Assembly (NCBI RefSeq): GCF_963921235.1
Contig: NC_086108.1
Coordinates: 74,092,001 to 74,156,000, forward strand
Direction of reading: 5' to 3'
Source of the DNA: Mobula hypostoma
Lineage: Eukaryota
DNA: 64,000 nt
The position numbers were made by a program, and so were the translations under genes. Below the pieces are notes generated by a model, which saw only the letters and a list, made by a program, of their open reading frames with translations, did not search any database and was not told the origin of the DNA. Shown in pieces: positions 1-64,000 of this stretch (its first letter is position 1; each line of letters begins with the position of its first letter).

Positions 1-577
1 TTTCTGATTTTGTTTCCTATTTCTCAAGCATTGATCTATTGAAAGTAGTTGGTCAGATTTATCAATAGCAATTATGTCTCGTATTTATTATGCTCCCATA
101 ACATAGTAAAAAATCCAAAGGTGATTAATGGGAGAGTTATCAAAATGAAATTGCATTTTATACTATAAGGTAGCCAAAAGATTCTTTCAAAAGGTAGGCT
201 TTTTAAGAACAGAAAGGAAGAGAGGCAAAGAAGCTAAAAAAGATCATTCCAAAGCTTAGGAAGTAGAAAGGGAAGATGCCAATGTTCAAGAAAGGATGGG
301 TAAGGCCGGAATCAGCCGAGCATAGTTGTCAAAAGGTTCTATGGCTCAAGAAAGTTACATGTAAAAGATGGGATAAGGCCAATTTGAAAACTGGAATTTA
401 AATATTTAAAGTTTTGCAGGAGTGGGAGCTAGCATAGGTCAATATAGTAAATGAAATTAGTGCAATGAGAAATGAGAATAAATAATTGAAAATTTTGCAT
501 AATAAGGGAAGTTAAACTGGGAAATTGGCCAGTACAGCAGTAGTATTTTGTCCTTGAAGGTATTAAATATTTTTTAC

Positions 578-652
578 CTGTATGCAACAGGCTGACAAAA
601 AGAGCAAATATTCATAGAAAACTATGGCACACTTAAAAGAAACAAAAGTAAT
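578..652 (-). CDS. Putative internal exon of an unidentified minus-strand gene (ITFVSFKCAIVFYEYLLFLSACCIQ if coding, phase 0/0)
   Basis: Minus strand reads ...TTTTAATTTCATCAACATGTTTTCATTTTCAG| 75 nt |GTAAAA; only one frame is open; no recognised homology; could be UTR or spurious. Confidence 0.25.
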
Positions 653-1167
653 CTGAAAATGAAAACATGTTGATGAAATTAAAATAAAATGTCAGGAATT
701 CATTCAATCAGAAATGGTAAAGAAAACACACAGTTTTTCTTTTATTCCATGGTCTTTCATAACTCTGATCCAGCTTCGGTTCTAATGAAGGCCCTAGCCT
801 GAACATGAAATAATCTGCTCTCTCCACCAAGTCTGACTTATCTAGTTTGTTTCTGATACTACTGTAATTATTTTACAATTCCCTTAAGTTGTACGTTTCA
901 AATAAATAGTCAAAAGTATGCACTGAATTTTCATTTGACATTAAAATTTTTTAAAATGGTAACAGAAACATATAATCCTTCCTGTTTGCATAAATCAAAC
1001 TGGTGGAGGAAGTCAGCAGCATCTGTGGGATGAAGGAATTGATAACATTAAAGATCAGGGCCAGGAGTGGAGAGGGAAGACAGCCAGTATAAAGAGGTGA
1101 GGGAGCACATTCCAGGCACCCATCACTCTGTGCAAAATAAACTTGACCCACACATCTCCTTTGAACT

Positions 1168-1990
1168 TAACCCATTTCACCTTAAGTATATGCCTTCGAG
1201 TATGAAACATTTTGACACTGAGAAAATTATACCAGCAGCCTTTGCTATGCCTCTCATAATCTTATAAGCATCTATCAGTCTCTCCTCAGCCTCTGCCATT
1301 CCTCATCTCTTTTCTAAAGGGACATCTTTGTATTCTGAGGCTGTGCCCTCTGGTTCTCAACTCTCCTACTATTGGAAACATCCTCGTCATGTCCTCTATC
1401 TAGGCCCTTCATTCTTCAGGAGGTTTCAATCAGATTCCCACCCTCATTCTTCTAAACTTCAGTAAGTACAAGCTGAGAGCCATCAAAGGCTCCTCATTTT
1501 AACCCTTTCAATCCTGGGATATTTCTCATAAACCTCCTCTGAACCGTCTCTAATGCAAGCACAGTGTGGAATTCATTGCCACAGACAGCTGTGGAGGCCA
1601 AGTCATTGGGTATACTTAAGGTGGAAATTGAGGGTTCTTGATTAGTTAGGGCATTAAAGGTTATGGGGAGAAGGCAAAAGAATGGGGTTGAGAAGGATAA
1701 GAAGTCACCCATGATGGAATAGCAGAGCAAACTTGACAGGACAAATGGCCTTATTGTGCTCCCCTGCCTTATGGTTCTTTATTAGATATGGGGCCCAGCT
1801 GCTCACAATACTACAAATATGATCTGACCAACAACTTATAAAGCCTCATTACATTCTTGCTTTTATATTCTAGCCCTCTTGAAATAAATGCGAACATTGA
1901 ATTTGCCTTTCTTACTGCCAACTCAACTTACAATTTAATACTTAGGAATACTTAAGGATTCCCGAATCCCTTTGCATCTCTGAATTCTGA
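1168..1990 (-). mobile_element. CR1 LINE 3' fragments, mostly minus strand, with a plus-oriented 3'-end piece at ~1561-1780
   Basis: Similar to the CR1 RT C-terminus/3'UTR at 26290-26968; ORF 1494-1730 contains VLALETVQRRFMRNIPGLKGL. Confidence 0.7.
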
Positions 1991-2091
1991 ACTCTTGAAC
2001 TCAATGCCTCAACTCTCCAAGACAAGCATGTCTGATTACTTCTTTACCACCCATCAACCTCTGCAGCCACTTTCAGGGAGCTATGGACTTA

Positions 2092-2692
2092 AGGCTGATT
2101 TATACTTCTGCATCTACATCGTTGTGAGCATTTATACTTGTGCATTGGTGTGTCTGCATCACTCTGCAATTCACCGCCAAAACGCTAGTTGGCGGTGGGG
2201 TTTCTATGCCACTGTGTTGAGTTTCTTTGTGTTAAGTTTCTTTGTGTCCTTCAAACAATGGCGACAAACTGAGCGCGTCATGTTGGAGTTGGAGCTAATA
2301 AATGTTGAACAAGAGTTACTTTTATTGAGATTACTGCAAAGCAGAAAAGAGAGAAGACGCCAGAGATGGTGTGTACGACCATTGAACAGATTGAGGCAGA
2401 AGGAGGGTGAATTTTCTGTGCTTGTCCGGCCACTGAGAGACATGGACAAGGAAATGCATTTCAAATATCTTTGGATGTCGGCAGGTAGATTTGAGACTTG
2501 ACGAGAAGAAGCAACCAGAAATGCATAGGAGGAAATGCGATGCTACCAAGCGGACCAATCACAGTTGTTGAGGTCTGCATTGCCACGACACGTAGTTACA
2601 TTTTTGGGGAGGTGCGCATCAGGCTACGGCGTAGGGTACGCGGCTACGCCATACCTATGGTGTACATTCAACGCAGAAGTATAAATTGGCCT
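2092..2692 (+). mobile_element. Non-autonomous PIF/Harbinger DNA transposon carrying a transposase N-terminal fragment
   Basis: TIRs aggctgatttatacttctgc / gcagaagtataaattggcct (18/20 match); TTA target duplication at 2089-2091 and 2693-2695; peptide RRWCVRPLNRLRQKEGEFSVLVRPLRDMDKEMHFKYLWMS resembles Harbinger transposase N-termini; interrupts a CR1 remnant. Confidence 0.8.
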
Positions 2693-2695
2693 TTA

Positions 2696-5180
2696 GACTC
2701 CCAAGATGTCTCTGTACATCAGCACTGTTAATGGTCTTACATTAAGTGCAAAAGGACAAGTCAAGGTTACTCTCCCAAAGTGCAACACCTCAAATTTGGC
2801 AGGATTAAACTCCATCTGCCAATCTTCCACCTTTACCACTATTTCACTTAGCAGATCTATATCCCTGTATCATTTAGCAATCTTTGACACTATCAACAAC
2901 ACCACCAATCTTTGGTATCAACTGCGAACTTACTAACCCACCCATCTACATTTTCACCCAGTTCATTTCATGACACATGCCGGTGATACTAAACCTGATT
3001 CTGATTCATTTATGTAAATCACCAACACGAAAGGTCCAGAATGGGATCATTGCAGAACACAAGTCATGGACTTCCAGCTGGTATCATTCTCAGCGACTAT
3101 TACCCTCTGTCTTCAACGGGCAAGCCAATTATGAATCCAAACAGACAAGTTACCATGGATTCGAAGCATCTTAAACTTCTGGAGGAGCCTCCCTTGACGG
3201 AACTTGTCAAATGCCTTGCTAAAAGCAACATCCACAGCTCTACGTTCATCAATCACCATCACCTCCTCAAAAATTGCCATCAAATTAGTAAGACCTGACT
3301 TGCCCCAAACAAAGCCATGCTGACTGTCCCTAATTAGCTCATGGTTTTCAAACTGTTCATAAACCCTCTATCTAACAAACCTCTTGAATAGTTTTCCTGC
3401 CATTGACATCAGTGTTCACTTTCCAAGATTATCTCAATTTTCTTCTTAAATAATGAAAGAACATTAGCTACTCACTGGTCCTTCATGATCTCTCCTGTGG
3501 CCAGAGAGGATACAAAGATCTTGGTCAAGGCTACAGTAATCTCACCTCTTGCCTCTCTCAATAACCTTCTGCATATCTTATCAGAGCTGGGGGACTTAAC
3601 CGCCTTAATGTTCTTTAATGGTCTAACACTATCACCTCCTTTATCTCAAAATGCTCAGCAAATTAGCACACTCCACTCTGATCCCCACGAGAGGTTTCAG
3701 TGGTCCAAGAACCTGCAACCTGCACCCTGCACCAGATACTCAGACACACAATCATCTGCTCTATCTTCATATATCTGCCATAACTAGCAAAAGGCAACAG
3801 CAGTATTCCAGAGATACTATCTTTGAGGTATTGCTTTTTGGCCTCTTTCCTAACTCTCTATACTCACTGTGCAGGACCGCTTCCCCCTTTCTACTCACGT
3901 TTTTGGGCCAAGTCATCGAGCAACAGAGTATAGATACAAGCTCCTTGGTCCAGTAAGTCATGCTAACCATGGTGCACACAGAAGCTCGTCCCAATTTCCT
4001 GCATTCAAACATATCCCTTACCATCCACCTTATCACAATTTCAAACACTTCAATAAACTCACCCTTCAATATTCTATTTTCCAAGGAAAAAAGACCTAGC
4101 CTCTGCAACTTCTGTCTAGAACTCAGGCCCTGCTATCATGGCAACAGCCTCAAATCATTACTTCACTCTTTCAAATTAACCATACCTTTCCAATAACAGC
4201 ATGACCAAAACTGTACACAGTACTCCCAGTGTGGCCTCACCAATGACTTAGATAACTGCAACATAATGTCCCAGTTCCCTTACTCAGTGCCCTGATTAAT
4301 GATGGTAAGTGTGTTAAATGCCTTTTTCCTCATCCTGTGTACATATGGAGCCACTTTCAACAAACTACACACTTGTACCTCTCAGTCCCTCTGTTCCAGC
4401 ACACTCCCCAGAGCACAACTATTCATAGTATCAGACCTACACCGGCTTGACCTCTCAAAATACATTACCTCACCCATATCTGTACTGAAATCCATTTGCC
4501 ACTCCTTGACTCACTCCCCTAAGTGATCAAAATCCCCCTATAATCTGCAATAACCTTTTTTACTATCATCATTTTAAAATTTTGTATCATCCAGAAACTT
4601 AGTAATCAAACCTTTTGCATTTGCAATCAAATCAGATTAAAATAACAATAACAAGGGTCCCAATACCGACTCCTATAGTGTATCACTTGTCATCAACCTC
4701 CCTTCCAAGAAACAACCTTTTTTTAAATCAATTTTTATGCGTTTCTACATAGAGCTACAGGAAATAAAATCAACAAAATGGCGATTTATACAGTGCAAAG
4801 CAAACATGTCCAATATATAATTCATAACAATAAAAAAAGCACCCAAAATAAAATCATGCAAGATTAGTATCCACCCCAGCCTCCCACTGAAAAAAAACCC
4901 AGGCCAACTATTTGTGTATTAAAGAAAAAAATTAATCGGAGCATTCAACCCCACAGAGCTGTAAGTATATATAAGAAAAAGGAAAACATAATGCAAGAAA
5001 CAACCTTCAACAACCACCCCTTGCTTCCTACCTCCAAGCTAATTTGGTATCCACCTAACTTTCCCTGGATTTCATGGAAGCTAACCTTCCAGATCAGCCT
5101 ACTATGCAGGACTTTGTTAAAGGCCTTGCTGAAGTTCCAGACAGACAACATCCCCAGCCCTATGGTTACCTCCTCAAAAA
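2696..5180 (-). mobile_element. Decayed CR1 LINE fragments (several copies), with an unrelated A-rich LINE-tail-like insert near 4720-4990
   Basis: Minus-strand peptides RLGLFSLENRILKGEFIEVFEI and FSKAFNKVLHSRLIWKV, typical of CR1 RT. Confidence 0.65.
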
Positions 5181-5452
5181 GACACATGTAGATTCGTCAA
5201 GCTCGACTTCCTATAACAAAGGCACGCTGATGGGCAGAAGGAGAGGGAGGATTGGAGTGGGGAGACTGATGCAGGTGGGTGATAGCTGGAAGCAGACAAA
5301 GAAAGAAGGCAGATGGAACCAAATGTGGGTAAGGGAGGGTAGATGTGGAGACAGGGGCTGGGTAGAAAAGAAGTAGAGGCACTATGTCCAAGGAATTTCA
5401 GAAGGAAATTGTTAATAGGAATCATGATGGGAAAGATGGAACTGGTGTTGGG

Positions 5453-5779
5453 CAATGTTCTCTCTAATTTGCAATGACCAGTGTGCTCAAAAATTTTGTG
5501 CTGTGCAATTTTTTGCCCAGCAACAACATCTGCGCACTGAATAATTTCTTCAATAAAAACAGTACAAGTAAGCCAGTTCTAAGATCTGTGGACAAATCAT
5601 CGCAAGCTCCACGTTATCAACACTGCTTGCATCAGAAACCAGCAAAAATATGCTTATGTACGATCATGAAATACACTTAACATGCCAACGAGGTAGAGGG
5701 TGACAACTTTTTGTGTGCATAGTTTAGCTTCCTTTGTGCGCTCGTAGCACACAATGCACACATTTTAGAGGGAATATTG
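5453..5779. mobile_element. hAT-like MITE
   Basis: TIR caatgttctctctaa / ttagagggaatattg; degenerate 8-bp TSD gtgttggg / gtggtgga (6/8). Confidence 0.6.
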
Positions 5780-6717
5780 GTGGTGGAGGGGAAAGGGGGG
5801 GGAAGTGTCTCAGAGACAGGAGGTTTAATAGAAACCAGTTTATTTTTCCCCACAGATGTTGTTCAACCCAAGTTCCTTCAGCAGTTTGATTTTCTACTCT
5901 TGATAGCGGTATCTGAAGTCTCAAAATATTTCTACAACCCTGTCTCTTTACCAGTGTAAGATCAGCAAATCCTTAAAGTATTCTAATTCAAATACTGGCA
6001 ATTATAACATTCAAACGGATCTTTTAAATTGAAAATGTATCCAGATACAAAAACATCAAAATCAATATGACATTTTTCAATGCAACAGTGCAAATTTGTT
6101 TTGAATGAAGAATTGACTTATAACAAAATATGATACTGACTTAAAATTAAACAATTATTTTTAAGTAAGCAAAAGTCACCAAACGCCGATGTAAAATGAT
6201 TGATTTTTTCGATGTAGGAGGTTATTAACACTAAGTTATCAACTTGAACCAGAAAAAAAATGAGATGCTGGAAATCTAAAATCGAGCCAAAGTGCTAGAA
6301 ATAATTAACAAACAAAGCCATACATTCAAATTGATCCATTTCTCTTACCACAGATTTAGCCTGAAGTGCTAAGTACTTCCAGTATTTTCTGCATTAATTT
6401 ATAATCAACCTGAAACATTACCTTTCAAGAGATGCTGCCCGTTTCCAATATATTGTTTTTGTTACAAGTAAACATTTCAGTTGAAATTGAAGCTTGCAAG
6501 TTTCAGTAAACTTATAAATAAGAGTTTAGTCTGAAAACTACATTGCAGAATAAAGGTTAACAGTATACAGGGTAGAGAGAAGTTACAAATACATTGTCTG
6601 AACTGAAGTCTTTCAATATGACAAAAGATTGACAGGGCTGTGTTAGATTTTGGGAAACTACACAGACAGACTGGAGATTTAATAGTGTTTAATAAAGAGA
6701 TTTCTATAGAATACATA

Positions 6718-6948
6718 AACAACAGGAATTCTGCAGATGCTGGAAATTCAAGCAACACACATCAAAGTTGCTGGTGAACGCAGCAGGCCAGGCAGCATCT
6801 ATAGGAAGAGGTGCAGTCAACGTTTCAGGCCGAGACCCTTCGTCAGGACTAACTGAAGGAAGGGTCTCGGCCTGAAACGTCGACTGCACCTCTTCCTATA
6901 GATGCTGCCTGGCCTGCTGCGTTCACCAGCAACTTTGATGTGTGTTGC
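6718..6948. mobile_element. Young Penelope-like-element-derived hairpin retroposon
   Basis: 92-bp inverted arms (6750-6841 / 6859-6950, one mismatch) around a 17-nt loop; 16-bp direct repeat ttctatagaatacata at 6702-6717 and 6949-6964. Confidence 0.75.
6815..6850 (-). ncRNA. Minimal type-I hammerhead ribozyme motif (Penelope-type)
   Basis: Minus strand AGUC-CUGACGA-A-GGGU(CUCG)GCCU-GAAAC-GUU-GACU: helix I AGUC/GACU, conserved CUGANGA and GAAA boxes, palindromic AACGUU in place of helix III, NUH cleavage triplet. Confidence 0.65.
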
Positions 6949-6984
6949 TTCTATAGAATACATAGTAAGATCACATTCATCCAG

Positions 6985-7740
6985 GTCTCAGATGGCAATG
7001 AGGAGGCATACAAGATTGAGGTCGATTATCTGGTAGTCTAATCTTGCAGCAACAACCTCGTACTCAGTGTCAGCAAGGCCAAGAAATTGATTGCAGTCTT
7101 CAAGAAGGGGAAGTCGGGAATACACATTCCAGTCCTAACTGCAACACACATCAAAGTTGTGAATAGCAGTGATAAAGGTAAGCAGTATTAAGTTCCTGGC
7201 TGTCGACATCTCAGAGGACTGGTCCTATGCCCAACATATTGATGTAATCATGAAGACCACATGTCAGAAGCCCTACTTTGCTAGGAGTTTGAGAAGATTC
7301 GGAATGTCACCACCGAAGACTCCTGCAAATGTCTGTAGATGTTGGTGCGGAACATTCCGATTGTTTACATCACTGCCAGGTATGGAGGCTCCGTTTCACA
7401 GGAGTAAAAAAGTTGCAGAGGCTTATTGACTCAGCAACCTCCATTGTGGGCATAACGCTCCCTGACATGGAGGACATCTTCAAGAGGTGATGCCTCAATA
7501 AGGGCCCTCACTATCCAGGACATGTCTTCTTCTACTTACTACCATCATGACCTACACTCATTATTGAAGAAACAGCTTCTACCCCTCCATCAGATTTCCA
7601 AACAGTCCACAAACACTAACTCCTTATTCCTTTTGTTTTGCAATATTTATTCCTTTTGTGATTTATGGTAATGTTTGTCTCTCTACTGTACTGCTGCCAA
7701 AGGAACAAATTTCACGTCATATATCAAAGTAATAATATGC
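6985..7740 (+). mobile_element. Rex1/Babar-type LINE 3' fragment
   Basis: Peptide KFLAVDISEDWSYAQHIDVIMK...RSLRRFGMSP; tail resembles the other Rex1-type copies in the window. Confidence 0.7.
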
Positions 7741-8076
7741 TGCCTGACTTACTGAGTTCCTCCAGCATTTTGTGTGTGATAATACATTTGATTCTCAGCA
7801 GTGAAATCAGTCAGAAGATTTAAAATAAATTCCACGTCCAAGAACGCTTATCGAAACAAAAATCAGGGAAGCACTAAAGTCAGTACCTGTGAGTACTAGT
7901 AAGAGACATTTATGATGAGTAGTTGATTCGTTGTAAATATAATGATATGCCGCAAACTTCTAGGATTTCTACAATTTGATCACAGCAGCTAGAAACATTT
8001 TCCGTATACTGCAGGTCAAAAGCAACACTAGAAATAAAAGAGTGAATAATCCATAAATCCATAAAGATGAGCTCAC

Positions 8077-8217
8077 CTTTTCTCCCTGCACTTCGCTCCT
8101 ACTCTCTTGATCCGGATTAGGGTGAACTTCGTTTGTATTTCTGTGTTCATCCCGCAAGAACTGTTTCGAAGCTTTCTTTTTGGTCTTGAGGTTGATGTAT
8201 GTTCCAGATTTCTTCAT
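8077..8217 (-). CDS. Putative first coding exon of an unidentified minus-strand gene (MKKSGTYINLKTKKKASKQFLRDEHRNTNEVHPNPDQESRSEVQGEK)
   Basis: ATG at 8217; strong donor AAG|GTGAGC after 8077 (phase 0); candidate acceptor TTAG before 8244; lies just downstream of the CpG island; no recognised homology. Confidence 0.3.
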
Positions 8218-8449
8218 TGCTCAGCAGTCAACACCCCCCCCCAACTAATTTAAGCACATGTATATATAAAACAACCAACAAAAAAAGCTGACTATTCTCC
8301 TTCAAAGAAAAGAGGCGAATCTATTCTCCAGGCCACAACTGGTAGAGATACATCTTTGGAAGGATGATCCAAGTTTACTTTTAAAACAAAGAAGCGGGAA
8401 AGGGAAAAAGCGTTTTGGGAATTGGCCGAGAGAAGGAATGAATGAATTA

Positions 8450-9020
8450 ATCAATGAATGCACAACGGCTTTCAGCGGGTGACGAGATGCAGGCACCCGC
8501 CACGCTCGGGCATCTTTCCCTTGTTCCAGGACTGAGAGCCGCTCTCACTCAGGACCAACAGACGGCAGAAAGTGAAGAAGTTCGAGCGTCACTGCTGTTG
8601 CGGTTAAAATTAAGCCATATCCAGGGCGTGCAGGGCCCCGCTCCACGCTTGCCACCAGTCTCCTTCGTACCCGCTCCAGCCTCAATTCAAGACGCTGTTA
8701 CCGGTGAGAAGCCGCTGCCCCAACTGCCGCTGACACCAACTGATCCGCTGTCAGCATCGCCGCATTCACCGTCGTCCCGAAAACATGCCGCGTCCCACGC
8801 CAGCCGCAATGCGACGGACATATCAACCCGGCTGATGACAGTGATGATGAGACTTAATTTATTATTGTTGTTGTTTTACTCCCTTTCAACAGAACTCACT
8901 TCCGGTTGTTGGCGCACTTGACCTTTAGGCCGGAAGCACCGCTAGGGGGCGGGCGCGCGCGGGAGGTGCGGGAGCGCTTATCTGGTCTGGGACAGGTGGG
9001 TGGGCTGGGACGTGTGGGTG
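8450..9020. promoter_or_regulatory. CpG-island, probably bidirectional, housekeeping-type promoter
   Basis: Strong CpG enrichment outside any recognisable TE; opposed ETS/GABP motifs CACTTCCGGT (8897-8906) and CCGGAAG (8930-8936); CTCF-like CCGCTAGGGGGCG (8939-8951); GC box; splice donors on both strands (minus CCG|GTAACA at 8702, plus CAG|GTGGGT at 8995). Confidence 0.7.
8702..8821 (-). other. Putative first exon / upstream ORF (MSVALRLAWDAACFRDDGECGDADSGSVGVSGSWGSGFSP) of the minus-strand transcript
   Basis: ATG at 8821, 40 open codons, then donor CCG|GTAACA; splicing to the 8244 acceptor would stop just before the 8217 ATG, so possibly a uORF. Confidence 0.3.
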
Positions 9021-9959
9021 GCAGTTTTCTCATCTTAACATTGAAGTTCTCGAATTGATTATTTGGTTGGTTGAAAGTCATCCCATTGCATCATTTTAAA
9101 GTTGTGCTGCTATGTTGGCTAGTCATCATAAATGAAAGATGGTAAATGTCTGATCCCATTGTTGTTTGATGAATCTTGTTTTGAGCAAATTGGCAATGTT
9201 ATTGAGGTGGAGGCACATCATCGTCTTAGAAGTACCTACTGAGGTCTGCAGATCTTTATACTGTATAGAACTGCCACAGATAATCCTAACTGATGGCTCA
9301 TCAGTTAATTCTTTCCAGAAATTTCAGATGAGAAATGAGACTAATTCAGATGAGACTAATTTAAGGGAACATGCAAAATTACAGTCTTGACAGTGAACTC
9401 TCTTTCTTCTTCGATGGTCCCTCAGTTTTGATGATGACTTGCCTCCATTGGAGATTCATGAAATCAAAAGGGATAGATAAAGTCTGTGCAGGGTCTACAG
9501 ACACTGTCACTGATAAGGAGAAGAGGAATTTAATTTGGTTTGTTAAATAAGTTCTGTGCCCCTCTGTTCCTTTTCTTGTTTTCAGTGTCCTTCAATGGAA
9601 GTCAAAGGTGTCTTTCTTCAATGCACCTTCACCTGTTTCAGCTTATTGGCTAGAGAGTCCCATGAGTCTAAGAATATTACATTTTTGGAAGGAAGGATTG
9701 AGATCATCTGTCATCTCTTGCACTTCCATAAAAGTGTGGTTAAGTTTAGAAGCCACTGTCTGACCTATGTGAATAGTTAACATTATCAGGGAATCTATCT
9801 CAAGACAGTACAACTTTCTGAAAAGCCAATCGACCTCAAACTTCTCTGGCATCTGGTCCTGCCTTCTCATGTGCAGTCATGAAACAGCACACCCGGATGC
9901 CTTCACTACCATTGCAGTAGATTTCAACCAGGCCAGTTTGAAGAGGGCTCTGAACAACT

Positions 9960-10716
9960 ACCACCAACATATCACCTGTGGATCTAACTGAGCCAACAAA
10001 CTTGATCACTGTTATACCACCATCAAGAACACTTACTGCGCTATCCCACACCCACATTTTGGAAAATCCAGTCACCTGGCTGTACTTCTACTCCCAACAT
10101 ATAGGCAGAGAATCAAGACCACAGCACCAGTGGTGAGGACCAAGAAGGTATGGTCAAAGGAGACAGAGGAGCACTTTTAAAACTGCTTTGAGTCAGTGGA
10201 ATTCACAATATTCAAAGAATCATTTTTGAATTGAAATGAATAGGCCATAGTTGTCACCAACTTTGTCAAGACCTTTACCTTCAAGAACATACTGAACATA
10301 CCCAAGCCAAAATCTGTAGATGAACCAGAACCAGGAGATTCATAGTCTGATAAATCTATGGCATTCAAGACCAGTGATCCAGAATGATACAAGAAGTCCA
10401 GGTACAACCTACCGGAAAGCTATTTTAACAGTGAAAAAACAAATTGATTGAAGTTCGAGATGGAATTGGATGCATGTCAGCTCTGCCAGGGTTTGCAGGC
10501 AATTACTTGCAACAGGGCAAAACCTTTCATCATGAATGGCTGTGATGATCAAAGTTCAAAGTCTGCAGCATCTGGTGACCCTGTGATCTCTGTTGTGGAG
10601 GCCGATGTCAGAACATCTATCAAGAAGGTCGAACCCTCGCAAATATCAGGCTCTGATGATATTCCTGATAGGGCATTGAAAACGTGTGCCAACCAACTGG
10701 CAGAAGTGTTCAAAGA
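9960..10716 (+). mobile_element. Rex1/Babar-type LINE, 5' part (host of the LTR insertion)
   Basis: Peptide GSDDIPDRALKTCANQLAEVFKD breaks at aaaga (10712-10716) and resumes as catcttcaat (IFN) after 17500. Confidence 0.8.
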
Positions 10717-10916
10717 TGTATCGTATAGCCTCCATTATAATAAGGGACTACTTTATGTTTTAGTAACGTGTCGTTGCATTCACTGTTAGGTGCGTATTGA
10801 TCTGTATGTGTGTGCTGAGTTCGGACTGTTTGCCAGTAAAGAACCATGAAACTTAGCTCCCGTCTCCAGCATTTTTATTAATAACATTGTTGTGTAACCA
10901 GGCCACGTACACAACA
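10717..10916 (+). repeat. 5' LTR
   Basis: Direct repeat of 17274-17495, followed by the PBS. Confidence 0.9.
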
Positions 10917-10978
10917 AATTGGCGACGAGGTTAATGAACCTATATCTTATCAGAATGCAGTGTTTTAGTTGATAATGA

Positions 10979-11146
10979 CACTCGGAGAAAAAGCGCAAGG
11001 TACGAGCCATGGAGTGGGAGAAGAAGGCAGAGCGAGGCCGTGACTCCGAAAGGAAGCAGGAGCACAGCCACGGTCGGGAACGTTGGGAGACCAAGAGACA
11101 CAGTCGGAGCCGCAGCATGTCCAGGCAAGACCACAGCCGGCGCTGA
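10979..11146 (+). pseudogene. ACIN1: Host-derived RS-rich fragment resembling the C-terminus of Acinus (ACIN1), in the element leader
   Basis: Frame reads HSEKKRKVRAMEWEKKAERGRDSERKQEHSHGRERWETKRHSRSRSMSRQDHSRR* (TGA 11144-11146); resembles the recalled ACIN1 tail (..EREKEAER..KRREHSR..RRDTKRHSRSRSRST..RR*); W/Q/H/M residues fit CpG decay of R/T codons. Confidence 0.55.
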
Positions 11147-11349
11147 CTCCCAGGGCTGAGGGTCTGCCTGCCCCACACATCTAGACGGAGTGCGCTCATG
11201 GCGCTAGCAAAAAGGACACGTGAGTCAAAAAGAAAACAAGGGGAAAATGGGGCTAAATTAACATAACAAAGATGGCGATGATTGGAACCATTACAGCATT
11301 TGATAATGGCATTGAAGACTGGGCAACTTACATTGAGAGAGTGGAGTTA

Positions 11350-13283
11350 CAGTGGCATGCAAAAGTCGGACACCCCTGTTCAAAATTTCTGTTACTGTGA
11401 ATAGTTAAGCGAGTAAAAGATGAACTGATTTCCAAAAGTCATAAAGTTGAAGATGACACATTTCTTTAATATTTTAAGCAAGAAAACTTTTTTATTTCCA
11501 CCTTTTACACTTTCAAAATAACAAAAAAAGTTTGGGCACCCTGCATGGCAGTACTTAGCAACACCCCCTTTGGCAAGTATCACAGCTTGTAAACTCTTTT
11601 TGTAGCCAGTTAAGAGTCTTTCAATTCTTGTTTGGAGGATTTTCGCCCATTCTTTCTTGCAAAAGGCTTCTAGTTCAGTGAGATTCTTGGGCCATCTTGC
11701 ATGCACTGCTCTTTTGAGGTCTATCCAAAGATTCGCGATGATGTTTAGATCAGGGGACTGTGAGGGCCATGGCAAAACCTTCAGCTTGCACCTCTTGAGG
11801 TAGGGTATTGTGGATTTTGAGGTGTGTTTAGGATCATTATCCTGTTGTAGAAGCCATCCATCTGATGGACTTTTACCACTGTACCATTGAGAGCATACTC
11901 ACCAACTGCATCTCAGTGTGGTATGGCAATTGTCCCGTATCGGACCGCAAAGCACTCCAGCATGTGATGAAAACTGCCCAGCAGATTATCGGCACCCAGT
12001 TGCCCAACATTGAGAACATCTACCATAAACGCTGCCTGGGCAGGGCAAAAAGCATTATCAAGGATGCATCTCACCCTAACTATGGACATTTTACTCTCCT
12101 CCCATCCGGTAGGCGCTACAGGAGCCTCTACTCCCGCACCAGCAGGCACAGGAAGAGCTTCTTCCCTGAGGCTGTGACCCTGCTGAACCTCATCACATTG
12201 TTAAGCAGCATTGCACCCATATTGTACTGTCTCAGTACTTTTATATTTGGGTGCTGTAGCACTTACTTTTTATTCGCAGTTATTTTATAAATAACACTAT
12301 TCTTTGCATTTCTGGTCAGATGCTAACTGCATTTCATTGGTTTTGTATATGTACTCGGCACAATGACAATAAAGTTGAATTTAATCCAATCTAATTAATC
12401 CTCTTTTCATCTTCAGCTTTTTTTACAGATGGTGTGATGTTTGCTTCCAGAATTTGCTGGTATTTAATTGAATTCATTCTTCCCTCTACCAGTACCGTGC
12501 CACTGGTTGCAATACAAGCCCAAAGCATGATCGATCCATCCCCATGCTTAACGGTTGGAGAGGGGTTCTTTTCATTAAATTTTGCACTCTTTTTTTCTCC
12601 AATGAACCTTTGCTCATTGCGGCCAAAAAGTTCTATTCAAAAGGTTCAAAGGAACATCTAAACAAGCCTGATACATTTTAGAAATAAGTCCTGTGGACTG
12701 ATGAAGTTAAAATAGAACTTTCAAAAAAGTCTCTAAAAAAGCTGAAGATGAAAAGCGGATGACATCTACAACAGGATAATGATCCTAAACATCCCTCAAA
12801 ATCCACAATGGACGACTTCAAGAGGCACAAGCTGAAGGTTTTGCCATGGCCCTCACAGTCCCCCGACCTAAACATCATCTAGAATCTGTGGATAGACCTC
12901 AAAAGAGCTGTGCATGCAAGAAGCCCAAGAATCTCACAGACCTAGAAGCCTCTTGCAAGGAAGAATGGGCGAAAATCCCCCAAACAAGAATTGAAAGACT
13001 CTTAGTTGGCTACAAAAAGTGTTTACAAGCTGTGATACTTGCCAAAGGGGGCATTACTAAGTACTGCCATACAGGGTGCCCAAACTTTTGCTTCAGGCCC
13101 TTTTCCTTTTTTGTTATTTTGAAAGTGTAAAAGATGGAAATAAAGAAGTTTTCTTGCTTAAAATATTAAAGAAATGTGTCATCTTTAACTTTATGCCTTT
13201 TGGCTCAGTTCATCTTTTAATCGCTTAGCTATTCACAGTAAGAGAAATTTTGACCGGGGTGCCCAAACTTTTGCATGCCACTG
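11350..13283. mobile_element. Tc1/mariner foldback derivative: two transposase 3' halves in inverted orientation
   Basis: Termini cagtggcatgcaaaag / cttttgcatgccactg; TA duplication at 11348-49 and 13284-85; WPSQSPDLN motif region on minus (11392-11775) and its mirror on plus (~12845-13070); QQDNDPKH region on plus. Confidence 0.85.
11862..12397 (+). mobile_element. Rex1/Babar-type LINE 3' fragment nested in the Tc1 element
   Basis: ORF 11865-12290 FYHCTIESILTNCISVWYGN...LLPSGRRYRSL; tail caataaagttgaat(ctaat)n-like. Confidence 0.8.
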
Positions 13284-13727
13284 TATATTGTGAGGCTAAC
13301 AGTGTTAATGATGAAAAGAAAGCCAGCGTCTTACTCAGGCTACGTCCACACTACACCGGATAATTTTGAAAACACCTGTTTCGTGTAAAAACGACAGGCA
13401 TCCACACTAGACGTTTTTCCAAATATCTCTGTCCACACTAAAACAGATGTTTGGGCGAATCTACTCCTACTGTGCATGCGCAGACACATCTACAGAAAAC
13501 AAGCGAAGAGGAAACGGTATAATATTTACATTTCCGCGGCGGCGTTGTGCTATTTCCATTGGTCAAAAACTCGAGTACCTACAACAACAGTGAAAGAAAG
13601 TTTTCAACAATGTCTTCAAGGAATACAAAGAAAACTGGGAAAGACAGACTGGACTTCTTCGTTTAGACAATGAAGTCGAGCTGTTTCTGCGAGTTACAAA
13701 TGACTACAAAGTCAGCAAATCAGTGGA

Positions 13728-14128
13728 GATGTTTAATTCTAAACCAGCTATTAACATAGACAATAAAGTAAACAACACACGCAAAAAGCCATCGTCTACC
13801 CAAGATCAACAATTACAGAATGTTAAATGGTCAACTCGACATAGACTACCAATCCCACATCAAACCCAAACCTATTAGGAGCAGAAGAGGGCACTCAACT
13901 CAATTTGAAACACTAACTACCAAGTCAGATGTGTACGGCAATTCATTTTCCCCCCGCACAATTAAAGCATGAAATAATCTTAATCCTAACACAGTCACAC
14001 AACCAAACCCAGTTAAATTTAAGGTAGATTTTCTTCTTCAAAAACCTCCTTCTTCAGCCCACCCTCTGCCACCTTCAGTTTAAATCCCATGCGGAATATT
14101 TTGGAGGATCAAGAACCAAGAACCAAGA
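13728..14128 (+). mobile_element. 5'-truncated LINE (CR1/L2/Crack-like) with (CCAAGAA)n tail
   Basis: RT C-terminal remnant ...SFFPRTIKA*NNL; TSD cagtgga at 13721-27 and 14129-35. Confidence 0.65.
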
Positions 14129-14282
14129 CAGTGGAATCTTCTGCCGCCAGACCTGCGCAGTATTTCTGACATTATTATTTTTAAAGATGGACTCAATCAA
14201 TTTTGGGGATCTAGTCAAAAAAGCTCACTTTACAATTGAACTCTCATGCCATTCACACCGACTGCACGTTATAACAGCGGTG

Positions 14283-14475
14283 GTCAGTCAGTGCCGGCTT
14301 AGAGACCCCAGGGTACAGGAGATCGAGGGTACGACCACCGCAAACTTGGAGACCGGAGAGTACGGACAGAAGAACAGAGGATGCAAACAGAGATACCAAG
14401 GGAACCAGCTTGAAAGCCACGTCCAGTTTAAATTCCATGCGGAATATTTTGGAGGATCAAGAACCAAGAACCAAG
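14283..14475 (+). mobile_element. SINE with a tRNA-like head and the same 3' tail as the adjacent LINE
   Basis: TSD aacagc(g/a)gtg at 14273-82 and 14476-85; B-box-like gagggtacgaccaccg; ~52-bp tail nearly identical to 14076-14128. Confidence 0.6.
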
Positions 14476-15798
14476 AACAGCAGTGCTTGTGCGGTACCAA
14501 GCAGAAGCAGAAAAAGCATTGTTGTTGTGGTGTTGTCACGACAATGTTTTTAAATCTCTCCGTTTACCCTGTCTACACTACAATGCGAAACAATCACTTT
14601 CAAATTTGCACACCCTGGAGAGTGTTTTCAAAAATCTCTGTTTTCAGGGGATAAAAATGCCGTTTCAGTGTGGACAGAAGGTCAAAACGAAGAGAAAAAG
14701 CTTCATTTTCAATATTATCCAGTGTAGTGTGGATGTAGCCTCAGTATTAATGGGAGCAAAAACAGATGGGCTGCTATGGAGCTTGTTAACCCCTGAAAAG
14801 CCAGCTGGCAAAACATTCAAGCAACTAGTAGACACTCTCCAACAGCATTTAAACCCCAAACCACTGGTCATTGCTGAAAGATTTAAATTTCACAAATGGA
14901 ATCAGAGCAAAAATGAAAGCATTTATGAATATTGTGCTGAATTGTGCAAATTATCAGAACATTGTCAATTTGGAGCTGGTCTATTGGACGCATTGAGGGA
15001 CAGGTTAGTGTGTGGCAGGCACTGTAAAACCACAGAGAAGAAGCTCCTGGGTGAAAAAGACCTTTCATTAGAGAAGGTGCTGAACATTACAATGTCAACG
15101 GAAACAGCAGTACAGGGTGCTTCAGAGATACAACAAAAATCTCTGGAGTATGCTACGAATAAAATGTCACTGAACAGAAATGAAGGAAAGAAATGTTACC
15201 TTTGTGACCCTGATGACTATTGGTTTAAAGACAAAGAATGTAGAAACTGTGGCAAACAGGGCCACATTGGCAGAGTATGCAAAGCTAGTAAACAGCAGAA
15301 AAAGGACAAAATACAGAAAAAGAAGAAACCCTGGAAAGGAAAGCACAACAATGTACACAAAATGGAAGAAAGCAGATCTGATGAAAACGACTCAGACGAA
15401 AGTGAATTGCCTTGTCTGCAACTTCACAGCATGAAAGAGACAGATGATTGAAGACTATAAGGATCTCTCCACAAGTGGCGGGCATGATACTGAAAATGGA
15501 GTTGGACACAAGCTCAAATTTAACAGTGATCTGTACACGATTACAAATGACTGTTTTCTCACATACCTCTGAAACGAACTAAACTACTGCTAAAGACTTA
15601 CACAGGACAAAAAGTGCGTCCCAAAGGTAAAATTAAAGTGATAGTGACCTACCGAGATAAAAGACAGACAGCTGAACCTCTACGTACTGAAAAATACCCA
15701 CCGTAGCTGGGACATGAATGGCTCAGGAAAATCCAGTTCGATTGGCACACCATCAAGGCCTAGATGTGTCAACAAAGGAGGGCAGCTCAGCGGGGAAG

Positions 15799-16710
15799 AT
15801 GTCCGCAGCTCTCCTCTCACCCATTTTCAACTATTACAATGACGAGGAAGAGCTAGACAGTGTCGATGATGACGAACGCAGTATCCATGGTCGCGAATCG
15901 GATGAAGATACAGAGGATGCAAGTGAGACAGATATTGCCAATAAGCAGGATGATGAAGACTACCTGGAAGTAAAAGAGCAGATGTACCAGGAGAAATTGA
16001 CATCTCTCAAAAGACAGCTACAGCAGTTACAGGAAGGCACTTTGCAGGAGTATCAGAAAAGGATGAAGAAACTAGATTAACAATACAAGAAAAGAATACG
16101 AAATGCAGAGCTTTTTCTGCAACTGGAGACAGAACAAGTGGAAAGGAATTAAAGAGAAAAAAGCAGCAGTGAAAGAATTTGAAGATTAAAAAGATTTGAG
16201 TTAGAAGAAAAGAAAAAGATGATTGAGAATGAGAGGCTATCAATGGAACTCACAGGAGATTCTATGGAGTTAAAGCCAATAATGACTAGGAAACTAAGGA
16301 GGAGATCTAATGACCGTGCTTCCATTACAGACAAAAGACGAAAACCTGCACCTGCGCAGTTAAATTACTTGTTAACAGGTGAACAGATAATGGAAGATCT
16401 GCAAACTCTCAATAAGCTTAAATCTCCTGAGCATCTTCCCAGCACTCCTGCTGAACAACCAGCACAAAGACATGAAGCACGAATAGAAGATGGAAAGTTA
16501 TATCATGAGAGGAGATGGTATCATAAAGGTCAGGCTATCTATTTGGAATCTAAGGAGAATATGAAGATTGGCTGTATAATTAGCTCAGTTGGAACAAATG
16601 AGATATGGGTAAGGAAGACAAGTGATAGCACAAAGGTACGTATATATCTAGGACAGCTGCACAGAGGAGTCTTCATTATACGGAGGCGATCTGCTGCCCA
16701 GAACTCTTAG
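15799..16710 (+). pseudogene. SUDS3: Processed (intronless) SUDS3 copy, Sin3/HDAC corepressor subunit SDS3; probable 3'UTR continues to ~17040
   Basis: MSAALLSP...[14 protein letters not shown]...[34 protein letters not shown]; ...IMTRKLRRR...[10 protein letters not shown]...[10 protein letters not shown]...[20 protein letters not shown]...IRRRSAA; premature stop 16078-16080, frameshift near 16150, internal deletions. Confidence 0.95.
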
Positions 16711-17273
16711 CAAGTTGGAGGCGCACATCTTCTTAACTCCCTATGCTCAGAGGTCAACTTTTCATTACTTTTAGGTGGAAATCTGCATTAAAATAAACAA
16801 GTTTATTGACAGACTGAAGAACACACTATTTGAAGACACTTTACAATGCCATTCTCAGTTTTGATGATTGTACATGTTTTTAAGAATAACATTCACCTTT
16901 TCACGGGTTTCACTTTGCTTTCATCATCTTTGCACGATGGAGGTGACTACTCTTTATGGCTGGAACCTGCCAGTTTGTGGATTGCTTAATTTATTCCAGA
17001 CAACAAAGTGAGACCTATTTGCTTCAGTGCCGGACAATCTAGAGAAGACCCCCCCCCCCGAGACTTGAGTTATAAATGGGTCTTAGACCAAAAGTTAAAA
17101 AAAAGGCTTGTTATAATTCGATATTATTATGTTACTTTGTTATAATTTGATATTATTAAGTTGCTAAGTAAACAAATGGTAGGCATTTGTATGTTAAGGT
17201 AAACATATTTGTTTAGCATAATGCCCCAGTAAAAAAAAACAGTTGATACACTATTGAAATAAAAGGGGAGGAG

Positions 17274-17495
17274 TGTACCATATAGCCTACATTGTAGTAA
17301 GGGACTGCTTTATGTTTTAGTAACACGTCGTTGCATGCGCTATTAGGCGTGTATGGAGCATGCACTATTAGGTGCGTATTGATCTGTATGTGTGTGTCAA
17401 GTTCGGACTCTGCCAGTAAAGAACCATGAAACTTAGCTCCTGTCTCCAGTGTTTTTATTAATAGCATTTTTGTGTACCAGGCCACATACACAACA
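17274..17495 (+). repeat. 3' LTR, with an extra ~25-bp internal tandem unit
   Basis: Preceded by the PPT, followed by TSD aaaga at 17496-17500. Confidence 0.9.
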
Positions 17496-17500
17496 AAAGA

Positions 17501-18330
17501 CATCTTCAATCTCTCACTGCTGCAGCTGGTGGTTCATATTTGCTTCAAAAGGGGGACAATCATACCAGTGCCCAAGAAGAGCAGGGTGAGCCGCCTCAAA
17601 GACTATCTCTCAGTTGCACTCACAGTACTGTGATGAAGTGTTTTGAGAGTTTGGTCTGGCCAGAATCAATTCCTGCCTAAATGCAGACCTGGACCCACTG
17701 CAATTTGCCTATCACCACAATAAGTCTACAGTGGATGTAATCTCACTGGTTCTCCGTACAGCCTTGGATCACCCGGACAATAGCAATACCTTTGCCAGGG
17801 TACTGTTTATTGATCACAGCTCAGCATTTAACACAATCATACCCTCAGTTCTAATCAAGAAACTCCAAGCCTGCGCCTCTGTACCTCCCTCTGCAACTGG
17901 ATCCTTGACTTCCTCACGGGGAGAGCACTGTCAGAGCATAACATCTCCTCCTCACTGAAGATCAAAGCTGGCACACCTCAAAGATGTGCGATTAGCCCAC
18001 TGCTCTACTCTCTCTACACCTACGCCTGTGTGGCTAGGCACAGCTCAGGTATCATCTCTAAATTTGCCAATGACACAACTATTGTCAGCAGAATTTCAGA
18101 TGGTGACAAGGAGGTGAAGAGGAGTGAGACAGATGAACTGGTTGCATGGCGTCACAACAACAGCCTTGTACTCAAAATCAGTAAGACCGAGAAATTGATA
18201 GTGGACTTCAGGAAGGGGAAGTTGAGGGAACATCCACCTGTCTTCATCGAGGGATCAGCAGTGGTAAGGTTCAGGTGCCCAGGTGTCAACATCTCTGAAG
18301 ATCTGTCCTGAGTCAAACATATTTGTTGCC
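17501..18330 (+). mobile_element. Rex1/Babar-type LINE, RT part (continuation of 9960-10716)
   Basis: ARVLFIDHSSAFNTIIPS; ISKFANDTTIVSRI. Confidence 0.8.
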
Positions 18331-18620
18331 AGCTATCAGTGACAAAAATCACCGCTTTCCGAACAAAAAAAATGCACCTGACGCTGTTTAAAAACTGTCC
18401 ACTCCAAGCACGGTGTAGTGTCTAACAGTCACACAAGTGCACTCGACTGACACAAATTAGAAACTGTTCAGCAACAGTCTCTGGTCTTAATTAAACAGCT
18501 TAGTGTTCCAAATACACCAAGGAAATCCCAGCTATTTTCTCAATTAGTTTTTCTTCAAGAGTTGTCCCAAATAAGCAACTGTCCCAATTAACCGATGGCC
18601 CAATTAACCAGAATCCACTG
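18330..18620 (-). mobile_element. pogo/Tigger-like DNA transposon end fragment
   Basis: Terminus caattaaccagaatccactg followed by TA; subterminal repeated ttaacc/gtccca motifs; only one end seen. Confidence 0.45.
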
Positions 18621-19539
18621 TATACATTCTTATTGTAATTTATAGTTTTATTGTTGTTATGTGTTTGCAATGTACAGCTGCCGCAAAACAGCAAGTTTCA
18701 CAACATATGTCAGTGATATTAAACCTGGTTCTCATTCTGATTCTGAGAATAACTGACCAACTGTACTGTAATCCAGCAGGATCTGCCAAAAGAGGATGTG
18801 ATGAGACTAAAGTATAATAGAGGATTTGTCAAACATAATTCCCATGAACAATGATTGTTAAGCTGAAAACAAATTAACAATATCATGAAATAGTTAGATA
18901 AGAAGAGCAGTGACAGTACAGAAACTAAAATGTGTTTTTTTCTTGATAACCTGTAGCAGGTAGAGCTCACCAAAGAGTAACAACATCGTATGCATGGGAT
19001 ATAGGAATGTAATTAGAGCAATTAACCCTTAACCCTGTTCCAACCATGGAGTAACAAAACAAATCTGCTTTTGGAACTGAGTGGGTTGAGCAATATCTTA
19101 ATCAGATGCTGCTTGACTCACTGAGTTCCTCCAGCAAATTAATGCTTCAAATGTCGACATCTGCAGTCTCTTGTGACTGCATTAATATGACCTTGACCAA
19201 TTCATAAACTGATTTCATATTCCTGCAGGTTTTTTTTCTCCATTTCCCTTAACGCTAAGGACAAACCAAGAACAGTCAATCTTGGATATACACCCAGCAT
19301 TTGACCCAGTATCAACTACCAACTGTGGAGGAATATTCCAGATTTCTAGCACTCTCTGTGTACAGAACTGCTTCATAATTCAACAATGTTTAGATTCTAC
19401 AACCCCTAATCTAGGCGCAGCAACCAGCTGAATTTTTTTTCTCTCTCTGTCTACCCTTTTTTTTGCTTGGAATATGATGTTGTGGGACATTGTTTCAGAG
19501 ATCTCACACAAATTTTGTTTGCAGTGCTAATGAGTCGTG

Positions 19540-19865
19540 GCAGCACAGTGGTTAACTTACTGGACTTGTACTCCTAGATCTGGGCAAATTATCTGTATTA
19601 ATTGCACTGTGGCAGCTGAAGAATTTGAACTGAAATAAACCCGTAATTAAAAAGTGAATATCAATAACGTTAGACACCATGAACCAAATAGATGTTTAAA
19701 ACCCTGTCTGCTTCATGAATACCCATCAGGGAAGGAAATAATCCATCGGTACCAGATGTGGCTTGCATGTAATCCAGACACATCAGTATAGGCAAGTCTC
19801 AACTGCCTTTTCAAAAGGTTCAGCAATGTATGGTGTAAGTAGCTGCACAGTAAATCATCAATAAA
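19540..19865 (+). mobile_element. Old tRNA-derived SINE of the common shark/ray type
   Basis: A-box-like ggcagcacagtggtt; internal cagggaaggaaat...gtaatccagac motif; degraded. Confidence 0.45.
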
Positions 19866-21785
19866 TGCAAAGAATTTTAAAATAGGTTTAATAGTTTGAA
19901 TTTGGGGGAGGGGGGAGCTGGGGGGGGCTTTGGGGTTCTATCATAACCGTTATTCATTCTTTGGGGCACTCCTCTGTTTTCGTGTTGTTTGCGAAGAAAA
20001 AAAATTTCAAGATGGATATTATATATATTTCTCTGACATTAAATGTACCAATTGAAACTTGCCAACAAAGGCTTTTATAAACGGCCCATTGACACTGGTT
20101 TGAAGATCAGTGACTCCATGTTGCCTAAAAGCAGTCAAGACTATTTGACTGACTAACCCTCAAGCCAGAGACAACTTGGTGGCTTATCAATGCATGTGGC
20201 AACTGTTCTTGATATGATTATTCAAAGAAGACAAAAAGAAACAAGGCAGATCATTTTGGGCATCTGAAAGGATGTTAAGTTATTGACGGTTGAAATCAAT
20301 CTTAAATGCACAGTAGAATTAGCATCAAGTCCAGGCAGTAAATTTAAAACATAGAACAGTAGAGCACAGGAAGATGCCCTTTATAATTTTACTGGGAATT
20401 AGCCGAATTATGTGTAATCCCTTCTGCCTACACATATGCATTTACATACATATGTGCCTGTCTAAGGTTCTCTACAACATATCAACCATATTTGTCTCCA
20501 ACGCTGGCAATGTTTTCCAAGCACTCCCTACCCTGTGTAAAAGATGCACATCTCCTTTAAACTTACCACCCAAGGTCCCTTTGTATGTCTGTACTGTTAA
20601 GGGTTCTGCTATTAACTGTGCACTGTCATTTTACATTTGATCTTCTAAAGTGTAACACCTCAGATTTGACCCGATTAAACTCCATCTGCCATTTTTCCAC
20701 CCAGATACACATATTCCACTGTATCCTTTGGCAATCCTCTTACGCATCCACAGTGCCACCAATCTTCGTATTGTCTGCAAAGTTACTAACCCACCCAGCA
20801 ATTAAATTCACCACTTAGTGATTGAATTATTATTGTCACATGAACCGATATACAGTGGAAAACCTCGTTTTGCATACCATCCATTAGGTCTTTTCATCAC
20901 ATCAGTACATCAAGATAATACAAGGAAAAAGTAATAACAGAATGTAGAATAGAGTGTTACATTTACAGAACAAGTAGACAATAACGTGCAAGGCCATAAC
21001 GAAGTAGATAGTGAAGTCAGGAGTCCATCTTACCGTATAACTGGACCAATCATTATTCTTAAAACAATGGAATGGAAGCTGAGTGTGAGCATGAAGCTAT
21101 ATGCTATCAGGCTTTAGTATCTCTTCTGTTCCATGGAGGTGTGGGGGGTGGGGTGAGGACAGAGAATGTCTGAGGTGGGAGGGCTCGTTGATTATGTTGG
21201 CAACTTTACTGATGCCGTACAGACAGAGTCACTTGGAGGGGAGGCTGATTATAGACTATGGGAAGGAATTGGGGATTGTGCCTACATTGGAACATGGGCA
21301 TAGATATCCACCTATTTATGGGTGATGAATAGAATTAAATAACATATAATGAGGGCTGATTCATACAACATGGAGGCATTGGCATTCCAAGTGAAGCTTG
21401 TAATTTTGACAAGTTTGATTTTTTTAAAGCAAATTCTTGGAAAAAATATTTATAAGTTAATGGTTGATTATTTAAATTGATAGTGAATTCACGTGTATTT
21501 GTGGTATTATGTAAAAAGGAAAACACATGAGATAATTCCAGTAAGATGGTGGCACGCTCGGATACAGAGGCCACTTCGGGTCTAATCAAAGGTTACTTGT
21601 TGGTCTTGTATGACTTTTTCACAATTACAAGTCACTGCTGGATACTAAGAACATCAGGTGCTGCTGGATTATCCCATCAGCGAGTTGCTTGATCGTGATA
21701 GAGCTGGACTTATTGCGTTCTGTTGTTTTATCACCTTGTTGTGTACCGATGGACAAAGGTGTGATTGCTTGTCTTGGACATTTTT

Positions 21786-22816
21786 TTTTAATTTTATTTT
21801 TATTTGGATAAGGAATTCACAATTATCATGTACTTTTTTCACACATATAACCTTTTCCATTTTTTTATATGTATAAAACTACAATTATTTATACATTCTT
21901 AAGTACACATTGAGATGATATAAAAGGAAAATAAACATTTAAATAGATAATTATGTACTGTGGTAAATCTAACCTATTAGGCTAAGTAATGAAATTAGTT
22001 GTTAAGAGAAATGGTAATAATAGTTTCCATACAACCCTTCTGGACCATTTCGACTGGTCCAAAATGTTGCATACAAGCCTATATACCAACCATTGTAGGT
22101 GTTTATATCCCAATTTGTTCGTGCTTGTTCCTGCCCGCAGACATAATTATCCAATCCCTATGTACTTATTTACTTAATTTTTTCATTTTTTTTATCCCTT
22201 TCCCAAATCTTTCCCTTTACTTGTGTTAATTCTCTATTTTCCAAAAAAAAACAAACATTTAGACTAGGGGTGCTTACGTTAGCAATATTACTGTGTTGAT
22301 GAGAAGAGCAATATAAATCATTAGGAGAGTCATCTAAAGTCTGCTCGCATTGGGGTTATATATTCAATCCATTTATTCCAGATTTGATAAAATGTTTCTT
22401 TTTGAGTTCTCAGGGAGTAAGTCAACTTTTCCATTTTAAATATTTCCAAGATAATTTCGTACCAATCTTCTAATGTAGGTGGTATTGGATTTAGCCATTT
22501 TCTAGTGATTGATTTCTTACTTGCCGCTAAGAGGGCCTGCAGCAACTTTATATCTTCCTTCTGTTCAAGGAACAATACATGCCCCAAATAGAGCATCTCA
22601 AAGTTCAGAGGTATCTGGGACCTAAGTACCTTAACTAATATTCTATGAATACCTTCCCAAAATAGACTTAATTTAGGGCAATCCCAGAAAATATGAAAAT
22701 GATTTGCCTCCTTGGAGCCGCACCTTCTCCAACACATCACATTTGTATCTTTATATTTTTCCTGATATGGGGTCTTGAAGTATCTTATAATGTTTTTCCA
22801 ACAATGTTCTCTCCAA
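21786..22816 (-). mobile_element. 5'-truncated L1-clade LINE
   Basis: ORF2 C-terminal CCHC domain CWRRCGSKEANHFHIFWDCPKL (22330-~22816); A-rich tail; 15-bp TSD gtcttggacattttt at 21771-85 and 22817-31. Confidence 0.85.
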
Positions 22817-23064
22817 GTCTTGGACATTTTTATTGTGATTGCCAAACCCTGTTGGATATTGGTAATACAGAACATAGCAAGTCTGGTTCACTGGTTCACT
22901 GGCAAGGCTGACGGTGGGAGAGCTGCATTGTCTTGGTTGTGGTGAGAACTAGGCCTATGCTGAGGATGAGTGGGTGGGGTCACGTAGTCACCTACAGATG
23001 GAAATGTTGAGGAGATGTGCGAAGGCCTCTGGAATCTGTTCTGGGTTAGGGGCTGCTCTTGTCA

Positions 23065-23323
23065 CTGTTGCCTTCCAGTGTTCACCCAGTGCTGCCCTCC
23101 AGTGTTCACCCAGTGCTGCCTGCCTGTGTTCACCCAGTGCTGCCCTCCAGTGTTCACCCAGTGCTGCCCTCCAGTTCTCACCCAGTGCTGCTTTCCAGTG
23201 TTCACCCAGTGCTGCCCTCCGTGCTCACCCAGTGCTGCCCTTCAGTTCTCACCCAGTGCTGCCCTCCAGTGTTCACCCACTGCTGCCTTCCTGTGCTCAC
23301 CCAGTGCTGCCCTCCAGTGCTCT
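23065..23323. repeat. Minisatellite, ~24-bp unit GCTGCCCTCCAGTGTTCACCCAGT, ~11 copies
   Basis: Directly visible tandem array with no spacers. Confidence 0.9.
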
Positions 23324-24194
23324 CCTTTGTGGAAGAGCAAGCTAGACACTCAGGGACAGGGGCTCTACTATTTTTCTTTGTGGACTGTATATTTTTCTGA
23401 AATTATAATTTCATCATTGTGGTGTCATTTCTACAAATGCTCTGACATCGCTCTTCATGTCTCCATCATCTGAATTCCATACAAAAGCATTGCTTGTGAG
23501 ATTAAAGTATCATCTTCTGTGAAAAAATGTTTTCAGTTTGAAACAATGATCCAAACCTCGTGCTGCTAGTTCACTAATTTACCAATATACTACATACTGA
23601 TACAAACTACACATTCTCAGATACAAAGTGACTTGTAAATTATGAAATCATAGTCATACAACACAGTAATGTGTTTACAGATTATTAAAAATCTAGTTCT
23701 GCACAATCCTAATTTTCAGTCTCCGTGCATTTAAATGGATATTTCTTATTTTTTTCTTAGAACTACTCTTATTTTCCATTCTGCTTCTCTGATTTAACTT
23801 CCAAAACAATTGATTGTTGTATAATAAAAATTACAACAGTTCCGCCTTGTTATTTGTACGGTTTTTGCGGTATTCCCCATTTATCAAGAGCATTTGGTTA
23901 CTTGTACTCCTTTTCTCATAATTTATTTCAAAACCAAAGACATGCACAAGTCCAGGGTAAGTGCTACCCGCAGCAACAATTGTCTCTGTACCATAACTTT
24001 GTTACCTGCAGATTTCCTCACTGAAGACATTAATAAACCAGATGAGATGATACAGCAATCCGATAGTTTTAACCAAATCAATAAAGCAGCAGATGCTGGA
24101 AATCTAAAGTGAAAACAGAAAATGCTGGAAAGGTTCAAAAGGTGCAGGAAGAAAAATGGAGTTAACATTTCAGGTCAAAGACCTTTCTTCACCA

Positions 24195-25440
24195 TGTCGT
24201 GGTTTCTCACAAACCACAGGGAGACGCAGAAAATCCTTCAAGAAGTTTTAAACTTTAATTTGCAAATCAAAGCTGAGACAATCAGAAAGGTAGTTGCTGA
24301 CTGCCCCCCGAGGCTTGTATACAGCATTTTTTATAGCAATTTCCTATCTTAGCTACATTATCATATCCAGTCGGCCTGTGATTACATATCATCAATATAC
24401 CCACTCTCGACTTTCCACTATTGTTTTACTCCCCAATTTAATTATGTCCTAGTTTACATTTTAGACCAGGTGTCCCCTCATCCCTAACCACAGTTATTTC
24501 TTAATTAGTCTTATTTTGACATACTGCCACATATTTCATTACCTTACTCGCCACCGTTATCTTTCTGCTTGGTTTCATTCTAGTTCTCTTCATGAATTAA
24601 TAGTGATTAGATCAAAAGTCATGGCTACATAGTGAATATCCTCTATTCAGCTAGCAGTGGTTACATAGTAAATATAGAAAATATAATGTGTGCATTCGAG
24701 TAAATACTGAAATACTGTTGAGTAAATACTGTAATACATAAATAGTAAATATAGAAAATACAATGTGTGCATTTACATTTTCCAATATAATCCACCCTTT
24801 GAGACCCACAGGGTCTCATACAGAGAGAGAGAGGACTGAGAGTCTATGCACAAAAGCTCAAATAAATCCACGCATTTACTCCCAAATTTGGGTTAAACTA
24901 TAGTTTCCTGCGCTTAAGACTCAAAGTGTTCTCTCCCTACCTCCCTAGGCCGCTGAGCCAAAAACCCGTCCCTTCGTATCTGAGACAGGGAAAAAGACTC
25001 AGGAGCCTTCACAGCCTAATCCCCACATATTTCATCTCTCTCCTGTTCGTCTCGGTGCTTCCTTCTCCATAGGGCTCGACCCAACAATTTCCAGGAGCAT
25101 CGGAAACCGTTTCATTGCAGCACGCACTACAAGCGACTTGAGGCATGGAAGAAAACAGCACAGAATGACCGCACAGCTTAGCAATACAATACCGAATGTT
25201 ACTGCAATCTTGGTCAGCCATGTTCCCCATCCTCCTAGTTTACTATTTAACCAGTCAAAGAACTGGAGTCCAAACCCTGCATTTTGTTTAACTTCCTTTC
25301 TTAGATTTTTCAGTTTATTCATTGCTCTGGTAAACGATCCCTCCGGACTGGTGTTATTCAGTATAAAAGTACAGCATTGTTCCCCAAACGTTACACAAAC
25401 CCCTCTTTTCTCTGGCAATAGCCAGTCTAGTACCTGTCTG
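24195..25440 (-). mobile_element. Endogenous retrovirus remnant: env TM subunit, PPT and 3' LTR (~24195-24790)
   Basis: RQVLDWLLPEKRGVCVTFGEQCC (immunosuppressive-domain-like plus CX6CC) and a hydrophobic TM anchor; purine tract AAAGGGTGGA; downstream on minus: TATAAAA, ATTAAA and terminal ...CGACA. Confidence 0.75.
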
Positions 25441-25629
25441 TTTGTTCCTCTTCAAACACTGTGAAGGAAACAAAAGAAGCTTGTTCAGTTGCAGGGAAGG
25501 GCTATGTCTCTGATCAGGTAAAAACGGAGTGTGCTGGGAATCAACTACAAACACAGTTATCTGATCAATGAGGGAGTTGTTATCTAAAGTTGAAAGTAAA
25601 TTTATTATCAAAATACATGTATGTCACCA

Positions 25630-26968
25630 TGCAATGGAGTACTTGGTGACGCAGGACAAGATAGAACAAAGTCAGGATGGTTACCTTCAGGGAAAATCCT
25701 GCCTGACAAACCTGTTGGAATTCTTTGAGGAGATTACAAGTAGGATAGAGAAAGGAGATGCAGTGGATGTTGTATATTTGGACTTTCAGAAGACCTTTGA
25801 CAAGGTGCCACACATGGGGCTGCTTACCAAGTTAAGAGCCCATGGTATTACAGGAAAGTTACTAACATGGTTAGAGCATTGGCTGATTGGTAGGAGGCAG
25901 CGAGTGGGAATAAAAGGATCCTTTTCTGGTTGGCTGCCAGTGACTAGTGATCTTCCGCAGGGGTCAGTGTTGGGACCACTTCTTTTTATGCTATATATCA
26001 ATGATTTAGATGATGAAATAGATGGCTTTGTTGCCAAGTTTGCAGACGATACCAGGATTGGTGGAGGGGCAGGTAGTGTTGAGGAAACAGGTACGATGCA
26101 GAAGAACTTAGACTGATTAGGAGAATGGGCAAGAAAGTGGCAAATGAAATATAATGTTGGAAAATGCATGGTCATGCACTTTGGTAGTAGAAATAAATGT
26201 GCAGACTATTTTCTAAACGGGGAGAAAATCCAGGAATCTGAGATGCAAAGGGACTTGGGAATCCTTGTGTAGAACACCCTAAAGGTTAACTTGCAGGTTG
26301 AGTCGGTGGTGAGGAAGGCAAATGCCATGTTAGCATTAATTTCAAGAGGTCTAGAATACAAGAGCAGGGATGTGATACTGAAGCTTTATAAGGCACTAGT
26401 GAGGCCTCACCTTGAGTATTGTGAACAGTTTTGGGCCCCTCATCTTAGAAAAGATGTGCTGGCATTGGAGAGGGTCCAGAGGAGGTTCACAAGGACGATT
26501 CCAGGAATGAAAGAGTTATCATACGAGGATGGCTCTCGGTCTGTACTCGCTGGAATTCAGAAAGATGAGGGGAGATCTCATTGAAACCTTTCGAATGTTG
26601 AAAGGCCTAGACAGAGTAGATGTGGAAAGGATGTTTCCCGTAGAAGAAGAGTCTAGGACAAGAGGGCACAACCTCAGAATAGAGGGGCATTCTTTCAAAA
26701 CAGGGATGCAGAGAAATTTCTTTAGCCAAAGGGTGGTGAATTTGTGGAATTTGTTACTACATGCAGCTGTGGAGGCCAGATCGTTGCTGGGTGTATTTAA
26801 GGCAGAGATTGATAGGTTCTTGATTGGGCATGGCATCAAAGGTTATGGGGAGAAGTCCAGGAACTGGGGTTGAGGAAGTGTTAGAAAAAAGAATCAGCCA
26901 TGATTGAATGGTGGAGCAGACTCGATGGGTCAGTTGGCCTAATTCTGCTCCTCTGTCCTATGGTCTTA
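25630..26968 (+). mobile_element. 5'-truncated CR1 LINE (RT to 3' end)
   Basis: VYLDFQKTFDKVPH, PQGSVLGPLLF, KFADDT, YKALVRPHLEYCEQFWAP; tail ctatggtctta. Confidence 0.9.
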
Positions 26969-27978
26969 TATACAACCCTGAGATTAATTTTCTTGCAGAC
27001 ATACTCAATAAATACAGTAACCATAATATTATCAATGAAAGACCACACCATCTGGGCATACAACCATTGTGCAAAAGACAACAAACTGCAAATACTAAAA
27101 GAAAAAAGAAATAATAATAATTTATTTATTTATAGATAAACACATAGATAAATAAATAAGCAATATATCAAGATGAAGATTCTTTGAAAGTGAGTCCATA
27201 GATGTGAGAACATCTCAGTGTAACATGCTGTAGGGTTTCACTGCTGTGTAACATGCTGTAAGGTTTCACTGAAAACGTAATGGGTTCTCTGTAGCAGCAA
27301 TGTTTGGGTTATGACTAGAGATAACGGTGTTTGGAATGCTGTTGTTCTTTCTTGTGAGCTGGAACAGAGATTTTCGCGGTCTTTTGCCAGGGAGAGATGA
27401 GGAGAGAAGACGCGAATGGAGGGAGTTGGTAGACCGCCAGACGGGTGGACTTGGAGCGAGGGTCCGAAGGGCAGCGAAGATCGGAGGAGGTCAATGGTGG
27501 CCGATAGGCTTATCAGTGAGCTCCAACGTTGCGGAACAGACTGTTTAATAAGATTGGACCCTTTTTCTGTTATTTTCGTTTCTTTACTAAGTATATAGTC
27601 AAAGTAAGAATTATAAAGCTTAATCGCATATTCTGTACTGTTTGTTATTTTGGGTACTGATTTGTAATGGGGCCACATTGTGCCGCATCCACCCAAACGA
27701 GATTTCTTAAGTTTGGCCGGGCCAGGGGCTATCATATCCTATATTAAGCCGCAAGCCAAAGCGAGAGTTAAAATTGTGGGGGCTATGTTCAGGATTGATT
27801 CTATTGGATGTTGTGTGATTACCCTGAGCAATGAACCAATGGGGCAGATATTTGCACTCCGGATGAATTGTTAATTCCACTGTTAAGTACTGTTGAAGTT
27901 GCGATTGTGGGTGGAGGTTTGATAAAATGGCCAACGCCGCTCTAGTTTCTGAGGAGTGAGGGGAAAGAGTGGTCGAAT

Positions 27979-28876
27979 TTGGAATGTCTAATTAGTCCAC
28001 GTCCCCTGGTGAAGAGTGAGAATTCTGAGTTAGTATCCACCCTTACTTCTCTGGCGAATAAATGGAAAAATCAGATTCAAAGTCCCAGCTATGGCAGGCT
28101 CCGCCAGTTCTCTGGAATAACAACAACCCCTAAAGGGGAGGAGGAGCATGAGAGATGGGCGGAGCAGACCTTTCAGTTGTTGGGTGAGTGGCAGTGCTCT
28201 GATAATGAAAAGCAACAGAGATTGTTTGAAAGTTTGAATGGGCGGGCCGCTGACATTGTGAGAGCTGTCAGGTTGAAATCTGTCAATTACATGCAAGCAC
28301 TGGACAATGCTTTCAGCCCAACTGGAAGCCCAATGGAGTTCATGGTGGGGTTTCAGAACATGCATCAGGAGAAGGGGGAGAAGCTTTCTGCTTTGATTTT
28401 TCAGCTAGAGAGGCAGCTAAATTGCTTGCGGCGCAGAGGGGTCATTCAGGCAGCCGAGGTGGATCTGTTAAGAATGGACCAGATAGCCAGGGTCCCCCAG
28501 TCCCATGACCTGATTGCTTGGGGTCTCCGACAGTCTCGTAAGACGTGCCCCCACTTTCCCTTTTGTTGAGCTGATCAGAGAGGTACGGGAAGAGGAGAAC
28601 ACGGCGGAGGCGCGGGAGGACTCCGTCAGCAGGGTACAGTCCTCGGTAGTGGTCCCTTGCGGTGAAGTGACCACAGATAGCCTACCCCAGGGAGCAGTAG
28701 AGGAGGTTGTGGCAGAGTTGAGAATGGAGATATATCGACTGTTATCAGCGGGTGTGACCCCCCCCCCATATGATGGAGCTGATGGGGGGGCGGATTCCCC
28801 AAGGGGACGAACAATGCGGAGGGCTGCTGGCAGCAGGTGTCACACCAGAAGGAGAGTGAGCCCCCCGGGTACCTAA
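27979..28876 (+). pseudogene. Gypsy gag (PNMA/MOAP1-like capsid), frameshifted
   Basis: YGRLRQFSG...GEEEHERWAEQ...EWQCSDNEKQQRLFESLNGRAADIVR...QEKGEKLSA. Confidence 0.8.
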
Positions 28877-29004
28877 GCAGAAAGTCATTGGGAAAACCCA
28901 GGGGAGACCCAGTGAGGGAACGTCCTGATGTCTCTGGGGGAGCATGTTCCTAGCAATGTACCAAGGAACCCCTGAAAGCAAAAGACCCAATTCCTGAAGG
29001 CTTA

Positions 29005-32000
29005 GTGGGACCATGCTCCAGTGTGTCGCTACGAATAGAGGCTATTTATGCTGAAGCCACACTTGACCTCGGGTTGCAGGTCACGTTGTTGTACCATTCA
29101 TTTTACATCCGGTGTCTGAAGCATTTACCATTGACACCATTCAGATCTGGGGGCTTAGTGCTGGTGATTATCCATACAATGGTTATTTGTCAGTGAAGTT
29201 GGAGTTCTCGGAGGCCGATGTGGGAGTGTCTGAGGTCCTTGATACATTGGTGCTGGTTTGTCCAGACCCTGCTGAGAAGAGCGGTGTTCCAATTCTGGTA
29301 GGGACCAACACCCCTCTTGTGAAGAGGCTCGTGGGGGCCTGCAAGGAGAAAGCTGGCGAGAGCTTTCTGGGGACATTGCCTGTGCACCCAGGGTTTTGAG
29401 CTGCTTTTGAGGAAGTGTGTGGCAGCATTGGGCCAGATACCGAATTTAAATGAGGGACTGTGTGGTTTACCCAATCGAAGCCAATGGTGGTACGGCCCGG
29501 GGAAGTAGCAAGAGTGATGGGGACCACCAAATTTCCCAGAGTGCCTGAGGGTGAAGCCCACTTAGTGGATGCTCCAGAAGACTATGAGGGGGAGTGGGGA
29601 TTTCCTGCTGGGGTACAGGTGAGGCCCAAATTGCAGAAGCCCTTGGTTGTACAGGAACACAGGATGGCAGTGACTGTCAGGAACACTACAAAGAGGGAGG
29701 TCACCTTCAAGCAGGGGATGCCTCTGGCGCATTTGTTCCCGGTGACGGTAATGTCTGGTGCCCCTGTGAGACACGCTGGGGAGAAACTATTGGAAAAGGG
29801 GAGGAAAGTTGACCGCTGAGTCATTCAACTTTGGAGTCTCCCCGGTTCCTGTAGATTGGAAGAGGAGGCTGGTAGAGAAGATGTTGAAGCTGGAAGGTGT
29901 CTTTTCCACTGACAAGTTTGATGTGGGTTGTTCCAAGAGCACACGTCACACTATCTGGGTGACTGAGGATATCCTGTTCAGAGAAAGATTGCGGCGATTG
30001 GCCCCTGAAGAGGTTTTGCAGCATTTCTGTATGTTGAAGGAAGCTGGGATCATCACCGAGTCCCGAAGCCCCTAGTAGTGGCCCAAAAGGAGAATGGGAA
30101 GGTACGGATGTATGTGGGCTATAGGACTTTCAACAGGTGCACCATCCCTGATCTGTGTACTGTCCCGAGGATTGAAGGTGCGCTGGCCTGCCTGAGTGGT
30201 GCGAAGTGGTTCAGTGTGCTGGACTTGAGGAGTGGATATTACCAGATCCCCATGAATGAGGCCAACAAAGAGAAAATGGCATTTATATGTTCCCTAGGAT
30301 TTTTCCAGTTTGAAAGGATGCCCCAGGGCATTTCAGGAGCTCCTGCAACCTTCCGGCAGGTCATGGAGAAGACCCTGGGGGATATGAACTTGCTTGAGGT
30401 ATTGGTATATCTGGATGACCTCATAGTATTTGGATCCACCTTGGAAGAACAAGAAGTGAGGCTGCTGAAGGTGCTGGGTCACCTGAAAGCAGAAGGGTTA
30501 AAACTTTCCCTGGACAAGTGCCAGTTCTGCCAAAAGTCTGTTAGCTATGTTGGGCGCATAGTCTCATGGGATGGGGTAGTTACAGACCCAGCTAAGATCG
30601 AGGCCGTTACCACTTGGCCAAGACCCCAGACTGTGAGTGCTCTGGGCTCATTCCTCAGATTCTGTGGTTACTATCGGAGGTTTGTGAAAGGCTACACGAA
30701 ATGCATCACCCTTTGAATCAGCTTCTGTGTGGTTACCCTCCCTTGGGGAACAAAGGGAGGGGGAGAAAGGACAGGAGTGTGGAGAGTATCTTAGCCTGTC
30801 AGAGCCCTTTGGACCAAGGTGGGATGCAAAATGTGAGGAGGCCTTTCAGCCTCTGAAGGAGCTGCTGACCCAAGCGCCGGTGCTGGCTTTTGCGGACCCC
30901 CGATTCCCATATGTACTGCACACGGATGCCAGCCGAGAGGGCTTAGGGGGTGTCCTGTATCAGGATCAGGGCTCCGGATTGAGGCCCGTTGCATTTGTCA
31001 GCCGGAGACTGTCGCCCTCCGAGAAAAACTATCCCATGCACAAGTTGGAATTTCTGGCATTGAAATGGGCGGTGGTGGATAAGCTGAGTGACTACCTCTA
31101 CAGGGCCAAGTTTGAGGTGAGGACGGACAACAACCCCCTAACTTATATCCTGACCTCGGCGAAACTGGATGCCACAGGCCATCGGTGGTTGGCGGCGTTG
31201 TCTGCCTATGATTTCAGCCTGAAGTACCAGCTGGGGAGCTGGAACATTAATGCAGATGCTTTGTCCCGACGGGTGCATGAGGGACTAGACAGAGACAAGG
31301 AGTGGGAGAGCATTCCTGCCCTGGGGGTGAAGGCCCTGTGTCAGTTTGCCATCACCATGAAGGCAGAGAAAAAGGAGGGGCAAGAGTGAGTGGTGGATCA
31401 ACTGAGGGCTTCTGATGATGCCATCCCCCCAAGTTTATTGTAACCTGACAGCTCTGAAGACAAATCAACTTCTGGAATTGAGTTCTGGGGAAGGGGCAGC
31501 TGCTCAGCGAGATGATCCGGACATTGATCCCATTTGGGCGGCAGTTGAAAAGGGAGACATGGCTCAGGTGGAGAGGACGAAATATGCGTCAGTGCCTCCG
31601 TTACTACAAGAATGGCCTCAGTTGAAGTTGAAGAACCAGATCTTATACCGGGTCACGTCACTGCCAGACCGACCCCGGCGTTGCCAGCTTGTTCTGCCCG
31701 AGAAGTATCGGAGGATGGCATTAAAATCACTTCATGATGACTCTGGACATTCGGGGGTGGAAAAGACCTATGGATTGCTGAGAGACCGGTTTTACTGGCC
31801 CTGAATGAAGTTGGAGGTTGAAGAATACTGCAAGTCATGCATTCAAAGCATACGGCGGAAGACACTGCCTACACGGGTAGCTCCCTTGTCCCACATGCAG
31901 AGTGCGGGGCCTCTGGACCTGGTGTGTATGGATTTCCTGTCAATAGAATCTGATGCCAGCAACACGGTGAAATTCTTAGTCATCACAGACCACTACACCA

Positions 32001-33250
32001 GATATGCTCAGGCTTTTCCTACCAAGGACCAGACGGCGTCTACGGTGGCAAAAGTGTTATGGGAGAAGTATTTCATTTATTTTGGACTTCCCAGGTGAAT
32101 ACATAGTGATCAGGGACAGGATTTCGAGAGCAGACTCATCCGTGAGTTACTGGGCATGCTTGGAGTCGAGGTCGAGGACCATGCCCTATCACCCATGGGG
32201 TGATCCCCAGCCAGGGAGCTTTAATTCGACCTTGTTAGACATGCTTGGGACCCTGCAGATCAGCAAGAAGAGCAGGTGGAGTCAACATATTGGGTACCTG
32301 GTTCACAGTTATAATTGTACACAAAATGAAGCCACTGGGTACTCGCCATATTATCTGATGTTCGGGCGCGAGGCAAGGTTGCCCATTGACCTTTGTTTTG
32401 GGACTGACAAGGGTGACTTACCACCGAAGACTTATCTGAAGTATGTGCCTGACATGAGAAGAGAGTTGAAAAGGACTTATGAATTAGCTGGGGTCGCGGC
32501 TGCCCAGCAGAATCAAGGGAATAAGAGGAGGTATGATCAAAAGGTGAGGTTCTTTCAACTCCAGCCAGGAGACAGAGTCCTCATAAGGAATTTGGGGCTA
32601 CCTGGAAAGCATAAGTTGGCTGACTGTTGGGCGGCCACACCCTATGTGGTGGAGTCAGATGCCAAACCTACCAGTTTTCTGGGTGAAACCAGAGGATGGG
32701 AATGGGCCTGTAAAGATTCTCCATCGGAGCCACCTGTTGCCCCTGGGACAAGAGGTGCAGGTAGACCCAGAGCCCAACTTGGAGACTATACCTAGTAAGA
32801 GGACTCTGCGGAAATGCAGGGTGACTACTGGGCCCCCAACAGGTGGGGTTAGGCCGTCCCCCACCCTTGAGAGGGATATTGATTCGGAGGATGAGGACCT
32901 GGATGTGTGGTATATGCTGCCTTTTGCTAACTCCCCATTGATTACGGAAGAGACTCCCGGCCTTTCTCCCATTGAGACAGGTGAAGTGGTGGGGGGGTGC
33001 TATCTGTGGGCAGCCTGGGTTGCAGCGGGACTCTGCAGGGGAGGAGGCGGGGTTTGATCACAGGACAGAGGGCTCCGAGTTGCAGGTGGGCACGAGTGAT
33101 AGATCGGGGGAGGCCTCGCCAGACGGACTGGAAGTATCCCCAGTAGTGTCGGAACCTGAAGAGTTAGATGATGGAGTGCGGAGGTCTCAGAGAATTAGGA
33201 GGCCACTGGATAGGTTGGCCTACGTAGCACCAAGGGAACAGAGTGCGACC
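29005..33250 (+). pseudogene. Gypsy pol (protease, RT, RNase H, integrase) with multiple stops and frameshifts
   Basis: FSVLDLRSGYYQI, RMPQGISGAPATF, VYLDDLIVF, LHTDASREGLGGVL, RTDNNPL, HDDSGH...C..C, VCMDFL, GYSPYYLMFGREARLP. Confidence 0.9.
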
Positions 33251-33936
33251 CCTACTGTGCTGTGGAGCTATGTCACTGCCTTTTACACCTGGATTGGGCT
33301 TTGTGTTTTGCAGGAAGGGTTGGCAAATTATCTCAACGTCATGAGGACATGACTAAATTTGGTGGGGGGGGAGTGTAACATGCTGTAGGGTTTCACTGCT
33401 GTGTAACATGCTGTAATGTTTCACTGATAATGTAATGGTATCTCTGTAGGAGCAATGTTTGAGTTATGACTAGAGATAGCGGGGTTTGGAATGCTGTTGT
33501 TCTTTCTTGTGAGCTGAAAGAGAGATTTTCACGGTCTTTTGCCAGGGAGAGATGAGGAGAGAAGACGCGAATGGAGGGTGTGGGTAGACCGCTGGACAGG
33601 GTGGAGTTAGAGCGAGGATCTGAAGGGCAGCGATGATCGGAGGAGGGCGTTGGTGGACGATCGGCTTATCAGTGAGCTCCAACATTGAGCAATAGACTGT
33701 TTAATAAGATTGGGCCCTTTTTTCCCTTTTTCGTTTCTTTACTAACCATATAGTCAAAGTAAGAATTATAAAGCTTAATCATTTAATCACATGTTGTGTA
33801 CTGTTTGTTATTCTGGGTACTGCTTTGTAACAGGGGACACATTGTGCAGCGCCCACCCAAACGAGATTTCTTAAGTGTGGCCAGGCCGGGAGCTATCACC
33901 CCCTATCTTAAGCTGCAAGTCGAAGCAAGAGTTACA

Positions 33937-34695
33937 TCAGTAATGGGGCAGTGAAGTTATCCCCTTTGGTTCAAGAGCCCGATGGTTGAGGTGTAATAAC
34001 CGTTCTTGAACCTGGTGGTATAGGTTCTGAGGCTCCTGTACCTTCTTCCTAATGCCAGCAGCAAGAAGAGAGTATGACCTGGGTGGTGGGGGTCCTTGAT
34101 AATAGATGTTTCTTTCCTGCAACAACGCTCCATGTCGATATGCTCAATGGTGGGGAGGGTTTTACCCATGATGGACTGAGTCATATCCACTCCATTTGTA
34201 GGATTTTCCATTCAAGGGCATTGGTATTTCCATACCAGGCTGCGATGCAGCCAGTCAATATACTTTCCACTGCACATCTATAGAAGTTTGTCAAAGTTTT
34301 AGATGTCATGCCAAATCTTCATAAACTCCAAAGGAAGTAGAGGTGTTGTTGTGTTTTCTTCGTAATTGAGTAAGAGGTTGTGGAACCATTCAACCAAATT
34401 TTCAATCTCCTTCTTATTTGCTGATTCGTCACCACTTCTGATTCGGCCTTTGACAGTGGTGTTGTCAGTAAACTTGAATATGGCATTGGAGTTGTGCTTA
34501 GCCACACAGTCATAAGTGAAAGCGAATAGAGCAGGGGACTAAGTACACAGCCTTGTGGTACATCAATGCTGATGGAGATTGTGGAGGAGATGTTGTTGCC
34601 AATGCAATCTGACTGGGGTGTGTAAGTGAAGAAATCCAGGATCCAATTGCACAAGGAGGTACTGAGACCAAGGTCTTGAAGCTTATTGACTAGTT
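33937..34695 (-). mobile_element. Rex1/Babar-type LINE (its 3' tail lies at ~26970-27218 and ~25590-25630; host of the Gypsy and CR1 insertions)
   Basis: [38 protein letters not shown]. Confidence 0.8.
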
Positions 34696-35044
34696 ATTAT
34701 TCCAAATACTTTTTTAATCAAACCAGATTATTAAACAAATGTAAATTCAATGGTGGAACTTGAATTTGGATAACTCATAGTCCAATCTTCTGGATTATCA
34801 ATCCAGTAATTTAAACACAGCACCACCACTATCATTCAGTTTTGCCCATAATGATGTGAAATAGCACTGCAAATTAAGCTGTTCTGAAAAGACCCAGACC
34901 GATAAAAGGCTAGTAACATTTGCTCTGAAAAAAATGTCGTGGATTGATGGTATAAAAGAAGAGAAAATGTAAATGCTTATCCCTGATGTTCAAAACCATT
35001 ACCATCATTTGAATTTGGCAAATCCCAATTTAATAGCACTGTGT

Positions 35045-35225
35045 AAACACAAGAGATTCTGCAGATACCGGAAATCCAGTGTAACACACATAAAATGCTG
35101 AAGGAACTCAACTGGTCAGACAGCTTCTATGGAAAGTATGGAAAGGACTGAAACCCTTCATCAAAACTGAGCTGATGAAGGGTCTCAGGCTGAAACATTG
35201 ACTGTTTATTCCCTTCCAGTAGCAC
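35045..35225. mobile_element. Penelope-type hairpin repeat with a degenerate hammerhead core
   Basis: ctgatgaagggtctcaggctgaaacattgactg (35172-35204) plus an inverted partial copy. Confidence 0.55.
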
Positions 35226-35434
35226 TGCGCCAGTCTCTTCACCTGAATTAATGCAATGGCTCAAAAACGCAGATCACCAACATCTTCTCAAGGAGAATTA
35301 TGGATAGGGGATAAATGCTAGTAAAGCACAGATCCCAAAAATAAATAAAAATGAGCAGGGCGGTGTGTCATGAATAGTTCTATGGGTAGCATTAATGACT
35401 CTAAGGCATACAATTTGGGTTAAGCTTCAAGAAT

Positions 35435-35950
35435 TAGAATCAGGTTTATTATCACTGGCATGTACGTTGGAATACAGAATAAAAAAGTATAAATTACAAG
35501 AAGATGTATACAGAAACAAGAACGATAAATTAAATAGGTAGTGCAAAAAAAGTTGAAAAAATACCGAGGAAGTGTTCATGGGTTCATTGTTGATTCAGAA
35601 ATCTGATGGTAGAAGGGAAGAAGCTCTTCCTGAAATGCTAAGTCTTTGACTTGAGGCTCCTGTATCTCCTCCTTGATGGTAGCAATGAGAAAAGGGTAAG
35701 TCCTGGGTGATGGGAGTCCTAAATGACGGATGCTGCCATTTTGACGTATTGCCTTTGGAAGGTATTTTGGATGCTGGGGAGGCTCGTGCTCATGATGGAG
35801 CAGGCGGAGTTGACATTTTTCTGCCACTTTTTCTGATCCTGTGCAGTGGCCCCTCCATACCGGACGGTAATGCAACCAGTTAAAATGACTCTCCACGGTC
35901 CATCTGTAGAAATCTGCGAGTGTCTTTGGTGGCGTACCAAATCTCCTCAA
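35435..35950 (-). mobile_element. Rex1/Babar-type LINE 3' fragment
   Basis: RRFGTPPKTLADFYRWTVES; ILTGCITVRYG. Confidence 0.75.
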
Positions 35951-36090
35951 ACAGACCTCTCAGGATGAAAATTTAAACTGACGCTTCAGTGCTTCATGGA
36001 CACAAGCGGTACTGCAGATGCTGGAAATTTAGAGCAATGCACACAAAGTGCTGGAGAAGGTCAGCAGGTCAGTTCTTCCCCCTTCCTTTC

Positions 36091-36128
36091 TGGTCCTGAT
36101 GAAGGGTTTCGGCCCGAAACATCGACTG
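36091..36128 (+). ncRNA. Minimal hammerhead ribozyme motif within a Penelope-type hairpin repeat (~35998-36190)
   Basis: UGGUC-CUGAUGA-A-GGG(UUUCGG)CCC-GAAAC-AUC-GACUG. Confidence 0.6.
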
Positions 36129-36716
36129 TTTATTCCTATCAATACATGCTGCCTGACCTACTAAGCTTCTTCAGCACTTTGTGTGTATTAGTTCAGTGCA
36201 TTCTGCAGGATAGATTATTGCAGATAATATCTTTGGATGAGGCTTCACTTTCCCGCTCAGGTCGAATAGAGGTATTATCCTTTGGATCATTAATTCATCA
36301 ATCAACGTCACTGAAAGCAATTATCTGTTCATTATTACACTGTTCTGTTTTTATAAGAGCTTGCTATGCTCCAACTGGTTGCCTTGTTTATGACTTTCCA
36401 TAGATGTCTTTACTTAGAACTGGATGAGCTGCAAAGAACGTGCCACTGGGCATTGGGGGCTCTCTCAATAAACATAAGGCATGCTATAATCAAGCACTTG
36501 CACATGTCTGTGTGAAAATGCCTCAAAAAGAAAAGCCAAATTTAAGTTTGTGTTTCAGAACATTTCAATGGCTACAAAATAGTATGTATATTATCCTGAA
36601 ATAGTCATACATGTTTCATGTAAATCTAAGTCTTTCCTTTTGTTGTCCTATATAGCTTCAATACTCTTGCTTGTTCGGATAGAATCAATACTGTCTGTTT
36701 TTTTAGATGCTGGGAC

Positions 36717-36821
36717 TATATAAAAGGAGAGTTCTGTTTTATTTTCTTTTAAAATTCCACATTGTCCTAATGTAAAAGGCAACCATTAAAATAACATTTA
36801 ATCACCTGCAGACAAGAAAAG
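36717..36821 (+). promoter_or_regulatory. Candidate TATA promoter and short non-coding exon 1 for the riboflavin-binding-protein gene
   Basis: TATATAAAAG at 36717-36726 in non-repeat DNA; donor AAG|GTAACA at 36821/36822; the first coding exon begins with an acceptor, so an upstream exon is expected. Confidence 0.35.
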
Positions 36822-37159
36822 GTAACACATATCTTTGCTTACACATTTTTTCCTGCAATATTCTTCCATTGATTTTACTGTACACTGACAATTATCAAGG
36901 TACTATTGATTGTATTAGCTGACCTTGTTTTAGTTGGACCCTGATGGACCTTTTGGATAAGGGTTGCCTTTGTTTACCTACTCTGTTTGTCAGTGTTTCA
37001 CAATTGGATCCTTATCTACAATGAAGTTAATAAAGTATTTCTGAAACTACAATTTTCACTTATTTTATAAATTGCATCTGAAAGAATCTCATCAAAAACA
37101 AAGACTGTGGATACTCGAAATCTGAAATAAAAATGGAAAATTCTGGAACTTTTCAAAAT

Positions 37160-38680
37160 CTAAAGTAAATTTATTATCAAAGTATATTTGTGTAACCATA
37201 TACTGCCCCGAATTTCATTTCCTTGCAGGCATTCATAGTAGAATGGAGAAACACCATACAGTTAATGAAGATCTACACACAAAGTCTTACAAACAATCGA
37301 TGTGCAAAAGAAGATAAAGTGTGCAAATAAAAAAATGTAAGTAAATTAATGACACTAATAACATGAGTTGTCGAGTCTTGAAAGTGAGTCCATAGGTTGT
37401 GGAATCAGTTCATTGTTGAGGTGAGTGAAGTTATCCACTCTAGTTCAGGAGCCTGATGGTTGAGGGGTAATAACTGTTCCTGAACCTGGTGGTGTGGGAT
37501 CTGAGGCTCCTGTGCCTCCTTCTCAACGGCAGCAGTGAGAAGAGAGCATGGCCTGGATGGTGGGGTCCTTAACGAAGGATACTTTCTTGTGGCTTTTCTC
37601 TTTGTGGATGTGCTCAATAGAAGAGACGGCTTTGCTCGTGATGGACTGGGCTGTATCCACCACTTTTTGTAGGCTTTTCCATGTTTGGACATTCGTGTTT
37701 CAATACCAGGCAGAGAAACAGATACATGGAGGAACTCAGCAGGTCAGGCAGCATCTATGGAGATGAACAAAGAATCGGCGTTTCAGGCCAGGACCTTTCT
37801 TCAGGACTGGAAAGGAAGGGGGAAGGTGTAAGAATAAAAAGCTGAAGAGAGGGGAAGGAGGATAGCTAGAAGGTGATAGATGAAGCCAGGTAGATAGGAA
37901 AGATAAATAGCTGGAGAGGAAGGTATCTGATAGGAGAGGAGAGTGGAGGATACAACTGGTCAGGATACCCTCCAGTGTACACCTATATAAGTTTGATAAA
38001 GTTTTAGATCTCTAAGAAAGTAGAGCCTCTGCCGTGCCTTCTTTGTGATGGCATTTATGTGGTGGTCCCAGCACAGTTTCACTGATATGATAACACCAAG
38101 GAATTTAAAGTTATTAAAAACTTCTCCACCTTCATCCCCGAACAAGAACTGGCTCATGGACCTCCTGTTTCTTCCTCCTGTAGTCAATAATCATGTCTTT
38201 GATTTTGATGACATTGAGTGAAGGGCTGTTGTTGTGGCACCATTCAACTCGATTTTCAACCTCCCTCCTATATGCCAATTCCTCACCACCTTTGACACTG
38301 CCAACAACATGGCATTGGAGTGATACTTAGCCACACAATCATAACTATAAAATGAGTAGAGCAGGGGGCTAAGCACACAGCCCTGTGGTGCACTTGTGCT
38401 GAAGCTGATTGTAGAGAAGATGTTGTCGCAAATCTGTACTGACTGGGGTTTACAAATGAAGAAATTGAGGATCAACTTGCACAAGGAGATATCAAGGCAT
38501 CAGCCTTGGAACTTAGTGATTAGTTTTGAGGGGACAATAGTGTTGAGTGCTGAGCTGCGGTCAATAAAGAGTATCCTGATGCATACATCTTTATTGTCCA
38601 GATTTGCGAGAGCTGAGTGAAGAGCCAAGAAATGGCATTTGTTGTTGACCTGTTGAGATGGTAGGCACATATTCATCAGG
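37160..38680 (-). mobile_element. Rex1/Babar-type LINE interrupted by a Penelope-type terminal fragment (~37710-37955)
   Basis: [30 protein letters not shown]; insert contains the reverse complement of CCAGTCCTGAAGAAAGGTCCTGGCCTGAAAC. Confidence 0.75.
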
Positions 38681-39339
38681 TTCCAAGCAGGTCTGGAGTG
38701 CTACGTTTCTAGCTGATGATTTTTCATCAGAAGATATCAACTGGAACATGAGCAAGAGAAAGTCTGCCGATGCTGGAAATCCAAGCAACACTCACAAAAT
38801 GCTGGGGGAACTCAGCAGGCCAAGCAGCATCTATGGAAAAGAAGTACAGTCAATGTTTTGGGCCAAGACCCTTCTCTCTGCCTGAAGAGTCGACTGTACT
38901 CTTTTCCATAGATGCTGTCTGGCTTGCAGATTTCCTCCAGCATTTTGTGTGTGTCAGCTGGAACATGACTAGGTCCAGGAGCACAAGATATTTGAGACAG
39001 AATTAAGTAGCAACTGAAAATGCACATCAGGTGCTCAGAGTTTATAAGGCTCATTTTGTCAGAATTAGAGAACACAAAACAGGCCCTTTGGCCCACCAGG
39101 TTTATGCTGACCTACAGTTTTTATTAATCCTCCTGTAATACAATTTTGTTCTTCCCACATTCCCCTCAATGAACCCAGATTCAACCATTTGCATGCAGAA
39201 TGGAGGAAGTTTACGGTGGTTATTTAAATAAGCAATCCACAAGTTTTTGAGATGTTGTCAAGAAAGAGAGAACAAGGAGCCATGAGGCAGCAGGTTAGCC
39301 AGCTTCACAACTGTGCCACCTTCAAGTTTAAAATGGAAA

Positions 39340-40015
39340 ATCCAGTTCGACCATCCTTCATCCCACCATCCTTCATCCCACCATCCTGCCAAATGAAGCT
39401 GCCCAGGTAGATGAATCCACTGGTGCGGGGTAAGTCAATGCCATTTGTCTTGACGGGAGGAGGAGGCTTTACCTTGAGGGTCATGGTCTCAGTCTTTCTT
39501 TGTCTGATTCTGAGTCCAACCTGATCACCAAAAGTACACAGGCAATGAGTTTTCTCTTGCATGTGCAGGTATGTATGCGAGGTCATCCACAAAGTCAATG
39601 TCTTCTAAAGTAGAGAATAGAGTCCAACTCATGCCTCTCTGCTTATCTTTCATTGTTTGCCTCACAATCGAGTCAATCACCAGGTTAGATAATATCGCCA
39701 ACATCACACAGCCTTGCCTGACTCCAGTCTTGACTTCAAAGCTCAAATTGCAATCCCCAACTATGCAGGTGAAATTAGCATAGAAACCCTGGATAAGCTG
39801 GACAATTTTGGGAAGGATTCCATATGATATAAGAATTTGACAGAGGCTGTCCCTGTGAATGCTATCAAAGCCATTTCAAAGTCCATGAAGTTCTCTGCCA
39901 CTCTGTGCACTGGTCTATGATATTATTCAGCGTGATGATCTGGACAAACACAGCCTCTGATTCTGCTGAAATCAGCTTGCTCCTTCCTGCAGCACACGTC
40001 AACAGCATCTGTGCT
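39340..40015 (-). mobile_element. RTE-clade LINE RT remnant
   Basis: FEVKTGVRQGCVM, WTLFSTLEDIDFVDDLA, FIYLGS. Confidence 0.7.
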
Positions 40016-40579
40016 GTACTCTTTGTGCTTAACACAATCCTTAAAATACATGTTTGAAGATACTGCTGGTTAACAAAATATTTGGTTCAAATACATTAAA
40101 AACTTGCATACTGTTACTAGAGTATCACATGATAACTTGGTGTAATAAGTGAACACCTTTTTAAACATTATCTCTTAAAAGAATTTTAAAGATTAGCCTA
40201 AAATTTGCAGAAATTTATTTTGTGACAATGCAAACCAACAATGTTTCTAAGTGTTATTCAAGAGGTAGTGTTGGTGAACATTTCAGTATTGCCTGCAAAG
40301 GCAATATCTTAAGATCTGGTTCTGACAACTGAATACCAAATTTGTGATTCTATACATCTGATGATTGATAATGAGTGTCTTGTTGCCCATCCTCTCACAT
40401 TTATGGGAATGCAAAAATTGATGTTGTTGGTCTTTGGGGAGTTCACAGATAAAGTACATTTTCTCCACACAACTTAACTGTGTACACTAGGAGGTACACT
40501 GGAGTAGTTGTGAGTAACATTTCTAACTGAGTTTTCTCTTCCTAATGCATGCTAAGTGAATCCTGCTAATACACCTCTG

Positions 40580-42154
40580 AGCAGAGACCACCTGAGATAA
40601 TCTGTTTTAAGGAATCTATTCTTATGTTTGAGAGCTGAATGCAAGAAATACTTTATACTGTTTTGCTTTGCCGTGGATGATACTGTAGATCACTATAATA
40701 GGCTAATTCAGCATTATTTTGAAGCAAATTAAATAGCCAATGAGAAACGAGTTCCAATTTTGCTGAGTCATTGGGTTTAATGGCTTACAGTTTGCTTCAA
40801 AATTTGACTGCTCCAACCAAACCAGCAGAACAAGGTTTGAGCCTTGCTGATATTGTCAAAGTAATGCAGAAACATTTAGAACAGAAGCCATTGTTGATTG
40901 CAGAATGCTTTAGGTTTCATAAGTGGAATCAGAAGGAAGGGGTGACCGTTTCAGTGTAGGTGGCTAAATTGAAGAAGTTGTCTGGGCATTGTCAGTTTGA
41001 CAATGGTCTTAATGATACAATGAGAAATTGTTTAGTCTGTGGAATCTTACAAGAAAATATTCAAAAACAATTCCTAACTGAGGCACAACTTACATTCAAA
41101 TGAGCAGTTGAAATTGCTGTTTCAATGGAAAGTGCAGACAGAGTTGCAATTGTGTTGCAGTCAGGAATGAAAGAGAGCATGAAAAAATTGCAATATCTGA
41201 ACTGAAAGCAGCCTGGCTGAACAAATTGTTACCGTTGGGGCAGGGACTCACATTCACCAAACAAATGCATGCTAAAACGTGAAAGTTGCAGAAAATGCAA
41301 TGGAACAGGACACAGACAAAGAGAATTTTGGGCAGACAAAAATAAATGGACTACTCAAAGATGAGAAAAAGCTAAAAATTCAAGTTGCAGTTCAAAAAGA
41401 GCACTAATCTGTACACTGTTGATGAAAAAACTGATCATGATAAAAATGACAGAGGACTGCATATCCTTGAGATTTACAGTGTGAAAATTAATAAGACAAA
41501 CAATATGGCTTACACCAGAAGTGAACAGCAAATTAATTGAAATGGAATTGGACATCGGTTCAGCTGTTTCAGTCATTCCAGAAAATGAGTTTGAACAGTA
41601 TTTCAAAAATACTAAACTGAAGCCTGAAGATATCCAACTAAAATCTTAGACTGGAGAACAGATAACTCCCGTGAGAATGATATCCCAAAAGTGTAAGAAA
41701 GCCTACATAGTGATTAAATCTTTAGACCTGAATGGGAAAATTTAAAGTGTACTATGCTGTGATGTTTGTGTATAGTAATTGTATTATGTAGTATACTGTG
41801 AGATGCAGTCTCTCTTGAGTTGGAGTTTAAAGCTAAGCAGGGAGGAGTTATGTATTTAGTACTTCAGTAGTATTTCGGGAATCTTGTATATATGTATATA
41901 TTGTTTGATAAAGCTAAGCAGGGAGGAGTTATGTATTTAGTACTTCAGTAGTATTTCGGGAATCTTGTATATATGTATATATTGTTTGATAAAGCATACT
42001 TGTTTGTTTAAATAATTTATTATAATCTACATGTAAAAACATGTGAATTGCATATATCATCATGCTACCACGTGATACATGCATGTCTCGCTTGAAGTAA
42101 ACACAATGTTAGACTCCTATATCTTCCTTTCAATTGAAGTTACAAAACTTAACA
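40580..42154 (+). mobile_element. Decayed K02A2.6-like Gypsy remnant: gag-protease followed closely by PPT and 3' LTR
   Basis: AYSLLQNLTAPTKP, PLLIAECFRFHKWNQ, MELDIGSAVSVI; PPT agcagggaggag; probable LTR end ttaaca at 42154. Confidence 0.7.
41828..41995. repeat. Exact 81-bp tandem duplication spanning the PPT/LTR start
   Basis: 41828-41908 = 41909-41989, bounded by taaagc microhomology. Confidence 0.9.
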
Positions 42155-44620
42155 GAGAATATGCTTAAATGTTGGTAAATTTTTCATCAAGGTCCTTTGC
42201 ATGAGTAGTTCTCTCCTCACTCCTGAGGAACCAAAATGAAGTAGTGGCTTTAGTCCATCAACTTCTGAATGATAGTGAAAATGTTACCATTAAGCCACTT
42301 TTCATATCAACTAGAAAAATGGAACAATGCCTTGCATTTATATAGGGCTTTTGGCAAGCAAAATGATCTGTATGCATAAAATAATTTTTGAAGTGTGGAA
42401 ACTTCTCTATGATTAGAAGAGCAGAAGTCAATTTACATTCAACCACTTTCCACAAACATCAATATAATAATGGCCACATAAACAGTTTATTATTGGTGTT
42501 GATTAAAAGGTTAATGTTTACCCAGTACTGCTGTTAACTCCTCTTCAGTGACCCAAATGGTACTTTCTATTAGCAGGGCAGTTGCTATATAAATCATCTG
42601 AAATATGGCACTCCTGATAGCACATTTTCTCTAACCTGTACTAAACTGTCTGTTTGATCTTTGTACTTAAGCTCCTGAAAAAGGAATTGGGCCCAGAATT
42701 GTCTGTGTCACATGCTAGAATTCACCAAACATGTCTCAGATAATATCTGATTACCTAACTGTGCATTTAAATTTGGAAGGGAGGAGACGTGTTGCAAAAT
42801 AACTCAGATTGCTGAACTCTGATCGACTAAAAATCTTATATGAATGTTTGACAGATCAAAAGGGTTGAAAGTCAATTTGAACATGGCTTTAAGACATTGC
42901 AGTATATTTTATGACATGGAATTGAGTTTCTCATCAAACATTGAGAAAATTTCTCATACATTTGAATTAAGCAAGAGACAAACTGTTTATCTACTTCAAA
43001 TAAAGTGGTGAACTATTTATCCCCAACTCTTACTCAATACTTGTAATGATGACATTAGCATTTCAGATTATCCAAAGTCCAGAAGGTACATTTATGGTCA
43101 ATGGCAACCACTTCAGCAAATCATCCAATGAGAGAGCGAACAAATTATACAACTCATCCATTATAAAAGTGACTGACACATGACAAAGAGGAGTTTCCAA
43201 TTCTTTCGTCACACCAACAGGTAATAGATTGGCGATGGTAACAATCATTTGTAGTTTGTTATAGTTGCATTATATTTATTCAGAGTAGACTGAATAATAT
43301 ACGATTGTATATTGACAGAGGATAGAAGCCTTCTGAACAGTTACTGTCTGAACTTAAAAATGATATGAGAAACAAGGAAAAAATAAAAAGGGGAAAAGAC
43401 TTTCAAAATTTAGATTATTAATACTTGAAAATGAGATTTAATTTATGAAGGTTTAATCATTTGGTTTTTAAATAGTCAGATTGTCTCTTTTTCCTCATTT
43501 TGGCATGGTTCTCTGTAAGTAAGTAATTTATATTTCTTGCCTGCTGTTTACTCTGTGTGCTATTTTGTTTCATGTTTGCAATCACTCTTTCTTTGTTCAG
43601 CCCCTCTGTATTTACTCTAATCCGTTTGTTTCTCTGTGACATTATTTCTTCTGCAAATATTGCATTTTTTCCTGAATGCTGGAAATATATAGATCCTTGT
43701 GTGAAAAAAAATTAGCCATGTGAATTTTTGTACTGTTTCTCATTTTACTAATACCTACTCTCCAATGCAAACATTTGTTAATGGCTATTTTCTCTCAGCC
43801 AACCACATCGGAAAAGGGATCTTTTATTTCTCAAACTGTACATCTGGAATTTTTTTAAAAAGTCAAATAATTTTGTTCAATTTCCTTTCAATTCATAAAA
43901 TACCAGACTTATTTTTTATTGACACACTAGAGGAACTGCGGAAGCTGGAAATCTTCAGCAATACGGACAAAATGCTGATAAAGGGTCTTGGCCTGAAACA
44001 TTGGTTGTTCATTTCCCGCCAGAGATGCTGCCTGACTTGCTGAGTTCCTCCGGCATTTTGTGTGTGTTGTTTTTGATTGTCACTGCATTATTCCTTGTTA
44101 AGTGTTGGTGTCCTCTACTGAGATAACACCAGGATACAAGTGTTTAGAACCCTTTTCTTAACTGGAGACTGTGTCGTTCAGATTTAATGATCCTATTTAC
44201 AAGTGATCCAATTTGAAGCCACCATTCCCTTCAATGCCATCACATCAAAGATGCAGTGCATTCAAGCTACAAAATGTATTGTAGACTCCAATGAAAAGTC
44301 ATAGCTGAAAAATTATCTTGTCTCTACAGATGGTGCCTGACTGGTTGAGTACTTACAACATTTTCTGTTTTTATTTTTAAATTTGAACAGGGAAGATTAT
44401 GTGAAATGAATCCAGTATCTGAGTTTGTAGTCATCAATTTTTGTTCATTGGTGTAAACTAAGCGTGGAAACAGGATACTCTTAAGTGATTAAGAAATTAA
44501 AATTCATTGCAAAATGAATCTACTGTGTGAAGTCACTTTGAACAAACAATAAATAAACAAAATAACTAATAATAATACAGGTCGATGTCTATTCTGCTAT
44601 CTTTTGCAGGTTTGAAGCCA

Positions 44621-44771
44621 ATGATCAGAATGATAACTTTGCTGGGTATCTGTATTGCAATATTGTCACTGTCAAATAGTTGCAATGGAGGAAATTGTCT
44701 GAAAGGAAGATATCACAAGTCAACATCTGCTCCTGAGCCAGGAATGAGGGAGTGCAGACGTTTCTCTCAGT
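44621..44771 (+). CDS. RBP: Riboflavin-binding protein (folate-receptor family), first coding exon with signal peptide
   Basis: Acceptor cttttgcag|44610; ATG 44621; MIRMITLLGICIAILSLSNSCNGGNCLKGRYHKSTSAPEPGMRECRRFSQ resembles avian RBP CLEGDTHKANPSPEPNMHEC; donor t|gtaagt, phase 1. Confidence 0.85.
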
Positions 44772-45018
44772 GTAAGTTGGTGTGCAAGTAATAGATAAAA
44801 TGTTGTAAAGTCATGTCATTAATCACAAAAAAGGGGAAACCAGGTCAAAATTCATATTACAAGTTATGTATTGAAGAAAACTACCCATAAATCCTACACA
44901 TCTACCATGTCCAATCTAGTTCCTATACATCTGTTTTCATGCCTCCCCTCCTGGTAAGAAAAAGGATCTTCATCTTTAATCCCACCAGCTTTTGCAAGCA
45001 ACAAATTACCCTTCTGGC

Positions 45019-46015
45019 TGTCATAACGGGGGCACTGGGAGTGGACCCAAATGCAAGACACAGACACTGAAGTACAAGGAACAGGACTTGACTAGAGAGC
45101 TGGAATAAGAACACAGACTTGGGCTAAGACATTGGCTAGGCAAGCAGGACCAGGACAAGGAACTGGGAACTAGGAGCCTGGGCTTAGACTCCGAACCAGA
45201 GACTGGACAAAGATCCAGAACCTGGGTCTTGACTCGGGCTTGGACTCCAGAACTAGGCAAAGACATGACGTGGTCTTGGGAGACAGGACTAGGCGAGAAT
45301 ACAGGACAGAACACGAGACTCCTGGGCAGAACGCAGGACCAGAACTGATGAGGACACGAAACTCAGTCTTGGTCTTGGCAGAACAGGAACACAGGGACTT
45401 GGTCTTGGGAGAACTGGAACATAGAACACAGAGTCAGGACCCCTCCTAGGCAGCAGGACGTAGGGCCGGGACTCATGCACAGAACCCCAAGAGACAGATC
45501 TCCACTCAAGGTAGCAGCAAACAGCCAGACCTACCTAGCGAAGGTGTGGACACAGAGACAGTTCCCAATTCAAGGTAGCAGCAAACGGCTGGACCTTCTT
45601 AGCAAAGGCGTGGCCACAGAGACAGTTCCCAACTCAAGGTAGTGGCAAATGGCCGGACCTACCTAGCAAAGGCGAGGACGCAAAGAGACAGTTTCAAACA
45701 ACAAAAGACTGTTCCTTATCTAGACACAGCAAGGCTCTGGTCTTGCTCCGGTGGTAGAGCTTGACAGCGATACAGGCGAGGACACAGGGGAGGTTGCAGG
45801 CAAGGCTTCAGGGGGAAGGGGAAGGGGAAGGGGAAGGGAACAGTCCAGCAAATGAAGTTGAACCCAGGAGCTATTTATGTAGCCAGACCAAAATGAGTAT
45901 CAGGTGTCTCAATTAGAGCACCCAACAGAACAAGGGAAAACCGTAAAACCTGGAATAAGGAACCATAGACCAGACCATGAACTGGAATGTGCACTTCATG
46001 AACCAGACCATGACA
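45019..46015 (-). mobile_element. Solo LTR (~1 kb) in the RBP intron
   Basis: TGTCAT...ATGACA termini; 5-bp TSD ctggc (45014-18, 46016-20); internal ~63-bp tandem repeats at ~45500-45690; TATA-like TACATAAATAG on minus. Confidence 0.85.
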
Positions 46016-46634
46016 CTGGCATGTTCAATGAGATTGCACTATCAAATATCTTCTGCTCCCTTCTCCTTTCAACATCTCAAATGGACCATTTCCTTCACAG
46101 CTCTCTGGTTCACTTTTATATTTCTATCAACAGCTCTCCTCTCTTGGCACTTCGCCAGATAACTGAAGAAAATGGCAACACCTAATCTTTTCCCACCATC
46201 CATTCACCCAAACTGTTCTTGCGGAAGAAGCTGCAATTCACTTGCATTTCTTCTGATAAAGTGTATTACATTAGGAGCTCATGATTGAAGAAACCAAAAC
46301 ACAGAGTTGCATTACCACATTTCAAAGCACTTGTGTACAGACTGCAACAGCAACCCTGAGCTTCATATTGCCCATCTCTTCAATTCTCTCATCCATTCCC
46401 ACAATGACCCATCTATTTGTGGCATCCTCCAATGAGGCGCAATATAAGCTTGAGGAAGAGAACCTCAACTTCTGGACATGTTGCAGCATGCCAGACTCGA
46501 TACCAAATTTAAAATTTATTGGTAACTTAGTTTTTCTGGCCAATACGGCTGTAAGATCATACATCTGTATTATAAAACTCAGTTTTCTCTCTTCAGAGAT
46601 AGCACATAATCTACTGGACATTTCCAAAATTCTA

Positions 46635-47730
46635 AGTTCAAAGTAAGTTTAAAGTTCGAAGCACATATGTGTCACTGTATACAACCCTGAGATTTATTTT
46701 CTTGTGGGCGTACTCAATAGAATCAATGAAAGACTGCCAAACTTGGGTATTCAACCAGACAGCAGAAGACAACAAACTGTGCAAATACAAAAAGAAAGAA
46801 AGAATTAATTAATTAATTAATTAATTAATTGATAGATAGATAGATAGATAAATAAATAAATAAATAGGCAAGCAAGCAAGCAGTAAGTATCAAGAATATG
46901 AGATGAAGAGTCCTTAAAGGTGAGTCCATAGGTTGTGGAAACATTTCAATGATGGGGCATTTGAAGTTGAATGAAGTCATTCTCTTTCATTCAAGAGCCT
47001 GATGGCTGAGGGGTAATAACTGTCCCTGAACCTGTTAGTGAGAGTCCTGAGGCTCCTGTACCTTCTTCCTGATGGCAGCAGTGAGAAGAGAGCATGGCTT
47101 GGGTGGCAGGGGTCCCTGATGATTAATGCTGCTTTCCTGCGACAATGCTGCGTGTAAATGTACTCAGTAATGGGGAGGGCTTTACTCGTGATGGACTGCG
47201 CTATATCCACTACTCTTTGTAGAATTTTCCGTTCAAGGATATTGGTGTTTCCATTCCAGGCTGTTATGCATCCAGTTAATATACTCTCCACTGTTAAAGT
47301 CTTAGATGTCATACCGAATCTTTGTAAACTCCTAAGGAAGTAGAGGCACTTCCATGCTTTCTTCATAATTGCACATATATGCTGGGCCCAGGACAGGTCA
47401 TCTGAAGTGATAACAGCGAGGAATTTAAAGTTGCTGACCCTCTCCACTTCTGATCCTCCAATGAAAACTGGTTCATGGGCTCTGGTTTCCTTCTCCTAAA
47501 ATCAACAATCAGCTCCTTAGTCCTGCTGACATTGAGTAAGAGGTTGTTGTTGTGGCACCAATCAGCCACATCTTCAATATCCCTCCTGTATGCTGAATCA
47601 TCACCACCTTTGAGTTGGGCAATGACAGTGGTGTCGTCGGCAAACTTGAATATGGCATTGGAGCTGCACTTAACCACACAGTCAGAAGTGTAAAACTAGT
47701 AGAGCAGGAGGATAAGCACCCAGTCTTGAG
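46635..47730 (-). mobile_element. Rex1/Babar-type LINE 3' part with a compound tetranucleotide microsatellite (AATT/AGAT/AAAT/GCAA, ~46800-46882)
   Basis: IFKFADDTTV, FKFLAVITSDDLSW, LLPSGRRYRSL. Confidence 0.85.
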
Positions 47731-47904
47731 GTGCTCCTTCTGGCTTCAGGTTTCTGCAAAGCTCCTATCTACATTTCTCAACTGTAACTTGTCAATTTGT
47801 TTTTCTCTTTCACTTTATGTCGCTTTAATAATCTGTTGGCCTGTTAGCACTTCAAGCAGCAGGATCTCAGCAATTCTGGAATATCATCCCTTCAGGGGTA
47901 TTTC

Positions 47905-48780
47905 ATAGAACCAGAAAGGTTTATAGCTCAGGTAACAGGCTTTTTCTTGACCCAACAAGTCCAGACTGAACATGGTGCTCAATCATCTCGTATCAATTTC
48001 CTTCATCTGAGCCTTCCCCTTTGTCTACCTGTCCAATGATATTATTATACCGGCCTCCACCACTTCCTCTGGCAGCTCATTCCATATACTTACCACCACC
48101 TGAATGAAAACATTACCACTCAGGACCCTTTTAAATATTTACCCCCTCATCCTAAGTCTATGTCCCCTAGTTTCTCTACCATGGGGAAAAGATTGTCACC
48201 ATCTGGCTTCTCTCATAATTACTCATTCCAAGAAGCAACCTTCTGCCACCATCCCCTTTTGCCTACCTGTGAGCTAATTTTGAACCCACCTAACCATCTC
48301 TCCCTGGATTCCATGGGATCTAACCATCCATACCAGCCTGCCATGCAAGACCTTGCTAAATTCCAAACAGACATCCTCCACTGCTTTACCCTCTTCTACC
48401 TTGAGGTTAAAATAAAACTCTAAAAGGCTCATCAAGTGTGACTTCATATGGATAAAGACATGCCGACTTCTCTTAAGCAGACTGCCTATCTGAATGCTGA
48501 TAGATCGTGTCTCTCAGAATTCCCTTGGTAGCCTCCTCACTCCTGCTATCAGGCTGACAAGGTTGTAGTTCCCTGGCTTGACCTTATTACCCATTTTAAA
48601 CAGTGGAACAACATTTGGGGACTTCACCCCAGTGGCTAACTTTGAAGGAAGCATCTCCACAAGGGGTTCTGCAATTTCCTCTCTAACCTGCCACAAATTC
48701 CGAGGATGTACCTGGTCAGGCACTGGGATTTACCCTTTTTAATGTGCTGTAAGGCTGTAACTACCTTCTCCTTGATGATA
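47905..48780 (-). mobile_element. Decayed CR1 LINE fragments
   Basis: PDQVHPRNLWQVREEIAEPL...NVVPLFKMGNKVKPGNY. Confidence 0.7.
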
Positions 48781-49410
48781 TCTAATTTCCTTTAACATCC
48801 ATCTCTCCTCCCAACCTTTCTGGAATTGAGCTTGCTTGCTCATTTCTCTTTCCACGAAAGGGTCAAGAACCCAAAAATATTAACCATTTTTCTCTCCACT
48901 GCCTGACTTGCTGGAGTTTCTAGCATTTTCTGGTTTTACAAAAGTCCAACCTCTTGAATCGCTTTCCAATTCTCCTTTAAACACAGTGCCTTTCTGTGCA
49001 AAACTTTCCATATATTTCTCAAACTTTGTATAAATTGAATATAAAATATAAAATTAACTTTGACTTTTCTTTCATCAACTTATTTCTTTGTTTCCTGGCT
49101 ATAATTTGCAGAATCTTCTTCGTTGTGCTAAGGTGCCTGAACCCCATTCTACTTCAACTCATGGTGACTGATATTGAGAAGTCATTAGAATACCAGATCT
49201 ATACTCCATTGCTCTCTGTTGTAATATTCTGTCCTTTTTAAAAATATGTTGTTTTGATACAGATGTTCATGAGAGTTTTATAACATGTAGACTTTACAGA
49301 TTAAGTAATCTCAGAAATATTTCCGTGTTGTTGGTATTTCTTTTATATAAGGTTTGGAGAAGGCTAGCCAGTGGACAACCTTACTGAGGTTAATTTCCTT
49401 CTTTCAACAG

Positions 49411-49510
49411 CTGCATGCTGCTTCTCCAATTATACTGAACTGCTTGCTGTAAGCCCAGTGACTAACGTAGGTGATACATATTGGGACCGTTGTGGACAAC
49501 TTAGTCCAAG
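49411..49510 (+). CDS. RBP: Riboflavin-binding protein, second coding exon
   Basis: ctttcaacag|...|gtaaac; (S)ACCFSNYTELLAVSPVTNVGDTYWDRCGQLSP(R) resembles RBP SSCCYANFTEQLAHSP..SYWNRCGQLSK; phases 1/2 fit the neighbouring exons. Confidence 0.9.
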
Positions 49511-51139
49511 GTAAACCAACATCTTATTCAATATTTTCAGGAATTTAGAAATAACGGTTGTATTCTTTGAGTAAAAGATGTGTTCAATATACCAAGCTGG
49601 AATGTGTTTAACTAAATCAGGTGCAAAATGTCTTTGAGTTCAAACTGGAACATGGAAAACTGTGAAATTGAAATTTTTAAAAATTTGTGTGCTGTTACCA
49701 GGATGTGGGTGCTGGATAGGCAAAATGCATTCCTTAAAGTCCTTCATCCATCCCTCATTTGCCTACCCAAAATGTAATGCCTTTTCTGGTCTCAGGACAA
49801 TAACTTGCACTTACATAGCACCATTCATGTAAAGAGGAGTAAACACCAGAAAGAGGTTTCATCAGAGTGAAAGAAAGAGCCAGATGAAGAATGACCCACT
49901 ATAAAAGGAGTATAATTATAAGGGAGAAGAGACATGGGATTGAGGAAGGGAATGGTGGGATTTAGTTGGTTCAGACATGGCCATCAATGGTGATATTAAG
50001 GGAGAGGAGAAGTCACAAAAGGCTGGTTTGTAAAAGCAGTAAATTATTATATTTTACTTTGAGTTGCTGTTTATCCTCTTGAAATATCAAATGTCACGAA
50101 ACCATCCATAGAAATGCAGTATTGGTCAAGAAATAATTCTAAGAAGGACAATGATAGGACAGTATCCAAAAAACAACATAAGAAACAGAGGCGAGATTAG
50201 GCCATTCACCTTTCACACAAATGAACCATTTAATAAGATCATGAATATACTAGCCCCATATCCTTGGATTCCCTTATTATCCAAAAATCTATTCTTTTGA
50301 ATATACTCAGAGATTCAGATTACACAGCACATTTGGATAGACAGTGCCAAAGATTAAGACTTCTCTGGGTGATCCTAGTTGTAGGTAACTAGGAAACATC
50401 ATTCCTGAATCTACCCTGATAAGCTCTCCCATGTTCTAAGGAGATTACTTCCGTTCTTCTAACCTCGAGCCAACCTGCTAAATATCTCAGGAATCGATCT
50501 GGTGAATAGGAGCAGGAATAAGCCACTGTGCCTTGCCATTCAATATGATCATGCTTCATCTGCCCATTACTTCATCTCCATTTTGTCCCTGTTCCTCATC
50601 CCTTTTAATTCTTTATCATTCAAAAATGTATTTCTTCCACTTGAAATACCTCCAATTATACTTCAAACTATATCTGTGACACTTCTAATGCCCTGCATGG
50701 TTTTGACTGTTTCCATTTCTCTTTCCCAACAAACTCTTCTTCTCCATGCACATCTCTATACATCTTCATCCCACATCAGGATGGTCTGAGAGCATACCAT
50801 TTCTTGCTTGAAGGGAAGCCCAAACAGTTCTTCTCCACCAATCCACGCATTCACCTGGATGAATTTGTTCTCACATTGAGCAGCTTCTTTACTCCACTCT
50901 CATCCTCCAGATCAATTGTGTAGATTGGTCTCTTGCTAGTGCCCAAGTTATGTTTGCCTTATCATGGAATATGTGAAAAGTCTTTGTTCCAGTCTCACCT
51001 GTGTCCACTCTCTTAACACTTTCTCTGGTACATTGTGGACCTCACTGGTGCCACCTCCTGCCGTCAAGTCAAACTCAACAATTTTATTGCATTTACTACC
51101 AATTTCTGCCCTATATTCACACAGTCAATCTCCTGTAAT

Positions 51140-53445
51140 GTGGTGACCAGTACTGCATGCAATATTCCGAAGGAGTTTTGTACAGCTACCACATGACTTT
51201 CTGACTTTTATACTCAAGCCCCTGACCAATGAAAGGAAGTATGCCCTGTGCCTTCTTTACCACACGGTCAAGTTCTGTTGCCATCTTCAGAGAGCTGTTA
51301 ATTTGCAACTCAAGATCCCTCAGTGCATCAATGCTTCTAAGGGTCCTGCCATTTACCGTATACTTCCCTTTTACATTTAACCTCCCAATGTGCAAATCTT
51401 CACATTTGTCCAGATTAAATAATTGAATTCTACAGTTTGAAGTATCTTGATTTCTCAATCTTCATTTGACATTCATCTTTAAGATTAGGTTGTTTTTTTT
51501 CCTATTGGGACTGAAGGATATGCCCAACTTCTGGAATGTTTTCCTCTTCTGCATTTTACAAATCCCATATTCTTTTTTTATAGTGTTTTTTATCTATGCT
51601 CTTCCCTTTCAATTGCTGCCATTTATTCATGAACCAGAGAGAGTCATAGAGCAATGCAGCACAGATAAGAGCCCTTCAGTCCATTTAGTCTATGCTGTCT
51701 ACATTGTCTCCCGAGCTCGTCCCCATTTTCTGCAATCTGTGCTTATCTCTCCAAGGCCCTCTCCTCCATGTACCTATCCGAATGCTCCTTAAATTATACT
51801 ATTCTACCTGCCTCAATCATACTCAGCATCCTCTTCATGAAAAGTTGCCCCTCAGGTCCTCATTAAGCTCATTAACCCTAAATCTATATCCCATTGTTTT
51901 GGATTGTCCTACCCTGAGGGTAAAGTCTGTTACCATCCACCTTATCTATGCCTCTCATAAATTTAAGCACTTTAATTATGCCATTATTCTCCTATGTTCC
52001 AAGGAATAAAGACCTATTGCAACCTTTCACCATGGGCATCCCAGTTTCAATTTATTGGACACATCCACCCTTCCACACCATCCCTGCAGCTCTGCAAGTT
52101 CCTTTTTCCTTCTTTTTTTGGTAAAGGGACTCCAACTTGACTCTTGTGGCATGAGTTCCTGAGTATTTCCAGCATTTTATGATTTTTTTATATTTCTGGC
52201 ATCTGCTGGTTTATTTATTTTTACCCCCAGTTAGTTAGCCTCCAGAAATCTCTGGGGTAGAGCTTTCTAGAGATTCAGTATCCTCTACACGTGTATGTTC
52301 CCATGCACCTCTATTTTAAACAACTGTTTCATATGTCCCTCCATTCTGGATTCTTCAATTAGTGAAATCACTATTCTGCCCCACTATTTCATACATTTCA
52401 ATGCTAGGAATGAGGGGTAACCTTATGGAACCGTTTAAAATTAGGAAAGATGTAGATAAGTTGGGCAGTAACAGATCTCTCCAGGGTAGGGGAGTCCAAA
52501 ATAGGGGACATAGACTGAGGGTGAGAGGGAAAAGATTTTATAGGGATTTGAGGGGCAACATTTTCACACAGAAGATAGTGAGGCTATGGAATGAGCTGCC
52601 AGATGAAGTGAGTAGGCAGGTACAATCGTATAATTTAGGAAGCACATGGAGGGGCAGGGCTTAGAGGGATAACGGCTAAAATTAGATCTCGCTGGATGGG
52701 CACTATAGTTGGCCTTGACTTACTGGGCCAAAGGGCTTGTATCTTTGCTCTACTGGATAAATAAAATCACTCCTCATTTTTCCAATCTCCAAAGCAGCAA
52801 TTACAGATATATCTTTCTTGAAGTAGGGAGGCAAGATTACATGATATCCAGGTGCATTCCATTCAGTATGCTTTGTAATTGAAGTAAATCATCTTTCTGC
52901 TTCTTGTTGTTATTGAGATACTAACAATATCTAATGTTGCATTGAAATTAAGCCATATTTCTATGATATCATGGGAAAAGAAAAGATGAAAGTGGGATCA
53001 GCCTGTCTTTGCTATGTCAGGGGACAGAAGTGCTATTATTAAAGAGAACGTGTTTGGGAAGCTAAAAGGTCTGGAGGTAGGTAAATCATTTGTACCAAAT
53101 GGACTCCACCCCAGGGTTCTGAAAGCAGTAGCCAAAGATATTGTGGAGATATGAGTAATGGTGTTTCAAGAATCACTAGATTTTGGAATGATTCCAGAGG
53201 ACAGGAAAATTGCAAATGTCACTCTACTCTTTAAGAAGGGAGGAAGGCAAAAGACAGCAAATTATAAACCAGTTAGCCTGACTTAAAAGGTTGGCAAAGT
53301 GCTGGAGTCCATTTTTAACTATGAGGTCTTGGGATATTGGGAGTCACATGATAAAGTATGCCAAAGTCTGCATAGTTTCCTTAAAGGAAAATCTTGCCTG
53401 TTGGAATTCTTTGAGGAAATGACAGGCAGGATAGACAAAGGAAAG
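51140..53445. mobile_element. Cluster of CR1 fragments (minus 51140-51425 and 51635-52030; plus 52405-52745 and ~53000-53445)
   Basis: FNLDKCEDLHIGR, RGNIFTQKIVRLWNELP, FLKGKSCLLEFFEE. Confidence 0.7.
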
Positions 53446-54567
53446 CCAAAGTTCAAAGTATGCATACACTATACAGTCTTGAGATTTGTCTTCTTGCAGA
53501 CAACCACAAAACAAAAAAACACAATAGAACACATTCAAAGAAAAAAAACACATTCAAAGACCATCAAACACCCAAAGTGTGAAAAAAGAACAAATCACGC
53601 AAACAATACAAAGTAAGCAATACCCCAAAGGTGAGTCCTCAGCACTGTGCCATTGGCTGCATGCCATAGCTGCAGAGTTAGTTCAGCACTGGTGCCCATG
53701 TTAAATTGTACAAATATTTAAACAAAAAGTTTACAAAAAGTACAAGGACCATGAACTGCAGAATCCCTGAAGCAAGTCCACAACTGTGGAGCACATTCAT
53801 AAGACCAATGGTTGCAGGCAGCAGCCGCTCCCAAACCCAGCAGCATGGGACCCAACACGGCTGCATGTTCCACCCGCCAGCAGTGCGAGAGAGACCAGTC
53901 AAACACAGGCAGACGGCGCTGAATATCTGTTCATTTTCCGCTCGTGTCCTTGATAACTTTATCTTGCTTGATGCTTTAATCAGTGTGGAGTAATGGAGCC
54001 AACCACGGGTTTGTGTTCCGCCATTAGGAATCAACACAGAATCTCATCTATACCCAATCCCCCAGCAGACTGCAGAAGCACCAGATCGTTCAGTCAGCCC
54101 AAAAATATATTCTTAAAAGGGAAATGACAGGCGGCAATTAATCGCAGTTCAGCAGAAGAAGAGTATCCTGAAGTTTTACAAGCTGTCTGCAAGATGTCAC
54201 TATTGGTCAGTGGTGCCATCTTGCCATTTGTCTATGGATGTTGTTTACTTGGATTTTCATAAGCCCTTTGACAAGGATTTTTGATGGAAGGGGAACAAAA
54301 CACAGCTGTTATTGCTGAAGGTGCAGCCAGTATTCATCATTCCCCAGCTAGAAGGAGTATCTGGTCACAGTGCCCATGTTCAATCCACATATACCCGTTG
54401 TGGATGTCCTCACCTTCCTTGCCTGTTTCATTGAGTGTGCAGAAAACTGCGTGGACATTAAGGATATGTTCGGGATCTAGACAAGCAAATTCCAGATGAA
54501 GGTCAAACTGAGGGCAGATTCGAATAGCTCCAACATCCACCCTCCTAAAGTCTTCGCCATCAGAAAG

Positions 54568-55388
54568 AACTGCGGTGGAGCTAAAGAGACAACGGCGCAT
54601 AACGGCAACTCCTTTGCTTGCACCTTCAGAAACAGCTCTATTTCTATCTTTAATATCCTTATTTTTCCCTTTCAGGGCTCTTTTGAAGATGCTGACCTGG
54701 AGTTACACGCTGACTTCGGTTCTTTGCAGGAATGGGACCCACTCTCGGTGTCTCACGACTAGCTGTTATTCGATATGCCAAGGACACAGCCTAGAAGATT
54801 AGCTCGCCTTTGGAGTTCCGGGATTTCATGGCTCTGAAGGCATGCAGACTCGAGATCGGTGCCTCTGCAGGGAATCAGTGTGTCGTAGGAGATGGAAGAT
54901 CAAAAGCAGCGAGCTGGCCGCTGGCTGTGTGCCCAGAGACCCGAGTTCTTTGGGCACAGAGCTCAGAAAATGTGACACAATGGATTTTTAACATCTTAAA
55001 TCGGCGAGTTGTTTGTTATGTCTCTCCTCTCGCTGTGAAACGGAGATACCTCTTTTTCCCTTATTAGGGAGAGAGCGAGCTTGTGGTATGTCGAATTACT
55101 GGGTGAACGAGTAGTCTTTGGGGTACTGCAAGTCTGTGTCTTTATTGATGCTTTGCTGCATGCTTGAGTGTTCGGTGGGGGTACCGATGCACTTTTTGTG
55201 GGTGGGGGAGGGGATCTTTAATTTGCTGCTGCTTACGCGTGGGGGGTTAAAGCTGGGGAGGACTTTGGGATTCTAACATTAACTGTCATCCATCCTTTGG
55301 GGCACTCCTCTGTTTTTGTGGATGGTTGCGAAGAAAAAGCATACAGTATACATTTCCTTGACATTAAATGTACCTTTGAAACCTTTGG
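54568..55388 (+). mobile_element. Non-autonomous retroposon with a Rex1-type tail, inserted in Tx1 ORF1
   Basis: 3' end gggcactcctctgtt...gacattaaatgtacctttgaaac also present at ~19965-20060; flanking gaaag repeat. Confidence 0.55.
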
Positions 55389-57194
55389 AAAGCTGGTGAA
55401 CCCAGGGTATGCCATGACTGGAAAAGGTCTAGCATGTCACCCCCAATGCATTGCAGTGATCTGCAAACAGGAAGGAGAGCAAATGCTGCAAGCTCTGTGG
55501 AGAGGTGGGTCACCTCGACAAAGCCTGCCCAAGATACCCCACACATAGGCAACGAGAGAGGGAGCTGGCAATGATAATGCTCAGGCAAACGCCGACGAGC
55601 CTACCCATCAGCACAGAGGCCACGGCCAGCACTAAGATACAGACTGTGACCGAAGAAAGGCTGATCACCTTGAGCTCCCAAAGCCCCCACCGGAAAGCCC
55701 CTGGCAAGATGAGAAGGAGTCCATGGAGGAGGGGAGGGCAGAGGGGCAAAAAGAGGAATGGCGGCAGGTGAAGAATCTCTGAAGTCACCACCCAAGGGAC
55801 AACGGGTTGATGGAAATAAAAGGAACGGGGAAAAAAGAGCAGAGCAGCAAACTAATGCCAGCAACCTCTCCTTGTCAGATGATGAAGCGAGGGCGAGAAA
55901 TTGGTGACACAGGCAGAGGAAGCACCAAACGGGAGAGGAAAAGGCATGAAGGGGAAATATAGATGTACTGCTGACACCGCCCAGCTCAGGGAGACTGGGG
56001 CAGCACAGAGGGCATAAGCCCCCAGCTCCAGGAGACTGGGATCAGCATGGTGCCCAGTCATCACTGGCTCTGGGAAACTGGGAGTCGCACAGCGGTCTTT
56101 CGGCCCCGCTCTAGGAGAACGGGAGCAGCGCAGGAGCCACCACCTCCCAGCTCCAGCAGTCTGGGAGCGGACCAGTGTCCTGTGCACCCCAGCTCAAAGG
56201 TGGAAGGGTATTGGTTGACCAGTGCGGGATGTTAGAGGAGAAGCAGCAACCAACCTTCCCCCAGTCTCACCGCCAGCATCGCCACACCAGTGTGAGGATT
56301 ATCGTCAGCACCTGACCCCACAAAATGTCCAACAGTTCACCAAGGCATGACAGCTCAGGCTGAGTGACCAGGATAAGAATTGTGCTTCGACAGCTAATCG
56401 TGGATTTAAAACTGGCATCTTGGAATATGTGCAGTGTAAAGAGAGCAGTTCCATGTACCATACAGTACCTGGCCAAGGTCAAGGCCAATGTGACTTTCTG
56501 ACAGGAGTGAGGGTTGTCGTGGTGGCCTATGGTCGGGTGTAATGATTGTCGTACTTCTGGCCTGGGGATTTTGCTAGGGGGAGGCAACTTCTCAATCACT
56601 CAAGTTAAAGAGGTGGTTAGGGGCGCCTCCCTGTGGCAGACATAATGTACCACAACAGTCTGCCCCATCTAATTTATGTGTACATCTCACCAAGACAGAG
56701 CGAGCAACTGGCTGTCCTTGAGCAGCTCCCATCACTGTTGGCAATGTGCCAGCTGGTCATTCTGGCCGATAATTTCAACTGCATCATCGATACGGCTGGA
56801 CGATCTGGTAGTGGTGACAGCAGGCTGAACAGCACCTCCAGGTTCCTGATGGAAACGATTAAAATACCCGAGCCTTCACTACCACTGCAGGTGAGCACAG
56901 CCACAGCCCACCTGGTGACAATTGGATGGCTCAGCCTGCTCTCAGATCGATGTCCTCTTTGTATCAGAGCCCATCATGGTCAGATCCACCGACATCACGC
57001 CACATCTGACCACTGCCTCCTCCAAACCTCCTGTCACCCACGGGAGGACCAGAAGGCAGAGAGGGGGACATGAAAGGTGAACATTTAGCTGCTGACCCCG
57101 GAGAACATTAAGGAACTAGAGAGGGAACACGCAGGCTGGAGAACCTTGAAACCTTTATTCCCCTGTTCACTGGTAGGAAGCACCCAAGGAGAAC

Positions 57195-60035
57195 ATAAGA
57201 TGATAAGACCATAAGGCATTGGAGCAGAATTAGGCCATTTGGCCCATTGAATCTGCTACGCCATTTAATCATGGCTGATCCATTTCCCTCTCAACCCCAT
57301 TCTCCTGCCTTCTCCCCATAAACTTTCATACCCTGACATCAAGAATCTATCATCCGCCTTAAATACACCCAATAACCTGGCCTCCACAGCTGCCTGTGGC
57401 TATGAATTTCACAGATTCACCACTCTTTCTTCACCTCCATTCTAAATGGACATCCCCCTATTCTGAGGTTTTGTGCCCTCTAGTCCTAGACTCCCCCTCT
57501 AAAGGAAACATCCTCTCCACATTCACTCTATCTAGGCCTTTCAACATTTGATGGGTTTTAATGAGATTTCCCCCCTCATTCTTCTAAATTCCAGCAAGTA
57601 CAGGCCCAGAGCCATCAAATGCTCCTCAGATGATAGGTCATTCAACCATGGAATCATTTTTGTGAACCTTCTTTGAACCTTCTTCAATGTCAGCACATCC
57701 TTTCTTAGATAATGGGCCTAAAACAGCTCACAATACTCCATGAGACCTCACTAGTGCTTTATAAAGCCTCAACGATACATCCTTCAATTTTTGATATTCC
57801 AGTCCTCCTGAAATGAATGCTAAAATTGCATTTGCCTTCCTTACCACTGATTCAACTTGCAAGTTAACCTTTAGGGAATCATTGTACAAGGACTCCGAAG
57901 TCCCTTTGCACCTCGGATTTTTAAATTTTCTCCCTATTTAGAAAATAGTCTACGCTTTTATTCCTTTCACCAAAACGCATGGCCATACATTTTCCTACAC
58001 TGTATTCCATCTGTCCCTCTTTGCCCATTCTCCTAATCTGTCTAAGTCCTTCTGCAGCCTCTCTACTTCTTCAACACTACCTGCCCTTCCACCTATCTTT
58101 GTATTATCTGCAAACTTGGTCGCAATGTATCAATTCCATCATTCAAATCAGTGACATACAACATCATAAGCAGTTCTTCCAATACCAACCCCTGCAGAAC
58201 ACATTAGTCACTGGCAGCAAAAGAGAAAAGGACCCCTTTATTCACACTCGTTGCCCCCTACCAATCATCCATGCTAATATCTTTCCTCTAATATGATAGG
58301 TTCTTGTCTTGCGAAGCAGCCTCATGTGTAGCACCTTGTCAAAGGCCTTTTGAAAATACAAGTACTGTACACAAGATTCACCAATTCTCCTTGGTCTGTC
58401 CTGCTTGCAATTTCCTCAAAGAATTTCCACAGATTAATCAGGCAAGGTTTTCCCTTAAAGAAACCCTGCTGACTTTAGCCATTTTATCATGTGCCTCCAA
58501 GTACCCCAAAACCTCATCCTTAAAAATCGACTCTAAGATCCTCCCATCCACTGAGATCAGGCTAACAGGCCTATAATTTACTTTCTTCTGCTTCCCTCCC
58601 TTTTGAAGAGTGGGGTGACATTTGCTATTTCCAGTCTTCTGGAACCATGTCAGAATCAAGTGATTCTTGAAAATTCATTCCTAATGCCTCCATAATCTCT
58701 TCAGGTACCTCTTTCAGAACATTCGTGTGTAGTCCATCTCTAGCTGACTTGCCTTCAGACCTTACAGCTTTCCAAGCATGTTCTCCCTAGTAATAGCAGT
58801 TGCACTCACTTCTACCCCGATGCTGTCGGACATACAGCAGAGACTGCTAGTGTCTTCCACAGTGAAGACTGATGGAAAATACTTATTCAGTTTGTCCACC
58901 ATTTCCTTGTCCCCCATTACTAGCTCTCCAGTGTCATTGTCAAGCAGCCCAATATCTACTCTCACCTCTCTTTTCCTTTTCATATATCTGAAAAAAACTT
59001 TTATATCCTCTTTGAACTTATTGGCAAGCTTACCTTCATATTTCATTTTTTCACTCCTTGTGGCTTTTTAGTTGCCTTCTGTTGGTTTCTAAAAGCTTCC
59101 CAATCCTCTAACACCCCACAAATTTTTTGTCTATTATATGCCCGAAAGAAGGCAATGGCAAACCACTTCTGTAGAAAAATTTGCCAAGAGCAATCATGGT
59201 CATGGGACAATAATCACCTATGTCATATTGACACAGCACAAAGTGATGATGATTATTTGCCCTGTCTTTTGTTTTTATGTTTGCTTTGATTTCCCTTGTC
59301 CACCTTGATCGTGTCATAGTGCCTTTAGAATAATTCTTCTTTGAGATGCATCTATCCTTCCAATTGCTCCCAGAAACTCCAGCCACTGCTGCTCTCCCGT
59401 CATCCCTGATAGTGTTGTGTTCCAATCAACTTTAGCCAGCTCCTCTCTTGTGCTTCTTTACTTCCTTTTACCCCACTGTAATATTGATACATCTGACTTA
59501 AGCTTCACCCTCTTAAACTGCAGGCTGAATTCTATTATTATGATCACTGCCTCTTAAGAGTTCCTTTACCTTAAGCTCTCTAATCAAATCCAGTTCATTG
59601 CACTAACACCCAATCCAGAACAGCTGATCCCCTCGTGGGCTTTACAACAAGTTGCTCCAACGAGCCATAAGACCATAAGACATAGGAGCAGAATTAGGCT
59701 ATTTAGCCCATCGAGCCACCTCACCCTTCAAAACTCCAGTGAGTACAGACCCAGAGCCATCTCACATTCCTGGTATGATAACGCTTTCATTCCTGGAATC
59801 ATCCTTGTGAACCTCCTCTGGACCCTCTCCAATGCCAGTACATCTCTTCTAAGATAAGGAGGCCAAAACTGTTCACAATACTCAAGGTGAGGCCTCAGCA
59901 TCACATCCCTGCTCTCGAATTCTAGACATTTTGAAATTAATGCTAACATTGCATTTGTCTTTCTCATCACCAACTCGACCTGCAAGTTAACCTTTAGGGT
60001 GTTCTGCACAAGGACTCCCAAGTCCCTTTGCATCT
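57195..60035 (-). mobile_element. Two CR1 LINE copies inserted into the Tx1 element (57195-~59665 and ~59666-60035), with a short RTE-tail-like insert at ~59140-59255
   Basis: (cataagac)n tails at 57195 and 59667; NYRPVSLISV, LNKYFPSVFTVED, RPHLEYCEQFW. Confidence 0.8.
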
Positions 60036-62756
60036 CAGATTTTGGGATTGCATGAAAAAAGATGAGATCTGCTCACATTTCTTCTTCCAGTAGGTTCACG
60101 GGGGGGGGGGGTGCGGAACTCCGTGATCCACAGCCTTAAGAAAGTGGACGGCTTAGTAGCATCCTCATGGACAGACATATCGAAGATCTGTAGATTCTTA
60201 TATGTCAGAAAGGCCACAGACACCACAGCCTCCCAGAACTTCCTGTAGTCTATCATGGAGGTGTTAGATAGCAGGAAGTGAGAGAGTCTGAACCATCCAC
60301 TAACCCTGGAAGAGCTGACTAGCTCCATCCATTCCTTTGACTCAAATAAAACTCCCAGCAACAACGGCTTACTGACAAAGTTGTACTCGGCTCTCTGGGA
60401 CTGGATGGGCCCAGACTTGCTGGAAGTGTACAATGCTCTGCTTCAAGACTGCATGACAAAGGGCATCAGTATCCCCATCTACAAGCAGAAGGGGAAAAGA
60501 GCTGTCTTCAAGAATTGGAGACTCATTTTGCTCTTCAATATAGACTATAAGATCCTGTTCATGGCCATCGGCAACACGGTCAAGTCTGTTATGAGATAGG
60601 TTATCAACAGGACCCAAGCCCGTGCTGTACCGGGCAGGAAGATTTTGGACAGCTTTGTGCTGCTGAGGGACACCATTGCCTCGGTGCAGTATAAGGAGGT
60701 GGATGCCTGCCTGGTCAGTTTCGACCAGGAGAAAGCCTTTGACGGGATATCACACATGTACGTGATGGACATAAAATGGGATTTATTGAAGGAATAAAGA
60801 ATTGGATCCAATTGCTTTACACAGACATCTGAAGTGCAGGCCATATCAAAGGGTGGGAAACAGCCATAAAGTCTGGAGTCAGGCGGGGTGGTCCACTCTC
60901 CCCGGATTTGTTTGTGTACTATACAGAACCCTTGCAGAAGCCATCGGGAAAGACGAGAGCATAAGAGGGGTGGCATTGTCAAGCAATGGAAGGACCTAAT
61001 TGATAACTTCCCTGTACATGGACGATGTCACTGCCTTCTGCTCAGACCTGAAGGCCTGTTCACAGATTGATCAGCATCGACGACCAGTTTGAATTGGCAT
61101 CGGGCCAGGATTAACCACACGAAGAGTGAGGTCATGATTTTCAGCAACTGGCCCAACCGATCCAGTGTCCCCTGCACCATCATGTCCATTTACGTGAAGG
61201 TGCTGGGGATCTGGTTTGGAGGGGCCGAGCCATGCAACAAGAACTAGCTGCAGCGAACTGGGAAGGTAAAGCAGAAATTGGGACTGTGGGGAGGGCGCTC
61301 CTCTCAATAACTGGGAAGAACCTGGTCATCGGGTGTGAGGTGCTCTCAGGACTGCAGTACTTGGTGCAGTAGTGGCCCAACACTCACTCCTCCGCCTTGG
61401 GAATCAGCTGGTGTTGTGAAGGTTGGGTTTGACCCTGTTGCCATGCAATGTCCCAGTCAGCTGGATGGTGCCCACTGTCTTGTCCTTTGTGGAAAAGTTC
61501 TTCTGGACGATCACCTAAGTCCGTCAGGCAGTGGTCAGCACAGAACATCCTGCAGACACTGCAGGAGGATGTGATGGGCACAGTGAGGTGGTTCCCCAAG
61601 CAGACTGTCCAGGCCCTGGCAGAATCCCTCATCACCAGGCCCCACCAACAGACACCAAGACCTTGCCTGGCTGTTGATGAGAGTTAGATCCTCCCTGCAT
61701 GCCCGAAGCATCACTCCCACAACACACTACCAGCAGGATGACTGTAGTGGGGAAGAAACAATGGCTCACCTCTTTGTGGACTGTGGGTTTGTAAAGAGGG
61801 TCTGGAGAAAACAGAAAGACCTGTTCGCATGTCATCCTGTGCAGTAGTGTGATGTAGGACTCTCTGATCTCCAGGCTGTTACCAGGGACACACACAGAGA
61901 CAAACATCAGGTGCTGCTGGCAGATCATCAGCTTGGTATAAGACACCCTATGGTTCTGCCCGAACTTGTTGGTCTGACAGCACATTGAAATGTCTGGAGG
62001 AATGCTGCCAACTGGCACATTTCAGGCTGCAGGAGTACATGCTGAGGGACGCACTGAAGCTTAGAGCAGCCACTGAAAGGGCTTGGAAGGAAAGGACCAT
62101 GGAGTAGAGTTCTTCTCCTACTGCAGAGGGAGGTGCGAGGTGGGGGGGTGAAGCCCCTCAATTATTGAAGCAGTTAGTGTACCACCCCAGAGTGCCACAT
62201 GAGAGGCAACAGTGCTATTAATATATATAAATGTAATTGAACAGCAGGGAAAGCATTGACTACGTATGTAAAGAATGAAAAGGCATTGAATGGTTTATTC
62301 TAGTAAATTTTTTTATTATGAAAGTATATTTGATGGCTCTGAACCTAGAAAAAATGAGTGGAAATTTCATTGAAACCTATGGAATATTGAAAAGCTCAGA
62401 AGGAGAGGATGTTTCCTTTTGTGGGGGACTCTAGGGCCAGAGGCATAGCCTCAAAATACAAGAACAGAGATGAAAAGGAGCTTCTTTAGCCAGTATCTAT
62501 GAAATTTATTGCCACCGAACCCAATTCGTTGGGTATACTTAAAGTGGAGGTTCTTGATTAGTAAGGGTGTCAAAGGTTGTAGGGGGAGAGGGTAATAAAT
62601 CAGCCAGATGGAATGGCAGAGCAGACTCAATGGATTGAATGGTCCAACTCTGCTCCCATGTCCTCTGGTCTTAAAATGTTATAAAAATATGTTTAAATAC
62701 CAAATCATTGTTTCCTATTTCTGGTTATGTCACAATGTTGTTATTCATTACTCCAG

Positions 62757-62885
62757 ATGCGAAGAGTACATGAAAAAAGTAGATTGTTTTTACTATTGCT
62801 CACCCCTTGCCTTCAACTGGATCAATCCCAATAACTCGTATTCAATTCTTCATGTCCCAGTCTGCAAGAGCTTTTGTGATGACTG
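62757..62885 (+). CDS. RBP: Riboflavin-binding protein, third coding exon (gene continues beyond the window)
   Basis: actccag|...|gtaagt; CEEYMKKVDCFYYCSPLAFNWINPNNSYSILHVPVCKSFCDDW resembles RBP CEDFTKKIECFYRCSPHAARWIDP..VPLCQSFCDDW; phase 2/2. Confidence 0.9.
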
Positions 62886-63499
62886 GTAAGTTTATTTTTC
62901 TGTTTAAACTCAACTTTGCCTTGGAGGAATTCTAATTTTCATCAAATATTGTCTTTTTTCTCTGTTCAGACTTAAAATAAGGTTTCAAACATTTATCAGT
63001 ATATATTTCACCATCATATATTTACTACTACTTACCGCCTGTTATGCTGCTAGTCCTCCATCTCTGGCGGTGTTTTGGCAGGGTTTTGGCCTGAAATATC
63101 GGCTATACTCTTTTCCTAGATGCTGCCTGGAGTTCCTCGAGCACTTAGTGTGCGTTGCTGAAAGATCATATTATGTGGCTTGATCAAAATGAGTGAGGGA
63201 GTCTGTGAGTAATACAGTTTTTAAAATGTTTCATCTGGTATCTATCTCTTGTGATGTTTGAATTGAGTGATGTTCACAGTTTTGAAGGCGATATCAAACA
63301 CGTGGCTACAGTACATAATGCAAGCACAAATCTCTCTGTGCTGTAATGCACCTCAAATCCAATCTCAGAAAGCCACTAATTCATCACCTGGCTCAGCCAT
63401 TATATTAACCAAGTTGGGGTTTGTCGTTTAATGAATTTTCCTGATATCCAGGTTCTAATCAGGAATTATCATGAAAGAAAGCAGTGTGAATAGTGAATG

Positions 63500-64000
63500 T
63501 CATAGAGCACTAATAGAGTCATAGAGCACTACAGCACTGAAACAGCCCCTTCAGCCTAAGTAGTCCACGCCAAACCTTTAATCTGCCTACTCCCATCAAA
63601 CTGCATCCAAATCAGAGCCCTCCCATTCATGTACCTCTCCGATATTCTCTTAAATGTTGAAGTCAAACCTGCATCCCCCACTTTTGCTGGCAGCTCATTC
63701 CACACTCGCACAACCCTGTGAGTGAAGAAGTTCTTCCTCACGTACCCCTTAAACATTTCACCTTTCACCCTTAACCCATGACCACTAGTTCTAGTCTTAC
63801 CCAATCTCAGTGGAAAAAGCCTGCTTATATTTACCCTATCTATGCTCCTCATAATTTTGTATATCTCTATCAAATCTCCTCTCAATCTTCTAAATTCTAG
63901 GGAATAAAATTCTAACCTATTCAGCCTTTCCCTATAACTCAGGTCCTCAAGTCCCAGCAACATCCTGGTAAATTTTCTCTGCACTCTTTCAATCTTATTT
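63500..64000 (-). mobile_element. CR1 LINE 3' end
   Basis: QRKFTRMLLGLEDLSYRERLNRLEFYSLEFRRLRGDLIE...NFFTHRVVRVWNELP. Confidence 0.9.

Follow-up and report, generated by a model that had tools for sequence, protein, structure and literature searches.

The element at positions 10717–17495 of the window (the whole 64,000-nt stretch of DNA analyzed here) is a Gypsy LTR retrotransposon in which a spliced host SUDS3 mRNA stands in place of reverse transcriptase (RT), RNase H and integrase; its parts are given in Table 1. An initial annotation of this DNA had named both LTRs, a primer-binding site, a polypurine tract and a 5-bp target-site duplication, and all of these were recovered. The two LTRs agree at 177 of 197 aligned bases (K2P 0.11). 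The tRNA-Ser(GCT) 3' end that complements the primer-binding site has 12 genomic matches, and the one checked with ARAGORN is a tRNA-Ser(gct). About half of the 6.8 kb consists of two later DNA-transposon insertions in gag: a Tc1/mariner-like element, which encloses a LINE-like fragment at about 11860–12397 and occurs in the window copy only, being missing from the other copies compared, and a non-coding element with terminal inverted repeats that we take to be Harbinger-like. The whole element is embedded in a LINE remnant. The gag and protease remnants that had been read upstream of SUDS3 are supported by a zinc-knuckle match, which is weak (E 0.008, below the cut-off), and by alignment to the pol-bearing copy L045.

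Table 1. Parts of the SUDS3-bearing element and its flanks, in window coordinates
Feature	Position	Strand	Remarks
5' target-site duplication AAAGA	10712..10716	+	identical 5 bases at 17496–17500
5' LTR (TG...CA)	10717..10916	+	200 nt
Primer-binding site	10920..10930	+	11 nt complementary to tRNA-Ser(GCT) 3' end after CCA addition
Start of gag	11272..11349	+	aligned to gag frame of L045 (pol-bearing), open over 283 codons
Later insertion, Tc1/mariner-like DNA transposon	11350..13283	-	TA duplications, long inverted repeats, Pfam DDE_3 E 3e-7
Gag, short middle piece	13284..13337	+	in other copies joined directly to gag on both sides
Later insertion, non-coding terminal-inverted-repeat element	13338..14740	.	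3-bp TCA duplication; missing from nearly all other copies
Remaining gag (zinc knuckle) and protease, decayed	14741..15786	+	frameshifts, one near 15760
5' switch point GGGCAGC	15780..15786	+	common to protease end and host SUDS3 5'UTR
Host SUDS3 5'UTR	15787..15798	+	12 nt (four codons); through it host ATG is in frame with protease in the majority of copies
Spliced SUDS3 coding sequence, all 12 exons	15799..16701	+	5.3% from parent; Pfam Sds3 PF08598 E 9e-6
Host SUDS3 3'UTR, first 339 nt	16702..17040	+	ends upstream of any AATAAA/ATTAAA present further on in parent
Last codons of pol ('long' 3' junction type)	17041..17075	+	match to pol end of L045+L068 and L041+L069
Polypurine tract	17261..17273	+	abuts 3' LTR
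3' LTR (TG...CA)	17274..17495	+	222 nt
3' target-site duplication AAAGA	17496..17500	+	same as 10712..10716

The intronless SUDS3 had been placed at 15799 to about 17040; its content (coding sequence plus 3'UTR) and its end at 17040 hold, but the host segment starts earlier, at 15787, within the 5'UTR. When the window copy is aligned to a pol-bearing relative the match ends at 15786 and is picked up again no earlier than the 3' region; the copy therefore lacks RT, RNase H and integrase, as had been stated, and the element-like sequence that resumes after SUDS3 does match the pol ends of pol-bearing copies. The further statement that the SUDS3 segment has no poly(A) or target-site duplication of its own agrees with the finding of no A-run of 6 or more at 16950–17090 and of no internal duplication around the host segment, the 50-nt flanks of which have no common word longer than 5 nt. 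The copy is indeed inactivated: SUDS3 contains a stop at 16078, shifts frame near 16148 and again near 16190 and has lost 27 nt near 16423, in addition to lacking the 24 nt that are missing from every sampled copy, and it is one of 8 copies among 49 in which the frame is broken across the protease–SUDS3 junction.

Parent gene, pol-bearing relatives and switch points

The parent SUDS3 gene was located by a pattern comprising its last exon and splice acceptor, which has one match (on contig C78), followed by an upstream walk, with exon 1 found via a DNA search. It has 12 coding exons and 11 introns over about 59 kb; the joined exons form an open frame of 960 nt, and the protein is identical to the SDS3 models of Mobula birostris and Hemitrygon akajei, their isoform insertions aside. 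All 11 introns are missing from the element copies, in which the 12 exons are joined.

Of 29 protease matches that were fetched (from a search in which the best 40 of 971 candidates were scored), 24 continue into SUDS3 and 4 into RT, and 1 (L040) leaves RT again after a short stretch. In the pol-bearing copies RT starts directly after protease and the domain order gag-protease-RT-RNase H-integrase is that of Ty3/Gypsy, with gag and protease forming one continuous gag-pol frame in the family; RNase H and the integrase zinc finger and core were found by Pfam on L045, L068 and L041, and two RT-bearing copies, once extended, have RNase H and integrase and agree with the chimeras in pol end and LTR. 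The pol-bearing L041 has TG...CA LTRs, the tRNA-Ser(GCT) primer-binding site, a polypurine tract and an exact 5-bp duplication. The nearest named Gag relatives are Gypsy K02A2.6-like polyproteins, those bearing RVT_1 being likewise named Gypsy/K02A2.6-like; no env frame was seen in the Gypsy element. The remaining match, L040, runs about 140 nt into RT and then jumps to the 3' end; this one copy resembles a pol-bearing 5' part to which a long-type 3' end was attached at a common 7-mer.

Mapping of the breakpoints against the parent mRNA and a pol-bearing relative, which had been proposed as a check, revealed microhomology at the 5' junction and at one of two types of 3' junction. At the 5' junction element and host share GGGCAGC (7 nt; 9 of 10 bases when counted further back), and 7 or more shared bases occur in a fraction of 0.0006 of trials with random breakpoint pairs. 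The short type of 3' junction switches at a common CAGAC (5 nt; chance 0.006); at the long type, to which the window copy belongs, parent mRNA and pol-bearing relative have no exact microhomology. The long form probably came first, to judge from the sequences, since its extra 227 nt of host UTR cannot derive from the element, whereas the extra pol tail of the short form can. Two independent captures, one for each 3' type, were considered and rejected: the 5' junction and the 24-nt loss are common to both types, as are two amino-acid replacements.

Amplification of the chimera

Copies were counted by pattern searches of the genome allowing up to 3 mismatches, for which the reversed controls all gave 0. 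The 5' chimera junction occurs 337 times, versus 202 for the protease-to-RT junction, and the 3' junctions 117 (long) and 163 (short) times. For alignments 49 of the more than 300 copies were used, biased to those most like the window copy; outside the 49 are L032, L038, L043, L047 and L059, which repeat earlier places, and L044, a distinct place. A search with the SUDS3 segment gave 47 matches (best 40 of 507 candidates scored), and all 29 other SUDS3 loci that were fetched continue into gag-protease, 28 of them with an LTR downstream. Both ends were recovered for 19 of 27 chimeras tried, and the 8 without recovered ends were left out of the duplication count. A 5-bp duplication is present in 17 of the 19 (12 exact, 5 with one mismatch), all different, and 2 have none. 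The initial annotation had suggested counting LTR-flanked copies with different duplications; these 17 distinct duplications, together with shared junctions at hundreds of sites, mean that the chimera itself transposed, and they bear out the view that it integrates as one unit. Length is 3.2–3.75 kb in 15 of the 19 chimeras measured, and LTR pairs differ by 0.064–0.153 (mean 0.102); in the single pol-bearing copy for which this was determined the difference is similar, at 0.122.

In exon 6 all 49 copies lack an identical 24-nt stretch (as an exact gap in 45, as a split or larger gap in 4), and the replacements P187T and S263G are common to nearly all; there was thus one capture. In a tree of 43 copies, which is star-like (length 1.27 in terminal and 0.07 in internal branches), long and short types are intermixed, a picture that would fit a burst plus recombination between co-packaged RNAs. 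Examination of copies whose SUDS3 match ended early led to a sub-lineage in which an antisense RNF213 insert lies near SUDS3 codon 226. It comprises 5 of the 49 copies, on five contigs and all among the 24 that the protease search had given; the insert is 85–92% identical between copies, and its opposite strand matches the RNF213 RING region (E 7e-30).

That the copies stem from a SUDS3 retrocopy made by LINE machinery which landed in an already pol-less element, or that they are segmental duplications, is highly improbable. LINE remnants are common in the region, the window element lies in one, and the long 3' junction offers no exact microhomology, all of which would suit a LINE origin. Against this, the host segment has no poly(A) and no internal duplication, its 3' end is truncated inside the UTR, there is 7-nt homology at the 5' end, and flanks and target-site duplications differ from copy to copy (17 distinct). 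The differing flanks rule out segmental duplication. According to the initial annotation an independent retrocopy would be betrayed by a poly(A) and target-site duplication of its own, or by pol-less copies with the same breakpoints; neither was seen, there being no pol-deleted copy with the chimera breakpoints among the 29 protease matches (the 5' breakpoint of L040 is a different one). The absent introns, the 7-nt and 5-nt microhomologies and the shared junctions instead agree with its proposal of template switching, and capture of a SUDS3 mRNA by an LTR element followed by amplification is practically certain.

The events would have run as follows. A spliced SUDS3 mRNA was presumably packaged in the particle; during minus-strand synthesis RT would have left the pol end for the SUDS3 3'UTR, copied the entire coding sequence and switched back to the element at the protease end, within GGGCAGC. 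The product retained LTRs, primer-binding site, polypurine tract, gag and protease. RT and integrase for the chimera would have been supplied in trans by pol-bearing relatives; both marks of a non-autonomous element mobilized in this way are present, a single defective structure that inserted independently many times and a pol-bearing relative in the same genome. Continued recombination of co-packaged RNAs may have given rise to the second, shorter 3' junction, to mosaic alleles and to the antisense-RNF213 sub-lineage. The copies radiated in a nearly star-like manner and afterwards decayed. The fuller reading, a non-autonomous Gypsy LTR family that arose from one mRNA capture and was amplified in trans with SUDS3 as a passenger, is considered likely.

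Reading frame and role of the cargo

In 41 of 49 copies the reading frame runs unshifted from the protease motif through the junction to the SUDS3 ATG four codons beyond it. The SUDS3 part is free of stops and frameshifts in 2 of 43 full-length copies, and none of 34 copies has an unbroken frame from gag to the SUDS3 stop. The 24-nt loss is in frame and removes 8 residues from inside the solved Sds3 coiled coil (4ZQA). All 8 are invariant among the four host models compared, which range from chimaera to ray. The copies keep the Sin3-interaction segment (2N2H) and the capped Tudor domain (7SXI).

The share of replacement changes outside CpG was compared with a neutral simulation and agrees with it in every frequency class. 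It is 0.777 versus 0.770 simulated for singletons, 0.700 versus 0.710 for doubletons and 0.596 versus 0.663 for alleles seen at least 3 times (P 0.12); all alleles summed give 0.703 versus 0.731 (P 0.013), a value in which shared alleles are non-independent. The test has low power, because gag-protease, which served as the positive control, behaves as SUDS3 does in giving no purifying signal, and because the tree is star-like. Seven non-CpG synonymous differences from the parent are fixed, unpolarised; they would correspond to the parent lineage's own gain since the burst (about 240 sites × 0.03), and with this match no selection on the element is needed to explain them. Moreover, the multiplication of the lineage in which RNF213 splits SUDS3 means that an intact cargo is not needed in cis. 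SUDS3 is thus probably a passenger, and a function for it is not supported. The initial annotation had described a mobile element carrying a host silencing factor; the carriage stands, but the importance that this description implied is not supported, as the evidence leans to a passenger.

Several observations count against capture with SUDS3 as a passenger. The capture is unusually tidy, since it took in the coding sequence from end to end, stop included, and in frame with gag-protease; the in-frame junction and the in-frame shared deletion each had a 1-in-3 chance. The replacements summed over all alleles show the slight deficit given above, the selection test is weak, the long 3' junction lacks exact microhomology, and chimera junctions are more numerous than those of the pol-bearing type. 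The retained frame could reflect selection on the open reading frame as such and not on SUDS3 function: a chimera in which the gag-protease frame continued to a stop close to the 3' end would yield a stable, translated RNA packaged in cis, and in-frame captures and deletions would be favored irrespective of the protein's activity. Nonsense-mediated decay (NMD) and cis-packaging are established processes. In keeping with such selection, the junction is in frame in most copies, the sole indel common to all copies preserves the frame, and no constraint at the amino-acid level was detected (by a test that is weak). It is nevertheless unlikely, because the RNF213 sub-lineage multiplied with antisense sequence in mid-frame and because about half of 48 copies carry a stop at codon 318 of gag-protease. 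This stop shows a strand asymmetry of 24/29 (P 0.0005, uncorrected) and also occurs in 3 of 5 non-chimeric relatives; early-stop templates could have been replicated, or, since those relatives have the same stop, the codon could be a mutation hot spot. Selection on the open frame refines the passenger explanation more than it replaces it.

A functional cargo would be a different matter. Here a Gag-protease-SUDS3 polyprotein would have been made during the burst, from which the protease would free a SUDS3 that still binds Sin3, dimerises poorly and so weakens, in trans, the silencing of the family by Sin3L/HDAC. The full coding sequence lies in frame behind protease, the coiled coil alone is cut while the Sin3-interaction and Tudor parts are kept, and SDS3 supplies dimerisation and is tied to pericentric heterochromatin, as described in PMC8800102. 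Chimera junctions also outnumber those of the pol-bearing type (337 versus 202), and action in trans would let copies with broken cargo ride along. On the other side are the lack of a purifying signal (in a weak test), the 0 of 34 unbroken frames and the amplification of the RNF213-split lineage; and no Gag–Sds3 fusion protein was found among 77 Gag relatives of 407–2000 aa or among the best 120 of 662 SDS3 matches, which is weak evidence. A functional cargo of this kind appears quite improbable. Equally doubtful, judged from the sequence, is its specific form, a dominant-negative anti-silencing product acting in trans with the dimerisation coil trimmed and Sin3 binding and Tudor kept. If true, that role would explain both the outgrowth of the pol-bearing partner by the chimera and the broken-cargo derivatives, and a functional cargo would make this a transposon that turns a host silencing subunit against silencing.

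Known systems and retrocopy surveys

Defective acutely transforming retroviruses carry gag-onc fusions, such as gag-myc and gag-erbA, and depend on a helper. The SUDS3 family resembles them in that a spliced cellular gene, joined in frame to gag, takes the place of pol and replication depends on a helper; it differs in being a Gypsy element with no env frame seen, in giving no sign of cargo selection and in that all sampled copies are dead. The features of an LTR-mediated retrocopy (intronless sequence, replaced ORF, microsimilarity, LTRs, no poly(A) or target-site duplication) are all found here except exact microsimilarity at the long 3' junction, and those of a LINE-mediated processed pseudogene (poly(A) tail, own target-site duplication) are not. 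LTR-mediated retrocopies are known in flies, fish, chicken and mammals, with cases of repeated insertion in the manner of non-autonomous elements (Tan et al. 2016, Genome Res 26:1663, PMC5131818). As in the cases set out in that paper, the mRNA replaces internal ORFs, both LTRs are kept, poly(A) and internal duplication are lacking, the switch points have short microsimilarity (their median is 6 bp), and both repeat non-autonomous insertion and chimeras of two genes occur. Unlike those cases, the whole coding sequence lies here in frame behind gag-protease, and the 337 junctions exceed the pol-bearing junction. In maize Bs1 and HERV-K FAM8A1, too, spliced cellular sequence replaces part of the genes of an LTR element (cited in PMC5131818); in the description given there, Bs1 combines fragments of three genes and FAM8A1 is a single processed pseudogene, and for neither is a complete coding sequence in hundreds of copies described. 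The capture mechanism is therefore already known (Tan et al. 2016, PMC5131818), and it is the scale and completeness that are unusual. As a vertebrate record of LTR-mediated gene capture the family is unusually complete, for it includes the parent gene, the pol-bearing partner, the switch points, secondary recombinants and a burst that gave one genome at least 337 copies.

No description of an LTR–SUDS3 family was found in a literature search, most subscription journals, Repbase and Dfam lying outside it; for a link between SUDS3 and retrocopies in cartilaginous fishes that search found one 2026 preprint only. The preprint counts SUDS3, along with MIPOL1, SDF2L1, SLU7 and ZNF276, as one of the five genes with most retrocopies in these fishes and links retrocopy abundance to non-LTR elements and selective filtering (bioRxiv 10.64898/2026.06.26.734816). 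In contrast to that reading, in the available part of which LTR capture is not mentioned, the copies here descend from one LTR capture. The high rank of SUDS3 is thus probably due to one multiplied LTR capture and not to repeated LINE retrocopying or selective retention. This offers a concrete correction for retrocopy surveys, and the other four top parents of the preprint are open to the same test.

Among the contigs of 4 of 24 listed runs, those of two organisms bridge the 5' junction; one of the two also has both 3' types and may be the species of the window. Four RefSeq 'SDS3-like' models, two from Mobula hypostoma and two from M. birostris (of which no more than one can be the species of the window), have the 8-residue loss, T187 and G263, and one of them has the protease-end peptide as well; on these sequence marks all four are probably copies of the element.

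Parent intron 7 and the template of the copies

In the parent SUDS3 gene, the intron separating exons 7 and 8 begins with ATATCC and ends with AC, end sequences typical of AT-AC introns, the class removed by the minor spliceosome. This intron is cleanly missing from the intronless SUDS3 copies, thus offering additional support for a spliced mRNA as their template.

A sub-lineage, a possible recombinant and host-like records

An antisense piece of RNF213 of more than 800 nt lies within SUDS3 in a sub-lineage of five loci (L033, L048, L049, L051 and L061), and the letters of its SUDS3-RNF213 junction recur as loose ends in sequence runs of organisms A and C. At locus L040 the start of RT is joined, at a common 7-mer, to a 3' end like that of the chimeras with the long 3' junction; L040 may be a recombinant between RNA of the pol-bearing partner and chimera RNA.

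Host and element sequence also meet in a 991-nt contig (run X2, record 30), which has the protease end at its start and host intron 10 at its end, and whose gaps fit host exon 6 in the undeleted form; this contig is probably an assembly join of the two. Four Mobula RefSeq gene models named 'SDS3-like' (P0003, P0024, P0030 and P0094) carry the diagnostic changes of the chimera family (the 8-residue loss, T187 and G263). In all likelihood these annotated genes are copies of the element.

Gag-protease, leader and a second element

Of 48 chimeras, about half have a stop at codon 318 of gag-protease (numbered on the pol-bearing relative L045), with strong strand asymmetry, as do three of five non-chimeric relatives; this stop may mark a mutation hot spot or may have been passed on by defective templates. 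The second Gypsy-type element in the window does not align with the SUDS3 chimera family. Within that family, the length of the leader between PBS and gag differs among copies.

Locations of the features discussed, in window numbering unless a contig is named
Feature	Position	Description
Leader, PBS to gag	10950-11270	
Coding stretch in leader	10979-11146	Arg/Ser/Glu-rich
Second Gypsy-type element	27946-32795	GC-richer; Gag-like, RT, RNase H and integrase-like frames
L040	G000:C96:43100892-43104245	
Parent SUDS3 intron 7 (L063)	G000:C78, about 8398850-8395740

What the first reader, a model, noticed from the sequence alone, without database searches (positions are those of the whole stretch)
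10979..11190. Second host-gene-like fragment (ACIN1 C-terminus) in the leader of the same LTR element
Between the PBS and the gag ATG is a GC/purine-rich frame, too short for the ORF track, ending ...KAERGRDSERKQEHSHGRERWETKRHSRSRSMSRQDHSRR*. Reversing CpG-type changes gives EREKKAERGRDSERKREHSRGRERRETKRHSRSRSTSRRDRSRR*, close to the recalled Acinus tail (KRREHSR...RRDTKRHSRSRSRST...RR*). This suggests the family captures host mRNA repeatedly. Acinus binds SAP18, a Sin3-associated protein, in the ASAP complex, so both cargoes touch the Sin3 network. That link may be coincidence.
Basis: partly seen in the sequence, partly recalled or inferred. Interest (0 to 1): 0.7.

Follow-up and report, generated by a model that had tools for sequence, protein, structure and literature searches.

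The report
Jumping gene carrying host ACIN1 tail
A ray jumping-gene family carries a 190-base piece of the host ACIN1 gene's last exon in its front untranslated region, in copies with and without their own copying enzymes; it was likely picked up once from the host's mRNA and is probably a passenger that makes no protein.

Summary
Confirmed. Window 10985-11175 is 86% identical to the end of the host ACIN1 last exon, through the stop and 30 bases of 3'UTR. It sits between the PBS and gag of a decayed Ty3/Gypsy element and recurs in at least 149 other places. Empty-site relatives and a sister family lack it, so it is an insertion, with about 6 bases of microsimilarity at its 5' junction. It also rides in full-length gag-pol copies (14 of 24 scorable pol-picked copies). 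All 22 SUDS3 copies with a readable leader carry it, so it likely came before the SUDS3 capture. Contigs from another species hold both junctions. It is probably non-coding: no shared start, shared frameshifts, near-neutral decay, and no SAP18-binding motif. A further cargo is antisense RNF213, so the Sin3 link is unsupported. This scan had already reported the family's SUDS3, RNF213 and RPS8 cargoes on other DNA; my look-ups found no earlier ACIN1 note. Known mechanism, unusual position.

The parts
10712..10716 (+). Left copy of the 5-base target-site duplication (right copy 17496-17500)
10717..10916 (+). 5' LTR (TG...CA); K2P distance 0.11 to the 3' LTR
10920..10930 (+). Primer-binding site; a tRNA-Ser match is recalled, not tested
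10931..10984 (+). Native leader, 5' part, shared with empty-site copies
10985..11146 (+). Captured ACIN1 last-exon coding tail including its stop codon, sense orientation; one 12-base repeat unit shorter than the host; ATG at 11009 seen only in this copy among the 27 leaders aligned
11147..11175 (+). Captured first 30 bases of the ACIN1 3'UTR
11176..11271 (+). Native leader, 3' part; this copy lacks about 30 bases right after the 3' junction that most relatives have
11272..11347 (+). Start of gag, broken by later insertions
11348..14743 (.). Nested later insertions: an element with long inverted arms (11348-13285; Tc1-like label recalled) holding a LINE-like piece, plus other repeats
14744..15776 (+). 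Rest of gag (weak zinc-knuckle match, below cut-off) and protease region, broken by stops and frameshifts
15777..17043 (+). Spliced SUDS3 cDNA (12 host exons spread over 59 kb, plus part of the 3'UTR) in place of RT, RNase H and integrase
17044..17273 (+). Element 3' untranslated region ending in a polypurine tract
17274..17495 (+). 3' LTR

Best explanation
The stretch is a 190-base piece of the host ACIN1 last exon inserted in the 5' leader of a Ty3/Gypsy retrotransposon family; it likely entered once, by a template switch onto co-packaged ACIN1 mRNA in a copy that still had its own enzymes, and has probably ridden along since as a non-coding passenger. Shown: host origin, insertion point, the same junctions across copies, presence in gag-pol copies and in SUDS3 copies. 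Inferred: reverse transcriptase jumped between the element RNA and the ACIN1 mRNA at a roughly 6-base purine-rich match on the 5' side and a 1-base match on the 3' side, replacing under 10 bases of leader. The PBS, the rest of the leader and gag-pol were untouched, so the chimera could keep copying itself. Recombination between co-packaged genomes likely spread the leader over several pol lineages. One ACIN1-bearing lineage later lost RT, RNase H and integrase to a SUDS3 cDNA and multiplied with borrowed enzymes; the window holds one dead copy of that lineage.
For: Empty versus filled leaders align on both sides of the insert (8 empty, 19 filled including the window). No ACIN1 match in 8 of 8 sister-family loci, 5 of which have a readable short leader. 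Of 40 gag-picked copies, 30 have the piece, 8 lack it, 2 have no readable leader; all 22 SUDS3 copies with a leader have it. None of 30 empty-leader loci shows SUDS3; 23 show the start of pol and 7 are uninformative. Of 32 RNase-H-picked family copies, 14 have it, 10 lack it, 8 are unscorable; ACIN1-bearing L085, L189 and L190 hold protease, RT, RNase H and integrase domains between them. Against coding: 29 of 63 copies are out of frame and 16 more have stops; shared indels that break the frame occur in several copies each; low-frequency changes are close to neutral (transversions 0.0077 synonymous, 0.0074 non-synonymous; transitions 0.048 and 0.031). Of 6 near-fixed synonymous differences from the host, 4 are shared with the ACIN1 mRNA contigs of three other organisms, so they arose in the host. 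No excess RNA structure (z 0.2 to 2.0). CpG retention at shared sites does not differ between classes (p about 0.5).
Against: The piece lies inside one exon with no splice junction and no poly(A), so an RNA template is inferred, not shown. The trees are star-like (2 starred branches each); the ACIN1 label needs 4 to 5 changes, so neither a single origin nor the order of captures is shown by them. The two element-specific near-fixed changes are both synonymous and synonymous transitions exceed non-synonymous ones by about 1.5 times, so brief coding constraint is not excluded. The 3' half of the insert is present in all 19 filled leaders aligned while the 5' half tolerates large deletions. Raw CpG density in gag was higher in ACIN1-bearing copies (p 0.017) before the shared-site control.
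Confidence: 0.75

Rival explanations
1. The insert was kept because it helps the element RNA in cis, for example as a purine-rich binding site for splicing or export factors, a packaging aid, or a splice donor that lets the SUDS3 cargo be made from a shorter spliced RNA.
For: It is in 30 of 38 scorable gag-picked copies. An NCBI gene model, P0148, starts inside the insert in another frame and joins a GT donor there to an acceptor just before SUDS3 in locus L127. Contigs of runs that appear to be RNA hold the chimeric leader.
Against: Only 3 of 63 copies have that GT donor. The predicted joint is not among the 15 joints shown for four runs; 23 more were not shown. Empty-leader copies are about as old (mean LTR distance 0.114, n=7, against 0.118, n=12, and 0.083, n=7) and make up 10 of 24 scorable pol-picked copies. 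No excess structure.
Confidence: 0.12
2. The insert is counter-defence: small RNAs made against the element also hit ACIN1, a gene that in flies supports piwi splicing, or the host spares elements that resemble an essential gene.
For: Acinus and RnpS1 aid splicing of a piwi intron in Drosophila (PMC4197968, abstract and passages). Gene capture creating silencing cross-talk is described in maize (10.1101/777037, start of abstract only). Other cargoes of the family (SUDS3, antisense RNF213) are also silencing or defence genes (roles recalled).
Against: No methylation-footprint difference at shared CpG sites in gag (22 sites) or pol (36 sites), p 0.50 and 0.55. The insert has itself lost 41% of host-matching CpGs (506 of 861 kept). 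Earlier scan notes list RPS8 as another cargo (not tested here), which fits capture of abundant mRNAs. No small-RNA data seen.
Confidence: 0.07
3. The piece was copied from genomic DNA into an integrated element during double-strand-break repair, not from mRNA during reverse transcription.
For: No exon junction or poly(A) in the piece; the 3' junction has only one shared base.
Against: It is sense-strand and wholly exonic, and the same family demonstrably captured spliced mRNA (SUDS3, 12 exons joined). The 5' microsimilarity is close to the 6-base median of Tan et al. 2016 (section 5 read).
Confidence: 0.05
4. The match is a chance resemblance between arginine/serine-rich low-complexity sequences.
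For: The peptide is low in complexity and matches no Pfam family.
Against: 86% DNA identity including the non-coding 3'UTR; score 228 against at most 36 in shuffles; with the exon plus UTR as query, all 39 listed non-self hits cover only the captured interval.
Confidence: 0.01

Closest known systems
LTR-mediated retrocopies of animals (Tan et al. 2016, PMC5131818; 12 passages and section 5 read)
   Same: Partial host mRNA inside an LTR element, no poly(A), short microsimilarity at a junction, several parental genes in one element, secondary copying with shared junctions.
   Different: In their 15 Drosophila cases part of the element's ORFs was replaced every time. Here the piece sits in the leader, replaces under 10 bases, and occurs in full-length gag-pol copies; it is present in at least 149 other places rather than a few.
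Maize Bs1 (as described in PMC5131818, passages read)
   Same: One LTR element combining pieces of several host genes and re-amplified with shared switch points.
   Different: Bs1 has 1 to 5 copies and its pieces form a chimeric gene; the ACIN1 piece shows no sign of being translated.
Transducing retroviruses with gag-onc fusions, and replication-competent Rous sarcoma virus with src (recalled, not checked here)
   Same: Host sequence gained during reverse transcription; SUDS3 is in frame with gag-protease in several copies; a host piece carried without losing pol.
   Different: No env seen in the copies examined; the ACIN1 piece is a non-coding leader fragment, not an expressed gene.

Membership tests
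ACIN1-derived sequence | DNA match to the genome's own ACIN1 last exon, continuing into the 3'UTR | tested here: met
Ty3/Gypsy LTR retrotransposon | TG...CA LTRs, PBS, polypurine tract and target-site duplication | tested here: met
Ty3/Gypsy LTR retrotransposon | Domain order protease, RT, RNase H, integrase | tested here: met
   Shown on family copies L085, L189 and L190 taken together; the window copy lacks RT, RNase H and integrase
Ty3/Gypsy LTR retrotransposon | Placement in a named lineage (Mag-like, recalled) by RT phylogeny | not tested
   No named reference elements were fetched
LTR-mediated retrocopy (Tan et al. 2016) | Host exonic sequence flanked by element sequence on both sides, no poly(A) | tested here: met
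LTR-mediated retrocopy (Tan et al. 2016) | Microsimilarity at the switch points | tested here: inconclusive
   About 6 bases at the 5' side, in purine-rich sequence where chance matches are likely, and 1 base at the 3' side; no simulation run
LTR-mediated retrocopy (Tan et al. 2016) | Loss of introns proving an RNA template | tested here: inconclusive
   The piece lies in one exon; met for the SUDS3 cargo
LTR-mediated retrocopy (Tan et al. 2016) | Part of the element's ORFs replaced | tested here: not met
   The insert is in the leader; gag-pol copies carry it. It works like this class but differs in this respect
LTR-mediated retrocopy (Tan et al. 2016) | Secondary amplification with shared junctions | tested here: met
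   3' junction motif in 58 of 77 distinct copies
Functional Acinus/ASAP or Sin3-linked cargo | Contains the RNPS1/SAP18-binding motif and a conserved translatable frame | tested here: not met
   Motif found once in the genome, in the previous host exon; no shared start, 29 of 63 copies out of frame

The most novel reading that the evidence does not exclude
The ACIN1 tail was selected as a counter-defence or cis-acting module: a self-copying vertebrate retrotransposon took a piece of a splicing factor's mRNA into its leader, which helped it spread (through small RNAs that dampen ACIN1, or through better export or packaging), and this made the lineage a platform for later captures of SUDS3 and RNF213.
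Probability: 0.1. Interest if true: 0.85.

Novelty: new variant of a known kind. Interest (0 to 1): 0.5.

Why it matters
It shows a vertebrate LTR retrotransposon taking up host exon sequence in its leader without giving up gag-pol, a layout absent from the 15 fly cases of the main animal survey. With empty, filled and double-cargo forms all in one genome, the family is a dated series for studying serial gene capture. The insert also preserves ancestral ACIN1 bases that the host has since changed. The family helps explain why SUDS3 is listed among top retrocopy sources in cartilaginous fishes (10.64898/2026.06.26.734816, passages read), a paper that links retrocopy numbers to non-LTR elements.

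Tried and rejected
Low-complexity artefact: rejected. Longer ACIN1 captures: none among 39 listed non-self hits to the exon plus 3'UTR (40 of 457 candidates scored) and no second copy of the upstream motif exon. Coding constraint from the 6 synonymous versus 0 non-synonymous near-fixed differences: mostly explained by host-lineage change. Dating by synonymous distance: 6 of 33 sites for ACIN1 against 11 of 192 for SUDS3 (p 0.024) fits an older ACIN1 capture but is confounded by GC3 of 0.87 versus 0.42. Methylation escape: the raw gag signal (p 0.017) vanished at shared sites. RNA structure in the insert: none beyond shuffles. Trees did not resolve order; L090, which lacks pol, was grouped with the pol class in the gag tree. 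and one search used a wrong reading frame and are superseded (the junction and donor counts do not depend on frame). No RNA holder is on record as RNA; the runs are guesses, contigs only, so expression level and strand were not measured. Literature: searches found no paper on this capture; a 2026 ray genome preprint has no mention of ACIN1, SUDS3 or RNF213 in its main text. bioRxiv supplements were closed and subscription papers are not searched, so repeat libraries or supplementary retrocopy tables may list it.

Full report
Observation. The frame at 10979-11146 is as described. It lies in an LTR element with LTRs at 10717-10916 and 17274-17495, a PBS at 10920, gag from 11272 and a 5-base target-site duplication. 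The copy is dead: gag is split by 3.4 kb of later insertions and the LTRs differ by K2P 0.11.

Host origin. The Pfam family for the RNPS1/SAP18-binding motif matched one place in the genome. The exon before it is 99% identical to a ray protein named ACIN1. The gene's last exon matches window 10996-11176 at 85.7% over 182 bases, E 4e-55 in 40 kb; over 10984-11175, 165 of 191 positions agree, including the stop and 30 bases of 3'UTR. Codon shuffles score at most 36 against 228. The ACIN1 tail is conserved in other vertebrates, so the transfer went from host to element.

Family. All 30 loci fetched with the leader as query match the exon. A search with a 41-residue reading of the insert listed 150 matches of 382 candidates, one being the host gene, so there are at least 149 copies; the exon as DNA query gave 457 candidates, 40 scored. 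Of 40 gag-picked copies, 30 have the insert, 8 lack it and 2 have no readable leader. Of the 30, 22 carry SUDS3, 7 have a pol-length interior and 1 has an internal deletion. Of 32 RNase-H-picked family copies, 14 have it, 10 lack it and 8 are unscorable. ACIN1-bearing copies hold protease, RT, RNase H and integrase domains. None of 30 empty-leader loci shows SUDS3; 23 show pol and 7 are uninformative. A sister family at about 70% RNase H identity shows no ACIN1 match in 8 of 8 loci, 5 with readable short leaders.

Junctions. Empty and filled leaders align on both sides. The insert replaces under 10 bases of a GA-rich stretch, with about 6 shared bases on the 5' side and 1 on the 3' side. A 3' junction motif is seen in 58 of 77 distinct copies. 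Deletions of 12, 15 and about 36 bases between short direct repeats mark sub-lineages, as expected of reverse-transcriptase slippage (recalled). This fits the template-switch model of Tan et al. 2016 (PMC5131818; passages and section 5 read), except that all their 15 fly cases lost part of the element's ORFs.

Age and order. Six synonymous and no non-synonymous differences from the host are near-fixed over 46 codons. Four of the six, one more coding site just upstream and one UTR site carry the element's base in the spliced ACIN1 contigs of organisms E, F and G, so the host changed after the capture; two are element-specific. Run X11 (organism E) has loose ends matching both chimeric junctions, plus contigs with the empty leader and SUDS3 lacking the same 24 bases as the cargo. 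Run X14 shows element-type bases; none of the 5 records laid from X13 does, which shows nothing about absence. So both captures predate the split from organism E, or the family moved horizontally. ACIN1 before SUDS3 is inferred from nesting (22 of 22; 0 of 23 informative empty-leader loci), weakly backed by synonymous distance (p 0.024, confounded by GC content). Trees are star-like and do not prove it; the insert needs 4 to 5 changes, which suggests recombination. LTR distances overlap among classes.

Function. No shared in-frame start; the ATG at 11009 is seen only in this copy among the aligned leaders. Of 63 copies, 29 are out of frame, 16 are in frame with stops and 18 are open, and frame-breaking indels are shared by several copies. 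Low-frequency changes are near neutral, with a mild synonymous excess among transitions. There is no excess folding. Raw CpG density in gag was higher in ACIN1-bearing copies (p 0.017), but not at shared sites (p 0.50 gag, 0.55 pol). Gene model P0148 splices from a GT donor inside the insert of L127 to just before SUDS3; only 3 of 63 copies have that donor and the joint was not among the 15 shown of 38. The passenger reading is the best supported (0.75).

The Sin3 idea. Acinus, RnpS1 and SAP18 form ASAP, and Acinus aids piwi splicing in flies (PMC4197968, abstract and passages). But the captured piece lacks the SAP18-binding motif and shows no sign of translation. A further cargo, found in 5 of the 40 gag-picked copies and at about 40 listed places, is an antisense RNF213-like piece (E 1.4e-7 to solved RNF213). 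The link is most likely coincidence among abundant mRNAs.

Prior knowledge. Earlier notes of this scan describe the SUDS3, RNF213 and RPS8 cargoes on other copies; look-ups by words and by sequence found no ACIN1 note, though one note mentions two unnamed further genes. Paper searches found no report of this capture. A retrocopy preprint names SUDS3 as a top source in cartilaginous fishes and does not mention ACIN1 or Gypsy in its main text. bioRxiv supplements could not be seen.

Verdict. Real capture, known mechanism, unusual position in the leader of pol-bearing elements, no evidence of function. New variant of a known kind; interest 0.5.

Noticed in passing
window 15777-17043; host gene G000:C78:8380296-8439661 (-): Full SUDS3 coding sequence as spliced cDNA, in frame with gag-protease in several copies; the cargo lacks 24 bases of one exon; near-fixed differences from the host are 11 synonymous and 2 non-synonymous.
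   Followed up: partly
L083:3185-4000 and about 40 listed places: A sub-lineage has about 800 bases of RNF213-like sequence in antisense where the 3' half of SUDS3 would be.
   Followed up: partly
L118 (G000:C78:8398853-8395737): One host SUDS3 intron has AT-AC ends (minor-spliceosome type, label recalled) and is cleanly removed in the cargo.
   Followed up: no
L127 (reverse strand 1922-2044 joined to 3367-4275): NCBI gene model P0148 starts inside the ACIN1 insert in another frame and splices to SUDS3; whether RNA supports it is unknown.
   Followed up: partly
L127:6190-6531, run X11: Summed contig depth over element-type SUDS3 is far higher in organism E than elsewhere on the element (up to 5,500). 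The tool warns that this is a poor measure of expression.
   Followed up: no
window 11348-13285: Element with long inverted arms inserted in gag, itself holding a LINE-like piece near 11860-12390.
   Followed up: no
window 27217-33934: A second long direct-repeat pair about 6.2 kb apart with several ORFs between, probably another LTR element.
   Followed up: no
window 6750-6950: Near-perfect inverted repeat, 92-base arms, 99% complementary, 17 bases apart.
   Followed up: no
P0122-P0125, P0148, P0215: Several annotated 'SDS3-like' proteins of Mobula species lack the same 8 residues as the cargo, so public gene sets count element copies as genes.
   Followed up: partly
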